Of a stretch of DNA of 64,000 nt, positions 1 through 64,000 are shown one piece after another. Under the pieces are notes generated by a model that was given only the letters and a program-made list of their open reading frames with translations, was not told where the DNA came from and did no database searches. Made by a program: the position numbers and the translations under genes. Source of the stretch: Fistulifera solaris (taxonomy: Eukaryota); assembly GCA_030295235.1 (NCBI GenBank), contig AP026158.1, positions 248,001-312,000 on the forward strand, written 5' to 3'. Position 1 is the first letter of the stretch, and every line of letters begins with the position of its first letter.

Positions 1-424
1 GCCCTTGACGATTCGGGCCGTCTTTATTATCAATCCGGAAAACAAACTCATGTTGACCTTGAATTATCCCGCGTGTGTCGGACGCAACATGGACGAAATT
101 GTCCGTTGTGTCAAGGCCTTGCAATTGTCGTACGAAAAGTCCATTGCCACGCCCGCCAATTGTAAGTTCTTTGTCGTTGTTGATTTTGTTGTCGGAATTA
201 TTATTATTATTATTCACTCACACTTGGCTGGTGCAGGGCCCAACAATCACGAAGAAATTTTGCTACCCGACGGCACCCGCAGCAAGGAATTCAAAGGATC
301 CGTCTTTTTGTTGCCCACTGTGAGTCAAGAAGAAGCTGAAGCGCATTATCCGGGCTATCATACGTGCGAAGTCCCGTCCAAAATTCCGTATTTGCGTCTC
401 GTCAAGGCCGATCAAGTGCAGTAA
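1..424 (+). CDS. 1-Cys peroxiredoxin (PRDX6-like), 3' part; intron 162-236
   Basis: TIRAVFIINP..KLMLTLNYPACVGRNMDEIVR..ALQ..IATPANWP..PYLR is a Prx6 C-terminus. Removing the GTAAGT..GCAG intron restores ANWP. Confidence 0.85.
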   Translation, partial: PLTIRAVFIINPENKLMLTLNYPACVGRNMDEIVRCVKALQLSYEKSIATPANCKFFVVVDFVVGIIIIIIHSHLAGAGPNNHEEILLPDGTRSKEFKGSVFLLPTVSQEEAEAHYPGYHTCEVPSKIPYLRLVKADQVQ

Positions 425-443
425 ATGAAATACAATATACTTT

Positions 444-1178
444 TCAGATAGCATTGTTCTTCATTCGTTCTTCAATATCGCGTGCCATAGTTTGTCGTAA
501 TTCGATACAAGCTTGTGGAGTTATTCGTCGTTGCAATTGATCTTCCCATTCCTCTTCTTCCGTTTCCGCCAGTATTTGTGCCGTCAATAAGACATGACAG
601 CCACAATCGTAACCATTCGTTTGTTGCGGTGTTTTCATTTCTTGGACGTGAATTGTATTCTTATTATTTGTCGTGGAGGAGTCGTTCGAGTCGTCCAGAT
701 GGTGCCAAAACGATTGAAATCGTTCAGCGACGCGGTATGCCGCTGTCGAGTTGCCACTGTGACGACTGGAAGAATCGAAATGCCGATAAATACAATTACC
801 TTCGTCTGTGAAAGTAGTAATCAGTAACAAACTCCAATGTGTTCCCAGTGTTTGATTTTTTCGAGACGGTTGTATTTCGTGTGACAATGTATCGTTAATG
901 GGCAGAAACAGTTTGCGACAGTGTGTTTTCAAAGTCGGATATCCTCGCGCAAAGTCAGCAAGTTCGTCCTTGTCGTCCAACATCAAGAAACAAAACACGA
1001 CGGAAGGATCCCAAAAGAGGATCGAGTCGTCGTCGTCAAAACCCGACAAACACACGAATTGATAGTGCAAACACGCATCATTGAGCCACGCGTACGGATC
1101 TTCCAATAATTTCAAATCACGACCGTAAATACAGGCATCGTGATGATTGAGGATGAATTGATCGTCGTCATAAGTCAT
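444..1178 (-). CDS. NEDD8-specific protease SENP8/DEN1-like (Ulp1/C48 family)
   Basis: WLND, LFLPIND, GTHWSLL, FDS and PQQTNGYDCG motifs supply the His/Asp/Cys triad. Confidence 0.85.
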   Translation of the reverse strand: MTYDDDQFILNHHDACIYGRDLKLLEDPYAWLNDACLHYQFVCLSGFDDDDSILFWDPSVVFCFLMLDDKDELADFARGYPTLKTHCRKLFLPINDTLSHEIQPSRKNQTLGTHWSLLLITTFTDEGNCIYRHFDSSSRHSGNSTAAYRVAERFQSFWHHLDDSNDSSTTNNKNTIHVQEMKTPQQTNGYDCGCHVLLTAQILAETEEEEWEDQLQRRITPQACIELRQTMARDIEERMKNNAI

Positions 1179-1539
1179 ATTCTCGCAGAATGAAAACGTA
1201 AGGAGGATGAGGATAAAAGGACGTTGATGGTTGATGGTGTTTTATGATGTCATCGTCGTCGTCGTCGTCGTTGCAGTTTTTGCTTTGCGTCTTGCGGTTT
1301 CGTTTCCCAAACGGTTTTTGCTGCGACAACTGCACCAGGTCGAATGCCCCGGTGCGACGCATCTTACTTACTATAACTTTGAGTGTACGATACGACAGCT
1401 CCAACGACAACGACCTGCAACAACAACAACAACAACAACAATAACAACAACGAGATCCCTTCACTATATTGTTGTTGTCATTCTTCACAGTATCTTACAA
1501 TTTTTTTTAATTAGCATCATCGCATCGTCTCAAACCATC

Positions 1540-2807
1540 ATGTCTTCCATTCTTTCTTCGACCAGTCATCATGTCCGAGGCAGCTCATTGGCCTTTCAAA
1601 ACATTTTGGTCGTCATTAAACAAACGGCCTTTGAAGAATATTCACAGGTAAGCTTGAGACGTTCATTTCGTTCTTCTACTATAAAAACTCATTCATTTCT
1701 TTCTTATTCACTACTTTTAGTTGAAATTACGAGGCCAAGCCCCGAAAGCTCTCCGTTGGTCACGTCTCGAACAACGATTCTTGCAACACAAACAATGTGT
1801 TACCGATTTATTAGAAATTTTACGACAACATGCCGTCCCGTTCAGTTGCGTCAATCGTGTCGAATTGGATCGACAACATTTGTCGGATATTGATTTGGTG
1901 ATTAGTGTGGGAGGCGATGGCACGTTGCTCAGTGCGGCGCATTTTCTCGATCACGGGACGATTCCTCTCTTGGGCATTAATTCTGATCCCAATATTCGGA
2001 AAGAAGATTTAGTTGTCAAAAGAAAACATCCGATGAACGACGATCGCATGGTGCTTTGTGTATGTGTCATTCCTTTGATATGAAACAACATCTCGATGAA
2101 GTTTTGTACGGTGGTGGCCGCTTGCAGGTCCGGACCCGCATTCGTTGTAAAGTCAAAAGTACCTTTTCGGAAACCTTGCTGGTACCCGCCTTGAACGATT
2201 TGTTGTTGGCGAATCCATCTCCGGCGGCCGTTAGTCGATTTCGGATGGGATTTATGAAATTGCGACCGGAAGGAGCTCGACCGTCCGAAACCTACGGAAC
2301 CGTCACACGGTTTGGGGGGAAACCGTACGATGTCGTCGATTCCATCAATGTACGTACTTTATATATATTGTGTGAAATATGTGTATGTATGTGTTCTTCC
2401 ATGTCTCATCCCTTCACACATTATCAGGTTTGGTCGTCCGGAATGTGGGTATCGACCGGAACGGGTTCCACGGCCGCCATGCATGCGGCCGGAGGACGAC
2501 CCATGGATTTGGAAAGTCGCGATTTGCAATATCTCATAAGAGAACATATGATTGAACGACAAGCTTCCTATACGTCGTTGGATGAAGCACCTTATTCGCC
2601 CCATCGCGTCGACAATGGTTTCGTGCATCATGAGGAAAAGATGCACGTGCGATGGAATTCTCAAAAGGAAAAATTTTCATTGATGGATCGCATTTGACCC
2701 ATAATTTGGAATTGGGAGATGAAATTATGATTGATAACAAAGCACCACCATTGAAAATCTTTGCCAAGGCCGATATGGAAGAACAAGAAGGAAGGTCGTT
2801 GGAATGA
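1540..2807 (+). CDS. NAD(H) kinase (plant NADK3-like); introns 1648-1720 and 2350-2427; apparent frameshifts near 2020-2050 and 2670
   Basis: VGGDGTLL, LGINSDP, ALND and SSGMWVSTGTGSTAAM motifs across three ORF pieces. Confidence 0.88.
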
Positions 2808-2921
2808 ATGACGATGATGATGATGACAAAAGTAGCTCTCTAGAGCTAGAGCGAAAGGATAGACCCGGTACTTTTATTATCATTTGCACTACTAAGAATT
2901 CATTTTCCCTTTTGTATTTTT

Positions 2922-4001
2922 TTACAAGAACGCATTTTGTTTCAAACCCAACCGCGTCCGCAAATACCATACATAAAAGGCCATGGCCGCAAACGCCATG
3001 GCAAATAGAACAATAAAGGCGGTGGCGACCGCACTGGGACGACTACTGGCCGTATTGATAATCCCATCTTGTCGGACCATGCGGATTCCTTCCAAGTAGT
3101 TGCACGCATTGTTGTTGGGACTTGAAACGATCGAAGCCAAATTGGCTTCACATTTCCCCGAATTTTCGTACAAGAGTTCACACGATTCACGGACTTGATC
3201 CGCATCCGCTTGATCGTTGACATAATAATAGGCGTCGGCGGCTTGCGCATCTTGGTAGTTCTTTTCGTGACACGACAAACAATCCGAATGGATGATAGAT
3301 TCCTTGGAGTAGGGCAAAGTAAATCCCATGATCGATTCAAAGGACGCTTCGGCAAAGTTGGAACAAGTATCGTCCGTAAAGAGTCCCAAATGAATCGCCC
3401 CTCCTTGATTTGCACAGAACGGACCAACGTAGTAGTGGTTACCGTTATTATTATCATTATTGTTGTTGTTGTTGTTGCCGTTTTGAACATTGAGACGATT
3501 GCAGTACATGTAATTTTCGAGTTGGAATCCTTGATTATTATTTTGCAAGCATTCTTCGTGACCGGCTTTCGTCAAACACTCGTTCAAACATTGTTCATCT
3601 CCGTTGCATTGACATTGATTTTGGTATTTCTGACATTCGTATTCGATTTCTTGTCCTCTAATCTGTGAATATGCTTGCATGAAACTATCCATATCCATGA
3701 CATAATCGCCGTATCCGCTGGAACATCCCAAACTTTTACTGGCGGAACACGTCTGCGAAGGACACAATCGAAATCGCACGAGTCGTTTCGTTTCAATCCG
3801 AACATCGGCGTTATCATTCGCGGCATCATTCCATTGTTTAATATGATGACAACCCAAGAATTTGACAGAATAGTTGGCCATCCAAGAATGTTGAAAATTG
3901 TTGTTGTTGTTTTGATCGAGTCGTCGATGTTGCAGGAATGACAATTCCGTCACAGCGGATGCCACGGAAAGGAGTGTCAGTACAGTAACCAGTACTTTCA
4001 T
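2922..4001 (-). CDS. Silicanin-1 (Sin1) family membrane protein, paralog A
   Basis: Signal peptide, RRL motif, Cys- and N/Q-rich lumenal domain (YSVKFLGCHH..KRLVRFRLCP..YGDY, YYVGPFC), C-terminal TM helix and short cytosolic tail. Confidence 0.85.
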   Translation of the reverse strand: MKVLVTVLTLLSVASAVTELSFLQHRRLDQNNNNNFQHSWMANYSVKFLGCHHIKQWNDAANDNADVRIETKRLVRFRLCPSQTCSASKSLGCSSGYGDYVMDMDSFMQAYSQIRGQEIEYECQKYQNQCQCNGDEQCLNECLTKAGHEECLQNNNQGFQLENYMYCNRLNVQNGNNNNNNNDNNNGNHYYVGPFCANQGGAIHLGLFTDDTCSNFAEASFESIMGFTLPYSKESIIHSDCLSCHEKNYQDAQAADAYYYVNDQADADQVRESCELLYENSGKCEANLASIVSSPNNNACNYLEGIRMVRQDGIINTASSRPSAVATAFIVLFAMAFAAMAFYVWYLRTRLGLKQNAFL

Positions 4002-4435
4002 GGTGGCGTTTGCAATGAAGAACCAATGAATTGCTGTTGAAGATCAATCCAGAAGGAAAGGATAAAAAAGGCAAAGGAACGAGAGAAATTGTGTTTACAA
4101 TGTATATATACGACCATCGCAAATGATACGCCTGCTTCATTTTGCCTTTCGTTCGGAGATCGTCGTTTTGGCGAAATCGACTTCCGTTGGAAACAGCGAG
4201 CACACGGATTCCTATTTCTTACATTAAATATAACACGTGTTCTGTGACACTTACTTAACGGAAAATGGGTCCAAGGGAACATATCCAAATCTACCGTCTT
4301 TATTATTATTTACGAAGTTATTATCCGATACATCCGAAACCCATTTTCATTCGTTACCGCTACGACCTGCCCCACCCCCCAAAACCATGGAGGAAACAAG
4401 GCAACAACACACTTTTTTTTTCTTCGTCTTCGACC

Positions 4436-5967
4436 ATGTTGTTAGGTCAACTCAGTTCCAGAAAACAACACTATCAAACCATTCATGATGATACAAAAGA
4501 TAAGGATAAACTATATACGGAAAGTAAAGAGGAAAAGGAACGAATCATGGGACGACTGTCTCACTTTTTGTTTGGATTCATGTACGAAGACGACGACGAC
4601 GACGACGACGACGACTTGGAGGACTTGGACGATTATTCTAGTTCCAAGATGGAATCGTGGACTCCTCTCTACAATTCACTCAACTTGGCGCTTGCTACCG
4701 CCATTGCGACGACGGCAGCGGCCGAATCGGCTCCTTTAACGTTAATGGCGGCCATGAGTGATCAATTTTCGGATCTGGCATCCTTGTCCTCGCAAACGGC
4801 GGCCGCGGCGGTGTTGGGAGCCGCCTTGGGAAATTCATCAACGGGCCTCTCATTGATCTGATGGGAGCCCGCCGTATCTTGTACATTCGTCCCTCTTGCT
4901 GTGCTTGTCTTTAATATTCTTGGCCCTGTCACAAACAGCGATCATGGCCATCGTCGCCTGTTTTCTCATTGAATTCACTTCCACCGTACAATGGCCTTGT
5001 ATTGTAGTGATACTGGCAACGCATTATCGCGGCAGTGGCAAGTACGAAGGTGGAATCTTTGTCACTTCGTTAGGATCCCGGATGGGAGCTTTGTTGGCGA
5101 TACCCGTTTACACGGGCCTGTTGCCGCAGTGGCGGGTCGTGGCATTGAGTGGAGGATGGTTGGCCCTCGTGTCGTGCTCGATTGTGTATCTGTACGTGCA
5201 AGATGCACCCCATCAACTGCATGCACCCCAAAATCCTATTGCTCGTCATCCGCAAGAAGGAACATTTCGTCTTTGGATGCATGTCCTAGAGGACAATATC
5301 GTCCCTTCCGTGCGGCACATTTGTGCGAGTCCTACCTTTTGGTGGGTCGCCTTGGCGCATGCGGGATCGGCGACTGTACGGTCGTCGGAACGGGTCTTGG
5401 CGACGTATTTTTACGAAACGGGTACGAAAGAATCGGCGGGCTTGGCCGTGTATTTGTCCATTGGCATCACTCTGGGTCTCGTGATAGCCGGCAATGCTTT
5501 CGCCAGTCAATCGGAACGCGAACGCAAACACTTGGTGTCACGGTTGTATTTGGCCAGCATTGTGGCTTGCTATGCACTCGCCGCCATGGCCTTACCGGCG
5601 ATTCATAAAATTGCTCCCCGATTTGATGCGGATTTTTCAAATCATGGCCGTCGTCGTGGCGGGGTTCGGGATAGCCGTGCCCTTGTATCATATCCCTAGT
5701 TTGGTCGGAGCTACCTTTGGTTGTGATAAGGGAATGTATGCGGCCTATACCGATGGTGTCGGATACGGTCTTTCTTCGATAGTGTGGGGAGTGATTGTGG
5801 GCGGTTCTTTGCAAGGACATCACGGCGATGGAGTGGGTTGGGCGTATGGATGGGCGGCCGTGGCATTACTTTTGATTCTATCATCTATTCTGATGATCGA
5901 GTTTATGGAGTATCACTTTTGCCGCCCTCGTCATGGTGGCACCTACGAGACAATCATTTTTGCATAA
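4436..5967 (+). CDS. MFS transporter; frameshifts near 4835 and 5620
   Basis: Multiple hydrophobic helices. After frame repair there is an MFS motif-A-like G-x-L-I-D-x-x-G-A-R-R. Confidence 0.65.
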
Positions 5968-6077
5968 TACAAAGTAGAAGCTACGCTATTGAACCTTGTC
6001 ATCCTCATAAATAGAATGACTAGCACATGACTGGAAGACAATAAAAGATGACGCACATATTAATAATAATGCATTAT

Positions 6078-6794
6078 TTAGAACTTCATGTTGTGTGGCT
6101 TATCGTTCGAGCTCAAAGTGAAGCGTGCGGCTAGGTAACCTTCCAACATTTCTGTGCTTCCGACAATCTTGAGGAGTACATCATCAACTTTCTTTTGCTC
6201 GGCTTTGCGCTGTTCACTCACCACAGCGGGCTTGGGCGCATCACCGGCGAAAAATTCTTGTTCACCCTCTTTCTTTTCGTCCTTGTCTCGCGAAAAGAAA
6301 TCGTCTGTGATGGAGGAAACATCTACCTTACTGACATCAATCTTAGTGCTGGTGGCAATCACGTAGGCGGGGTTGACGCGGCGCAATGGAACTCCGTTGA
6401 TTTTGTAAGGACCGGATACCAACAAAAGGCCGGATTCCAAGAGTTTGAGGCATACCACGCGCTTCCCGCGGAATCGGCCCGCCAGGATAATGACAACGGT
6501 TCCGGGAGTGATCGATTTACGAATTCGGGGTGGGTTTTGCTTTACCAAGTGCACTTTTTTGGCAGGCTTGGCATCCTCAGCGGGGTAGTAGCGGGGAGTT
6601 TTCTGTTGAACAAGAGGGGGAAAGGTATTAATCGTGAGCGAATAATGAATTACTGTGGAAAATGCAATTAATAAATATAAAACCACTCGCACAATCTATT
6701 TTACAGACTTGTGACCGTCATTTTCTCCTTTCTACGCTTGCGTAATTCAGTTCTCATTGAAAGCAAATTATTCACTTACAGTTGCTGCTGTCAT
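6078..6794 (-). CDS. RPL6: 60S ribosomal protein eL6; intron 6603-6779
   Basis: ITPGTVVIILAGRFRGKRVVCLK..SGPYKINGVPLRRVN..PHNMKF. Exon 1 is ATGACAGCAGCAACT followed by GTAAGT. Confidence 0.95.
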
Positions 6795-7267
6795 GGTTGT
6801 TGATTATTCTAATTAAGTGCCCAAATACCATTTACTTGCCGGTCGACAACGAGCCGACGAGAGAAAAAAAAAACAGGGTGGAACGCAGTTTAGTAAAACG
6901 GTAAGCAGTGCCCAATTACGCGCGAAATGGCGCGCGGGGGATAAGATAACAATTTCCATTATGGTTAGCTGAGATGGTGCGACATTCCCTACCGAGTGTC
7001 ACTTCAACAATACTAACGACAGCTCTAGGATCTCGAGGGTGAAAAACGTATCTTTGATCTTTATACCAGTTTTCTCTTCGCTAAATCATCCGTTCTAGTG
7101 TTATCCTATAACTAGCAAATTTTATCCAACCCAATTCCTGTGTGTACTAAACCATTTCGGTTTGACACATCATGTGAGCAACACGGAAATGCCTCTCCAA
7201 GACAAAAGCATAATCTTCTTCAAAACATCCGATTGATTGGCAAGACCTCGAATAAAGAACCCTATCT

Positions 7268-10200
7268 CTACATGCCACTTTGCTGAAGAGCGGCAATGGC
7301 GCGTTTGATTTCTTTGTAGCGGCGATATTGACTGGCTACGGGACGAATGTCACTAAAGCTGGAGACTTGTCGTCCGTGCTTCTCGTAGAAATCACGTTCA
7401 TATGAACGCAACATTTGGTGCAGTTCCGCTTTTTCCGCTCGCAACGAATTGAGGTTTTGCGTCGGTGAGACATTGGTCATTGGTTCGGATGGAGGTAAGG
7501 GCTCGGAAACCCGTTTTATAATGTTTGGTCGCTGTCGTTCCTGGCCGCGAGGCTCCTCGTTGACACTTTCCGATGCCATGGTTTGCACTTCCGATGATAC
7601 ATGGGACCGTGAGACAGCTGACGCAGATTGACTTGATCGACTATCTTGCTCCATTTGTGTTATTTGAGATTTCAAGGCATTGTAACTTTCATATAGGTGG
7701 CGAATTGGTTCCTTTTCAGCTTTCACGGGCATTCTACCGTGCCTTCTAGCAAAGTCCATATCGTACTGACGAAGTTGACGCTTCAAGTCACGCTTACGAG
7801 CCTGCAACTCATCAAGAGAAAAGCCTGAAAACGACTCGGACGTGAAACCAGACTCTGTTTGTGAGCTCACAAGGTGGCGATCATTGGATACCGTGGTGTT
7901 ACCCCAATCTGGATCAAGAGAAAAAGGCAAGCCTATTTTTGCCGGTGCGAGAGGCGAGGAAGATCCCATATCGTTACTGTCCAAGTCGGCTGGCATGCTA
8001 ATTTGGTCAATAGAACTAGCGTAACTCGTACGACCGGGACGTTTCGCCACAATCGTAGAGAACGTAGACGCGTTGCTGTTCAGTAGCATTGATCTTGTAC
8101 GGGCTCCCCGTATTAAGGCTTGAATACGACAAGCCGCGTCAGCGCGAATGGCTCGTTTCCATTCTCTATACTGGGCGTAAGTAGATGCTAGAGGGCACGC
8201 TCCGCATTCCCCTTCGGTGGCCTCCCATGGAGCTGAAAAAAAGCATCTTCGAATCGTTGAATCTGTGCACGAAGTGCTCGACATGCAGCAACAGTTCGTT
8301 TTCTTTCTGCAGCAGTTGACGTTAATGTGCGATAGTGTGCTGCTCCAGAAGGAGTTGAACCTATTGCGTATGCTCCAGAAGATGGCCTATACGATACCAG
8401 ATCACTTGAACCACTAGTTCCAACCGAATTAGCAGGTGATAAAGGCGATGATAATGCATTTCCCATCCATCCTTCGCGAGGAGATCTTCCCCTCTTTGGT
8501 GACACCGGAGCCATGGGCGTATCCAAAGAGCGCGCATGCTCTGCAGTCTTCTTGGGTGACTTTGGGGATTTAGGTGGAGCAGCAGGAATCATGCTAGCGC
8601 TCTGTTTGGGCGATAGATCATCTTGGTCCGACGAAGAAGTGACATCAGATGCGTAAAGCATAAATTTAGCAGGAGGCGGCATGGGAGGGGGGCTCACAGC
8701 TCGCTCCGTCAATTGCGACGACATTTGTGCCTCAAAGAAATTATCAGAATCCGAAACCAGAGGAATGCTAGGAGACGGTGATGATGGCTTCCCATATCCA
8801 AACACGCGCGCAGGACTTCGTGGAGACGGTGCATTGTGCTTCGGACTAGCTTCACTTTGTAAGGCACTCGGTCTTCGGTTTTGATAAACACGTCGGTGCG
8901 GCCTCACTGAATCGGGCTGAACCAAAAGCCGCGACCAATCCGTGGCCATGACGTTCGAGACGGAAAGCTTAATTTGTTGAACAACTGCCACAACCTCCCT
9001 CTCGTTCAAGCCACCGTCCTTTCTCCTTTGCACAGCTGAAAGCCATGCACCGTGCGAACCATTTGCGAATCCAAGTTTAAATACACTATCAGAGGTTTCT
9101 CGAGTTAAAGTTTGAAGCTGTTTTGCGGCCGAGTCTAGGGTCTCGGCACGTTTCGAATCAGCGAGAAGACGTTGGCCACGATCATACCATCCATTGCTAA
9201 ATATATCGATCGCTGCATCGAGAATCAGTTCCGCTGCTACCAGTATTGGCTCCATGTCATTTTGATGACGCAAACACCACACCGCACCGTGTGGAGGGCG
9301 GATCAAAAGAGGGGCGATGCGTTGTACAAATCTTCTCTGATAGCGGTACGTCCCGCACATTCGCCGTAACTGAGCTAGCATGATAATTGCTTCACCCGAG
9401 GGCTGCTCCAAAGAAGATATAAGCAAAGGAGTCAGGGCTGATAAAATTTGAGAGCGTGATTTTTGTGCAATGTCGCCTTCTCCTTGGGTACTGATCGCCT
9501 GATCTTCCAGCAACGCCATCCCAGCATTGACGATACCATCGTAACATTTGGCCATTCCTTCTATACTTTCCGCTTTGTTCATTTGCAGACTTTCCAAAAC
9601 CAATGCCGCGGATAAAGATGGAGACATTGCTTGTTGTAAAGGGGCGATGTTCAGATCCAGTAAAATCCTTTCTTTGGTTGATTCGAACTCGTCATCGCTG
9701 TCTTCGAACGCGCCGCCTTGGCGAAGCCGTTTCCGTTCTTCTCGCTGTTGACGCTGGAGATGTCGAACCAATATCAAGTTTGCTTGCTTTTTCATTTGAG
9801 TCAACTCTTTCTGAAGGTACAAGCGAGCCGTCATCTTGTCCGGGGTATTCACCGCATCGAAATAGCGAAACTTTCTTCGATTGAATGGCAGCTTTAAAGA
9901 TCCAGTTGAATTATGTTTCCCACTTTGTCCACGAGATGCAGCGATTCCGAATGGAGTATAGAGCGGTTCGCGAGCATAGTGGTCTTGGTCCAGTATACTT
10001 CTCTTCGAATCTGAAAATAGTACATCAGCATCAATCAGATCTTCATCGTCACCACTACTTGCGTCCTCCTCCTTATCAGAATCAAAAACGGGAGGATTGA
10101 TCACATATTCCTCCTCCTGCGCATCATATCTCGAATACGTCTGCGGACCCACCAGCTTTTCCACGCTCAACGTGGCACTCTCTTCCAACCGTGATCGATG

Positions 10201-10557
10201 TGGTTTTTGCCGTATGCGTTGTCTTAGTATAGCCTGCAATTCACGCCGCGCCCGACCCGGCGGACACATATTCAGTTGCGTTCGAGCTCCCATGCGAACC
10301 GCATTTCGAACGCTGAGCAAAACGAGCTGTGCCGCTGGACACGGTTTCACGGGCGAGGTGTCCACGTGCTGTGGATGACGTTTCTCCATGTCGTTAGCAC
10401 TGACGACTGCACGTGCATTGCCTTCGTTTAATAACCCATTCTTTTCCCCAGCAACGGCTCTGGCTGTTTCGTTGGATCGTCTCCTTCGAAATGCAGAATT
10501 CGCAGTTGACGAATGTTGATGTTCCTTGTTCGTATTGCCTGCGCGCAGCACCATCAT
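7268..10557 (-). CDS. Large protein with an IQ-like motif and repeated FAM13-like C-terminal helical domains; frameshift near 8190
   Basis: Three copies of L..F/Y(E/D)..F...HGR......P....Y..Y...K, plus CRIQALIRGARTR. The two ORFs join at ERAP-LASTYAQY. Confidence 0.6.
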
Positions 10558-11186
10558 GCTACTTTCCGTTATGATAGCACTCAAACGTCCGGATCATAAA
10601 AAGTCTTTAATGAATGAAGATATTAGCAGGGCAACAGTGATTGCATCAAAAGCTTAGGTTGTCAATGACTACAAAGCATTCATTCTATGCATATAGCGTC
10701 TTTGAAAATGGCGTTTCGTTCTGCTCGATGGGCTTCACGCTGCGTACAAAGTACACTCCCTGGTAACCGGCAGACGTGTGCGCGCGCAAAAATCTCATTA
10801 AACATTCTTCCCGCGTCATTCTATATGTATTCACAAAACGTCTAATATGTCCGTTGAATTTACGAATCCATACAAGATGATATTTTTCTTAGGAATTGTC
10901 TTGTATGAAAAAATGAAACCTTACTGTTTGTTAGGCACCATATAGTACTTTCCGTTTGATACAAAGTAGACGATAAGCTTCAAATGATGTCTCACTGGTA
11001 AAGATCGAGACACGGCGAGATGAAAACCGAGCTCGCACTTGAACGTTTTCATTTTTTACTCCTTTGACGGAACAATTGCAATGAACGTCAAGGCAAACCA
11101 GTCCACAAGGAAACGACAAGAATGAAAAAAAAACCGCGCCTTTAAACAACGGATCCTGTTTACAAAAGACAAAAGACAAGAATCAA

Positions 11187-12029
11187 ATGATCTCTTCTCA
11201 TAAAACATCGGACCTGGTGCGGTCGACCTTGCCACTTTCGAGTCAAACAGATCCATCCAATCATGAAAGTCCACTTCGAGGCACTCCAACTGCATTCGGA
11301 ACAAAAAACATCTTATCCAAAGAGATTCACATCCTCTACGAGAATGTTTTTTTGGAAAAGGCAGAAGACACGGAATATAAAGTCGAAGATCATTACTTCA
11401 TCAAGCCTATGACGAGTATCTTCCTCGAAGTCCCTCGCCATTTTGAAGAAGACTTTGACGAATTACAGTCCCTTGCTCTCAGTGAAAGTACTGTGGGGTC
11501 CGAGATTTCTTGGGATGCCGAAGAAAATGCTTGGGATCTTCCTTATTATGTCGCGGACGATGGTATGCCTTCGTGTACCATCGAAGTTTACGATCGTGAT
11601 CATCAACACGGACATTCGGTGTGGTTTCGTGCATCCTACAACGGTAGCTATGACTATTACGAGCTTGAAGGTATGGAAATTGTCAACTATGTCGCCGATA
11701 TTATCGATCAGAATCCGCAGATTGGGTTCTATATCAAGACGAAACTCGGAAAAAATGCCGATGCACCCGCCGTATTCTTTGAGACTGGAGATATCATGCT
11801 TGTCCTGGAAACTGTTCTCGATCGAGCGACATGTGAAGATGGTATTCGAATCCCTAAACGACGCGAGATTTTGGAGACAAAGAAGGCGATGGTTCTCGCC
11901 CGTAAGCGCGCCATGCGACGCAAGAAAAAGATAGAATCCTGCTGGTTCTCGTGGCTTGTTCGTGGGTTATCCAACAAACGGTCGGCATCCGTTGATTGTG
12001 AAAACGATTTCAAAGATAGAATAAACTAA
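11187..12029 (+). CDS. Hypothetical protein (280 aa, acidic N-part, basic C-tail)
   Basis: Long ATG-initiated ORF; no family recognised. Confidence 0.55.
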   Translation: MISSHKTSDLVRSTLPLSSQTDPSNHESPLRGTPTAFGTKNILSKEIHILYENVFLEKAEDTEYKVEDHYFIKPMTSIFLEVPRHFEEDFDELQSLALSESTVGSEISWDAEENAWDLPYYVADDGMPSCTIEVYDRDHQHGHSVWFRASYNGSYDYYELEGMEIVNYVADIIDQNPQIGFYIKTKLGKNADAPAVFFETGDIMLVLETVLDRATCEDGIRIPKRREILETKKAMVLARKRAMRRKKKIESCWFSWLVRGLSNKRSASVDCENDFKDRIN

Positions 12030-12092
12030 GATAAGTAAATTTTAATGTTTCGACATGTATACAAGAGTGTGGTCGCGGTTACCAAGGAAAAT

Positions 12093-13250
12093 TTATTCTT
12101 TGTCCAAGTTAATAGTGGACTGATCGAGCTTGCTCTTCAAATAGTAAACATAACCCGAAAGAGCAACAAAAGCGATAGAAAGGACGGAAATTGTCGCTTG
12201 GGCGGATTGGTTGGCCTTTTCACTTGCTGTCATCACTGTACCATTCGATCGGACGGCCTTAATGCCCTGAATGTAATTGCATGCATTATTGTTGTTTTTG
12301 TAGGTGGTTCCATAAGGCAAACTGCTTTCGCATTTTCCAGCACGGTTATACAACCCTTCACAGACTTGGAGCACCTCGTCTTCGTCAGCTATATCTGCTG
12401 CATAGTAGGCGTAGGCATCCTGATTGTACCAATCCTGTCCTCCCTCCTTGCAGGACAAGCAATCACTAGCAATGATACTGCTGGATCCGTAAGGAAGAGT
12501 CTCACCAGTCATAGTTAAGTAGGTATCACGTCCCCCGTTCGAGTCAGCAAAGGTAGTGCAGGAATCATCAATGAAAACGCCAAGGTAGACAGCTCCGCCT
12601 TGGGTCGCGCAGTAGGGTCCAATGTAATATTGCTGATTAGCATTGTTCTGGGCATCTTGAGCATCCTGGTTGTTATTGTTGTTTTGAAGCTGTCTACGGA
12701 AGCCGGCCCTGGCACATTGCATGTAGGTCGTAACGGTTGCAAAATCTTCATAAGTTTGGGCTTGGTTTTCGTTGCCTTCGCCATACCGGTATGCTCCTCC
12801 GTTGTTGTAGGCTTCTTGCCTTGCCTCAATGTAGGCTTGCAAGAACGAGTTCAAATCGATCACATAATCACCATATCCCCCCGAGCATCCATTGGAGTCA
12901 CTGCCGCTGCAAGAACCGGACGGGCAAAGACGAAAGCGGGCGAGCCGCTTGTTCAATATACGAACATCTTGTTCGTCATTCGCCTCGTTGTTCCATTGAC
13001 TAACATGATGACAGCCTTGAAACTTAATCGAATAACCAGCGACCCAAGCATGAGAAAACGCATTATCCCAGTCGTACAACTGAGAATAGTATTCTTGACC
13101 ATTCTGTTCCAAACGACGAGCCATACTCATAACTTTACGGCCCAAGTCCGAATCTGCCTGAATCTCGGAAATCATGACATGCTCTTTTTGTTGCGATGAA
13201 GCCGCGACAGCGGTCGCGAAGAATGAAAGGACTGCTGTAAATAATTTCAT
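12093..13250 (-). CDS. Silicanin-1 (Sin1) family membrane protein, paralog B
   Basis: Signal peptide, ARRL, WVAGYSIKFQGCHHVSQWN, KRLARFRLCP, YGDYVID, N/Q-rich loop, YYIGPYC, TM helix and YVYYLKSKL tail. Confidence 0.88.
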   Translation of the reverse strand: MKLFTAVLSFFATAVAASSQQKEHVMISEIQADSDLGRKVMSMARRLEQNGQEYYSQLYDWDNAFSHAWVAGYSIKFQGCHHVSQWNNEANDEQDVRILNKRLARFRLCPSGSCSGSDSNGCSGGYGDYVIDLNSFLQAYIEARQEAYNNGGAYRYGEGNENQAQTYEDFATVTTYMQCARAGFRRQLQNNNNNQDAQDAQNNANQQYYIGPYCATQGGAVYLGVFIDDSCTTFADSNGGRDTYLTMTGETLPYGSSSIIASDCLSCKEGGQDWYNQDAYAYYAADIADEDEVLQVCEGLYNRAGKCESSLPYGTTYKNNNNACNYIQGIKAVRSNGTVMTASEKANQSAQATISVLSIAFVALSGYVYYLKSKLDQSTINLDKE

Positions 13251-14227
13251 CCTTACGACCTATAGAACTTGGTTCAACTACATTCGTAACAAAAAGAAGC
13301 GATGTATTTTGAGAACACGGAACTCTGCAAGCAAAATAGGATCACATTTTCTTTCTCTCTCTGCGTCTCCCTCTGATCCACAAATGGTTCTCGCGGCCCT
13401 GGTCGAATCGTAAAGGCGTCTCCTCATTGCTGGCAAATCCATGTTGGTATACATAAAGAGCTTGCCAATTCTTCATTCTCACGTACCTTGGAGGTCACTG
13501 CTTGTTAAACACTGTACCTTTTCTTGTTGTTTGTGTTTGCCTCCAAATGGTGGCCGATGGTTCACAAAATCTGAGGAGTTGAAGATCAGCGACACTTTTA
13601 TTTAGAAAATGGCGATAATGTCGTATCATAAGTAACCAAGTATGTTTAGGGCTCACCACTGCTGTATCCTTATAAAGAAAACAACATAATGACGCTTGAC
13701 CTTATGTAAGTGAGTTCCGTTGATCTAAGCATTGGGGTGGCACTTTATGAATCACACTGGACTCAGAATGCAACGGTCCTCTCCTAGTACCGACACTACT
13801 AACTACTGCGGAGTAGTGAATATCAGAACCCAATCGATACTCGGTAAAGCCCAATAAACAGGAGTACCGATCGTTAACCGTTGAAAACGATTCTGTATAG
13901 TGAAGTTCTCTGCCGATTTCTTTCGAGTGGACGGTAATTCGACGACTTCAAAATCGGCGACTGCACCATTGCCTATCGACTTTTGGCATTATTGTGAACA
14001 ATAATTTTTAATAGAAGCGAAAGATTAGAAATTGGAAACCATTGTTCGTTATAGCATCATTCACTCGACGCTGTAAGTGAGGAGATTGTTTTGCTGGAAA
14101 TAGTAACTACAGTATTAGCAATTGACACCATAAATTCCGACAACTTGCAATCGTCCCTCATTCCCGACAATACGTAATTTTCTCACTTTTTGCACTCACA
14201 GAACAACAATACATCAATTTGTTTATC

Positions 14228-15448
14228 ATGAAATTGATAAGTGCTATTTCTCTCTTGCTTACATCTGTCGTAACTGCGGATAAAGCAGCCTACTTGGATA
14301 CCTTGATGCAGAACGCCGTTCCGACCGGAAAGAACCGTTTCCTTGAACAGCAACAAGTCGACAATTATCAAGTCAATATCGCAGCGTACAGTGTTCGATT
14401 CGAACAATGTCAATTCGTCAAAGCATTTGATGAAGAATTGGCCCAAAGTGACGAATCGTCGACCGTTCTGTCCACAAAGCGGTTTGTTTTGTTCCGCCTT
14501 TGCCCGAGCGGTTGCAGTAACTGCAACTACAATTACGGTGAATATCTGGTAGACCTGGAGACGTACTTGGAAGCTACTGTACAGTACTTTCAAAACTACT
14601 ACGATCAAATGTGTCAGGCTTGTTATGAATGCTCCAATAATGCCGCGGATGATCAGGCACAAGATGGACAACAGGGCAACAATCGATACCTCCGCTTTCT
14701 GCAGAGTTACGGTGAAAGTGTGAACTGCTATTCTTGTGCCGAAGAGTGTCAAAAGATTGAAAATATGGAAGCCAAAGGTTATATCGATGCCACCGAGTTT
14801 GTGAGTTGCAAACTCATTTATGGTCCACAAGACGACAACCGACAGCCGTTGTACGCTGGACCTGTTTGCGCCAGCAACGGATCCAAAATTAATATTGGTG
14901 TCTTTACCGACGAAAACTGTTTGATTGCCGATACCACAAAAGATGTCAATGATTATCTTTCTGGCGAGAACGGCCAAATGCGTCTCGGTCATTCTTTATT
15001 GAAAAACACCTACACCAATACTTGCATTTCGTGCAAAGAACCAGCCGATCAAAACAAAAACAACCAAGGCAATGACAACAGCGATAGTGATACCGTATCG
15101 GAAATGTGCGAGACTCTCTACAGTGCATCGGCCAAGTGCGAAAAGAAGCACGGTTTCGCCGACGGCTACGGTAGTTACAACGGATACGAAAATCAACTAA
15201 CCCAAGAAGACAGTGTCTGCAGTTTCATGCAATCGTTGAAATCGGGAACGTACTCGGAAGAAGGTGACATTATGGTGTCGGGGGCGAGTCATGTCGCGGG
15301 CAGTGATTCCACGACCGGAGGTCAAAAGTTCGCTTTGACCTTTTTCATTCTCGGCACTGTCGGTTTGGCCGTGTATGCGGCCATGTTACATTCGAAACTG
15401 GTTCATGGAAAGACGGAAGTCACCAGCCGTGTGGGTGCGTTTGCCTAA
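14228..15448 (+). CDS. Silicanin family membrane protein, paralog C (divergent)
   Basis: Signal peptide, RFL motif, YSVRFEQCQFVK, KRFVLFRLCP, YGEYLVDL, LYAGPVC, C-terminal TM helix. Confidence 0.82.
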   Translation: MKLISAISLLLTSVVTADKAAYLDTLMQNAVPTGKNRFLEQQQVDNYQVNIAAYSVRFEQCQFVKAFDEELAQSDESSTVLSTKRFVLFRLCPSGCSNCNYNYGEYLVDLETYLEATVQYFQNYYDQMCQACYECSNNAADDQAQDGQQGNNRYLRFLQSYGESVNCYSCAEECQKIENMEAKGYIDATEFVSCKLIYGPQDDNRQPLYAGPVCASNGSKINIGVFTDENCLIADTTKDVNDYLSGENGQMRLGHSLLKNTYTNTCISCKEPADQNKNNQGNDNSDSDTVSEMCETLYSASAKCEKKHGFADGYGSYNGYENQLTQEDSVCSFMQSLKSGTYSEEGDIMVSGASHVAGSDSTTGGQKFALTFFILGTVGLAVYAAMLHSKLVHGKTEVTSRVGAFA

Positions 15449-15873
15449 GGGACGTTGCTTCGGTGGTGGACGTGCATGAAAAATCCAATGTTAGTATAGT
15501 ATTTACTTTAAAATTCTTCATTTTTTCATTATTGGACGCCAGCAGTGGCAGATTCGCTTTTTGTGTGAAGAGAATTAGTTGTTCGGACCAAATAAAATTC
15601 ATGTGAAAAAACACACCAGTATACCTAGTAGGCCTGCCTGCCTCCTCCAGAGTGCAAATACTTGTACTGTACAAGTACCGAGACAGGTACGGTACCGGTA
15701 CCTGTGCTACTGACGAGTGACGGACGAGTGACGTATTTTGAAAACCCGTGCCCGTGCTCGTGCACTTGCAAATAACAAGTTCAACGGTATTTATTTCTCA
15801 TTGCCCTCTGCAACAAGCAACATACCAGCCCCATATTATTATTTTTAAATCTTTTTCTCGTGTCACTCGAACC

Positions 15874-16725
15874 ATGCTATCTTCTATTACTCGCCGGTTC
15901 ACTCTCACTAGTAGTACTACAACTCGAACATTCGCTCGTGCCTTGGCGACGGGTCCAGCACAAGGCGGACACATTTCCGACGAAATGCTCGCCAAGTTGG
16001 GAAGCTTGTCGACCCAAGCTTTGGTAGATGGATTGTGGGTTATGGGTTGGCCGAGCGCCCAAATTGATGGGGCTCGTCCGTTGGCTCCGGGAATGAAATG
16101 TGTCGGTCGAGCCGTCACTCTCAAATTTGTTCCGGCCCGTCCGGACATTGCCCAAGACAAACCGGCGGGCGGAGAATCACCCGAATATGAAGCCTTCGAG
16201 AAATGTGGCCCGAATGAAGTCCTCGTTATGTCATCTGTCGGACCATGGGAAAGTGTCGGTGGTGACATCAAGTTTTTGCGCTTGAAGCAACGCGCGATCG
16301 GTGGTCTCGTGACGGATGGTTCCGTCCGTGACACGGACCAAATTATCAATTACGGTTTCCCCTGCTTCAGTTACAGCACCACGGCTCGTCAGGGACCAGC
16401 CGCGATGCAACCCTGGGAATGCAATGGTGTCATTAGTGTCAGTGGTGTCACGGTTCGACCCGGCGATGCCATTGTTGGTGATCAAGATGGTGTCGTGGTG
16501 GTGCCCGCCAAAGTGGCCGACAAGGTATACAGCATCGCACACGGACGTGAGCAGATTGAAGAAATTGTCAAGGAAGAATTGACCAAGAACCCTGGTCCAC
16601 CGGGTAAATTCTATCCTTTCATGAGCGGCAAGATTAAAGTTGATTCGCCGTTGGGAAAACTGTTGGCTTCCAAGGGAATCACCCCGGAGAACTCGAACCA
16701 GTTTGAAGGATCTGCCGATTGGTAA
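15874..16725 (+). CDS. RraA / HMG(4-hydroxy-4-methyl-2-oxoglutarate) aldolase family protein, predicted mitochondrial presequence
   Basis: VGRAVT, GLVTDGSVRD and VRPGDAIVGDQDGVVVVP motifs; R/S/T-rich acid-free N-terminus. Confidence 0.85.
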   Translation: MLSSITRRFTLTSSTTTRTFARALATGPAQGGHISDEMLAKLGSLSTQALVDGLWVMGWPSAQIDGARPLAPGMKCVGRAVTLKFVPARPDIAQDKPAGGESPEYEAFEKCGPNEVLVMSSVGPWESVGGDIKFLRLKQRAIGGLVTDGSVRDTDQIINYGFPCFSYSTTARQGPAAMQPWECNGVISVSGVTVRPGDAIVGDQDGVVVVPAKVADKVYSIAHGREQIEEIVKEELTKNPGPPGKFYPFMSGKIKVDSPLGKLLASKGITPENSNQFEGSADW

Positions 16726-16822
16726 ATTTAGCACTAATACTAAACTTATCATCTATAAAAGCGGAATATACAATACAAAAAGTGAATTTGCATGATTAAT
16801 ACGATTCGTCTTGTCTTTCCTT

Positions 16823-17796
16823 TTACTGATAAAGACGAATCAATTCATCCGACACGGCACTCGGTGTCAGAACCCCCAAATCGGTAAAAAGCAGTGAAAT
16901 ATACTTGGCCGGTGTAAAATCCGAAGAAGGATTGTCGGCGGTGATTTTCTCGTCCCATGAAATGGTTTGCATGGTCGTCGTATCGACGCATTGCACCGTC
17001 TGATGATTGACAGGGACATCACTTTGATGCAGTGGATACAACCGCGCAAATTTGTACGACTCGGCGGCCACATAAAAAGGTTTTCCACTCGCTTTCGCAC
17101 ACATGGCCATGGTCGCGGTCCCCAACTTGTTGACGACACCGCCATTTTCCAAAACGCCTTCGGCACCCACCAAAACTAAGTCTACCTTTTCCATATAGTA
17201 TGCTACAGCCGAATCGAGTATCACTTTGACCGGAATGTTACTTTCCCGCGCATAACAAGCGGCCGCTTTGGCGCCGCTGGCATCCGGTCGTCCTTCACAA
17301 ACGATCAAATCAAGGGATGCTTCGCTTCGCGCAAAATAGCCGCCACGACGCGTGACCATCCGGTCGTCAGAACGGTGGCCCCCGCCGGTATGAAATCGGC
17401 CGCCGCCCGAGCAATCCGATCGCGGGCTGCCAACGAAATCATTTGAAAACGTTCTCCCCGTTCTAATATTTGTTTCTTACATTCCGAAAAGTTGGGCAAT
17501 TCGAGAAAGGTTCGTGTTGAATAGCGCAAAAACAATTCACAACCTGATCGGACGGCAATGACTTGCGGATGATTCTGGATCATGCAGTCGGCTGCCTGTT
17601 TTAAATCATCCTGAAGACCCATCATCGTTTCGGCCTGCGATCGTTCGACGACACCCAGTAATGCAGAAATGGCAGCGACGGGGACCGCCATGGCGGATGT
17701 ATCAAAGAGCGACGGAGGATCTTGTTGCTTGTTTGCCAGAAAGCGACGCAAATCTTGCAGTACTAAAGGATCCTCGGGTGTTTCTTGTTGTGTCAT
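16823..17796 (-). CDS. EIF2B1: Translation initiation factor eIF2B alpha subunit; frameshift near 17330
   Basis: CEGRP, LVGAEGVLENGGVVNKLGT, AAESYKFARLYPL, TDLGVLTPSAVSDELIRLY. Confidence 0.92.
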
Positions 17797-18433
17797 TTGT
17801 TTCTTTGTAAAATTGAAAAAAGGCAATAGTAATTTCGTTTTAGACTACCAACATACAAAGTATGTAAGTATTGATTTGTTTTGATTGATAACAAAGGTAC
17901 CGGTACTTGGTGTTACCAGTATGGTTGTTTTACTTGTATCGCGGCTCCATGAGAGGTGTCCCATCTCCCATCGATCGCATCGCGATTGTGTCGTCCTTGC
18001 GCCGTCTGTTTTTTGTGTGTCCGATCACAAGCGGAACCCTAAAAACCGGTGAGATTTTAGTTGTGAAACTATTTATTTGATTGGCCATGTTTTTCGCAAA
18101 ACAAAAAAAAGATGCCATGCAACAATACCAGTAACATTCGTTGATGTGATGAACCGTTCTGTTGTACCCTGGTACTTCGATAGAACGAACGAATCATCCA
18201 GCAAGTCTTGTTTTGTCTATCATCACAGTTCATCACGACAACGATCCCATTTCGCCGGATAAACTATCGTCTACAATGTAAAAGAAAGAATGTGTGTTTC
18301 AACGATCGGCGAAGGGATGACATGGACAAAATCCAATGTTTTTTTCTTTCCAGCCGTTTTTTTTCGAACATTGAAATGGAGCTCACAAATTTGAAATATT
18401 GTTTCTGATCGAGGCATTTCACTACTTGGTAAA

Positions 18434-19611
18434 ATGAAACTCTTTTTCGCGTACACTCTTCTCGCCGCTTCGATGATGAGTCGTCCCAACGAAGCTCATG
18501 TGCTCCGTGGACTAGAACATCGTCATTTGGAAAAGGAGGAAACGGTTGATCATCATCCCATGATTTGTGGTACTCGCGACCCTACCAAACAAGACATTCA
18601 ACAGATGGTGTATGTTATGGAGACCTTTGGGAATTCCACTCGCCGTCATCTTGCCAACGACAACGACGACGACGACGACGAGATCATTACGATTGATACC
18701 GTCTTTCATGTCATTAAGAACTCGAACGGCGATGGACCCACGCTGGAAATGATTCAGCGTCAAATCGATGTCATCAATCACGACTACGCTCCGCACTTTC
18801 AGTTCAATGTCACGGTCCAAGAAGTCATCAATGACCGTTGGTTCCGTCTCCGATTCAACCGCGCGAATGAATACGAAATGAAAATGAATCTTCGTCAGGG
18901 GGGAGCCGAGACTCTCAATGTGTACATTGCGCGGGCCAATGGGTTGGGTTGGGCGACCTTTCCTTCGGACTATCAGTCCTTTCCAGAAATGGATGGTGTG
19001 GTGGTGCAAGATTTGACTTTGCCCGGAGGATCGGCGCCGCTCGGCTTTGATATGGGTGGCACACTCACTCACGAAATTGGTCACGCCCTCGGTTTGTATC
19101 ATACCTTTCATGTGAGTCATTCTTTGATTGGTCATCTAATTGCTCAACGACAGTCACTCACTTGAACGTCTGTCTTCAGGGTGGTTGCAATGGTGGTGGA
19201 ATTTATGCCAACAACGATAAAGTCTCCGACGTCGCGGCCGAAGAGTCACCGGCCTTTGGTTGTCCCATCGGTCGCAACACGTGCCCCGGACAAGGTGCCG
19301 ATCCGATCCATAATCCGTAAGTCGTTCAATTTTTGTTTGGTTTTGTATGGATGCCATCGATTCACTCACTCTTTTTCTGCAGCATGGATTACACGGCGGA
19401 CTCGTGCAAAGTCGGCTTCACTCCGGGTCAATTCAAGCGCATGCGCAACCATTGGCACGCGTTCCGCGCGGGGAATACGGCTAAAAGCCAATCATTGGGC
19501 TATCCTTGCACGCAACAAGGTTTGGAAAGCAAGAGTTGCCGAGCCGTGGAGGGTCTCGAAGGCTTTGGTTTGAAGTGCTGCGGTGGGGTTTGCAAGTTTT
19601 GTGCCTTGTAA
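18434..19611 (+). CDS. Secreted M43 (pappalysin/ulilysin-like) zinc metalloprotease; introns 19112-19179 and 19317-19382
   Basis: Signal peptide, Cys-switch [26 protein letters not shown] Met-turn, FTPGQ. Confidence 0.9.
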
Positions 19612-20406
19612 GATTCTTAGAGAAGTTTTTTCTTCAACATATCGTGGATTCAAAATAACGAATGATTAATGAAATTAAGGACAACAACATGTTGTCCCGT
19701 TTGTTCAATTCTAGAAAGCTCTCCCTAGCTAGCCCCAGAAATCTGTCTACCCTGAATTGAATCGATGTATGTTCTTCGTTTTCTCCCTAAATCGGTCATT
19801 GTGCCGTCTTTAATACAATGTACAAAAGAGACATTTAACTTCGACCATAGTTCTACTTTTTTAGTACTTTGTCACTCACATCGAAAAATCAGAACTTTAC
19901 CTTGTGTGGTGTATGTTTTGCGAAACCGAAAAACGAGACCCGTTTCGTTTTACGGCTTTCTGGAGAATGTTCTTTGTTTCTTCCAAATGAACTCTATTTC
20001 CTATATTCCGTGAAGAAGCCTTTCTAAAGTTTCCGACCAAAAAAATAACTATCAGTAAAACAGCACTATTCGTACGAGGTACGAGGTATGCTTTTTCGAG
20101 CAGATGTACACGCTGACGATATTTCGGAGAAAAATGCACAGCCACCGGTCACCAACGACAACGACGCGTGTAGTGTAGCAGGTACGGTCATCCGCCAGGT
20201 CATCGAGAGGTGACAGGAGCCATGGAGCCTTTAAGCTCGCTGGAAGCCCTCCGCCAAAGTGCAGCGGAGCATCAAAGAAGTCCTAGCGATCAAAAAAAGA
20301 TTAGCGGTTGGTCGAAAGCTCGGCAGTAGACTTACAATAGAAACATTTTCACAGCTCAACAATTCAGAAAGCGCTTCCGACGCAGCGAGAATACAAATAG
20401 AAAATC

Positions 20407-23291
20407 ATGCCGAATAGCGATGAGAACAACGACAGTTGTGAGTCAACCGAAGAGTTGGAAGAACGAACACGAACTGTCCTTGATTACAGTTCCAGTATTG
20501 ATTTAAAGGAGGCTTTGTCGGAAGCTTTTGCAGGAAAGAAGAAGGATGTTGTGTTACCCAATCCAGCGAGTGAATCTGCACCGGAATCGAGAATGAATGC
20601 TGTGCACGTGGGGTGTTTTGGAGGTGTTGGATGCTCACCAAATGCCGTATCAAACATTCATGACGTACGTAAAACGAAGCTTTGTTGCCAATTGCAATAT
20701 TTTCTCTCTCTGTTTTTTCGTACTAACCGATCTTATTGGTTATTCTGTGCACATTAGACTGCATTTGACTGGGTGCTTACGAATTATGATGAAACGACGA
20801 CCGAGGCGCAGTCTATGGAAGAAGAAATGCATCGTTTGCTCGTTTTGAAATCATACTTGATCTTGGATTCGGATCGCGAGGAGGCGTTTGAACGATTGAC
20901 TGGATTGGGTTCGCGTATTTTTGACGTGCCGATCTGCCTAGTCTCTTTAGTAGATTTGGGAAGGCAGTGGTTCATGTCCAACAAAGGACTTGGTGTTTGT
21001 CGTCAAACCAACCGGAGAGTAGCCTTTTGTGCGCATGCGATCCAACTTAAGCCGGGCTTAAAGACTCTAGTTGTCCCAGATGCTAGAGATGATTTCAGAT
21101 TTCGTGACAGTCCTTTGGTGCTCGGTCCCCCATTCATTCGGTTTTATGCAGGAGCACCTCTAATATCTCCTGAAGGTTACAAGGTACGAAAATGAAAATG
21201 CAATCTATTCTGACTTGGTTTCTGGTTTTATCTACTGACAAATATGCTGTTGTGCTCTGGCTTTGTTACTGGTGATAGCTTGGAACTTTTTGTATCATCA
21301 GCCCCGAGCCTCGACCACAAGGATTATCGGAAGAGGAACAAGATAGTCTTATCGATTTGGCCAATCTTACAGTAAAGACAATGGTGGACCGTCGCATACA
21401 ATTGGAAAGTCGTGAAGACCCTGCTCGTTTGATTGCATACACGTCACACGACTTGATGACGCCGTTGAGCGGCGTTCAGTTAGCATTATCTCTGCTATCT
21501 GAAGACGACGATGTCTTGTCGAAGCTAGACGCTCATCAAAACGAGCTGCTTTCCACTGCCGCAAATTGTTCGGACATTATGATTCGGATATGTAAGAGTT
21601 CGATTGAAAGTCTTCGTCACAGCAATTCTAACTCGAAGCGGAACTTACTTGGGAAGGAGAATGATGGCGGAAAGGAAAAGATTACCAAAATTGTGGAGCT
21701 GGTCAAGTCTTTACAAGTCATTGCGGAACCCATTCCGAAACGAGCACCTCTTGTTATTACACTCTGTCCAAATGTACCGCATCGGCTGGTGTCGGATGAT
21801 CTAAAAATTTTTCGATCAGTTTTGAATCTCGTCAAGGATGCCATACTCCGCACTGAAGCTGGAAAAGTGCATTTAACGATTTTTAAAGAAGAACAGGACG
21901 AAACAGAAGTCGCGGATGGCGCGGAAGCGAAGAAATATGTAAAATTTGAATGCGAAGACACTGGGCCCGACGTGTCCATTGGTGAAGCTCCATTTCTTTT
22001 CGAGTCCAATGTCGAAAATTCACAAACTCGACTCGGACTTCATTCTATTGCCAACCTTATCAAATCTCTGGATGGAACGTATGGTTATCGAAAACGAGGA
22101 CAAAATTTACAAGGATCAATATTTTGGTTCTCTATACCACTCATTGTGACTGGTATTCAAGGTGACGAATCGGTCCATAGTTTCTCCTTCAGCATGAACA
22201 GCAACTCGAATCTTCATAGTATTCAAAGAAGAAGCACTGCTAACGGTACCGCAACTCCTGCAGAAACAACTAGTTTTGGTCGTTGTCCATCTGCTGGATC
22301 GCTTAATTCGCTATCTTCACAGGAGGAGGAAGGCCAATATCGAATCAAACGTGCTTTGATTATTGACGACTCGGTAATCGTACGGAAGACGATTGATCGT
22401 GCCTTGACAAAACTTGGATTTGTGGTCGAACAAGCAGAAGACGGATCCGTGGGATTGAATGCTATGAAGCAAACAATGTTTGACATGGTTCTTTGTGACT
22501 TTTTGATGCCGGTTATGGATGGCCTAGATTGCGTGAAGCAATATCGTGAATGGGAAAAAGAGCATCGCCCAACATTTCGACAGTATATCGTCGGTATCTC
22601 TGCCCATATTGGCGTCCAGGAAAGTGGGCAAGGCCTAGAGGCTGGCATGAATGTCTTTCGACCAAAGCCGATCAGTATGAGAAACCTGACAGAGTTGCAA
22701 GAATCAAAGCCGGTTCAACGGATTGTGAAGCAGTTGGACAGATTAGCAAGTAGCTCATCACCCGAGCGATGCGATCCGCTTTCATCTTGCAAGGCTGATG
22801 AAACATGCTCGCTACCATCATCACCTCCTGGAGAGGTCTTAGCGTTGAAGCGACGTTTAGAAAGTATGGTTGTAACTACTCGGGTGGAAAATCGATATGC
22901 ACTTGTGTTGAGTGAAGAAAGCAACTCATGTCTCGACAAGATGAAAGTAGACGGGTGGCATGTCATTCTTTCACAGAGTTCTGCGGATTTTGAAGGCCAT
23001 ATACGAAAGCGAAACTGGGATTTGGTTCTAGTCGACGAGGAAATACCATTCCTTTCTGCGCCGCGCTTGATATCCGATTTTCGAGAATGGGAAGCCGCCA
23101 ACCGTGTGAATGAACAGAAAAACGTGTTTTTTGTATCAGGGAGCGACATACCTCGTCCCTCGGATAAACACTCTATCGTTCGACCGCCTTCGGGTTTCAA
23201 CGGTGTTCTTCGAAAGCCAATCGAATGGGAGGATATTGATCACTTGCTCAATCGCAACAAGAATTTCTTGAACATTTTGGTGCCGAAGTAA
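20407..23291 (+). CDS. GAF-sensor hybrid histidine kinase with two receiver domains; introns 20665-20757 and 21184-21278
   Basis: GAF (FCAHAI, IRFYAGAPL, LGTFCI), H-box SHDLMTPL, DTG and GSIFWFSIP, REC1 (IIDDS, CDFLMPVMDG, KP), degenerate REC2. May start at ATG 20222 if upstream frameshifts are errors. Confidence 0.88.
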
Positions 23292-23527
23292 ACACCGCAA
23301 CTCTTACAGCTCTATTTCAGTGAATAATTCATCTAAATACATACATTAGCAAGCTATCTGCGAGAGTCATTTAATTTACAACCACGGAGTAATTATTTAG
23401 AAACCGTACCTGTGGTGTAGAAACAGATGGCCTTTTTCGGGAGGGTACTTGTACTTGTATTTGATTCTAGAAAGCATACTTTCAATAATTCCTTTGTGAA
23501 TCTCAGATTTCCCATGGTTTGGCAGGA

Positions 23528-23600
23528 GGGGGTTTAGCTCAGTTGGTAGAGCGTGTGCTTAGCATGCACAAGGTCGCCGGTTCGATTCCGGCATCCTCCA
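23528..23600 (+). tRNA. tRNA-Ala (anticodon AGC)
   Basis: 73-nt cloverleaf: anticodon stem TGTGC/GCACA around TTAGCAT, TTCGATT T-loop, G3:U70 alanine identity pair; T-run at 23621-23625. Confidence 0.97.
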
Positions 23601-23727
23601 ACCTTTGCGCTGTCTGCTTATTTTTCATCAAGAACAACCATGACAATTATTTGGGTCGACGACAACTAGCATCAAAGTTAGAGACGAAAGAAGCTAGAGA
23701 AGTATTTCACTTGCTTCTCGCGGGTCC

Positions 23728-25115
23728 ATGAAATCGACGCTGCTTCCACATTTTGATACTAGCATGAGAAAACGGTCCGTTGATTCACCCACCGAAGCTC
23801 AACAAGCGCACAATGTTCGCGAGTCCAACAGTTTACGAGAAAGGAAACAAAGACATCGAAGCAATAACGTCATCGTGATTCCCTTTATCATCTGCTCTGT
23901 TCTCTTTTCATGTACCTATTTTCCGGAAATCGACTTCGCATGCTGCAAGCGATAACGTTAATACCCGTCGTTCTATGCTTTTGGGTGGCAGCCACAGCTC
24001 CTACTTTGTCTGAAAAGTTTCTTCCCATCACATGGGTTCTCTCGGTCATATCCTCGCAGTTACCCGCTTTCCTTGCCGCATTTCTAGCTGCCATGGCGAT
24101 TCTTGCGTTCGGTCTCGCCAGTACGTTTTACAAACAACCAAAATCACGACCTAGTCCAACGATAGTAATCAAATCGGTTGCGAGCCTGATCACGGTTCTT
24201 TTGACGGAAAATTTCATGATATGGGTCGTTTCCGCCACCTTTCCAGCAGGGCAGCTGTTAGGAGGAGCCCCTCCTCCCCTGCAAGACAACGGATCCTATT
24301 TAGTTCAGGAATATATTTGGACCGGCTTAACAAAACACGAGATTGTGGGCGGACTGCGTCGTCTTTGGAATGTACAGTGGTCGCTGGTAGCTTGCCTCGC
24401 TACAGCCTTTGCCATGATCGACTTATTGTCTACAAAACGCGATCTCTACCTGATATCGACCCGTGCGACATGGACTTTGGCAGCAGCCCGACTCATTCGC
24501 ACGATCAGTTTCAGTTTGACCGTTTTACCAAATCCTCGGCGACAATGTTATAGGGAGCATTTTCCATATCCACCGCCCGAATTGTTCTCCAAAGACTGGT
24601 TTTGGACAGGAATGTTGCCCAATAGCAATGGTGGCTGCAATGATTTAATCATTAGCGGGCATGCGACTGTAACGACAACGTTGGCGTGTGTGGTCACATC
24701 TACTTCAACGAATCGGTGGTTTCAAGTTGCTATATGGTGGATGCTGCTACAAGACTATGCGGTCGAAATTTACGAAGGATTTCACTATTCCGTCGATATG
24801 TGGATGGGTCTCGTTATTGTATCGCTGTTGTGGAGAGCCATGGCACCGGTAGAGGACATGAAAGTTGCTGAAACGAGCCCCAGCACAGCATCAGTCACCA
24901 AGCCATCATTTTCGGAGATTACGTTATATGGTCTCCCCGTGAGCATTGCCTACATACAGTTGGTACTACTGCCCTCTTGGGCAGCGAATTACTTGATTCT
25001 ATTGTTTCTGGGAGTTATTCTTTCGGTTTATTTCCAATACGGACAGGCGCATGTGAATTATGTGCAGCATCTTTGCCTAACTTTGCTTTATCTTGCTTTG
25101 GGAGTGTATTTATGA
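23728..25115 (+). CDS. Sphingomyelin synthase / inositol-phosphorylceramide synthase-like (PAP2-type) membrane enzyme; frameshift near 23920
   Basis: RTISFSLTVLP, GGCNDLIISGH and HYSVD motifs in a multi-TM protein. Confidence 0.78.
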
Positions 25116-25351
25116 AAAACTCTTTCGAGCATTGCATCGCAAGCTGAAATGGTATGTAACTGCATACTAAACAAAGCGCGAAACGAAATAACAGCGATGG
25201 TCAACTTGTCAAATTTCATTGCCTTGAATGTGCAAGTGGTCGCATTACCAAGTGTAAATGACCCCGAAAGAGTTCAAGTAGGTACAATAAATTGTTTCCC
25301 GTGCACCGATCATAAAACCATTCATACTCATTATACATTTTTATTCACCGT

Positions 25352-27981
25352 TCACATAATTAAAGAACCCATTAATTCTCGCAACTGCATTAGTTCCACC
25401 AATACTTCATTTTGAATTGTCTCCACTTCAGCTTTCATGCGCGCCATGTCAATTCGATCATTTGCCATTTCTTTTGTTATTTCTTGCTTCATCGACTTCA
25501 AGTCAACCTGTATATTCTTTAGCTTTTCCAATTTGTTCCTTTCCAATTCGGATCGACTAATTACTGTATCTCTCTGGGCGAAAAGATATTCGCGGACTTG
25601 CGGCGGCCACAACCAGCCAGCGGTAACTAAACCCGCTGTCAACCAAAGCGGAATGATTATGAAGATACAGAAAAAGCGAAATACATTGTAGACACATGTC
25701 TCGAACCAATCGACATCATCAAAGAGATTTTCGTCAAATAGCATCATTATTTGGTGCCAACCGTCATGAAAGTACGAGATCTCTTTCTTCGGAGATAGTT
25801 CTCCGTTCCGCACAAAAGCGTCTTCGTCAGTGCCCTGCTGTTCTCTTGGTTCCTCTGTGGCGTTATTGGCATACCCATTGGCTGTGTCTTTGACGTCGAC
25901 TCGTTTCAGCCTTCGCTGAATGGCATATGCAATTGCATCTGTCTCGGCTACAAAATCCAGTCGATTTGACCAAAAACAATAGCCGCACGGTCGTTCTGAA
26001 TGATTTCGTAAGAATCCGTCACGATGGCGATAAGCACATTAGAGAGTAAAATGACAACCAGGAAGGCGAATCCCACAAAAAGGATCTGGGCTGTCAAATT
26101 TGTAGAGTAACGTGTTTCGTTGCCAATTTCACCCATCATCATGGTATAGACTTTCAATAAGCTGTCGCCGAACTCACAATGAGGAAACGTGCATCCAACA
26201 AGATCGGGATCGAAGTATTCGGCTTGGTATCGTTCGTGTTCAAAGGCTAAAGACAAGGTTGGGGCTTCGCAAATATCTGTGTCGAGGTAGACAAAGTAAA
26301 ACATTTGTGCAAAGGCGAGCAAAATTGTAGACACCGCGATCAAGAACGCCACCAATCGTTGAGCGACGTTGAACAGCCCTCCAACAAACACGGCAAAGTC
26401 GACCAATGTACTCTTCAAGAACACAATGATAGCTGCCCACAGGATTCCCTGCGTCACTGCAACACCGGTTCGAAACTCATTCAAGTAATCATCATCGTCT
26501 GGGGCGATCTCGTTGTAATCCGTCACCGACATCGTAATGGCATAGTATAAGACTAGTACGATGACGGTCATATCCAGCCATGTCGATGGGTCTCCAAAGT
26601 ATTTGGCGAAACTGTTCAGGCCCATAAGACTTCCCATTTGCATTAATTCGCGCATCACAAAGTAACCGGCTCCCACGTATAGAAACATCAGTGCACCGGA
26701 TACGTCATCCCGATGGATCTCTTCTTGCGCAATATACTCATCGGTTCCCAATCTCAAATCAATGTGTGTTTGAGTTGTAATGGCGAAGCACACAATCAAG
26801 GAGAAGAGAAACATGCCGTCGAGCATGAGAATACTGGTCGGAAATCTTTGCACAATCTTGTCATTGAGTATATTGCGAACGTGTTTACTGACAACGGCCG
26901 TATCTTGAAGCCAGTCGGGCAAATCTTGAATGGCGGTGAGAAAATCAGCGGTTGCTACCGGTTCTGCCGCCAAATACATCTCCAAACAGTCGCTGACGTG
27001 TGATTTCTTATCACGATCGTCCGGTTTGTATCCTTTCAATCCGAGCGCCATGAGATGCAAGGGCAAGTGCCCATCTTTGTCACGTGAATTGATCGTTTGT
27101 TTACCGGCCGGATGATTGAGTAAAAATTGAATGACACCCGGACTGGCATCCCGATGGGCGTTGACCATGGCCAAATGCATGGGTGTACGTCCATGGTTTT
27201 CAACGGCGGTGACCGATTCCGGATACGCCTTGACCAAGACCTCGAGTACGGCCGAATGCGTTCCGTAGGCCGATGCGTAATGAATCGGCAACATCCCACC
27301 GCCATCCCGTATCGCTGCCGCACCGCCATTACTCAACATTTCGGTATTCAAGGCCATTGTCACAACATTGTCCGTGTTGCGCGTGACATAAAAGTGCAAT
27401 GCGGTACGATTCTGATGATCCGTTTGCAATTTTCCTTCCGGAAACGCTTGAATGAGAAGCGTTAATACGTCGGAAGACACTCCGTGATTGCACGCATGAT
27501 GCAAGGGCAACCACCCTTGCGCATCCGTCCATCCACAAATCTCGGGAGCCGCTTCCACCAAGGCCTGCACAATATCCGCAGGAGGATTGTGCAACTTGCA
27601 CAATAAATGCAACGGCGTGGAATCATTCTGACCGCGGATATAGACGGCCGTCTGTCGACTCTCTAGCGTATTGTGTGACCACAACCAGCGACGAATTTTC
27701 TCGTAACTTAAATCGAGCAAATCTCGTTGTTGTTCCTTCTCGAAACTGCGCGGTGCGTTCTGTTGCGTGTTCTTCGGGATGGCTTCCTCAAGAATAGAAA
27801 GAAGTACACTAGGATCTCCTGGCTCTACATTGAACTGATAATAGCCACTGGAAGTCTCGCGCATCAGTGGAGTTGTAGGGATGACGTCTCCTTCGACATG
27901 AGCGCCGTCGAGTTCTTCCCGGGCGATGGCTCCGCTTACGTGAGGATTGTAAATAGGCCCAACGTCGTCGTATGAAGGCAT
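25352..27981 (-). CDS. Ankyrin-repeat TRP-like cation channel; frameshift near 25970
   Basis: Ankyrin repeats (TPLHL, LPLHHAC, LPIHYA, TPMHLA), several TM segments, pore-like YTMMMGEIG, S6 ILLSNVLIAIVTDSY, C-terminal coiled coil. Confidence 0.78.
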
Positions 27982-28490
27982 CGATTAAGCTTCAAATTGG
28001 GTTTAGTTGACCTAAAACAGTATAATACAAGGAAGAAAAAGGGACGAATGATGAATCTGTTTGCCTATTTGGTTGTCGAGTTTCAAGTCGACATTCTGGC
28101 CCCGCGAGAACCCATGTCTCGAAAAGGTCATTCGTTGTTTTCTCTACTATCAGTACCAGAGTAAGAGGTGCTAAATAAGCGAACTAAATAAATCATCCAA
28201 ATGACCAGGAAGAATAGTATTAGCGTTGCGGTTGTGACAGTGCCTTGTCACACTGTTTCGGCTGCTATGGTCTTCAATCTGCAATTTAGGTCGTCTGAGA
28301 CCAACTGAAAGAATTCATAGATGACGATATTCAGCCTATCTACGCAAATACCGATAAAATGAGCCGCTGGTGGATTTGTAATTCCTGTTGCAAGAATTGT
28401 TCGATCGAAATCGACAATTTTCTCATCTCCAGCGGAGCGAAGGCAGAGATTTTGACTTTGTATCATCCACTTACTTGCAACCGTTCCTCT

Positions 28491-30262
28491 CTAGAATTCC
28501 TTCCGAGCTTTCCCCAATCGCACATTAGCCGTCCACGCAAAAGGAAGACCATCTTCCCCATAGCCCTGTAGCCATTCCTTGTAGAGATCGGTACTCGCTG
28601 CTTCTTGGAGCTTCTTTAAAACATATTTACTCACTTGCCCTTCCGCCGCACAGCGTTTGAATACCAAAGCCACAGTTTCTTGCCGTGACGCCTCCGTGGG
28701 CATGAGATTAGTTAATACACCCAAAAATGACCCGTAAGTGACAGCGTTGGGACGTGAGGTTGGACAATTACGGATTTCGTCAAAGACAACACAGGCTACT
28801 TTGAGTGCCTCCTCGATAATCGTCTGATCATTGTTGATGGTATCCGTGTATTCACAAGCATTCAATACTGCATTGTAGGATATAATGTTTCGTGTTGGCA
28901 TACGCTGGAAGATCTCCCAGGCACTCGATGCTTTCCTCGGAACATTGGACTTGGCGTACAACTGCATCATCACCGTATAGGTCGCGACCGTGGGGGCGGG
29001 GCCCACTGTTTCGAGTCGTTGCATCAGATCTTGAGCGGCAGGGATCAAAAAGTCACCTCGACCTTTTAGTGCATTCAAGGTATTAGTATATGTTTTGATG
29101 TTGGGCTGTACATTCGGGTCGCTCTCGATCTGTTCAAGCAACTGCAAAACGCGCTCTCCGCGGACCTGAGATTGCTGCGACCAGCAATGCAACAACGCAT
29201 TGTAGACCTCAATATGGCTTCCCTCAAGAGTCGGCGCGAGTTCCAACGCAAGTTGTTCCGCATAATTGGCTACTTCCAATCCATCCATCGTACCCAATGA
29301 GTACAACACATTCCACAAAAATGTCGTGGAAAGTTCCATTCGATCACTTTCCACAACCTGTTGAACGAGCTGCTTGACTCTCGTCAAAGCGGCGTCGGTG
29401 TCGCTCCGCGCCTTGCAACAAATGGAAATCATGGTGGTATACGAAACGATATCACGGTTCGGCATTGCGGCAAAAAGGTTTCCGCCTTGTGCCAGGGCAA
29501 TGCATTCAATACGATATTGTACGACCGGATCTGTGGTTTGACACGACGTGACACTTTACTGCGTTCCCATTGGGTTAGAAAAGCTTGTGCCGCGAACGAA
29601 TCAGAGGCCTTGGCGTACGCATTCAAGACGTCATTGTAGCAAGGGCGATTGGGAGCGGGTCCGTGGATCAACATGATATCAAAGACTTGCCGTGCCTCTC
29701 TAGCACGGCCCGTGATAGCGTAGGCATGAATCAAGGCAGAATAGGAGATAGTATCGGGTTTCATCGGCAATGAATCGAATGTCTGCCGTGCTTCCTGAGG
29801 CATCGCGGCCTTGCTGAAGATGGAAATGAGAGTATTGTACGAAACGAGATCCTTTTCGGGCCATTCCTTTACTAAATTGCTAGCTTTGTTTGCTAATTGT
29901 CGTTTGTTGGTAAAGCCCCGACTTGTTGATACACTTTTGAGATAACAGGCTAGTACTTTGTTAAGAAGAAGAACGGAATGTTCGTGATTCGTGTCGTGTT
30001 TTCGCAATAGTATTTCGGCACGGGGTCCAGCTTCTTCCGGTTGCGATTCGGACAGCTGGTTGAGCAAATAGGAGAATGCATTTTGGGGGCGCTTCGAGGG
30101 GAGACTGAGACCGAACTCTTTCACCACGTCGAAAAATAGGATCTCATCTGTTGTTGCGAAGCGATGCACCGCAAGGCGACGATGCCCTTGCTTTACTACA
30201 GGAAACGCATGCGACACGGTTGCTACGCAAAGCAAACGAAGAATATACCGCATCGCTCTCAT
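28491..30262 (-). CDS. Pentatricopeptide repeat (PPR) protein, predicted plastid-targeted; frameshift near 29470
   Basis: PPR-like repeats (SYNTLIS, PDTISYSALIHAYA, PNIKTYT, PNAVTYG); signal peptide ending SHA-FP. Confidence 0.88.
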
Positions 30263-30606
30263 CGATTAGTCAAATAGAAACACGTTCTGCGATGATTCAA
30301 GTGCAAATAATAATAATATAATTTGAAGGCTCGTATCTCTCGCATCTTGCACTCCAAATTGACGAAAATTTTTAGTGACGCCTGCGAAGTACGTCACAAG
30401 TCTCACACGACAGGGCACTATCGAAAGGAATGTAAAAGATGCCAATAGTAGGAGATGCAACTACATGCACAATAACACAATGAAAATGAAAAAAAAGAGG
30501 ATTTGAAAGGACAAAGAAGACTATAACTTTTGAAAATCATTTCAGAATACTTCTTACTTTTGTTCGTTGCTCCTAAACAGGGAGCTGTGCTAAATACGAA
30601 CAAGAC

Positions 30607-31536
30607 ATGGTGACTACGAAAGAAAACAAAGAAAAGAAACCCTCGTCCTGGCAAATATGGTGGACGGCTGCTCGTCCTCACACTCTGACGGCTTCCCTTT
30701 GTCCCTGTCTCGTGTCCTACGCGGCCTGCCGACCTCCCTGGAAATTACATATCTTATGGACGGTCTTTTGTACGACGGTGCAGCTCGGAACGAATTTGCA
30801 CAATGATTACGCAGATGCCGTCTTGGGGGCCGACACGGAGGAACGTGTCGGACAGGCACGTGCGACGGCCAAGGGATGGTTAACGCCACAACAAACTTTG
30901 CGGGCATCTTGCACCGTCTTGTTGGGGACTTTCCTTACGGGAGTATGTCTGGCATTTGCGACCGGGCAAAGTCACAATCCAATGGTTTGGGGGTTGATGC
31001 TGACCAGTGTTTTTAATGCTTTTGCTTATACGGGAGGACCTGTACCCTTGGGCTACATTGGTTTGGGCCACTGGAGTATTGCTTATTCGGGATTGGGCGA
31101 TGTGTTTTGTTTGGCTTATTTCGGTTTCGTAGCGACTCTGATGATGCCGTTTCTGTTGGGGATGGAATTACCATGGATGTACGCACTCCAAGTGGGATGT
31201 TTGGCGACCAACATTTTAGTGGTCAACAATTTACGAGATCGATTTACGGATGTCAAAGCCAATAAGCGAACCACAGCTGTGCGGTTTGGAAAGTTCTTTA
31301 GCTTGTATGAATATGTACTCTTATTGGTGATCACGTACGGATTCGTTTTGCTGGATGCGTTTCAACATCGAAGCATGTGGAGACTACTACCGTGTTTGAC
31401 TATGCCCCTGGCCAAGAAAGAAGTTGAGGCGATATGGACGAAAGAAGGGTCTTTGCTGAATCAACATGTCGGAGGAGCCGCTAAATTACAGCTTGCTTTC
31501 TGTGTCTTGCTGGCAGCTGGGCTTCATTACACTTGA
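30607..31536 (+). CDS. menA: 1,4-dihydroxy-2-naphthoate prenyltransferase (MenA/UbiA family)
   Basis: AARPHTL, NLHNDYAD..GAD, YTGGP.PLGY.GLG, NILVVNNLRD..TD....K.T.AVRFG. Confidence 0.9.
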   Translation: MVTTKENKEKKPSSWQIWWTAARPHTLTASLCPCLVSYAACRPPWKLHILWTVFCTTVQLGTNLHNDYADAVLGADTEERVGQARATAKGWLTPQQTLRASCTVLLGTFLTGVCLAFATGQSHNPMVWGLMLTSVFNAFAYTGGPVPLGYIGLGHWSIAYSGLGDVFCLAYFGFVATLMMPFLLGMELPWMYALQVGCLATNILVVNNLRDRFTDVKANKRTTAVRFGKFFSLYEYVLLLVITYGFVLLDAFQHRSMWRLLPCLTMPLAKKEVEAIWTKEGSLLNQHVGGAAKLQLAFCVLLAAGLHYT

Positions 31537-31817
31537 CTTCTACACGAAGTGCTTCGAATCAATGAATAACGCATACACAGTAGATTCGGTGCAGTGCAAA
31601 AGGTAAACTTATTATGTTTGCTAGGCAAGAAAGAACCCGTTGCGACTTCCAATTTATGACGCCAAGCCTAGAGATGACGTCACCGTCGTCTCAGCGAAAT
31701 AGAAGGGAAAAAATCATTCTTGCATTACCAGTATTCTCATTACAGACGGGTGTGTTTTCATTCCTTATTCCATCGAAACAAATATATTATAATCTCTCCT
31801 CCCAACTAGTAACAGAA

Positions 31818-32275
31818 ATGATTCACCGCAACGTTTGTACTTTGCTTGCTATGATTGGGACGACAGCCACCGGCTTTGTCGTTCCGCCAGTCGCACAAAA
31901 ACATTATCGCACCGAACGACCCTGTCATCGCTGTTTGACACAGACGACAATGATATAGGCACCAACAAGCCTGCTACTCGTAAATTTACCGGTAAATATA
32001 CAGCCGGAAATTCCTCATCCTCGCCCCGAGAACGCATGATGCAACGAGAATTCAATCTAGTGAGTTTAGCCACCAGTCCGGTCGCTTTTCTAGTGCAAGC
32101 TGCCAGCATTCTCGTGGTATTAGTATTTGTACTATATATTGGTGCTACCGGGCAGCTCGGACTCAACAATGATTATGAAGACGATGATGATTTCATCTAT
32201 GATCCTGTTAATCCTTCCATGGTAGTACCGAATGTGGAATTTCAATCTTCCTCGAGTCAATCTGTTTTTCTATAA
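31818..32275 (+). CDS. Small predicted plastid-targeted membrane protein; frameshift near 31920
   Basis: Signal peptide ending ATG-FV, transit-like segment, one TM helix, acidic tail. Confidence 0.55.
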
Positions 32276-32412
32276 CTCCTTCATTGCTGTATCCTATTCT
32301 CTTGATTCACACAAGGTTGCCACAGTCATATTAGCCCCCCTAAGATGAATATTATCCGAAAGCTGCTCTACATTTTTTACAAAAATCTATTGTGAAAACC
32401 CTCACATCCATC

Positions 32413-33345
32413 TCATTGCCACTCGTCGGACATGTCATTTTCCGAGTCTGTGCTGTTTTCGCTCTTCGAGTAGTAGTCTTCCGGCGCCCCAAATGACTTG
32501 GCCGTGCGCATCTCAGCGGCCAGCAAGGCTTCTGCGGCATCATGGACCGCTCGTTCCACCCATTCCTTCCGACGTGGATTGACGGCTCCCGTATCCGAAA
32601 ACGGCGGAAACGAAGATGCCGACACCATATTCGGTAAACGACGGTCTGCCCAGAAACGAGCCGCCTCTCGATCTCCTTTGCCGATACACACAGCTACAAT
32701 CCCCGACAGAGCCCCGAAATGCCACGGTTTCAATTCTAACACTACTTGGCATAGCTTAAACGACTGATCGTAACGTCCTTGTAGGTAATACAACGTCGCG
32801 AGTCGATTTACAGGCTCCACAAAGTAAACTCCGTGTTTGTGCAATAAATTGAGTAACACCATTTCGCATTGCTTCCATGTATTCGGATCACTCATGAGTT
32901 GATCGGCTTGCTTCAAGCCGTCTCTCGCCGTCGCTCCTCGTTCATTGAACCAAAGTTCCCATAAATCATCTGTCGCATCTTCTTCGGTCAAGCGCTGGAT
33001 GATTTTGATTTCGGCAAGTCGTCGATCACGTTCCATAGCCGTCATGGGGGGCGGTGGAGGCAAGGTGATTTCGTAATACGGCGAAATGAGGCGCGATACG
33101 GAATATTCTTTCCCTTCTTTCTTCTTTTTGGATTCTTCGCCTTTCTTGATTAATTTGTCGAGCTGTTGGCGTGCGATTTCTACATCAAAGTCATTTTCGT
33201 CGTCGTTAGACGTACGGCAGGTTGAGGAACTCCGTCGTGACACAAGAAAAGGCGGCGGATGAAGTGTTTGCGACGGGAGGAATGATTGTGAATGCTTCCA
33301 GCAAACGAGAAATAGGAAAACCTCTATTGTGGTTCTGCGATTCAT
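32413..33345 (-). CDS. TPR-containing protein, predicted plastid-targeted
   Basis: NRLATLYYLQGRY..S...C..VL.LKPWHFGALSG is TPR-like; signal peptide ending SQS-FL. Confidence 0.75.
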   Translation of the reverse strand: MNRRTTIEVFLFLVCWKHSQSFLPSQTLHPPPFLVSRRSSSTCRTSNDDENDFDVEIARQQLDKLIKKGEESKKKKEGKEYSVSRLISPYYEITLPPPPPMTAMERDRRLAEIKIIQRLTEEDATDDLWELWFNERGATARDGLKQADQLMSDPNTWKQCEMVLLNLLHKHGVYFVEPVNRLATLYYLQGRYDQSFKLCQVVLELKPWHFGALSGIVAVCIGKGDREAARFWADRRLPNMVSASSFPPFSDTGAVNPRRKEWVERAVHDAAEALLAAEMRTAKSFGAPEDYYSKSENSTDSENDMSDEWQ

Positions 33346-33862
33346 CTCTGAAATGACTGTAATGATGTTTAACTCAATTCAGAGAGGAGTAAAGACAGAA
33401 AAGAAGGTTTGACTCCTGGTCCATGCTTTCGAAGAAAAAAACTGTAGCGATGAAAAGATCGCATCGGCGACGAGCAGAAAAAGAACGACCCGAGAGACGT
33501 CGTTTGCTGACTATGCGCAAGAGAGAATAAAGTTGAGTCACCAAACTGACGTCTGTACGTAGTAGTTCGTGACTTATGTCCAAGTGATGGAAGTGTGGAA
33601 AGAACCGAACTCGGTGCGTTTCTCATTGTAGCGCACGAAGTGCGGAGAAGGGAGTCCCGTTTCCCTTCTGTCGTTGATCCGCTCTACTTAGTTTTCCACT
33701 TACAGAATGAGGGGATGAGTGCAAACGGTGAAATTTCGCGGCCGAGATGAGAAATCGAAGGCCCGTTTCACCACACAAACGCAAGAAGTTTCATTCTTGT
33801 CGTTGCAATCATTCGCTTTATAACTTTTCATCATTTATTTTCATCACATATTTGCTGCAATC

Positions 33863-34383
33863 ATGGCTACTTCCAAGTTTTGAACATTCGTGGCCCGCCG
33901 AGCACTCGCATCACCGCAGCCCCGCATTATGATGACCAAATGCGCTTTTAGCAGCAACAATTACGTATCCCATTTACAAGAGCTTTTTGATCAAATGGAT
34001 CGCAATGAAACAACGTTAGGTGTCGATTCATCCTTCCTAAACGATGACAAGATGCTCCCGTGTGGACTGCCCGAATCATCTCTGCGCTTTACGACGACGC
34101 ATTACGGGCGTTTGTTGCAAGCCCCTTTGTTCACCCCAACGAACACACGGTCGTCATGACGGCACGATTGGGAAATTCTCTCTCGGAAACGGAACAACTA
34201 ATACTCAAGGAAATTGTTGGAGAGAGATTTGACGTGGAGAAGAAAACATTGAGACTAACATCGAGGCAATTCGGAAGTCGTATCGAAAACAAGCGACATC
34301 TCGTCAGCATGTTGAATCGAATCATCGCATCTTGTAGAAATTTAGCAAAGCAGGCGGAAGACGAAGCGCGCATGGAAGCCTAA
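33863..34383 (+). CDS. Mitochondrial ribosomal protein mS35-like; frameshifts near 33880 and 34125
   Basis: LKEIVGERF....LRLTSRQF.SR.EN..HL..ML resembles the MRP-S28/mS35 domain; mitochondrial-type N-terminus. Confidence 0.7.
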
Positions 34384-34761
34384 AGTCTCTTATTACCTTG
34401 GTGTCTTGCTTGCCGCGGGTTTAGATTTTATAAAGTTTAGGAACCTTGTACGTTGATAGTTTCGGAGTAATCTTTTTATACTAATTATTCATGTTACATC
34501 CAGATTAATCATCAACTACTATCAATGTGCAGTTGGCTACGTTAGTATATCATCTTTCATGGGAGTCTCACGAAAGGCAGATTATGCAGCAACTTGTTGC
34601 GTCAAAAAGCTCGCCAAGGACGTTAAAAGAGTGACGAATGCAACACTCTAGTCTCATGTGTTCATTTGTGTGTGCAACAAAATGCAAAAAAACACCATTG
34701 GATAGTACAGCGTTGCGAAACTGAAACAAGGCTTATCATATGCAATACCTACGCTATATCT

Positions 34762-36848
34762 TTAGGCCGATGCCTTGTTCTCAAGCCTCGCTAAATCATC
34801 CTTGATAGCATCTATACCGACGGGGAGCCTTTCCAGCAACTGGTACTGCGCCTTGAGTTCTTTGTGCTTAATCACTAGCTGCATATGCTTGGCAAACTCA
34901 TATTCCATCTGCGCTTCTAAATCGGCGAGCCGAGTCAGTGCCGTCACAAACCCAGATGGCTCTGCTGGTTCTGGCCGTTTTGGCTTGGGTGATTCGGGTG
35001 CTGGAGGGGGCGCGGGAAGAGCAACTGTTTTGGCAGTGTTCGTTTCATCACTTCGTTGTGGGACATGATGACCTGACCAACCCAAAGATGCGTGTGGTGG
35101 ACGTGAAGTCATGCGACTACTATCTCTGCCCCCAAAACTACCACCACGACCTCCTCCATATTCCGCAGGGGGTCGACTACCATACTCGTCATACGTAACA
35201 AATGGAGGAGGTACAGGAGGATCTCGTCCCCCAAGAATGTCGCCACCACGACCTGCAAGTATTTCTCTGGCCCGCATGGCTCTCCCTCGGCCGTCTCCTC
35301 TACCCGGGAAATAGCCTCTCCCTGGTCCACCCCGACTAAATCCACCACGATCAATTTCCGACCGATGGGCAACTGAGTGAGTAGGGGGAAACTGTCTCTG
35401 TACTTCTTGTGGCGGCGCTCCTGCCATTCCTTGAGTAGGTTCTTGTCCTTGCGGCGGTCCTCCTCCAACGCCGCCGCCATTCATAGCCCTCCACCCGGTT
35501 TCACGAGGAGGTCCTGGATAGTCCAAACCTGGATTCGACGGAGGGGGTCTTTTCGGCATACCGTCGCCCGGGCCGATGGATGAATTCAGGCGATTGGATC
35601 GGTCATATGGAGAATTCGATGAGCGATTATTGAATGATGACTCTACATTTCCTTGACCAAGACTCGAAGCATCAAAAGCGGGACGATTTCCAAGTACGGG
35701 CCCGCGAGTCAATCCCGGTCGATCCATCGAATGCCGATTGTCAATTGAAGCTAAAGAACTTCCCCGATCGAGCTGTCGAAAGTGTGGTTGGGTTGATGGG
35801 TGCATAGGTGGAGCTGGAGGAAACGATGCACGCTGCCGTGGAAAGCTACTATCTTGCGGAGGCGGGCGACCTCGTGAAGAAAACGATTCGGAATGTTCAA
35901 CGGCCGATCCAGGATGCATTGGTTTCTGTGAAGCGGCAGGGTAACTCAAGGAATTGTAGGATAGTTCTTGTTTTTGTGGAACGATTTCACCTTCGCTGCC
36001 AAAACTGGGGTTGCTACGAATTCGCTTGGGCTCTGGCGTGTTTGCAAATTGCGGCGGCTCGTTTACTAAGTCACTGTAGGTTCTTTTGGTTTCGGCTTCT
36101 GGAAAGAAGGGCGATGAGAGAAGACTGGTGGAAGCTGTCCGCGCCCTTCGATCCCACCCCTTGCCGTGGAAGGAAACCCACGAGCTTCACTGGTTCTTCC
36201 TCTAGATGGTAATGGTCGCCCTCGTCCTTCGAATACTCCTCCTCTCGGAGGGAAACTTCTTCCGCGACCTTCTACACGACCGCCTCTCATCGGGACAGAA
36301 CCTCTACCTCCACGACCAGTAGATGATATGGGACGCCCTGATGAATAATTTGATCCTGGTTCTTGTGAAGCATCCTGATCCGGTACCGGTATCCTTTCTC
36401 TCCCTCCCACCCATCGCCCCGTCGATGGACCCCGTGCTGGGTAACGCCCGCCCGGTAGTACACCTCTTCCTCTAGCCATCACTGGTGCGCCCCGTTGGAG
36501 CGACAAACCGGTCGAAAATTCACTGGATATTCCATTCTCTGGTCTAGCGCGTAAAGGAGGCGGTCGATGATCTTCGCGTCCGCCGTAACGAGGACCGAAA
36601 CGGCCTGGTTCGCGGCCCCGTCCCCCACGCGGAGGAGGGAACGAACGACCTCTTCGGTTATCATCACTGGTAATTGATGGTTGAAGATGAGAAGGAGGAT
36701 CGAGCGCTAAGGACGCGTACGAGCCTGCCGACGCCGCTGATGAATAGCGCTGCATAGCATGATGGGATTCACTCCGGGGCGGCGGTGCGTCCTGGATCTC
36801 TCCAACTTCACCTTCTTCTTGGTTCATACGTGAAGGCGGTGGGGGCAT
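34762..36848 (-). CDS. Pro/Gly/Arg (RGG)-rich disordered protein with C-terminal coiled coil; frameshift near 36090
   Basis: Many RG/RGG boxes; helical C-terminus LTRLADLEAQMEY..; two ORFs joined by one frameshift. Confidence 0.65.
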
Positions 36849-37210
36849 GGTTAATTGAATTTATGAACTCGTCAGCTGTGATCGTTTCAGAATCGTTTAT
36901 CGTTCCATCCTTTATTCGTATTTGTATGATTATTAAAAACATTTTGACATGCAATGCTTTGTTTTATCGTCGCACAGTCGTCTCGTTCATGTCTGCCATA
37001 GATCGGGCGGAGGTCAGAACAGTGGTCGTCACTCGTCACGTCTGAATAATTTAGTCACGAATCTCAGCTCGCGCTTTGCGAAAGGAGTGGATAGGAATGA
37101 TCTAGCAAGGCGAGTGTAGCAATGATTTCATGAAACCGAAAAATTAATGTAAAAAATTGCTTAAATAGAAGCAATCCATAAAGTTTCATCAGCAACAAGT
37201 AGAACGCCCT

Positions 37211-38216
37211 TTAATATACTCCAAAGTGTTTGCTCAACACGTCACGGATGAATTCTTTTCCTCGTAAGATATCGCCATGTGCCGGTATCACAATCTCCAC
37301 ATCCCAGACATTCAAAACGTGATCGACAATGTCACGATATTCCTTTTTATTTTGAACCATGAATTGATTGTAAAGGGTGCATAAATTTTGTCCATGCCGA
37401 TTTTCCACAGCTTGGATCCAAGAGGTACTTTTTCGACGAGCGGCGCCAGTTCCCACGTATCGTCGCGCCCAAACTGAGAGTTCGGAACCGAATCAGCGGG
37501 ATAATTCCAAAAGAAGTCGGTGGCAATGAGTGTTTTGCTGGGCACGTGATAAAATATGACTTCATTGAAAAGGGCTTGCCTGTGAAAGGGTTTACTTCAC
37601 AATCAATGTGCAAAGCTTGAATGATCGATGTATCCCAGCCTATAACGGATTTATCGTCAAAGGTGGATCCTTTCTTCCAGTTAACAGGGCGGTAGCTGGT
37701 AGGGATCTCCCCCTGTGAATTGTATATTCTCCATTTTATCGGCTAGACCGGGACATCCCCACATTTGGGCATCGGGAAACCCTTGATACCATTGAGATGC
37801 GAATTTTAAATGTTCGTAGTTCGGCGACACAACATATTTCACATTTCCCAGATTCCTTATAAGGCTACCCATAGGACCATCAAGAGATACAGGGGAGTGG
37901 ATCCACAGATCGGGTTTCTCTCCTTTACTAGTTGGCATTTCAATCACCGTCGATCGGCAGCTCACATCGATGTTGTTCCAGTAAAAGGACGATCTGCCGT
38001 GTAAACTCCCTCTGCCACTGGTGTCAACACTGTCGCGGCTCGATTGGACCATCCTGGAGATGCATAACCCGTTGACGGATTGATACGTCGGGATGTTTCG
38101 AGCAGTTGTTGTCGAAGGCCTTCCGAGAGAACCGAGCGGTTGTCAAGCGCCCAGATGGACGCACAAAGAGTTAAGATTATGAGCTCGCAAAATCGCATAA
38201 TTTTAGACCTATACAT
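37211..38216 (-). CDS. DUF4336 (metallo-beta-lactamase-like) protein with signal peptide; several frameshifts
   Basis: LWIHSPV, VKYVVSPNYEH, EV.F.H.PSKTLI.TD, W...IVIPAHGDI. Confidence 0.8.
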
Positions 38217-38581
38217 GCTCTGCAATCAGATTATTTCCTCTGGAGGGTCTTTGACACGTTTTTGTTTCGAATGGGTTCTCTCGACTGAGATCGATCATCG
38301 CATCCGCTTTGCCTTTCGGCTATCGGCTGAACGTAAAACGTGAGTAACGTTTGACGTTTCTTGTTTAAGCTTTTGTCGGAAATATATGGTGCATGCGAAC
38401 GTCATACTCGACCTAGCGGTACAACGAAATGCCCCGAACCCCGAATGATGATGATGATGGCAAAATGAGAAATGAGTCACTCGGCATGTTAAATGTTGTT
38501 GTCCGACCTTGCGTGCATGGAGAAAGATTGAAATAATTGTAGTCATGCCATGAAAACGGTTCAAAAGGAAGTTCATGAACA

Positions 38582-39355
38582 ATGAAAGGTACCGTGGCAG
38601 TCACAGCTTTCTTGATGTTGTCACAATCGGCATACGCGTTTCGGCCAGTGAGTGGGGGATTTCGAACATGCTATCACGCAACTTTGCTCTACTCCTCAGT
38701 GGTAGACACTACTAGTCATGACCCTCCTCCAATTGTATGGAGAGCGAAAACGGATTGTTGGCGACCCGACAAACAGGATGTTGAGCGCATCAGTTGGGGA
38801 AAGCCGGCGAAACAGAAGGGCACTGGAAGCAGAGGTGTTCCTCACCGATTGAACAGTGACGAACGAGTTCTGTTTGAACAGGCTCGTCGTAAAGGCTTTC
38901 TTGAAGTAGTCGGATCGGGCTGGCGATCGGAAAGACGAGAGGCTCCTCTGTTAAATACACACAGGTCTTGGTGTGATGCTAGAGGGCAGGCTTGTCTGAG
39001 GTTGCACAAGGGATTGTCGGGCGCCCTGGATACGTTTGTATTGGATCTTTCGCCATTGCGAACGCCAGAGGATTTTGAATCGATTGCAGAGATGATTTTG
39101 AAAGAACTGGAAGGAGGAAAGGTGTACTTTCAGGAGGATCTGCTTGAAACACCGGATGCATGGGAGTTGCAGCCAATCTATCGTCTACCACCGTTTCGAA
39201 TTGAGTGGGAACTATCTAGAACTGAAGCAAAGACGTTAGGAAAGACAATGGCGGGATGGTTCGATACTGTTGAAGGGAATATTGCAGCGTCGAAGAAGCC
39301 GGTGGGAGTGAAGCATGGCAAAGGCCGACGACACGGAGGATATGGGATAGGATAG
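38582..39355 (+). CDS. Conserved hypothetical protein, predicted plastid-targeted
   Basis: Signal peptide ending AYA-FRP; intact 257-aa ORF containing GTGSRGVPHRLN. Confidence 0.7.
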   Translation: MKGTVAVTAFLMLSQSAYAFRPVSGGFRTCYHATLLYSSVVDTTSHDPPPIVWRAKTDCWRPDKQDVERISWGKPAKQKGTGSRGVPHRLNSDERVLFEQARRKGFLEVVGSGWRSERREAPLLNTHRSWCDARGQACLRLHKGLSGALDTFVLDLSPLRTPEDFESIAEMILKELEGGKVYFQEDLLETPDAWELQPIYRLPPFRIEWELSRTEAKTLGKTMAGWFDTVEGNIAASKKPVGVKHGKGRRHGGYGIG

Positions 39356-40680
39356 AGCAAGGCAAGGTGGAATTGAAAAGGTGATCACTTCAGTGACATT
39401 TTGGCAGTCGCCTTTACGAATACATGAAGCGTCCTGATGATCGAGGTGATACGGGCCATTGTCTTCCATAATGATAATGCCAAGTTTTGGTAGATACAAA
39501 AATTACTAGATCGAAAACGACTTATCCGTCGCGAAGTGAACAACACAGATGAAAAGCTCACTTTCTTTCATACAATTATCTGAACAAACATATTAGTAGA
39601 ACCGTAACGCAAAGGACTTTCTCCCTAAGAAAAATAGCTTCTTTGCAACACTAAACATATCTGGGTTTAGACTTCCGCAATTAAATCTCACCAAATGTAA
39701 TGTCCGTAACTCTTCGACGACGCTCTATTCATCCAGTTGAAACCGTCTGGGTTTGTTTCTCTTACTTCAGGTTCGACGCGCTGAGTTTCAATCACACTGT
39801 ATGATACTCGAACAGCCTCGGTAACCTTATCTTCTGCGTCTTCAGGGATAATGCTAGTTTGATACGTTCGTCTGCGTGCAAAATCTCCTCTGATATTCAT
39901 TTCGAGAGTTTAGTAACAGGTGATCTGGTGCGATTCCTTTACTGCTCGAAGCTCACTTACCCTTTCATCGTATTGTACACGAAGAACGGTGTCGCCTGAC
40001 AAAGGCCAAAAAGAGACAGTGGTAGTATGGCGTGCCTTCGCATCGTAGTTTTGTGCAGTAACTTTCAAATCAAATGAGCTGAACAGAGCGGAGACCGAGC
40101 GCGCTAATCTGAGGAATCGAATCTTTTCACGAGGACGAAAATGAGAAAGAGAAAAAGAATGAAAATGCGAGATGCGAATGTTCGATTCGAGGGTACCAGG
40201 TATCTTCGTGTTGAAAGCGTGCGAGGACAAGGCTACGTAAGCGTGCCCCTTAAGTTACTCCCAGTATAGGTTTTGAAGTAGAAATAATACTCATCCACCC
40301 GAAAATCGGAAGCCTCTAGGGGCTGGCCGTACTTTCGGCTCTACAGCAACTCTACGTAGAATTCTTTATGCAAGTGACAGATGACAGATGACACCAGACA
40401 TTTTCTTGTCCAACATGCGGACACCGAACCTTTCGCTCACCGTCGCGCAAGCGCATATATTGCTAGGGTGAAGCTTCCGAGCCCTTAGATTATTTCTTAC
40501 AATCCATCATGAAAATAATGTACCGGTATCTGTTACTGATTGGAAGGATTTCTAAGTCTGAACCACCATATATTTCAAGAGCTGAGAGACTAGTTGCAAT
40601 CTTAATTTATTTGCGGAGTACTACATGAGATTAGACTACTCATCGTAGTTTCTATGTTGGGTTAAAAAGTTCATTGGTTG

Positions 40681-41687
40681 CTATGCGAATGAAGTTTTCC
40701 ATACTTGGGGAGCTCCCGCCGCTTTCAGAGCATCCGCAACCGCATCTTGAATTTCCGGAGTCGGCGTGAGGGCTAGCATTAAGCCACCTCGACCTGTTCC
40801 ACTCATCTTGGCTCCAGCTGCGCCTGCTAGTCTGGCTGCTTCAACCAAACGGTCAAGCTCTGGGCAACTTACCGTAAGCTGTTGGCATAACTCATGGTTC
40901 TCATTCATTAGTTGCCCTATCTCGGCAATAACCCCCGCATTTAGAGCCAACTCCGCTTTTTGCACTAGCGCAATATATTTCTGAAGAAGCGCTTCAAACC
41001 AAAGAGGATCGCTTTCTTTTTTCGCTTGAATGTCACCTACAACTGCAGTCGTACTGCTGGTTATTCCGGTACTTGCGTAAACGATAAGCATACGCGTTAC
41101 AATCGCCTTTCTCTCGAAAATTGGTTCGCCATCCGTCCTTTGAAATTTCAAGATACCTCCAAAGGTTGCTGCCGTATTATCTATACCAGAGGGTGTGCCA
41201 TGGTACCCCTTCTCGCCCTCGTACCCAGCAGCGTTGATTTCATTTTCACTCATAGGCCGTTTCAGAGCTTGCGAGAGAGCTCGGGCGAGCGACACTACTT
41301 GCGCCGCCGATGCCCCAATTCCGGAAGCGCAGCACAAATCTCCTCCAAACGTTAGTTTGAAGCCTTCTTGCTTAAATCAAGACCAAAGTGATCAAAAACA
41401 AGCCGTAATGCTGCATCGGCTTCCGCTGCTTTCGTCACTTTGTAGTCAGGTACTGCGGGTCGATTGTCCACGACAACCAATCCTGGTTCGCATAAACGCT
41501 CACATTCACAATCGGTGTATGCAGCCACAGCACCTACAAGAGCTGGGACTTTGTAGACGACAAAATGTTCTCCAAACAAAATCAATTTACCAAAAGCTCG
41601 TGTTTCTGCTAGTATACGCTGCCCAATTCGCTCATGTTGCTGACGCTTGTCTTCGACGGATAGCTGCTCGGTGTCAGTTCCTTCCAT
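40681..41687 (-). CDS. MVK: Mevalonate kinase (GHMP family); frameshift near 41355
   Basis: GKLILFGEHFVVY, SGIGASAA, HGTPSGIDN, GAKMSGTGRGG. Confidence 0.9.
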
Positions 41688-42145
41688 CCTTTCTTTCAGC
41701 AAAAAACGATTTTTAAGTCTATGAAACAATTATTCTGCGTGAAAGGACGAACTAGCAAGTAATTGAACCGCTAAAGTAAAAAGTACCGAGTATGAAAAAA
41801 AAATATCGGGTCCACGAGCGAAAAGGGTGGGAAAAACGAATGTCTCCGTCTCCCTCCTTGGCGCGAACGGAAACATTAACGCTTCAACGGAAGCATTCAC
41901 CCAGCCCGCGCTTCTTTACATAGCCGACTGCGGATACCGGTGCGATTCCATAAGTCTTACTACGTGAGCTTATGATTATTTATGAACCTTTTCAGTGCTT
42001 CTTCCATGACGTTTCTTGGTGACTCATTCATTTCGAGACAACGACTCCAATGTGCAATCTGCAATCCTCTGCATGATGTGATTGTGTGCGATGAATACGC
42101 ACTACAAACTCACTACCTCCTAGCTTTCCTATTCTTTTGCTTACC

Positions 42146-43243
42146 ATGCCCGAGCTTCCAGAAGTTGAGTGCTTTCGCCGTATGCTTCTCCCTTTGGTGA
42201 GGACGAAGGACGTTCTTCATTTAGAACTGGTCGGTGGCAATCCATCTCGAAAATTCCTTTCTCCTGAACAAGTGGAGCAAATCAATCAGTCTTCTTTGTA
42301 CGTGCAAGAGATCAAGCGACGCGGAAAGCAGATATGTTTATACCTTGGCAAACCGAACGGACTTCCTTGTCAATTTTTGTTTGTTCACATGGGCATGACA
42401 GGACGTATCACAACACCAAACAAAGCCCCCAGTTCGGACATTTCTCGAACATGTCAGGAGAAGAGGGTGAACAAGTTTATCAAAATAGTCAATCTGAGTA
42501 TCCACCGCTCTATACGTATCTTACATTCCGTGCAGGCGATGTTCATGCAGCATTTTCAGATCCACGAAAGTTTGGGAGCACCTATCTTGCAGAAAATGAC
42601 GACGAGCTGCACCTGTTAGCGCCCGACGCGCTGGAGGAAACATTTGATCTGATGAACCTTTGTAATAAGCAACTGGGTGTCAAGGCGCTGCTCTTGGACC
42701 AGAAACGCGTAGTCAGTGGCGTTGGGAATTGGGTAGCAGATGAAATCCTCTACCAAACAGAGATACATCCTCTTCAAACATATCTAACGGAAGCTCAAGC
42801 ACTAGCCATTCAAAATGCTCTCCCAAAGCTTTTGCGAACTGCGGTAGAGTGTCTCGATCAATGTACAAATTACCCGGGACATTGGCTGTTTCATTTCCGG
42901 TGGGCAAAGGCAAAAATGCCGTCGCGAAAGATTCCCTTGGGCGACAAATACAGTTTCTGACTGCCGGGGGTCGTACTTCGGCTATTATTCCTTCTATACA
43001 AAAACTAAGGAAATCCCAGGGCAAAAAGAATTATCTATTGTTACGTCAAGAAAGAGAGAAACGAAGTCTCAACTTATCAAGTCGAATGTTTCGCCCGTGA
43101 AACAAAAGATAAGCGCAAAGAAAAAAACTGTTATGACTAAGATTCGTGAAAAGGAAGAGAATAGAGACACATTAAAATTATCTGTCCGTGAAAGTCGAAG
43201 GCGGAGTCCCCGACTAAACACGACAACTTTGCCAATAATTTAA
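42146..43243 (+). CDS. Formamidopyrimidine-DNA glycosylase (Fpg/MutM, plant/fungal-type) with basic tail; frameshifts near 42420, 42915 and 43025
   Basis: MPELPEVE, RRGK, HMGMTG, DPRKFG, KALLLDQ..VSGVGNWVADEIL, GGRTSA. End coordinate is approximate. Confidence 0.88.
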
Positions 43244-43671
43244 AATTGGATGTTGTTTTGTATGATTGCATGTGTTGATTGTATTATTTTAAGATAATCG
43301 TGTTTTTGTCATCGTACTTCAGTAGGGGAGCTCTTGAAATCTTGGAACGTAGTATTACGCGTGACTCGTCAAACACGAGCACGAGTGGCATCCCACAAAG
43401 AAAACAAAGATAGACGTACGTCATACCGGCAACAAACATTGTACTTTACGAATGACGGAGAGTGACGCGGACTGCATATTATTTTCAAGGTTCAAGATGT
43501 CAGTTTTTGATGGCCGCTCTCGGAAAAATAATGCGAGCGAAAACGAGAAGTAAAACTGGCAGGTTTCCAAAAACATGGGCTATCGGATCAAGATGAGCAA
43601 AACATCGCTATTTTGCGCTCTCTACATCGTTGACTCTTGCATTCTCATCCCTTCCGACGGACGACAACAGT

Positions 43672-44740
43672 ATGACATTGCCACTTGACCGAAATGTTCA
43701 ACGACCCTCAAATGAATACGTGCTCGTGAGTAAAAAATTTGGAATTGTACTCCTCAATGACTATTCGGTCATACTGACAGTGCACATTGCATGTTGTTAC
43801 AGAATGTAGCTTTCTTATCGTTCTTAGCGTTTACAACGTTGCAGCTCTTTTTTGCTGTCATTGCGAAATCTCACGCAATGATGGAAGACTGTATAGGTGA
43901 GTGAATTTGGCGGTAGCGCAACCGAAGCTCGATTTTCTTACCTTCCATGCCAAAACAGCCATGTTTGTTGATGTCATCACATATCTCTTCAATTTTCTTG
44001 CGGAGCGCTTGAAACACAAAGTTTCGGAAGGCAATTTCAACGACTCCGGGAGCGGGCGCTTGTATCGATTGTATCTTGAATTGATTCCGCCGTTTCTAAG
44101 TGTCGTAACATTATTGATTGTAACAATACTCGGGTTAAAAACCGCTATCAAAACATTGCGCGAAGCTCCTAAAGACCAGGGATCTCAGCCGGATATCACC
44201 ATAATGCTTTGGTTCTCGGGGCTGAATTTACTGTTGGACTTCCTTAATGTAACTTGCTTTGCCAGAGTTGATCAAGCGATCGGCATATCTCAACTACAGA
44301 ATCAGTTTAATCTTTTCCGCTCGCAACGCGATGAGAGCTCGGAAATGATAGCTACAGAAGCTACGGAGCTTTTGGCTAAGGGTCGTCAACACAATGGATG
44401 TACGACTTGTGACGAAGACGAGATGAGCGTATCATCAGATGACACTGAAGCAAAAGGAGGTCTCAACTTGAACATGTGCTCAGCCTGGACACACATTTGC
44501 GCCGACACACTTCGAAGTCTGGCTGTACTAGTGGCCGCCAGCTTTGCAGCAATATGCCCGAAGATCATTACTCCCGCAGATGCGGATTCATGGGGGTCGA
44601 TCGTCGTCTCCATTGTTATTTTAGCAAGTCTTGTTCCATTGTTTGAGGGTCTCTACATAACGGCATGTAAGATTGGCGATGTATGGCAATCAAACTCAAA
44701 GCACCGCACTAAGAGAGCAGTCACACATTTAACAGTTTAA
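43672..44740 (+). CDS. Cation diffusion facilitator (CDF/ZnT) family transporter A; introns about 43726-43802 and 43897-43958
   Basis: S.AM..D..AMFVD..TY.FN..AE and NLNMCSAWTHICADTLRS..VL.A motifs; paralogous to 55436-56482. Confidence 0.82.
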
Positions 44741-44799
44741 TAGAGAACTATACTACCCATGTGTGGTGTGGTGCATGTTGGGTGCATCACATTACCGGC

Positions 44800-45250
44800 G
44801 CCGTCTACGTCTGACACGGCGTTGTAGGAATGTTCTTATGTCTGTTTGTCTCAGGCTGTTTCGTTGCTTCCATCTGGTGTGACTCCGATGGATATTGTCC
44901 CTATTTTGTTCGATATCCACGTTTGTTTTCATCCCTCGTCCAATGGTTTAGCGAATGGGTATCGGATTGTGCAATGCGGAATGAGAGCATAGAGATTTTG
45001 GGCTGTATGTTGTGCTTGTCTTCGAGCCGTTCGTTTCGCGGCAGTTTCCGTGTGTTCATGGTGAAGCGTCGTGCGACTTGTCCAAGCTAATAGTGTCTGT
45101 TGGATGATAAAGTGCATGAGATTCTTCGTAAACCAAGTCCGATCAAGTACTTCGTGTTCAGCGTAATGCTTATCGATCATGTTTTCCCACTATGTGGGGA
45201 TAATGCCGCAAGGGATCAGTCGGACTGGTATTTATGAAAGGGGTCGTGCA
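44800..45250 (-). mobile_element. Possible decayed 3' end of a non-LTR retroelement ORF
   Basis: Broken reading frame (..LLAWTSR..LH..LYAL...RYPFAKPL..TWI..) ending in QTDIRTFL, resembling from memory the C-termini of diatom LINE-like ORFs. Lies at the edge of an AT-rich gene-free tract. Confidence 0.3.
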
Positions 45251-46894
45251 TCTGGGTAGTGCCTTATATAGAGACAGTGTGATATATCCCGTGCAACCCT
45301 ACATCACGGAAGCAATAGGCTGTAGACCGAAAAGCAAATAAAATAATCATTATCATGCGATTAATCCCCGTCGGGAACAATCGTATGGTACTCTCATCTA
45401 ATTTATTTGTCGAGCGGGTGATCCTTAAAAAAGGATAATGATCGGTAAAACTTTTAGCTTCTGCTTGCACGATTAACTTTCGAAAGACAATTTTATGTGT
45501 CAATGTAAGAATTGAATCGTTATACATCTGCTCATTGGTCCATATCTTAAAACAAAGAAAATGATTGTCAACGGTGGACTTTCTGCCATGAAAAATATAA
45601 AGAATAAGTCTTCATTTGACCAGATCATTGACTGATACGCTTTGTTTCATGCAACCAATTGTCTTTTGCCTTTCTTCCATTAGACGATCATCGCAAATAT
45701 AGCATAAATTTAAATTAAATTTGCATTGTTCTCCTGTTGTAATTGGCAGAGAGATCTAGGTTGGGGTTAGGTTTCATCAATTTTGTGATTAAGGAAAGCG
45801 TCCGCCCAAGTTTACCTTTGATTCATTGTGTTCGCCTCGACACTGACCGTTAATTTTACTATTTTTTACTAAAAAGACTACCAGGCCAAAAATACCATCT
45901 GCTCCAAAGTCTACCGTTAAGAAATAAAACACGACTCCTAAATAGGCATATTATGCTAATTGATTCCAAGCATCGTTCAAAGCTGATCTAGCGTCCAAAC
46001 TGAGTTTCCTACTCAACGCTTAGATAACTATTTCTTTCAGAGAACGTCAATGTTGTTACAAAATAAGCTATCCGAATGCTAGTTAATTATTTTCTGTCAT
46101 CCAAGCTAGTTAAGTGGTTGAGAATTCAAGAGAAAAATGGCGCTCCTCGGAAGTAGATCGACAATCGACAAAAGTATCATATGATTTGTTTTACCAAGAA
46201 GGAAGAATGATTAAACATGGCAAATTTAATTGTAGAGAGAAAGAGCGTTCGAGATAAGTTATTGTATTCTACTTATTAAAAAATTGCAAACTTTCGTATG
46301 TATAATTTAATCTTTTGCTGTATTTCCGCAGGACAGTTGCATCTCTTTGCTTTGAGCCAAGGACTTGGACGAACGCTTTTTCTAAAATCATGCAAAATTC
46401 CAAAGCACAGAGCCTTTAAAAGGAACATACTCAAAACGCTAACGGGCCTGGAGGGCATATTTCGGTTTAAGACGTTTAAACATCAGATTTTAAATGCAGG
46501 TTGTAGAACCAGTATGCTTAAATAAAAGTGAATAGTTTTAGGAAGCAATCTTAATGACGCATAAATATAAGCGAATTTGAAACTTGATGGCGGATTAGAC
46601 TTTATTTAGACGTCCATTATGGCTAATTTGAGTGTTATTTAAAAAGCCACGCTTTCGTAAGTTGAAAAGTTACCATAATTGATATAGTCCGACTACTTTT
46701 TGTGTCAACAGTTGTTCTACTTACCATTCATTATTGTGAAGGTATGGCAACGATGATACAAAGACAACGGTTCACGGGTATGGTTTCAAGAATAAAGATA
46801 GTAAAATAGTTGGGCAGTCTTTCGTCAAAATAGGTATTGCGATAAGTATAAATCTATTTTAACTGAGAATAAACCTAATAGTGAAACAGAATTC

Positions 46895-47522
46895 ACGCGA
46901 TTGTTGATCACGAGGAGAAGATAAGATCCTACGACTGTCTACGTCGCCGAAAAGACTTTGTTCACCGCCACTGCTGAATTGACCGCAAGTGCACATTTTA
47001 TCCTGCGCAAACTTGAGTTGTCCAAATCTACAAGTTTCAGGATACGAGCTATTGGATACATGGGAGCTTTTGAGTCAAGTTGAAGTCATTCCAGGCATGA
47101 CAGATTGCACCGCCGCGTTTATGGCAACAGGCTATGGCCAAGCTTTTGTGTTTGAGAAAGCTGCCATGAAAATGTATGCAATCGATGCAATTGAGCTTTT
47201 ACACAGCATTCACGGGGAAGTCACAGCAACAGCCCGGACAGATTTCACGACTAGTCTTATAGTATCAACCACCGATTTAACGTTCATGCCCAACTCTGCT
47301 GCTGTATCTGGTGCACCGGTTGGCTATGCATGCGTTGCGGAAGAACATCATGATCACTCGGCGCCCGCTGCAGCCCCGACGGCATCTGGTGACGATGCTC
47401 CCACGACACCTGAAAACAGTGCTCCTGTGGCCAGCAGAAGCAACAGCGACGAATCATTCGCAAGCCACGTCGGGGCAGGGATGTTCGTGTTGGCGCTCTG
47501 CGTTGTAGCCATGAATATCTGA
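46895..47522 (+). pseudogene. 5'-degraded copy of the AztD-like gene (old diverged fragments plus near-identical 3' part)
   Basis: 46899-46922 and 46934-47004 are diverged matches to about 48968-48990 and 49049-49123. 47015-47522 is near-identical to 49661-50154 except for a 14-nt insertion. Confidence 0.85.
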
Positions 47523-48477
47523 TTTAACAATTTTATTTCGTAGTGTTGAAAAATTGCATACAATTTATGTAGTACTTCATAGTTGTTTGGTCTCGCGTTG
47601 TTGACGTTTATTCCCACAAGGCTTTAACTTCTATGATCGTTGTGCAGCAGATAGGCCTTTAGCCACTTAATGATAGTTGGTAGTTATGAACTGTAAATAA
47701 TAAAAATAGATTATACGCTGTCACATTCACATTTCAGGTGTTACAGCAACATGTCGCGCCGCGTGTCCAAATTATTTTATGGGCAAGTTTGAAGCCGAGA
47801 GTTAAATCAAAAGCCGGCACTGGCCTTTTCAAGGCTCATGTTGTTGGCCTAATTTGTGTGCGCACGAGAAGTTGTTTGCTGTCGTGGCCATTCTGAATTC
47901 CAATGCGTTGCGGAAGAACATCATGATCACTCGGCGCCCGCTGCAGCCCCGACGGCATCTGGTGACGATGCTCCCACCACACCTGAAAACAGTGCTCCTG
48001 TGGCCAGCAGAAGCAACAGCGACGAATCATTCGCAAGCCACGTCGGGGCAGGGATGTTCGTGTTGGCGCTCTGCGTTGTAGCCATGAAGATCTGATTTAA
48101 CAATTTTATTTCGTAGTGTTGAAAAATTGCATACAATTTATGTAGCACTTCATAATTGTTTGGTCTCGCGTTGTTGACGTTTATTCCCACAAGGCTTTAA
48201 CTTCTATGATCGTTGTGCAGCAGATAGGCCTTTAGCCACTTAATGATAGTTGGTAGTTATGAACTGTAAATAATAAAAATAGATTATACGCTGTCACATT
48301 CACATTTCAGGTGTTACAGCAACATGTCACGCCGCGTGTCCAAATTATTTTATGGGCAAGTTTGAAGCCGAGAGTTAAATCAAAAGCCGGCACTGGCCTT
48401 TTCAAGGCTCATGTTGTTGGCCTAATTTGTGTGCGCACGAGAAGTTGTTTGCTGTCGTGGCCATTCTGAATTCCAAT
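47332..48477 (+). repeat. Tandem direct repeat, 2 x 573 bp (3' end of AztD-like CDS plus intergenic/promoter)
   Basis: 47332-47904 matches 47905-48477 with about 5 substitutions; the CDS part recurs at 49964-50154. Confidence 0.95.
48329..48341 (+). promoter_or_regulatory. Candidate iron/metal-responsive element ACGCCGCGTGTCC
   Basis: Matches the consensus A(A/C)G(G/C)CGC(A/G)TG recalled for Phaeodactylum low-iron promoters; about 240 nt upstream of ATG 48572. Confidence 0.35.
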
Positions 48478-48571
48478 CTGAAAGCCTACGAAAACACAAC
48501 AGAAGGCAAGATTGTATCACTTTTCTCAGTGTTTATTATTTTCATGCTAAAGCAGGAAAAACATCTTGACC

Positions 48572-50154
48572 ATGGTATTATCTTTCTCTTTCTTCTCGTT
48601 GATGGCTTCTGCTATCTCAGGAGTTGCTGCAGAGCGTTTGTGCACAAACGGACGACTGTTTGTTGCCGATGCTAACTCGTCGTCGGTTCACTACTTTGAT
48701 CTGGATGGAGAACTTGAAGCATTGACATCAACTGGAAAACTCCTTGACGGGATTGCTGAAATTGAAGGACAAGCTATATACTCCGTTGGTGACAATGAGA
48801 TCGCTATTGTTCACCGTGGCGTGGAAACGGCAATGTACGAAGATGGCTCCATCTACTTTTACCGAGCAGGAACAACCCTTGAGTCGCATGGAGACCACGT
48901 TGATGTCCAGAAGAGCGAACCCTCTGAGTTGCAAAACGCGAAAATCAATTGCGCTCGCGCGACGCACATTGTTGATCACGACGACAAGATTGCTGTCTTC
49001 TGCGACGGGTACTTCAACCCGGATCCAAGTCAAGCTCAAGTGAACACAACTGTCTACGTCGTTGACAAGACTCTCTTCTCTTTCACTGCTGAGCCTACCG
49101 CTATTGCGCACTCTGTTGTTCTCGCAGGAAGCCATCACGGGGTTGCTATTCCAGTAGATGATGATCATCTGCTAGTGTCAGTTGCCCTCCCAGAACGCGT
49201 CGCGCGTGTGGAAAATAGCTCGGCATTGCCAAACGGTTTCGTGGTGCAGGACTACAATGGAAATCTCCTTCACAATTTAAATGTGGCTGATGACAAAGAC
49301 CGCTCGTGTGTCGGCTTCCATGGAAGTGCTGCTGTGGAGGGCAAATTGGCGTTGGGATGTGATTCCTCACATGGAGGGATCTTGTTGGTAGACTATGAGC
49401 CAACTTCAGCCATGTACACATCTCGATCGCTTCTCTACCCAAACGGCTTCGCTGACCACCGTGTGGGGTCCTTTCTCGAGCACCCCGTGCGCGCCACATT
49501 ATCGGAAACTTCAATAGTGACTTGTCGTTCAACATGTTTGCCTTTGATCCAACACTCGAAAGTATCTCTGATAACCACATGCTTTCTCTACCCGCCAAGG
49601 CATGCTCTTCGGCATATGAGCAGGCCGAAGCGAAAGTTATCTTTACTTTGCTGGCAACGGGAGTTGTCCAAATCTACAAGTTTCAGGATACATGGGAGCT
49701 CTTGAGTCAAGTTGAAGTCATTCCAGGCATGACAGATTGCACCGCCGCGTTTATGGCAACAGGCTATGGCCAAGCTTTTGTGTTTGAGAAAGCTGCCATG
49801 AAAATGTATGCAATCGATGCAATTGAGCTTTTACACAGCATTCACGGGGAAGTCACAGCAACAGCCCGGACAGATTTCACGACTAGTCTTATAGTATCAA
49901 CCACCGATTTAACGTTCATGCCCAACTCTGCTGCTGTATCTGGTGCACCGGTTGGCTATGCATGCGTTGCGGAAGAACATCATGATCACTCGGCGCCCGC
50001 TGCAGCCCCGACGGCATCTGGTGACGATGCTCCCACGACACCTGAAAACAGTGCTCCTGTGGCCAGCAAAAGCAACAGCGACGAATCATTCGCAAGCCAC
50101 GTCGGGGCAGGGATGTTCGTGTTGGCGCTCTGCGTTGTAGCCATGAAGATCTGA
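48572..50154 (+). CDS. AztD-like (bacterial zinc metallochaperone, beta-propeller) secreted protein with His-rich linker and predicted GPI-anchor signal; frameshift near 49485
   Basis: Signal peptide; RLFVAD, SHGDH, THIVDH, HHGVAIP, CVGFHGSA, ALGCD motifs; EEHHDH, A/P/T/S linker and terminal hydrophobic stretch. Confidence 0.72.
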
Positions 50155-50352
50155 ATCTAAGGTATTAGGATATGTTGACGACATGAATGTGATTTGTTGG
50201 CTAAACAGTCGTCTTTTGACGTTGATTGATGCGTCGCACAATATCATTTAAAAAATGCTTTTTTTTCTTTGCGTCATCTAAAAGCCCAAAAACCCCTTGT
50301 GACTCCATGATCATTTTCTATTTGAGTGCTTTCGAATTGAACTTAAAGTCGC

Positions 50353-51894
50353 TTATGGCCTGCCATTCTTGTTCTGAATGCGTATTGGTGTAGATGTTGT
50401 CACGAGGTGTGTAGAATTTCTTTTCGAGCTTGGCCTTCCGTTCTGCTTGCTGCTTTTTTTGCTTGTGCTACTTCTTTTTCTAGTAATGGGTATTTCGCTA
50501 TAAAAACTTTCGCTCTTCCTTCCTCTGGATCGCGTTGTTTTGTTTGAATCATTTTGTCCGCTATCAGCACTTGCATGTTCGTCTGCACTACCCTTGTTGC
50601 TGTGAATCTTTGTGCGACTTGTTTGACTGGCATATTTCCCACTCCTTTCGTTACTTTTCTTTGCACTTGACGAATATCTACGCGACATTTTGGTCGAAGC
50701 TTTACTGGATGGTTGGACGGGAGGTTGAAGGGGAGAAGTAACGGGAGGGTCGTTCGGCGGTGTCAAGGAGGGGGCCGTATCGTTTGGCGGAGTCACAGAA
50801 GGGACTGTATCATTCGGTGGTGTCACAGAGGGTGCTATCGGTGCAAAGGGAGGATTGGTCGGCGGAGCCAAAGGCGCAGCAATTGGTGATATAGGAGTAT
50901 TTGTTGTTGATTCGACCGGAGACGGGGGTGTTGGAGAACTTGTAGCACCGGGTAAATCGAGTGGAGCGACCGAAGGAGCCAGTGATTGATTAGGAGCTGT
51001 TGTACTACAGCTGCTGGGCGGATTTGATGACAATTCACAGATTCCGGCTTCAATAAAATCGCTATATTTTGTCACGTCGGTGTAAATTTGAGGCGCAATT
51101 GACATGCAACTTTCCGTAAAGGAGAATATTCCATACTGTATATCTTCGGTAGCATGAATCAGTGGACCACCTTCATCGTCAAAACACGATCCTATCGCAG
51201 CTGTAACACTCCCCGCACATATTTGTGAGTTGGAATCTAATCGTTCGGAATACACGTCAATGCATTCATCAAAATCCAAAACATTGATTTCCGCCTCCAG
51301 AAGCAAAGCGGAAAATTCGGTATTATTGAACAGTCCAAAACCCATCACCCGAAGTGGTTCATTGACCGCCGGCCGTGAAGTTGTCGCAATAGTCACAGTC
51401 GGTTCTGTTCGAGGTGCATCAATTTTGACCAGCATGATATCGTTCGCCCTGGATATTTCGTTGAATTCCGGATGTGACAGCCGTTGTGTTACAATAAGCT
51501 GAGATCCACTTTTCCATTGTACACTTCCAATATACGGGTTTGCAGTTTGTGCCGCCGGACAACTTGCGACTGTCAGTATGATATCCTCGTGTATCAATGT
51601 GCCTCCACAGGTACTATCATCATCCCCGGGAAAATGCACAAAATAGGGATACGTCAAGTTATCCGCCACCGGAGTTCCTCCAATAATACTCGGAAGAACG
51701 AAACCTGCAGCGGGCTCAACATCCGGTTGAAACCACAAGACGGAATCCGTCTGACCAGCGCGAGGCGCCGTATCCACTGACGGCCTCCGAAATACATTCG
51801 GTCGAAGAGACGAACGAGGCCTGTTCTTTACTACTGGCGGAGCAATCAAGGGAAGCATTTGAAAACTGTTGTAGAGGAAACATGATTGGTGCAA
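50353..51894 (-). CDS. Trypsin-like serine protease homolog (catalytically inactive) with Pro-rich linker and Ser/Lys/Arg-rich tail
   Basis: IIGG, CGGTLI, LTVASC (His lost), NDIMLVK, SCFDDEGGPL (Ser lost). Start uncertain. Confidence 0.82.
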   Translation of the reverse strand: MHQSCFLYNSFQMLPLIAPPVVKNRPRSSLRPNVFRRPSVDTAPRAGQTDSVLWFQPDVEPAAGFVLPSIIGGTPVADNLTYPYFVHFPGDDDSTCGGTLIHEDIILTVASCPAAQTANPYIGSVQWKSGSQLIVTQRLSHPEFNEISRANDIMLVKIDAPRTEPTVTIATTSRPAVNEPLRVMGFGLFNNTEFSALLLEAEINVLDFDECIDVYSERLDSNSQICAGSVTAAIGSCFDDEGGPLIHATEDIQYGIFSFTESCMSIAPQIYTDVTKYSDFIEAGICELSSNPPSSCSTTAPNQSLAPSVAPLDLPGATSSPTPPSPVESTTNTPISPIAAPLAPPTNPPFAPIAPSVTPPNDTVPSVTPPNDTAPSLTPPNDPPVTSPLQPPVQPSSKASTKMSRRYSSSAKKSNERSGKYASQTSRTKIHSNKGSADEHASADSGQNDSNKTTRSRGRKSESFYSEIPITRKRSSTSKKSSKQNGRPSSKRNSTHLVTTSTPIRIQNKNGRP

Positions 51895-52288
51895 CCTTTT
51901 TGACGCAGAGGTCGATTAAACAACGAGGACTTGTGTCTGTCTTGAATCATGAAAGGAATGCCGTTGACTTCCGAAGAAAATGCCAAAATTGGCGTCGATG
52001 CCCTTTGTGCGGGAAGCGGGCGCGGCAAAATCATTCTCAGTGTCAGTACCGATGCGGTATTATAATCACTCGTGAATGAGTGTTACGACTGACTCTGAGG
52101 TGACGTACGACGACGGCGCACTTTTTCCGTCCATTCGTTTGCGCACGTTTGTTGCACGTTGCACGTCTCCACACTTGCTTTTCTGTCGCGACGATTTCTC
52201 TTTGCAATCGGAGATTCAAACCACAAAGAAAAGGCGTTGAGCTATTGACTTATTTATTCTATCCTACATATCTCTTTTTGTTCCAATC

Positions 52289-53869
52289 ATGTCTTCTGTT
52301 ACTTACAGCAGCACGCGCGGCGGTCAAAAGAAGCTTGACTTCCGTACCGTCGTCATGCAAGGATTAGCCCATGATCGCGGTTTGTTTGTTCCAGATGAAA
52401 TACCGACGGTGTCTGCGGAAGAACTGGCGGCTTGGCGCGATCTCAGCTATCCGGATTTATCGGTACAGATTTTTCGAAAATTCGTCAAAGAAGATCAAGT
52501 GCCTCTTTCGGTGCTCAAAGACATTATTCATCGATCCTGTGCGGCGTTTCGCCATCCGGACGTTACGCCTGTCATTCAAGTCAACGGTCATGCCGTATTG
52601 GTGCGTCTATGCTGCATACTGTCACAACTGTGTCGTTACGTTCTTTTCCTCATAAAAATTTTCGCTCTCTTGCTACTTAGGAACTCTTTCACGGACCGAC
52701 ATTGGCGTTCAAAGATGTTGCGTTGCAAATGTTAGGCAACTTCTTTGAATATTTTCTAGATACAGGCTCCAATGGTGGACAATTGACTGTATTGGGAGCT
52801 ACATCTGGTGATACAGGAAGTGCGGCAATTGCTGGTTTGCGAGGCAAGCGGGGAGTTTCTTGTATCATCCTGTATCCGCACGGTCGGGTCAGTCACCGTC
52901 AGGAATTGCAAATGATCACGGTCCCCGATGAAAATGTGTTTGCTGTGGCGGTCAAAGACGCTACCTTTGATGACTGCCAAGATTTTGTCAAAGCATCTTT
53001 CAATACGCCCGCATTTCGTGACAAAGTTCATTTGGGTGCCGTGAATTCCATCAATTGGTGCCGCGTCTTGGCCCAGACGACTTACTACTACTGGAGCTAC
53101 TTCCGAGTCACTTCCTCGAATGCGGAAACTGCCAGCTTCTCTGTACCGACTGGCAATTTTGGAGACATTCTGGCTGGCTTTTACTCCAAGCAAATGGGGT
53201 TGCCCGTGGATAAGCTTGTCGTTGCGACGAACGAGAATGACATTCTTCACCGTTTTTTCACAACCGGTAAATACGAAAGAGAATCGATCCAAGAGACTAT
53301 CAGTCCATCTATGGACATCTGCGTATCCAGTAACTTTGAAAGGTACCTGTTCTGGTTGACTGGTAATGACCCTGCTAAATTGAAGCAATGGATGACCGAC
53401 TTTGAGAAAACGAACGTTCTATCAGTCAGCCCTGCCCAGCTCCGTCAGGCTCAGGGGGACTTTTTTCTCTTCGCGAGTCAACACCGACGAGACCATCCGT
53501 GTCATTGGAGAATATCATAAATCGCACAATTACCTGTTGTGTCCACATTCCGCAGTCGGCGTGAAAGCGATTCACAACCTAAAGTTGGTGTCACCACGAA
53601 TGGTGTGCCTCGCAACGGCCGACCAAGGAAAGTTTCCGGACGCCGTTCGTCGCGCCGTGCAGGATCCTCCCACACCGACCGAGATCCAAGTTTTGGAAAA
53701 ACTTCCCATTCGTCGTTTCGAGTTGTCGAAAGACCTCAAGAAAGTGCAAAACTTCGTAGAGTCTCGTGTCAGCGGCAACAAAAAGTCGTTTGTTTCAGAA
53801 CATTCGCTTCTCCTGACTGCCATTGCCGTTTCGGTTCTGGCAGTGGCATTACAAATGAGAAAGAGATAA
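52289..53869 (+). CDS. thrC: Threonine synthase; intron 52601-52680; frameshift near 53465
   Basis: YSSTRG, GLA.DRGLFVP, ELFHGPTLAFKD, ATSGDTGSAA, NSINW.R, VPTGNFG, SPSMDI.VSSNFER. Confidence 0.95.
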
Positions 53870-53899
53870 ATGAAGATTTATAGAATGCTATATCATTTC

Positions 53900-54166
53900 T
53901 TAGTATACAGTATGTACAAGCACATGTGCGGTATCCATCATTTGCTCCAAAATACTTTCACCCGTCAAAACTTCTTCCGTCAAAAACAACACGGAACCCA
54001 CCATAGCGACTCTTCCCACCGCAATTTCGACAGTGTCAGAAACTTCCGTTCGCTCCTTGCGCGGCATATCCTTCCATGTTAATGAAGCGGGCTTGGTGGG
54101 CGTCGAAAATGCCATTGTCTGGCTCAGCAAGCATGATAAAACCAAGAGAATGCTGAGCAGAGACAT
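53900..54166 (-). CDS. Plastid-targeted one-helix LHC-like protein (HLIP/OHP-like)
   Basis: Signal peptide ending TMA-FS; EIAVGRVAMVG....E.LTGESI..Q resembles the LHC-like helix. Confidence 0.72.
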   Translation of the reverse strand: MSLLSILLVLSCLLSQTMAFSTPTKPASLTWKDMPRKERTEVSDTVEIAVGRVAMVGSVLFLTEEVLTGESILEQMMDTAHVLVHTVY

Positions 54167-54674
54167 TTGTTTGCTTTCTGTTGTTCAAGAATGCGGCTGT
54201 TCGTTGCTCTGAGACGTCTTGAGCGAACGTGCGAGAAGGAAGAAGATGAGAATGATGATGATGATGATGATGATGTGTTCCGATAAAAACAGTCGATGGC
54301 GTGGTTTTTTACATTTTTCTCCGTTTTTGTTCTTCTCACTCCGGCCGTGGCTGACGTCACTTCCGACAATGCACAGACGATGAAAGGGGCGAGAGGTTGG
54401 GTACCGGTAGGAGGCGAAAGGCAAAAGGAACGCTTTTTACTAGTAGTACGTAGTACGTATTATTTTTCGACCATTGCCATAACTTCGTAAAAGTTAGGGT
54501 TACTGTCATTACAATTGAGGGTTACTGTCATTTGTCATTTAGTCCCCAACGAATATGATTCAATGTTACCTGTTTACTAAAAGTGACTCTGCCGCGCGGT
54601 TCGACTGCCAAGAAAGTCGCCGTTGTTGCACAACTTTTGATATCACAACGAAATCAATAATCACAACAACCACC

Positions 54675-55192
54675 ATGGTAAGAGATCCTTTGCGATCCGC
54701 CTACCCGTCTACATGAGAGTGCTCACGCTTTCTCATGTCAGTGCGGGGGCCTTTCATCTTGTTCCATGCTTTTACTCGGTACACACTTCGAATCATCCAC
54801 TCTGACCCTCCACATTCATCTTCTCTCTCATGACAGGTCAAGGGAAAGAAAACCGGAGGCTCCAAATTTGTCATTGACTGCAGTGCACCTGTAGAAGACA
54901 AAGTATTGGATGTCGCGCAATTCGAGAAATACTTGCACGATCGCATCAAAATCAACAACAAGACGGGTCAATTGGCTCAAGCCGGTGTGGTCATTACTCG
55001 TGATCGCACCAAATTAACGGTCGCCGCTCCGGCGGATTTGGCTTTTCGAAACGTCAACTGAAGTATTTGAGCAAGCGCTATTTGAAGAAACTCCAGCTAA
55101 AGAACTTCTTGCGTGTGGTAGCGGCTTCCAAAAACTCGTACGAAATGCGATACTACAGCATCGCCGGCGGTGATGCTGAGGAAGAAGAATAA
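54675..55192 (+). CDS. RPL22: 60S ribosomal protein eL22; intron 54678-54836; frameshift near 55045
   Basis: [56 protein letters not shown]. Confidence 0.93.
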
Positions 55193-55435
55193 AGTAGAAA
55201 CAATCTTCTTATTCTTTGTCAACAACCTCGTATCCGTGTCTTTTGCATTTGCGTTTGCTATTCTGATGACGCGCCTCGAAAACTAGAGATGATGCGTTTC
55301 GTTTGGTAAAATTTAGCCTGTGTCAGTTTATCTATTACCTTAGTTTGATGAGCAAAATTGCGTAGAGCTTCAAGGGCCCAAGGCAGAAATATACATAGTA
55401 TACAACATGAGTTTTTTTGGTTGAGGGTCTCATGC

Positions 55436-56482
55436 TCACACCTCGATGCTGTGAAGAGGTGGGTTTTTGTGCAAAGTCTGCAATTGTCGTGCCGTGATCA
55501 TCAATCCCCGTAGGAGCGGAAGGACACTGATAAATATAATTAACGAAACGACAATGGCGGCTATCGAGTCGGCGACGGCACCGTCAACACTAGATACCAG
55601 TGTTGCAATGATCGCAGCAATTAGGACGGCAGCGGACCGCAAGGTGTCGGCGCACACATGCTGTTGCAGATCAATGAGAAAACGAATGAGAGGATGATAC
55701 TCCGTACTCATTTCACAAGCAACTTTAGCAAGAAGTACTCACCGTCCATGCACTGCACATGTTCAAATTCACCAGCTCAATATCTTCGTTCTCGTCATAA
55801 ACAACTCGTTTATCGGAATGCAGCAGACTTGATGACTCGTTGACTGTTTCCTCAGGATAGCCCATTTCCACTGTCTTCTTACGCTGAGATGGTTTTATTA
55901 TATCAAGTCCGTAAATGGAATTCGCTTGAGCAAAGCAAGTGACATTGACAATGTCTAGCAGAAGATTCGCTCCTGAAAACGATAGCATTATGGGTACCGA
56001 CACGTCTTCTACTTCATCGTCGTCGGTAGTTGATGACCCGAAAAGTGCAGAGAATGCCTCGTTTAGCGTCATGACTGTAACCGCGATCAATGTCATGATA
56101 CTCAAAGCAGGCGGAATCAGCTCCAGATAAAGTCTTTGGAGTTCTCTTCGGTAAGCCCGATGTTTCCCGGGTAATTCCAGTTCGCTCGCTGAAAAGGGCG
56201 CGTTTTGATCCGCTCGGCCATTAAATTAAACATGTAAGTCAACGCATCCACAGACATTGCTTCCGAGTCCGCTAGCATTGCTTGGCTGTTCGCAATCAAA
56301 GCAAAGACTGCTTGGATAAGTAAAAAGCCGACAAAACTCAGAAACGCCACGTTTAGCACATATTCGTTCGACAGACTCTCCGCATCGTCCGAAGGTTTCT
56401 TCTCAGTTACAATGCTGTTGTTTTCACTCCCTTCATCATCGGCGATACTGCCAAATGATCGTTCCACTTCTCTCGGTGCCAT
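55436..56482 (-). CDS. CDF/ZnT family transporter B; intron 55661-55742; frameshift(s) near 56150-56190
   Basis: SNEYVLNVAFLSF, SQAMLADSEAMSVDALTY, NLNMCSAWTHVCADTLRSAAVLIA; paralog of 43672-44740. Confidence 0.82.
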
Positions 56483-56951
56483 CTTTCGTTTTGAAGAAGA
56501 GAAAAAACGTTCGATCGTCGTGGAAAAACCCCATGTACTCCAATTTGTGTTCTTCGGTGGTTATCACTGCACGACACACCTTGCGGTTTTATGGGACGAG
56601 AACCGAACCGCCACGCGCCGACAGTAGCACGCGACTTCAACCTTGTCTGACGTCGGGGGACGTGTACAACTTTACCATATGCGATGACCTCGGGAAAACG
56701 CCATGGGTGGATTACATAGAGATGTTAGTACCGTTTGATGTGATTAGGCGCGTGCTTGGCACGCGAAACCCCAATCGTACGCGGTTTGATGATTCGTTTC
56801 ATTCGTGACTCAAGATTCACCGAGGGCCGAGGCTAGAGTGATACTTGTACGTGATACTCCGTGCTCCGTCTCGTTGTACTCAGTGGCTATTATTGTGAAA
56901 GGAGGCTCTTGAGAAGCTTAGTGTGAATGTAGACGACTTAAAAAGGAAAAG

Positions 56952-57932
56952 TTATCGTCGATCTGCTAAGCCTGGCTGATAAACATTTACTTGCCAAAAG
57001 TCTCGTTTCTGCTCGTATGTGAATTTCGCCGCTGCTGGACTCACACTGATTGCGGAAATAATTATGATACGCGGTTCAGTTTCCCGCAAAGAGGCTCAGG
57101 CAAAACCGATTTGCCAAACGCCCGTTGAGAAAACTCATCCTCTCCAGCCTTAAATACTCCTGAGGTTAACCAGTCTTTAAAATACTTTTTTGAAAAGAGA
57201 CGCAGTTGTGCTACCATTGGCAAGAACGACACGTTGAATACTAGGGTGCTCGTCACAGAATTCGCGGATTGGATTCACTACTTCATTGCGTATGTTCTGG
57301 TCTAAAGATCCCTTTCGTTCACACGAATGAACAACGTCCCATAAACAAAAGCCATTCGCCAGCAACAAATTCATTTGCTCCTCGTAAGGCAGTACATTTT
57401 CGTATCGAAGCGACTTTGCCAACGCATAGGGCTGACCCGAGCTGGGTGAAATCCCTGTATCGCGTCGGAACCCCAAGCAATCGCCAGCAATCCACCAGAA
57501 AGCGCTTCAAAGGAAAAGCAGATAAGGCACGAGAGGTGAGCGATTCGACTTTTGGCCTCGAACGCGTGAGATACTTTTTATGTTTACTTACTTGACTGGA
57601 TGAGCGTAATATTGCTGCTGTTTTAACGAGGTCGTCGATGGGTGTGTACCCAGAATGAGAGTATGAGGTTCAATATTTGGCAATGAATCGACCTGTCCAG
57701 CCCACATGGCGGAGAAGGACGACGTTCGAGCAACCGGTACTTCTGATATAACTTCCGCATTCGACTTCTTGTTCTTGTTAAAAAAGTATTTTGATTTATC
57801 TGTACTCTTTGACGCGGAAGCTTGTCTTTTGGCAATGCTCCGAGAAGGTGCTCTCAAGGCTGCACCTTGCTGGGAAAGCGTCAGATAAGCTGCTGCACAT
57901 AACATGCCTTTCCTCCTTTTTGACTTTGTCAT
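56952..57932 (-). CDS. Uracil-DNA glycosylase superfamily protein (hypoxanthine/deoxyinosine glycosylase-like); one intron near 57508-57590; frameshifts
   Basis: LILGTHPS..SL..QQYYAHP.N.FW, LWDVVHSCERKGSLD..I, NG, SPA. Confidence 0.8.
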
Positions 57933-58303
57933 CCTTGTGAAAACTTTTTATGATTTTCTTTAATGCCGAGCTGAAGACCTTAAACAAACTGATGTTTGTT
58001 CGTGGTGATTGATTCCTAGTACTCCCCCAAGAGTAACGAGGAGTCGTTGTCGTCGTCATCAGCGCAGCAAAAGAAAAAATGAGGGACTTGTTGGTTTCAT
58101 ACAGATTTTGTAGACGCGCGAGCGACAGACAGTTGCTACCTTGTACCAAGTACCCCGGTACCGTACCGCCATTTTTATAATCCCTCTCACTTTCACGGAA
58201 ATGATCGATGATCTAGACAAGAGACGCAAAGCACGACAAAAACTATGAATATGCGTTTTGTTATATATTTCAAAAATATACTATGCAGCTTAAAATGACC
58301 GTA

Positions 58304-59118
58304 TTAGCCGTAAACAATATGACGATGGCATAAATTAGGGTGACATCGAATGAAATGGTAGATAATTTCGACGTTCGACCGTCGACATGCGTATTCAAAC
58401 AGCGACAAATCTCCTATCTTTCGTGCCGGATCAGCACCGCGATTCAATAAAAGACCCACAAGCTCCGAGTTCCCTAGTGTCACAGCCACGTAGAGAGGAA
58501 AATTCCCTTTTTGTCGGTCGTCTCGACGTCAATATGTTTTTTCGAAAGTAGCGATCTATAGACTTTGGAATACCTTCTTGATCTAGAAGCAAGCAGTAAG
58601 GGAGCCTGTCCAGCCGAGTCAACTGCATTGGCGTCGACGTTCAGCTGAGATACTAGTATTTGTGCTGCCATCGAGTGTTTGAGGTGCAGTGCAAGTAGTA
58701 GGAGGGACGATCCTGTTAGAACACTACGTTCTTGCTGCACGTTACGAATGAGATGAATGTGGACACAATGGTAAGCGGGCGAATACCAATACACTGGTAG
58801 ATTGATATCAGTACCGTACTCGATCAGCATCTTGATCATTTTGATGTTGTTACTGATGATAGCCGCATACAAGGGTGTCTTGCCATCCAAATTTCGTTGA
58901 TTGGGGAGCGCACCCTGACGCAAAAGGAGTTGCGCAGTGTCTACGTCACCATTACAAACAGCATGGAACAACGATGAATTCCCATTGACATCACAATGGT
59001 TCGCGTTGACACCATGTTCGAGCAGAACTTGAATCAAGTCTTTTCGTTGCGAGATACTGGCGTCGAGGAGAACCTCAGATGTCATTGATTCCGGATTAGT
59101 CTGCAAATTTTCACTCAT
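58304..59118 (-). CDS. Ankyrin repeat protein; frameshift near 58500
   Basis: GNSSLFHAV, GKTPLYAAI, GQAPLLLA, LLNRGADP. Confidence 0.8.
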
Positions 59119-59565
59119 TGTATCTCAGCATTCTATCACTTTATAAATGATTGTAAATGACTAGTACGAATTGTAAAAGAATGAATCTTGATGTGATGAG
59201 TGTTTTGAACGATCGATGAAAAGGAACAATTTGATTTTTGTTCTGCGAGGTGGAGTTTTTCGGTGGAGTTTCATGTTTCGGGTGATGTCAGTCGTGAGCT
59301 CTTCGGTTCTTAATTTTCGTGTTTTACGTTTTTCACTTAGCAGAGGACAGAGGATACGAAACGGAACCACTTGTTTCGACCTCAAGCTTATTTCGAAAGA
59401 AATGTTCCTCCGATGCGTTTGCTGGACAGCACTTCAACACTCGCAGCTCTATACCTGTAATGATTATGCAACAACCTTGCCCTGACATGTTGCTTATTTG
59501 TTTGATGTTAGACAGTTACGGTGTTTTCTAAATAATTTGGCATATCAGAGAATTGAACGCCGCCG

Positions 59566-60637
59566 ATGCATACCTTTTTGAGGCAATCCAAGGCGTTTTT
59601 CCGCCCAGCGAACTCCGAAAAGCCCAATGATGCTACTTCCACAACCATCATGATCGATAATACTCAACACGTATACATTCGAGTCAAGCTCAAACGGAGC
59701 CGGATCACAACACAATGTCGCCCTGCCGTATTGTCGGCATGCCCCGAAATTTTGAAAGATCTCGATGACGATCTCTGCGAATGTCTACGCCTATTACCCA
59801 AAAGTGTTCATCCGTTAATTCGACGTACGTGCATCTGGATTAATTCACAATATGCCGTGGGTCCCATTGATAATCCGGTTACTTTGGCACATGCGACAGC
59901 GCATCATCACCGTGCGTGGTTACTTTGGGCGAAGGATTGTCCGGATAAACAGCACGGAATTGAGATTTACAATTGCTTTTCGTACCGCCGGATGCGATGG
60001 CACTGGAATGGATGCGGATTGATACTTCATGAATTGTGTCACCTGATTCATCAATTTGCTCTCGGTCTTGATAATTCGATAATTCGACAAGTTTATCAGA
60101 AGGCAAAACTTTCGGAGAAATATGAACAGGTGCTTCGACGAGACTGGGCTGGTTTGACAATTGACTGTGATTTGGCCTACGCTGTAAGTGTAACATTTGC
60201 GCTTTATTTATTCAAGAGACTGTAAAGCTAACACTCTCATTCGTGTGCAGATGGTAGACGAACGAGAATTTTTCGCCGAACTCTCTGTGACTTATTGGAG
60301 CCATCAATACAAAACATTGGACAAAGCGAGTCACACAAAAGTTTTACAATCGAGTCCGCCTTTTTTAGAGCCGACCGTCCGGACACGCCTTGGTTTGAAA
60401 TCGCTGGAAAAGGACGAGCATGCACATCACTGCAACAAATTTTATCCTTTTACGCGTGGTCAATTTCGTCATTATGATGCGGAAACTTGCCAAGTTTTCG
60501 ACGCATTGTGGACCGAGATAGCGGGCTGGGAAGATCCGTTAATGGTGGAAAAAGATTGTTATTGTTGGTATCCATTTCAGGCCAGCGAGAAGTTAAGCGT
60601 ACTCGTCGGCCCTGTAAGCGACACGGTGGATCTCTAA
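59566..60637 (+). CDS. Zincin-type metallopeptidase (HExxH, anthrax-LF/MtfA-like motif order); intron 60184-60250
   Basis: LHELCH..H, YA, EFFAE, FYPF.R..F..YD. Confidence 0.75.
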
Positions 60638-60649
60638 ATCACGGTCCAT

Positions 60650-61893
60650 TCACTTGTTTCTCCAATCATCGCGAAAAAATACAACTTGCTCGTTGTCTAA
60701 GCTGTCGTCTCCGTAACGAACGATCGTATACCACTCGGGTGTTTCTACTGACTGCAATCGATAGTCGTACATGAGTTCCTCATTTTCAAGATGACGTCGA
60801 CTGACTAAACAAAGTCCATGCATCAAAATCGGTTCCGGCAGAAAAACTGGCTTTGCCACCCCAAGGGCCTGGCATAACTATTGGGAATGTATTTGACGAG
60901 CTGTTCCTGTGATTGGAAAGCACGCACGGTGTAATTCAACATCGCGCAATGGCAATTGGGGAAGCCTTCTGCCGGAGGGTGATTGACCATGTGGCCCAAC
61001 GCCCATGGATTCATGGATCCGTCTCGATTGAGAACAAAGACGGGTGATTTTCTACTATCAATCACGTAATCATCAAACCGCAACGATATTTGACAATCTT
61101 CGTCTCCGTCGTCGAAATGATGCACGACTTCTGGATCGCTGGTCACCAAGTGCTCTTTGCACCAAACTTCGCCTGGCTGAAATGCTATTAGCGAACCTAG
61201 TGGTACTTTTCCGTCAACAAAACAACCGCGTCTCGCTTTTGGAATGAGCGAAGGTAATATCCATAAAGAGTATCCCAATTCTTCTTTAATTTTTGCGGAG
61301 CGACAGGCGTTTATGAGTTGAAAGGAGCGGATTCGTGCCAATGTATCCTCTGACACTCCTTTTGTCAGGTCTGTTCCAAGTGCATCGAGTCCATCGATTC
61401 GTTCTGTCGGTCGTTCCTCCGGATGAAGCAGCACTTGTAGGGCATTCTTTTTTCTTTGCAAAAACTCCTCTTGTCGTCGTGTCGCGGAATCATCGGTTTG
61501 ATTTTGTACTCGAATCAATTCATTTTCTGTCACTCCTATTTCATGGTGCATTATCCTTTGTAGTTCGTGAATGTTTTGGGTATCCAACGTTGCATCGACT
61601 CGATCAAATGCTTTAAAAATAGTCATCAAGTCGGGCTCCAAACGACGCTGCACTTCTTGACGCAATTGTGCATTCGTCAGGGTTTCAAACTGGAACGAGG
61701 CAGCGGCTTCGCGGGTCGTGATTCCTTGTTGTTTCGCTTCTATTAAAAGAAGTGTCAAATACAAATAATTCCGCTCCAATAATTTTTGTGGATTCCGATG
61801 ATCGTCTCCTTGCAAAATGTCTTTTAGCATGCGCCAAAAGGGACGAAGGTGGGTGCCATGAAAGTGTCGTTTGATTATAAATGGACGCAGCAT
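60650..61893 (-). CDS. SET-domain protein (SETD9-like), possible mitochondrial presequence; frameshift near 60840
   Basis: RGCFVDG, NPWALGHMVNHPP, EELMYDY. Confidence 0.75.
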
Positions 61894-62237
61894 AGGATAA
61901 CAAAGGGAAGCAAAGTAATGATAGTCATTCAAAGTCGAACGTGAACAATGATGAAGAATCATCGCAACAATAATAATAACATGCATTAACTCGTTGTCTT
62001 CATTTTCGTCTTTTTTTTTTCGCCCTCCACCCATCACACCGACCGACAGCAAGACGTCATTTAAGCCGACGTGCGTGCGCGCGCGCGTGAACACGGATTA
62101 TATTGTGAGGAACAGGACGTGCGTGAATTTATCCGTTCCAGCAACGGTTTCATCAAGCCCTCACTCACTTCTTCGTCGTCATCAAAGCATGTTTGTGTTC
62201 CTCTCTCTCGCCCTTTACCTATAATCGCAAACAACTC

Positions 62238-63497
62238 ATGATCACTAGTGTAACGAGCAACAAAATGCGTCGAAGAAATGTATCTTACACGGCGACGGAA
62301 GAAACGAGATCACCAGAAGATCCGCAATGTCTAGTTGTCGATGTCGAGAAAAGTGTTGATTTTCAGAAAAAAACGCGTCGGAAGTCAACATCCTGGCTCC
62401 AATGGTGTTGTAGAATATCGACATATGTTCTTTTATTGAGTGTTCTTGTATGGGCGGTGTCGTGGATCCAAATACTCGTAGAAGAGTATCATTATCGTTC
62501 GATCCAACGCGTCATGGACAAACGAAAGACCGCTTGTGCGCGTCCGGCCTGGCAAAAACTGCAATTCCCCACTTGTAATCTATTGCACGAAATTGATTTA
62601 CCGCATCTCGAACAACGTCATGCGACAGGCAGTTCGCTAGGGTTCTTGGCGAATGGCTATTGGCGAGATGTTTGGGCGGTGGATTCTTCTTCTTCTTACA
62701 ACAATGAGACGGCTGTGTTGAAGATTATGCGTCTGAAGCACGACATTGATGCCCACAATTTCGATCGACACCGACGCGATGGTTTAGTGATGGAACGGTT
62801 GACTGCATCGCCGCATGTCATCGACCCGTACGGCTTTTGTGGCAACAGTGTCTTGACGGAATTTCTTTCCAAGACACTCGATAAAGTGGCCAAAGGGCTA
62901 GATCCCAGCTTGGTCAAGTACACCCGCACACGCTTGGATCGATTACAACTGGCGTTGGGTGCCGCACGAGGACTGGCGGCACTGCACGAGATTCCTGGTG
63001 GACCCATAATACACGTCGATTTGGGGGCACGGCAGTTTTTGGTGGGCGAAGATGGCAACGTTAAAATCAATGATTTCAATCGATGTCGGTTCATGGGATA
63101 TTACAAAACAACGAAACAGCCCTGCGACTTTCGAATCCAAATCGCTCCGGGAACCGATCGGGCTCCGGAAGAATACCGCGAGTTGCCATCGCAAAACGAA
63201 AAGCTGGATTTATTCTCCTTTGGGAACGTCTTGTATATCATTCTGACGGGCCGTGAACCATGGCCGTACTATTACTGGGGTTACGCCGAACCCATCATAC
63301 AACGATTGATTATCTGGGGCATCAAACCGAGTCTACCACAGCGAGTGCGACGCAGCGATCCGGAATTATCCGAACTCATGTATTTGCTCTACGCATTAAA
63401 TCCAGATGATCGCCCGAGTGCCGCCGATGTCGTTCGATCGATTGAACGAATATTGGACAAGGAAAATGTAGCCCATGCTATTAGTTTATCAAAGTAG
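62238..63497 (+). CDS. Type II membrane protein kinase (PKDCC/VLK-like)
   Basis: N-terminal TM helix, then GYWRDVW, VLK, HVDLGARQFLV, INDFNR, RAPEE, DLFSFG, RPSA. Confidence 0.8.
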   Translation: MITSVTSNKMRRRNVSYTATEETRSPEDPQCLVVDVEKSVDFQKKTRRKSTSWLQWCCRISTYVLLLSVLVWAVSWIQILVEEYHYRSIQRVMDKRKTACARPAWQKLQFPTCNLLHEIDLPHLEQRHATGSSLGFLANGYWRDVWAVDSSSSYNNETAVLKIMRLKHDIDAHNFDRHRRDGLVMERLTASPHVIDPYGFCGNSVLTEFLSKTLDKVAKGLDPSLVKYTRTRLDRLQLALGAARGLAALHEIPGGPIIHVDLGARQFLVGEDGNVKINDFNRCRFMGYYKTTKQPCDFRIQIAPGTDRAPEEYRELPSQNEKLDLFSFGNVLYIILTGREPWPYYYWGYAEPIIQRLIIWGIKPSLPQRVRRSDPELSELMYLLYALNPDDRPSAADVVRSIERILDKENVAHAISLSK

Positions 63498-63562
63498 CTG
63501 ATGTTAACATGTCAAAAAGTTTCATAAAAGAAATATTGCAGTATTGTTCGATGGTAGTATCT

Positions 63563-63949
63563 CTAAGCAGCCTTCGCGACTCCAGATGAATCGGATTGGC
63601 TTTGGAGGGCGTCTCCTGCGGCCACTCGCTCCGCAAACAATCGGGCGTTCTTGCTAAGGATGATGCTGATATCTGACAGAAGCTGGCTCTGCAGCTCGGG
63701 CTGGGTGTTTTCGTCACGAAGTCTTGATTGGAGTCGCAGCAGTTGTTGTCGAAGACAGTCACGTCGGCGGTCAAAGAGTCCTGACACTCGGCGCTCGAGG
63801 CCTCGACAAGAGTGCTGTGTGACGGTTAAGGTCAGATTCTTGATTTCTTTGTCATCAACCGATTCCCCGGATACAAACAAGGTCTCGACAGCCTGGACAT
63901 ATGAACTATGGATGTTCCTGCAAGATGCAACTTCCGTTTGTGTATGCAT
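63563..63949 (-). CDS. Hypothetical protein of a diatom-type RGLE-motif family
   Basis: CRGLER..RR......LL..Q......S..AR.FA...A.GDA pattern. Start uncertain. Confidence 0.55.
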   Translation of the reverse strand: MHTQTEVASCRNIHSSYVQAVETLFVSGESVDDKEIKNLTLTVTQHSCRGLERRVSGLFDRRRDCLRQQLLRLQSRLRDENTQPELQSQLLSDISIILSKNARLFAERVAAGDALQSQSDSSGVAKAA

Positions 63950-64000
63950 GAACTTTCTTCTCCTTTCATTTTGTGTGTAGAAGAGCGAGCCAGTGGACGT

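Follow-up and report, generated by a model that had tools for sequence, protein, structure and literature searches.

The intronless gene FisN_29Lh063 of the diatom Fistulifera solaris, located at 48572-50154 (+) of the window, i.e., of the whole stretch of 64,000 nucleotides that was analyzed, encodes a protein that sequence profiles and a structural model identify as a remote but clear relative of the bacterial zinc chaperone AztD. The protein probably acts as a surface-exposed zinc-capture protein feeding importers of the ZIP family. This view builds on the predicted fold, on the conservation of the metal ligands, on an architecture typical for a membrane-tethered secretory protein and on the fusion or adjacency of AztD-like sequences to ZIP transporters elsewhere in eukaryotes.

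Gene structure and the one-base break

The open reading frame 48572..49705 (+), translated with the standard code, begins MVLSFSFFSLMASAISGVAAERLC, and a second frame, 49534..50154, contains the motif EEHHDH and an Ala/Pro/Thr/Ser stretch and ends ...HVGAGMFVLALCVVAMKI*. Between the two coding parts the frame is broken at a run of C that is one base short, i.e., four C are present and five are needed by the intact relatives, which read FLEHP-R-A-(R/S)-H at this site (Table 1). A sequence-only reading of this DNA had described an intronless ORF with a signal peptide and a frame break near 49485, all of which are present, and repair of the break results in 305 + 1 + 221 = 527 aa, exactly the length of the homeolog FisN_29Hh063 (P0022), which is intact and encoded on another contig. 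The public model of the gene comprises 396 aa; ~130 residues are missing from it, among them those of the last blades and of the His cluster. A short intron instead of a frameshift was considered and rejected, as inspection by eye revealed no plausible GT..AG span of 3n+2 bases in 49460-49520 and as the relatives are collinear through the site.

Either a homopolymer was miscounted in sequencing or the lesion is very recent; the homeolog is intact in both cases. The F. solaris assembly was presumably obtained by 454 pyrosequencing, which miscounts homopolymer runs. That the loss of the base is real and that the copy in the L subgenome is a pseudogene decaying amid truncated duplicates, leaving only the H homeolog functional, is a possibility of some weight that we nevertheless rather doubt. 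The broken frame, the intact H homeolog and two truncated copies of the 3' end just upstream, a sign of local rearrangement, agree with it; the second of these copies joins directly to a copy of the upstream region of the gene (~47720-47904, like 48290-48476). However, the 221 codons behind the break form an uninterrupted frame that ends at the same stop, the identity to the homeolog can be followed after the break as before it (Table 1), and most of the differences fall into a low-confidence loop (aa 418-441) and the stalk. As the differences concentrate in these regions and the frame stays open, there is no sign of decay. Moreover, the break sits in a homopolymer, and the public protein GAX14853.1 has P-R across it.

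Table 1. Features of the AztD-like gene and of its surroundings in the window.
Feature	Position	Strand	Basis or remark
Cation-efflux (CDF) gene, last large exon, HxxxD motif (HICAD)	43901..44740	+	Pfam PF01545, E 2.8e-9
Truncated copy of the 3' part of the gene, matches 49656-50154, without start codon or signal peptide	47010..47522	+	sequence comparison
Second truncated copy, last 64 codons, matches 49962-50154	47903..48095	+	sequence comparison
Coding part 1, aa 1-305, signal peptide and blades 1 to ~6	48572..49486	+	290/305 residues identical to P0022
Predicted signal peptide, aa 1-20 (MVLSFSFFSLMASAISGVAA)	48572..48631	+	hydrophobic aa 3-20, hydropathy 1.5, judged from sequence; pLDDT<50, modelled as free N-terminus
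Predicted site 2, H106-G107-D-H109-V-D111 (PdAztD His99-Gly100-His102-Asp104)	48887..48904	+	phmmer alignment to 6ck1
Predicted site-1 ligand H132 (PdAztD His124)	48965..48967	+	His in 68/72 algal-type rows, 41/42 bacterial rows, 4/4 Diplonema repeats
H188-H189; H189 predicted site-1 ligand (PdAztD His167)	49133..49138	+	H189 in 71/72 algal-type rows, 42/42 bacterial rows
C246-x-G-F-H250-G ... C263; H250 predicted site-1 ligand (PdAztD His218), C246/C263 predicted disulfide pair (Cys214-Cys231)	49307..49360	+	algal-type rows: C246 72/72, H250 71/72, C263 71/72
Frame break, four-C run	49483..49486	+	intact relatives need five C
Coding part 2, aa 307-527 and stop, last blades, His cluster, stalk, hydrophobic end	49489..50154	+	199/221 residues identical to P0022; open to same stop
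C465 (algal-specific Cys), then E468-E-H-H-D-H473 at the place of the AztD site-2 C-terminal His; EEHHDH at 49972-49989	49963..49989	+	alignment
Disordered Ala/Pro/Thr/Ser stalk	49990..50100	+	pLDDT<50 for aa 468-524
Candidate GPI attachment triplet S501-N502-S503, spacer DESFASH	50071-50079 (triplet)	+	judged by eye
Terminal hydrophobic stretch V511-I527, 17 residues, without cytosolic tail	50101..50151	+	hydropathy 2.3
Second CDF gene, paralog of the first, at least 3 exons	55436..56560	-	Pfam PF01545, E 3.8e-7; translations parallel first gene

Relationship to AztD

NCBIfam NF038015 (AztD) was the only family matched, by the N-terminal part encoded in the window with E 5.3e-17 and 61.6 bits and by the homeolog with E 1.2e-18 and 67 bits. 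Both scores are far under the curated AztD cut-off (62-67 versus 400 bits), and because of this difference the protein is best described as AztD-like and not as AztD proper; the bacterial relatives found with the algal profile reach 88-171 bits against the same family. Pfam contains no family for the protein, the best match (0.079) being an unrelated propeller. Among the sequences of the PDB, phmmer matched PdAztD (6ck1, 3.9e-8) and CkAztD (6cmk, 1.6e-6).

The AlphaFold2 model of the homeolog (pLDDT 79.2, pTM 0.79) has 33 strands arranged in eight blades. In a Foldseek search the ranks 1-9 are all occupied by AztD chains (E 2e-21 to 5e-17, TM by target 0.81-0.83), and the next match is aromatic amine dehydrogenase with E 4e-9 and a TM of 0.50. 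The likeness to AztD put forward in the sequence-only reading is thereby borne out as homology in both sequence (E 5e-17) and fold, although it does not extend to membership in AztD proper.

AztD is the periplasmic zinc metallochaperone of the AztABCD system and is represented by the proteins of Paracoccus denitrificans and Citrobacter koseri (PDB 6CK1, 6CMK, 6N01). These have in common with the diatom protein the eight-bladed propeller, the location outside the cytosol, as predicted for the diatom protein, the His triad in the pore, the HGxHxD hairpin site, the C-terminal His and the disulfide. The diatom protein differs from AztD by an identity of only ~20%, by ~100 more residues, by the stalk and the putative membrane anchor and by three extra conserved Cys pairs, which were gained by the algal clade (C24, C127, C144, C345, C390, C465). 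Moreover, it is eukaryotic and nuclear-encoded without an aztABC operon or a cluster A-I binding protein, and its likely acceptor would be a channel-type importer of the ZIP family, whereas AztD delivers to the binding protein of an ABC transporter.

Predicted metal sites and their conservation

In AztD, site 1 is formed by His124/167/218, site 2 by His99/His102/Asp104 together with a C-terminal His, and a disulfide is formed by Cys214-Cys231 (PMC6689063). In the phmmer alignment to 6ck1, all published ligands and the disulfide align to identical residues of the diatom protein, i.e., the residue sets of both sites are present. The His motifs listed in the sequence-only reading are all found in the ORF 48572..49705, namely SHGDH (aa 105-109), THIVDH (131-136), HHGVAIP (188-194) and C-x-G-F-H-G, here C-V-G-F-H-G (246-251).

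The site-1 triad is complete in 67/72 algal-type rows, 41/42 bacterial rows and 4/4 Diplonema repeats. The site-2 pattern HH[DH] occurs in 38/72 algal-type and 38/42 bacterial rows. At the C-terminus, H470, H471 and H473 follow the last strand in a region with pLDDT<50 in the homeolog model, and at least two His are present within 16 aa after C465 in 32/70 algal-type rows. Site 2 and the C-terminal His cluster hence vary within the algal clade. Their co-occurrence in this clade gives a raw table of 22/14/8/21 (Fisher p 0.012); when relatedness is allowed for, 6 independent pairs are left and the association is not significant (median p 0.25). The His cluster had been regarded as a tag added to the protein, a view that had to be abandoned, since the bacterial relatives likewise end in His-rich tails and since the C-terminal His of PdAztD is a site-2 ligand (PMC6689063).

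The conservation of the pore also bears on the question of whether metal trafficking has been lost and the protein now works at the surface in adhesion, as a receptor or as an enzyme. Beta-propellers serve many different functions, the AztD score is low, and the algal clade has acquired the extra Cys pairs and varied C-terminal modules, all of which would fit such a change. However, the algal-type rows are deeply diverged (mean column identity 21%), and the retention of the pore His triad in nearly all of them would be hard to explain without a metal site, making such a loss very improbable.

Predicted signal peptide, stalk and membrane anchor

The predicted N-terminal signal peptide is not a diatom plastid presequence, because an E follows the likely cleavage site. 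At the other end of the protein, the EEHHDH motif, the Ala/Pro/Thr/Ser spacer and the hydrophobic end without cytosolic tail are located as described before, i.e., at aa 468-473, in the stalk and at V511-I527, respectively. Together, signal peptide, Pro/Ala/Ser/Thr stalk and hydrophobic tail would fit a GPI-type anchor. The candidate triplet with its spacer presumably fits the rules for GPI omega sites. A scan of the relatives for omega sites was positive in 23/41 cases, which is a crude and uninformative heuristic.

A hydrophobic C-terminal tail is present in 41/72 algal-type rows and a transmembrane helix followed by a cytosolic tail in 16/72, and based on these numbers membrane attachment appears to be a conserved theme of the algal clade. 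Its C-terminal modules are otherwise varied, comprising Cys-rich ends and a Hint module, the latter found in one relative in the Pfam scan of long relatives.

Distribution and origin of the family

At E<=0.001 the family comprises 476 clusters among 1.84 billion representatives, and the word-index searches yielded 20-21 relatives each among the matches listed, so that the ORF is not a product of chance. The family is mainly bacterial. The named members of the algal clade are the diatom F. solaris, the dinoflagellate Symbiodinium natans and the cryptophyte Rhodomonas salina, which shows that the family is not specific for diatoms. As the algal clade forms a single branch among bacterial relatives in the tree, any transfer from bacteria would be old. 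The horizontal acquisition proposed earlier would hence not have been an event in diatoms.

No named homolog from Phaeodactylum or Thalassiosira was found among the matches listed, for which the 7998 best word-sharing candidates were scored, and this is not evidence of absence. A profile search of genome contigs with the algal alignment retrieved no relative, its patterns being too algal-specific; matches in genome contigs were obtained with a single-protein query. A search of the ESM Atlas (P0073) gave no usable match.

Genomic context

The mainly bacterial distribution might raise the suspicion of bacterial contamination or misassembly. Unless the whole 64 kb were chimeric, such an origin is hardly conceivable and already refuted by the eukaryotic nuclear context of the gene, whose neighbors encode ribosomal protein L6e, PPR proteins, an ankyrin ion channel, threonine synthase and a trypsin-like protease. 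Moreover, a homeolog exists on another contig, the clade has named eukaryotic members, and the stalk and the terminal hydrophobic signal are of eukaryotic type.

Two paralogous CDF genes flank the AztD-like gene within 7 kb (Table 1). CDF transporters export metal from the cytosol, and the proximity of the two genes may be coincidental. A scan of 42 ORFs of the window revealed neither a ZIP gene nor ZnuA-type or ABC genes.

Links to zinc transport in relatives

A Pfam scan of 26 long relatives revealed fusions to families linked to zinc. The protein KAJ9458053.1 of Diplonema papillatum (2432 aa), named 'Histidine-rich membrane protein KE4-like protein 1' in the source, is in the form of an unverified gene model a fusion in which five AztD-like repeats precede a ZIP domain (PF02535, E 5e-52). 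Both this protein and the diatom protein would expose an AztD-like propeller and its His triad on that side of a eukaryotic membrane which faces away from the cytosol; the Diplonema protein differs by the five tandem propellers and the fused ZIP domain. Its repeats group within a branch of bacterial type and apart from the algal clade, pointing to a separate acquisition. Among the other long relatives, ZnuA is fused in four and ZinT in one, all of them bacterial.

In an algal metagenome locus (L003), an algal-type gene at 1649-3166 has a ZIP gene (PF02535, E 8e-41) in the same orientation 478 bp downstream. This is one of four distinct algal metagenome loci, and no ZIP neighbor is present at L001/L002, at L004, which spans 3 kb only, or at L005. 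The ZIP proteins involved are, by the name given in the source and by a HEIPHE-type motif, presumably KE4/ZIP7-like. In other eukaryotes, KE4/ZIP7-like ZIPs are often endomembrane proteins, and for this reason the protein may act elsewhere than at the cell surface.

Four bacterial loci were examined, of which two contain genes for COG0523 (CobW-family) GTPases and two TonB-dependent receptors; FeoB-like genes and a non-ZnuA ABC importer were also found beside bacterial relatives. COG0523 neighbors point to zinc regulons (PMC2770081).

Proposed function

The protein would enter the secretory pathway and consist of an eight-bladed propeller, a His cluster, a flexible and possibly glycosylated stalk and a C-terminal hydrophobic signal. 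The latter would most simply direct GPI attachment and, failing that, act as a tail-less membrane anchor, placing the propeller at the plasma membrane, facing outward, or at an endomembrane, facing the lumen. Zn2+ would be bound at two sites, i.e., the three-His site H132/H189/H250 in the central pore and a second, flexible site to which H106, H109 and D111 as well as the C-terminal His cluster would contribute. Bacterial AztD uses its second site to deliver zinc, touching the receiving protein directly. In algae, the receiver of the zinc would be a ZIP-family importer and not the binding protein of an ABC transporter, and scarcity of zinc would be expected to induce the gene. As a wider generalization, put forward tentatively, it is quite possible that the tethered AztD-like chaperones of diatoms, dinoflagellates and cryptophytes pass zinc directly to ZIP importers of the KE4/LIV-1 type and that Diplonema does so independently via its five-propeller ZIP fusion.

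Alternatively, the propeller might serve another metal or complex at the surface, i.e., Co, Ni, Cu, Fe(II), Cd or a metallophore. Sites made of His only are not strictly selective, and besides Zn a site of three His can accommodate Co, Ni, Cu, Fe(II) or Cd. The FeoB-like genes, TonB-dependent receptors and the non-ZnuA ABC importer beside bacterial relatives would be in agreement with this, as would the response of the diatom ZCRP proteins to Co as well as to Zn (PMC9010474). Nevertheless, another metal appears unlikely, since the only members characterized so far bind and transfer Zn (PMC6689063), since the fusions found involve ZIP, ZnuA and ZinT, all zinc-linked families, and since the COG0523 neighbors indicate zinc regulons.

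Comparison with other diatom surface proteins and significance

Zinc is scarce in surface seawater. Diatoms possess inducible high-affinity zinc uptake, the parts of which are largely unknown, ZCRP-B being the only surface candidate so far (PMC9010474). ZCRP-B represents the same concept, i.e., a protein of bacterial type that binds metal, is fixed to the surface of the diatom cell and has been proposed to enrich Zn/Co there on behalf of ZIP transporters, but it differs by a NikA-like solute-binding-protein fold and an N-terminal transmembrane helix, and a common family was rejected on the basis of this NikA-like character (Kellogg et al. 2022, PMC9010474). ISIP1, a surface propeller that diatoms induce upon iron starvation, is a receptor for metal acquisition and resembles the architecture predicted for the AztD-like protein: a signal peptide is followed by an extracellular beta-propeller with Cys residues, by a stalk and by a membrane anchor at the C-terminus. 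ISIP1 differs by a transmembrane helix and an endocytosis motif and by acting on siderophore iron (PMC3491386, PMC5955625). The motifs HHGVA and GFHGS, which are conserved in the AztD-like family, have 0 occurrences in the ISIP1 alignments of Kazamia Table S1 (208,088 characters), and the ISIP1 sequences shown look unrelated. The idea that the longer subclade with transmembrane helix and tail represents ISIP1 was rejected by this motif check.

The sequence-only reading knew of no such system in diatoms. In line with this, a full-text literature search found no published description of AztD-like proteins in algae; a nine-diatom HGT catalogue (bioRxiv 10.1101/2020.01.24.918219) may list the gene in its supplements. 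Algae are absent among the matches listed for 'AztD', and the co-mention of 'AztD' and 'diatom' refers to Arizona Test Dust (AZTD).

The AztD-like family thereby becomes a second surface candidate for zinc uptake in diatoms, and one that is structurally understood, because crystal structures and the mechanism of transfer are available for its bacterial relative. The natural fusion and the gene adjacency provide ZIP as a concrete, testable partner. ZIP transporters are not known to receive metal from a dedicated extracellular chaperone. If true, the proposed function would constitute the first extracellular metallochaperone-to-ZIP pathway in eukaryotes. Algal physiology has long pointed to an inducible high-affinity uptake system for zinc, for which the pathway would also supply a molecular candidate. 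Moreover, the family could act as a marker of zinc stress in metatranscriptomes.

Gene structure and genomic surroundings

The sequence-only reading described a single intronless gene with a frame break near 49485, and both points were confirmed: an open frame runs from the ATG to a run of four C, which forms the junction to a second frame that continues to the stop codon (standard code). Because intact relatives read FLEHP-R-A-(R/S)-H at this site, for which five C are required, one base is missing in the window. Read through the break, the product comprises 305 + 1 + 221 = 527 residues and contains all of the motifs first noticed, i.e., SHGDH (aa 105–109), THIVDH (131–136), HHGVAIP (188–194), CVGFHG (246–251) and EEHHDH (468–473), after which the chain runs through an Ala/Pro/Thr/Ser stretch and closes with 17 hydrophobic residues, without a cytosolic tail. 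An exact sequence look-up identified the window protein as FisN_29Lh063 (GAX14853.1). Its cluster mate FisN_29Hh063 (GAX21626.1; P0022) is an intact 527-aa homeolog on a different contig, to which the window copy is identical at 290/305 residues upstream and 199/221 residues downstream of the break, with most of the differences after the break falling in the stalk and in a loop of low model confidence. As no decay is seen in the downstream frame, the break reflects either a miscounted homopolymer or a lesion that arose very recently; the F. solaris assembly was presumably made by 454 pyrosequencing. The public model GAX14853.1 (396 aa) is a patched model, which reads P-R across the break and splices out an in-frame segment, thereby losing some 130 residues, among them the last blades and the His cluster, all of which are present in the homeolog.

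A bacterial contaminant as the source of the gene is excluded, as the surrounding ORFs are eukaryotic and encode ribosomal protein L6e, PPR proteins, an ankyrin ion channel, threonine synthase and a trypsin-like protease. The gene is flanked by two paralogous CDF transporter genes in opposite orientation with parallel exon translations, e.g., NLNMCSAWTHICADTLRS and NLNMCSAWT...QHVCADTLRS. This pair may represent a small metal-homeostasis neighbourhood or may be due to chance; no ZIP gene was found among the 42 ORFs scanned in the window. Two truncated copies of the 3′ end share 98–99% identity with the gene in those repeat copies that were compared; they may be what is left of a tandem array or may have arisen through faulty assembly of repeats.

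Features of the window surrounding the AztD-like gene
Feature	Position	Strand	Remarks
Hybrid histidine kinase	21279–23288	+	one open frame; HisKA, HATPase_c, receiver domain
CDF transporter gene (PF01545)	43901–44740	+	3.8 kb upstream of the AztD-like gene
Truncated 3′-end copy	47010–47522		upstream of the gene
Duplicated stretch from upstream of the gene	about 47720–47904		like 48290–48476
Second truncated 3′-end copy	47903–48095		upstream of the gene; directly abuts the duplicated upstream region
AztD-like gene FisN_29Lh063	48572–50154	+	ATG 48572; stop 50152–50154
Frame break	49483–49486		run of four C
Segment spliced out in GAX14853.1	49681–50069		in frame
Trypsin-like serine protease (PF00089, E 1e-30)	50353–51858	-	immediately downstream; long basic Pro/Ser/Thr-rich C-terminal extension
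CDF transporter gene (PF01545)	55436–56560	-	5.3 kb downstream of the AztD-like gene

Homology to AztD, fold and metal ligands

The proposed likeness to AztD holds for homology and fold, but the relationship is remote. No Pfam family matches the protein, and the sole match was the NCBIfam AztD model (E 5.3e-17, 61.6 bits for the N-terminal part of the window protein; 67 bits for the homeolog), far below the curated cut-off of 400 bits. Moreover, neither the operon of AztD nor its partner was found among the 42 window ORFs scanned. A phmmer search against PDB sequences retrieved AztD from Paracoccus denitrificans (PdAztD, 6ck1, 3.9e-8) and from Citrobacter koseri (CkAztD, 6cmk, 1.6e-6). The AlphaFold2 model of the homeolog, calculated with 16 relatives as input, predicts 33 strands in eight blades (pLDDT 79.2, pTM 0.79), and its best nine Foldseek matches in the PDB are AztD chains (E 2e-21 to 5e-17, TM by target 0.81–0.83), the tenth and first non-AztD match following at E 4e-9 and TM 0.50.

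In the crystal-structure work, PdAztD binds zinc at site 1 in the central pore by His124, His167 and His218, and at site 2 by His99, (Gly100), His102, Asp104 and the C-terminal His408, and contains a disulfide Cys214-Cys231 (PMC6689063). Alignment to 6ck1 places H132, H189 and H250 at site 1, H106, G107, H109 and D111 at site 2, and C246 and C263 at the disulfide. Behind the last strand, where the C-terminal His of AztD lies, comes the EEHHDH cluster. It had been taken for an added His tag, which was not borne out: since the C-terminal tails of bacterial relatives are His-rich as well and AztD itself has a His there, the cluster is inherited rather than added.

Family, conservation and membrane tether

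A search of 1.84 billion representative proteins with a profile of 16 relatives yielded 476 clusters at E<=0.001, 242 at 1e-10 and 108 at 1e-30. In an unrooted FastTree tree of 118 rows, each covering at least 300 profile positions, 72 rows fall on one branch (support 99) characterized by a eukaryote-style build with a signal peptide, a C-T-x-G-x-L motif near the N-terminus and an anchor at the C-terminus. An IQ-TREE quick tree of 55 of these 118 rows again separated the eukaryote-style rows from the others by a branch with an SH-aLRT of 96. Few clusters carry names, and the labels algal and bacterial were assigned from sequence features. Named members on the algal side are F. solaris, Symbiodinium natans, an MMETSP transcript and Rhodomonas salina, so the family is not diatom-specific; the other side includes a Candidatus Dadabacteria MAG and Spirochaetia, Myxococcaceae and Rheinheimera records. 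The tree is more simply read as showing a bacterial origin, as bacterial diversity surrounds the algal clade. If so, the transfer would be old and not specific for diatoms.

The site-1 His triad is kept in 67/72 algal-type and 41/42 bacterial rows, C246 and C263 in 72/72 and 71/72 algal-type rows, respectively, and each in 41/42 bacterial rows, and site 2 (HH[DH]) in 38/72 algal-type and 38/42 bacterial rows. At least two His past the last conserved Cys occur in 32/70 algal-type rows, to which this count was confined. In algal rows, site 2 tends to be present together with the C-terminal His cluster (22/14/8/21, Fisher p 0.012); allowing for relatedness leaves 6 independent pairs with a median p of 0.25, making this linkage suggestive only. 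Furthermore, the algal clade gained six conserved Cys (C24, C127, C144, C345, C390, C465).

The C-terminal ends of the 72 algal-type rows, i.e., a hydrophobic tail (41), a transmembrane helix with a cytosolic tail of 20–46 residues (16), Cys-rich ends (5) and truncated or other ends (10), point to membrane or surface attachment as their common theme. One relative carries a Hint (hedgehog/intein-type) C-terminal module, and in others the end is short and Cys-rich, in two versions, one of which repeats CGMFGLSIFC...CG.FRRL.NMG.C (P0067; P0008, P0069, P0070; P0009, P0061). FisN_29Lh063 ends in S501-N502-S503, the spacer DESFASH and 17 hydrophobic residues, which we take to match the rules for GPI signals, suggesting a GPI anchor.

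Links to zinc transport in relatives

An association with ZIP transporters exists in other eukaryotes. A Pfam scan of 26 long relatives for fused domains revealed a 2432-aa protein of Diplonema papillatum (KAJ9458053.1; P0102), in which a signal peptide precedes five AztD-like propellers in tandem and a ZIP domain (2114–2422, E 5e-52) lies at the C-terminal end, a natural chaperone-transporter fusion as predicted from the gene model. The pore His triad is kept in 4/4 aligned repeats, which fall within a bacterial-type branch, separate from the algal clade. In the same scan, four bacterial-type relatives showed a fusion to ZnuA and one a fusion to ZinT. Five algal metagenome loci, four of them distinct, were examined. 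In one of these, L003, a ZIP gene (3644–4702) lies 478 bp downstream of, and on the same strand as, an algal-type AztD-like gene (1649–3166) whose product ends in a hydrophobic tail; among the four distinct loci, no metal transporter was found in those other than L003. The C-terminal tail of the ZIP encoded by L003 is long and rich in His.

Of four bacterial loci examined, two contain COG0523 GTPase genes and two TonB-dependent receptors. In L007 and L008 the COG0523 GTPases adjoin the AztD-like genes, a context unlike the classical aztABCD operon; in L007 their neighbours also include a FeoB-like gene, DUF3299 and a MacB/FtsX permease.

The ZIP concerned carries a KE4-type name in its source record, and the motif of these ZIPs is, as we assume, of the KE4/ZIP7 kind. 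Because they look KE4/ZIP7-like, the site of action could be an endomembrane rather than the cell surface.

Proposed mechanism and relation to known systems

By analogy, the diatom protein would work like AztD. It would enter the secretory pathway and receive a lipid anchor, presenting the propeller on a stalk. Zinc would be bound both in the pore and by site 2, which is flexible and would hand it by contact, as in AztD, to an acceptor, most likely a ZIP importer. Fold, ligands, architecture and the association with ZIP in other eukaryotes are established by the data above; which metal is bound, what kind of anchor is attached, which partner serves in F. solaris and how the gene is regulated are what we infer here.

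A similar concept has been proposed for ZCRP-B, a protein that is NikA-like and hence unrelated to the AztD-like protein (PMC9010474). ISIP1 has a similar architecture; as a member of the same family it was rejected, since the ISIP1 alignments of Kazamia et al. (Table S1) contain none of the family motifs. Among the literature matches listed, no description of AztD in diatoms or algae was found, and a search for a diatom zinc propeller with ZIP returned nothing relevant; the main text of a diatom HGT catalogue mentions neither zinc nor propeller. In summary, the AztD superfamily has a eukaryotic, membrane-tethered branch whose link to ZIP transporters is credible; this finding is real and well supported.
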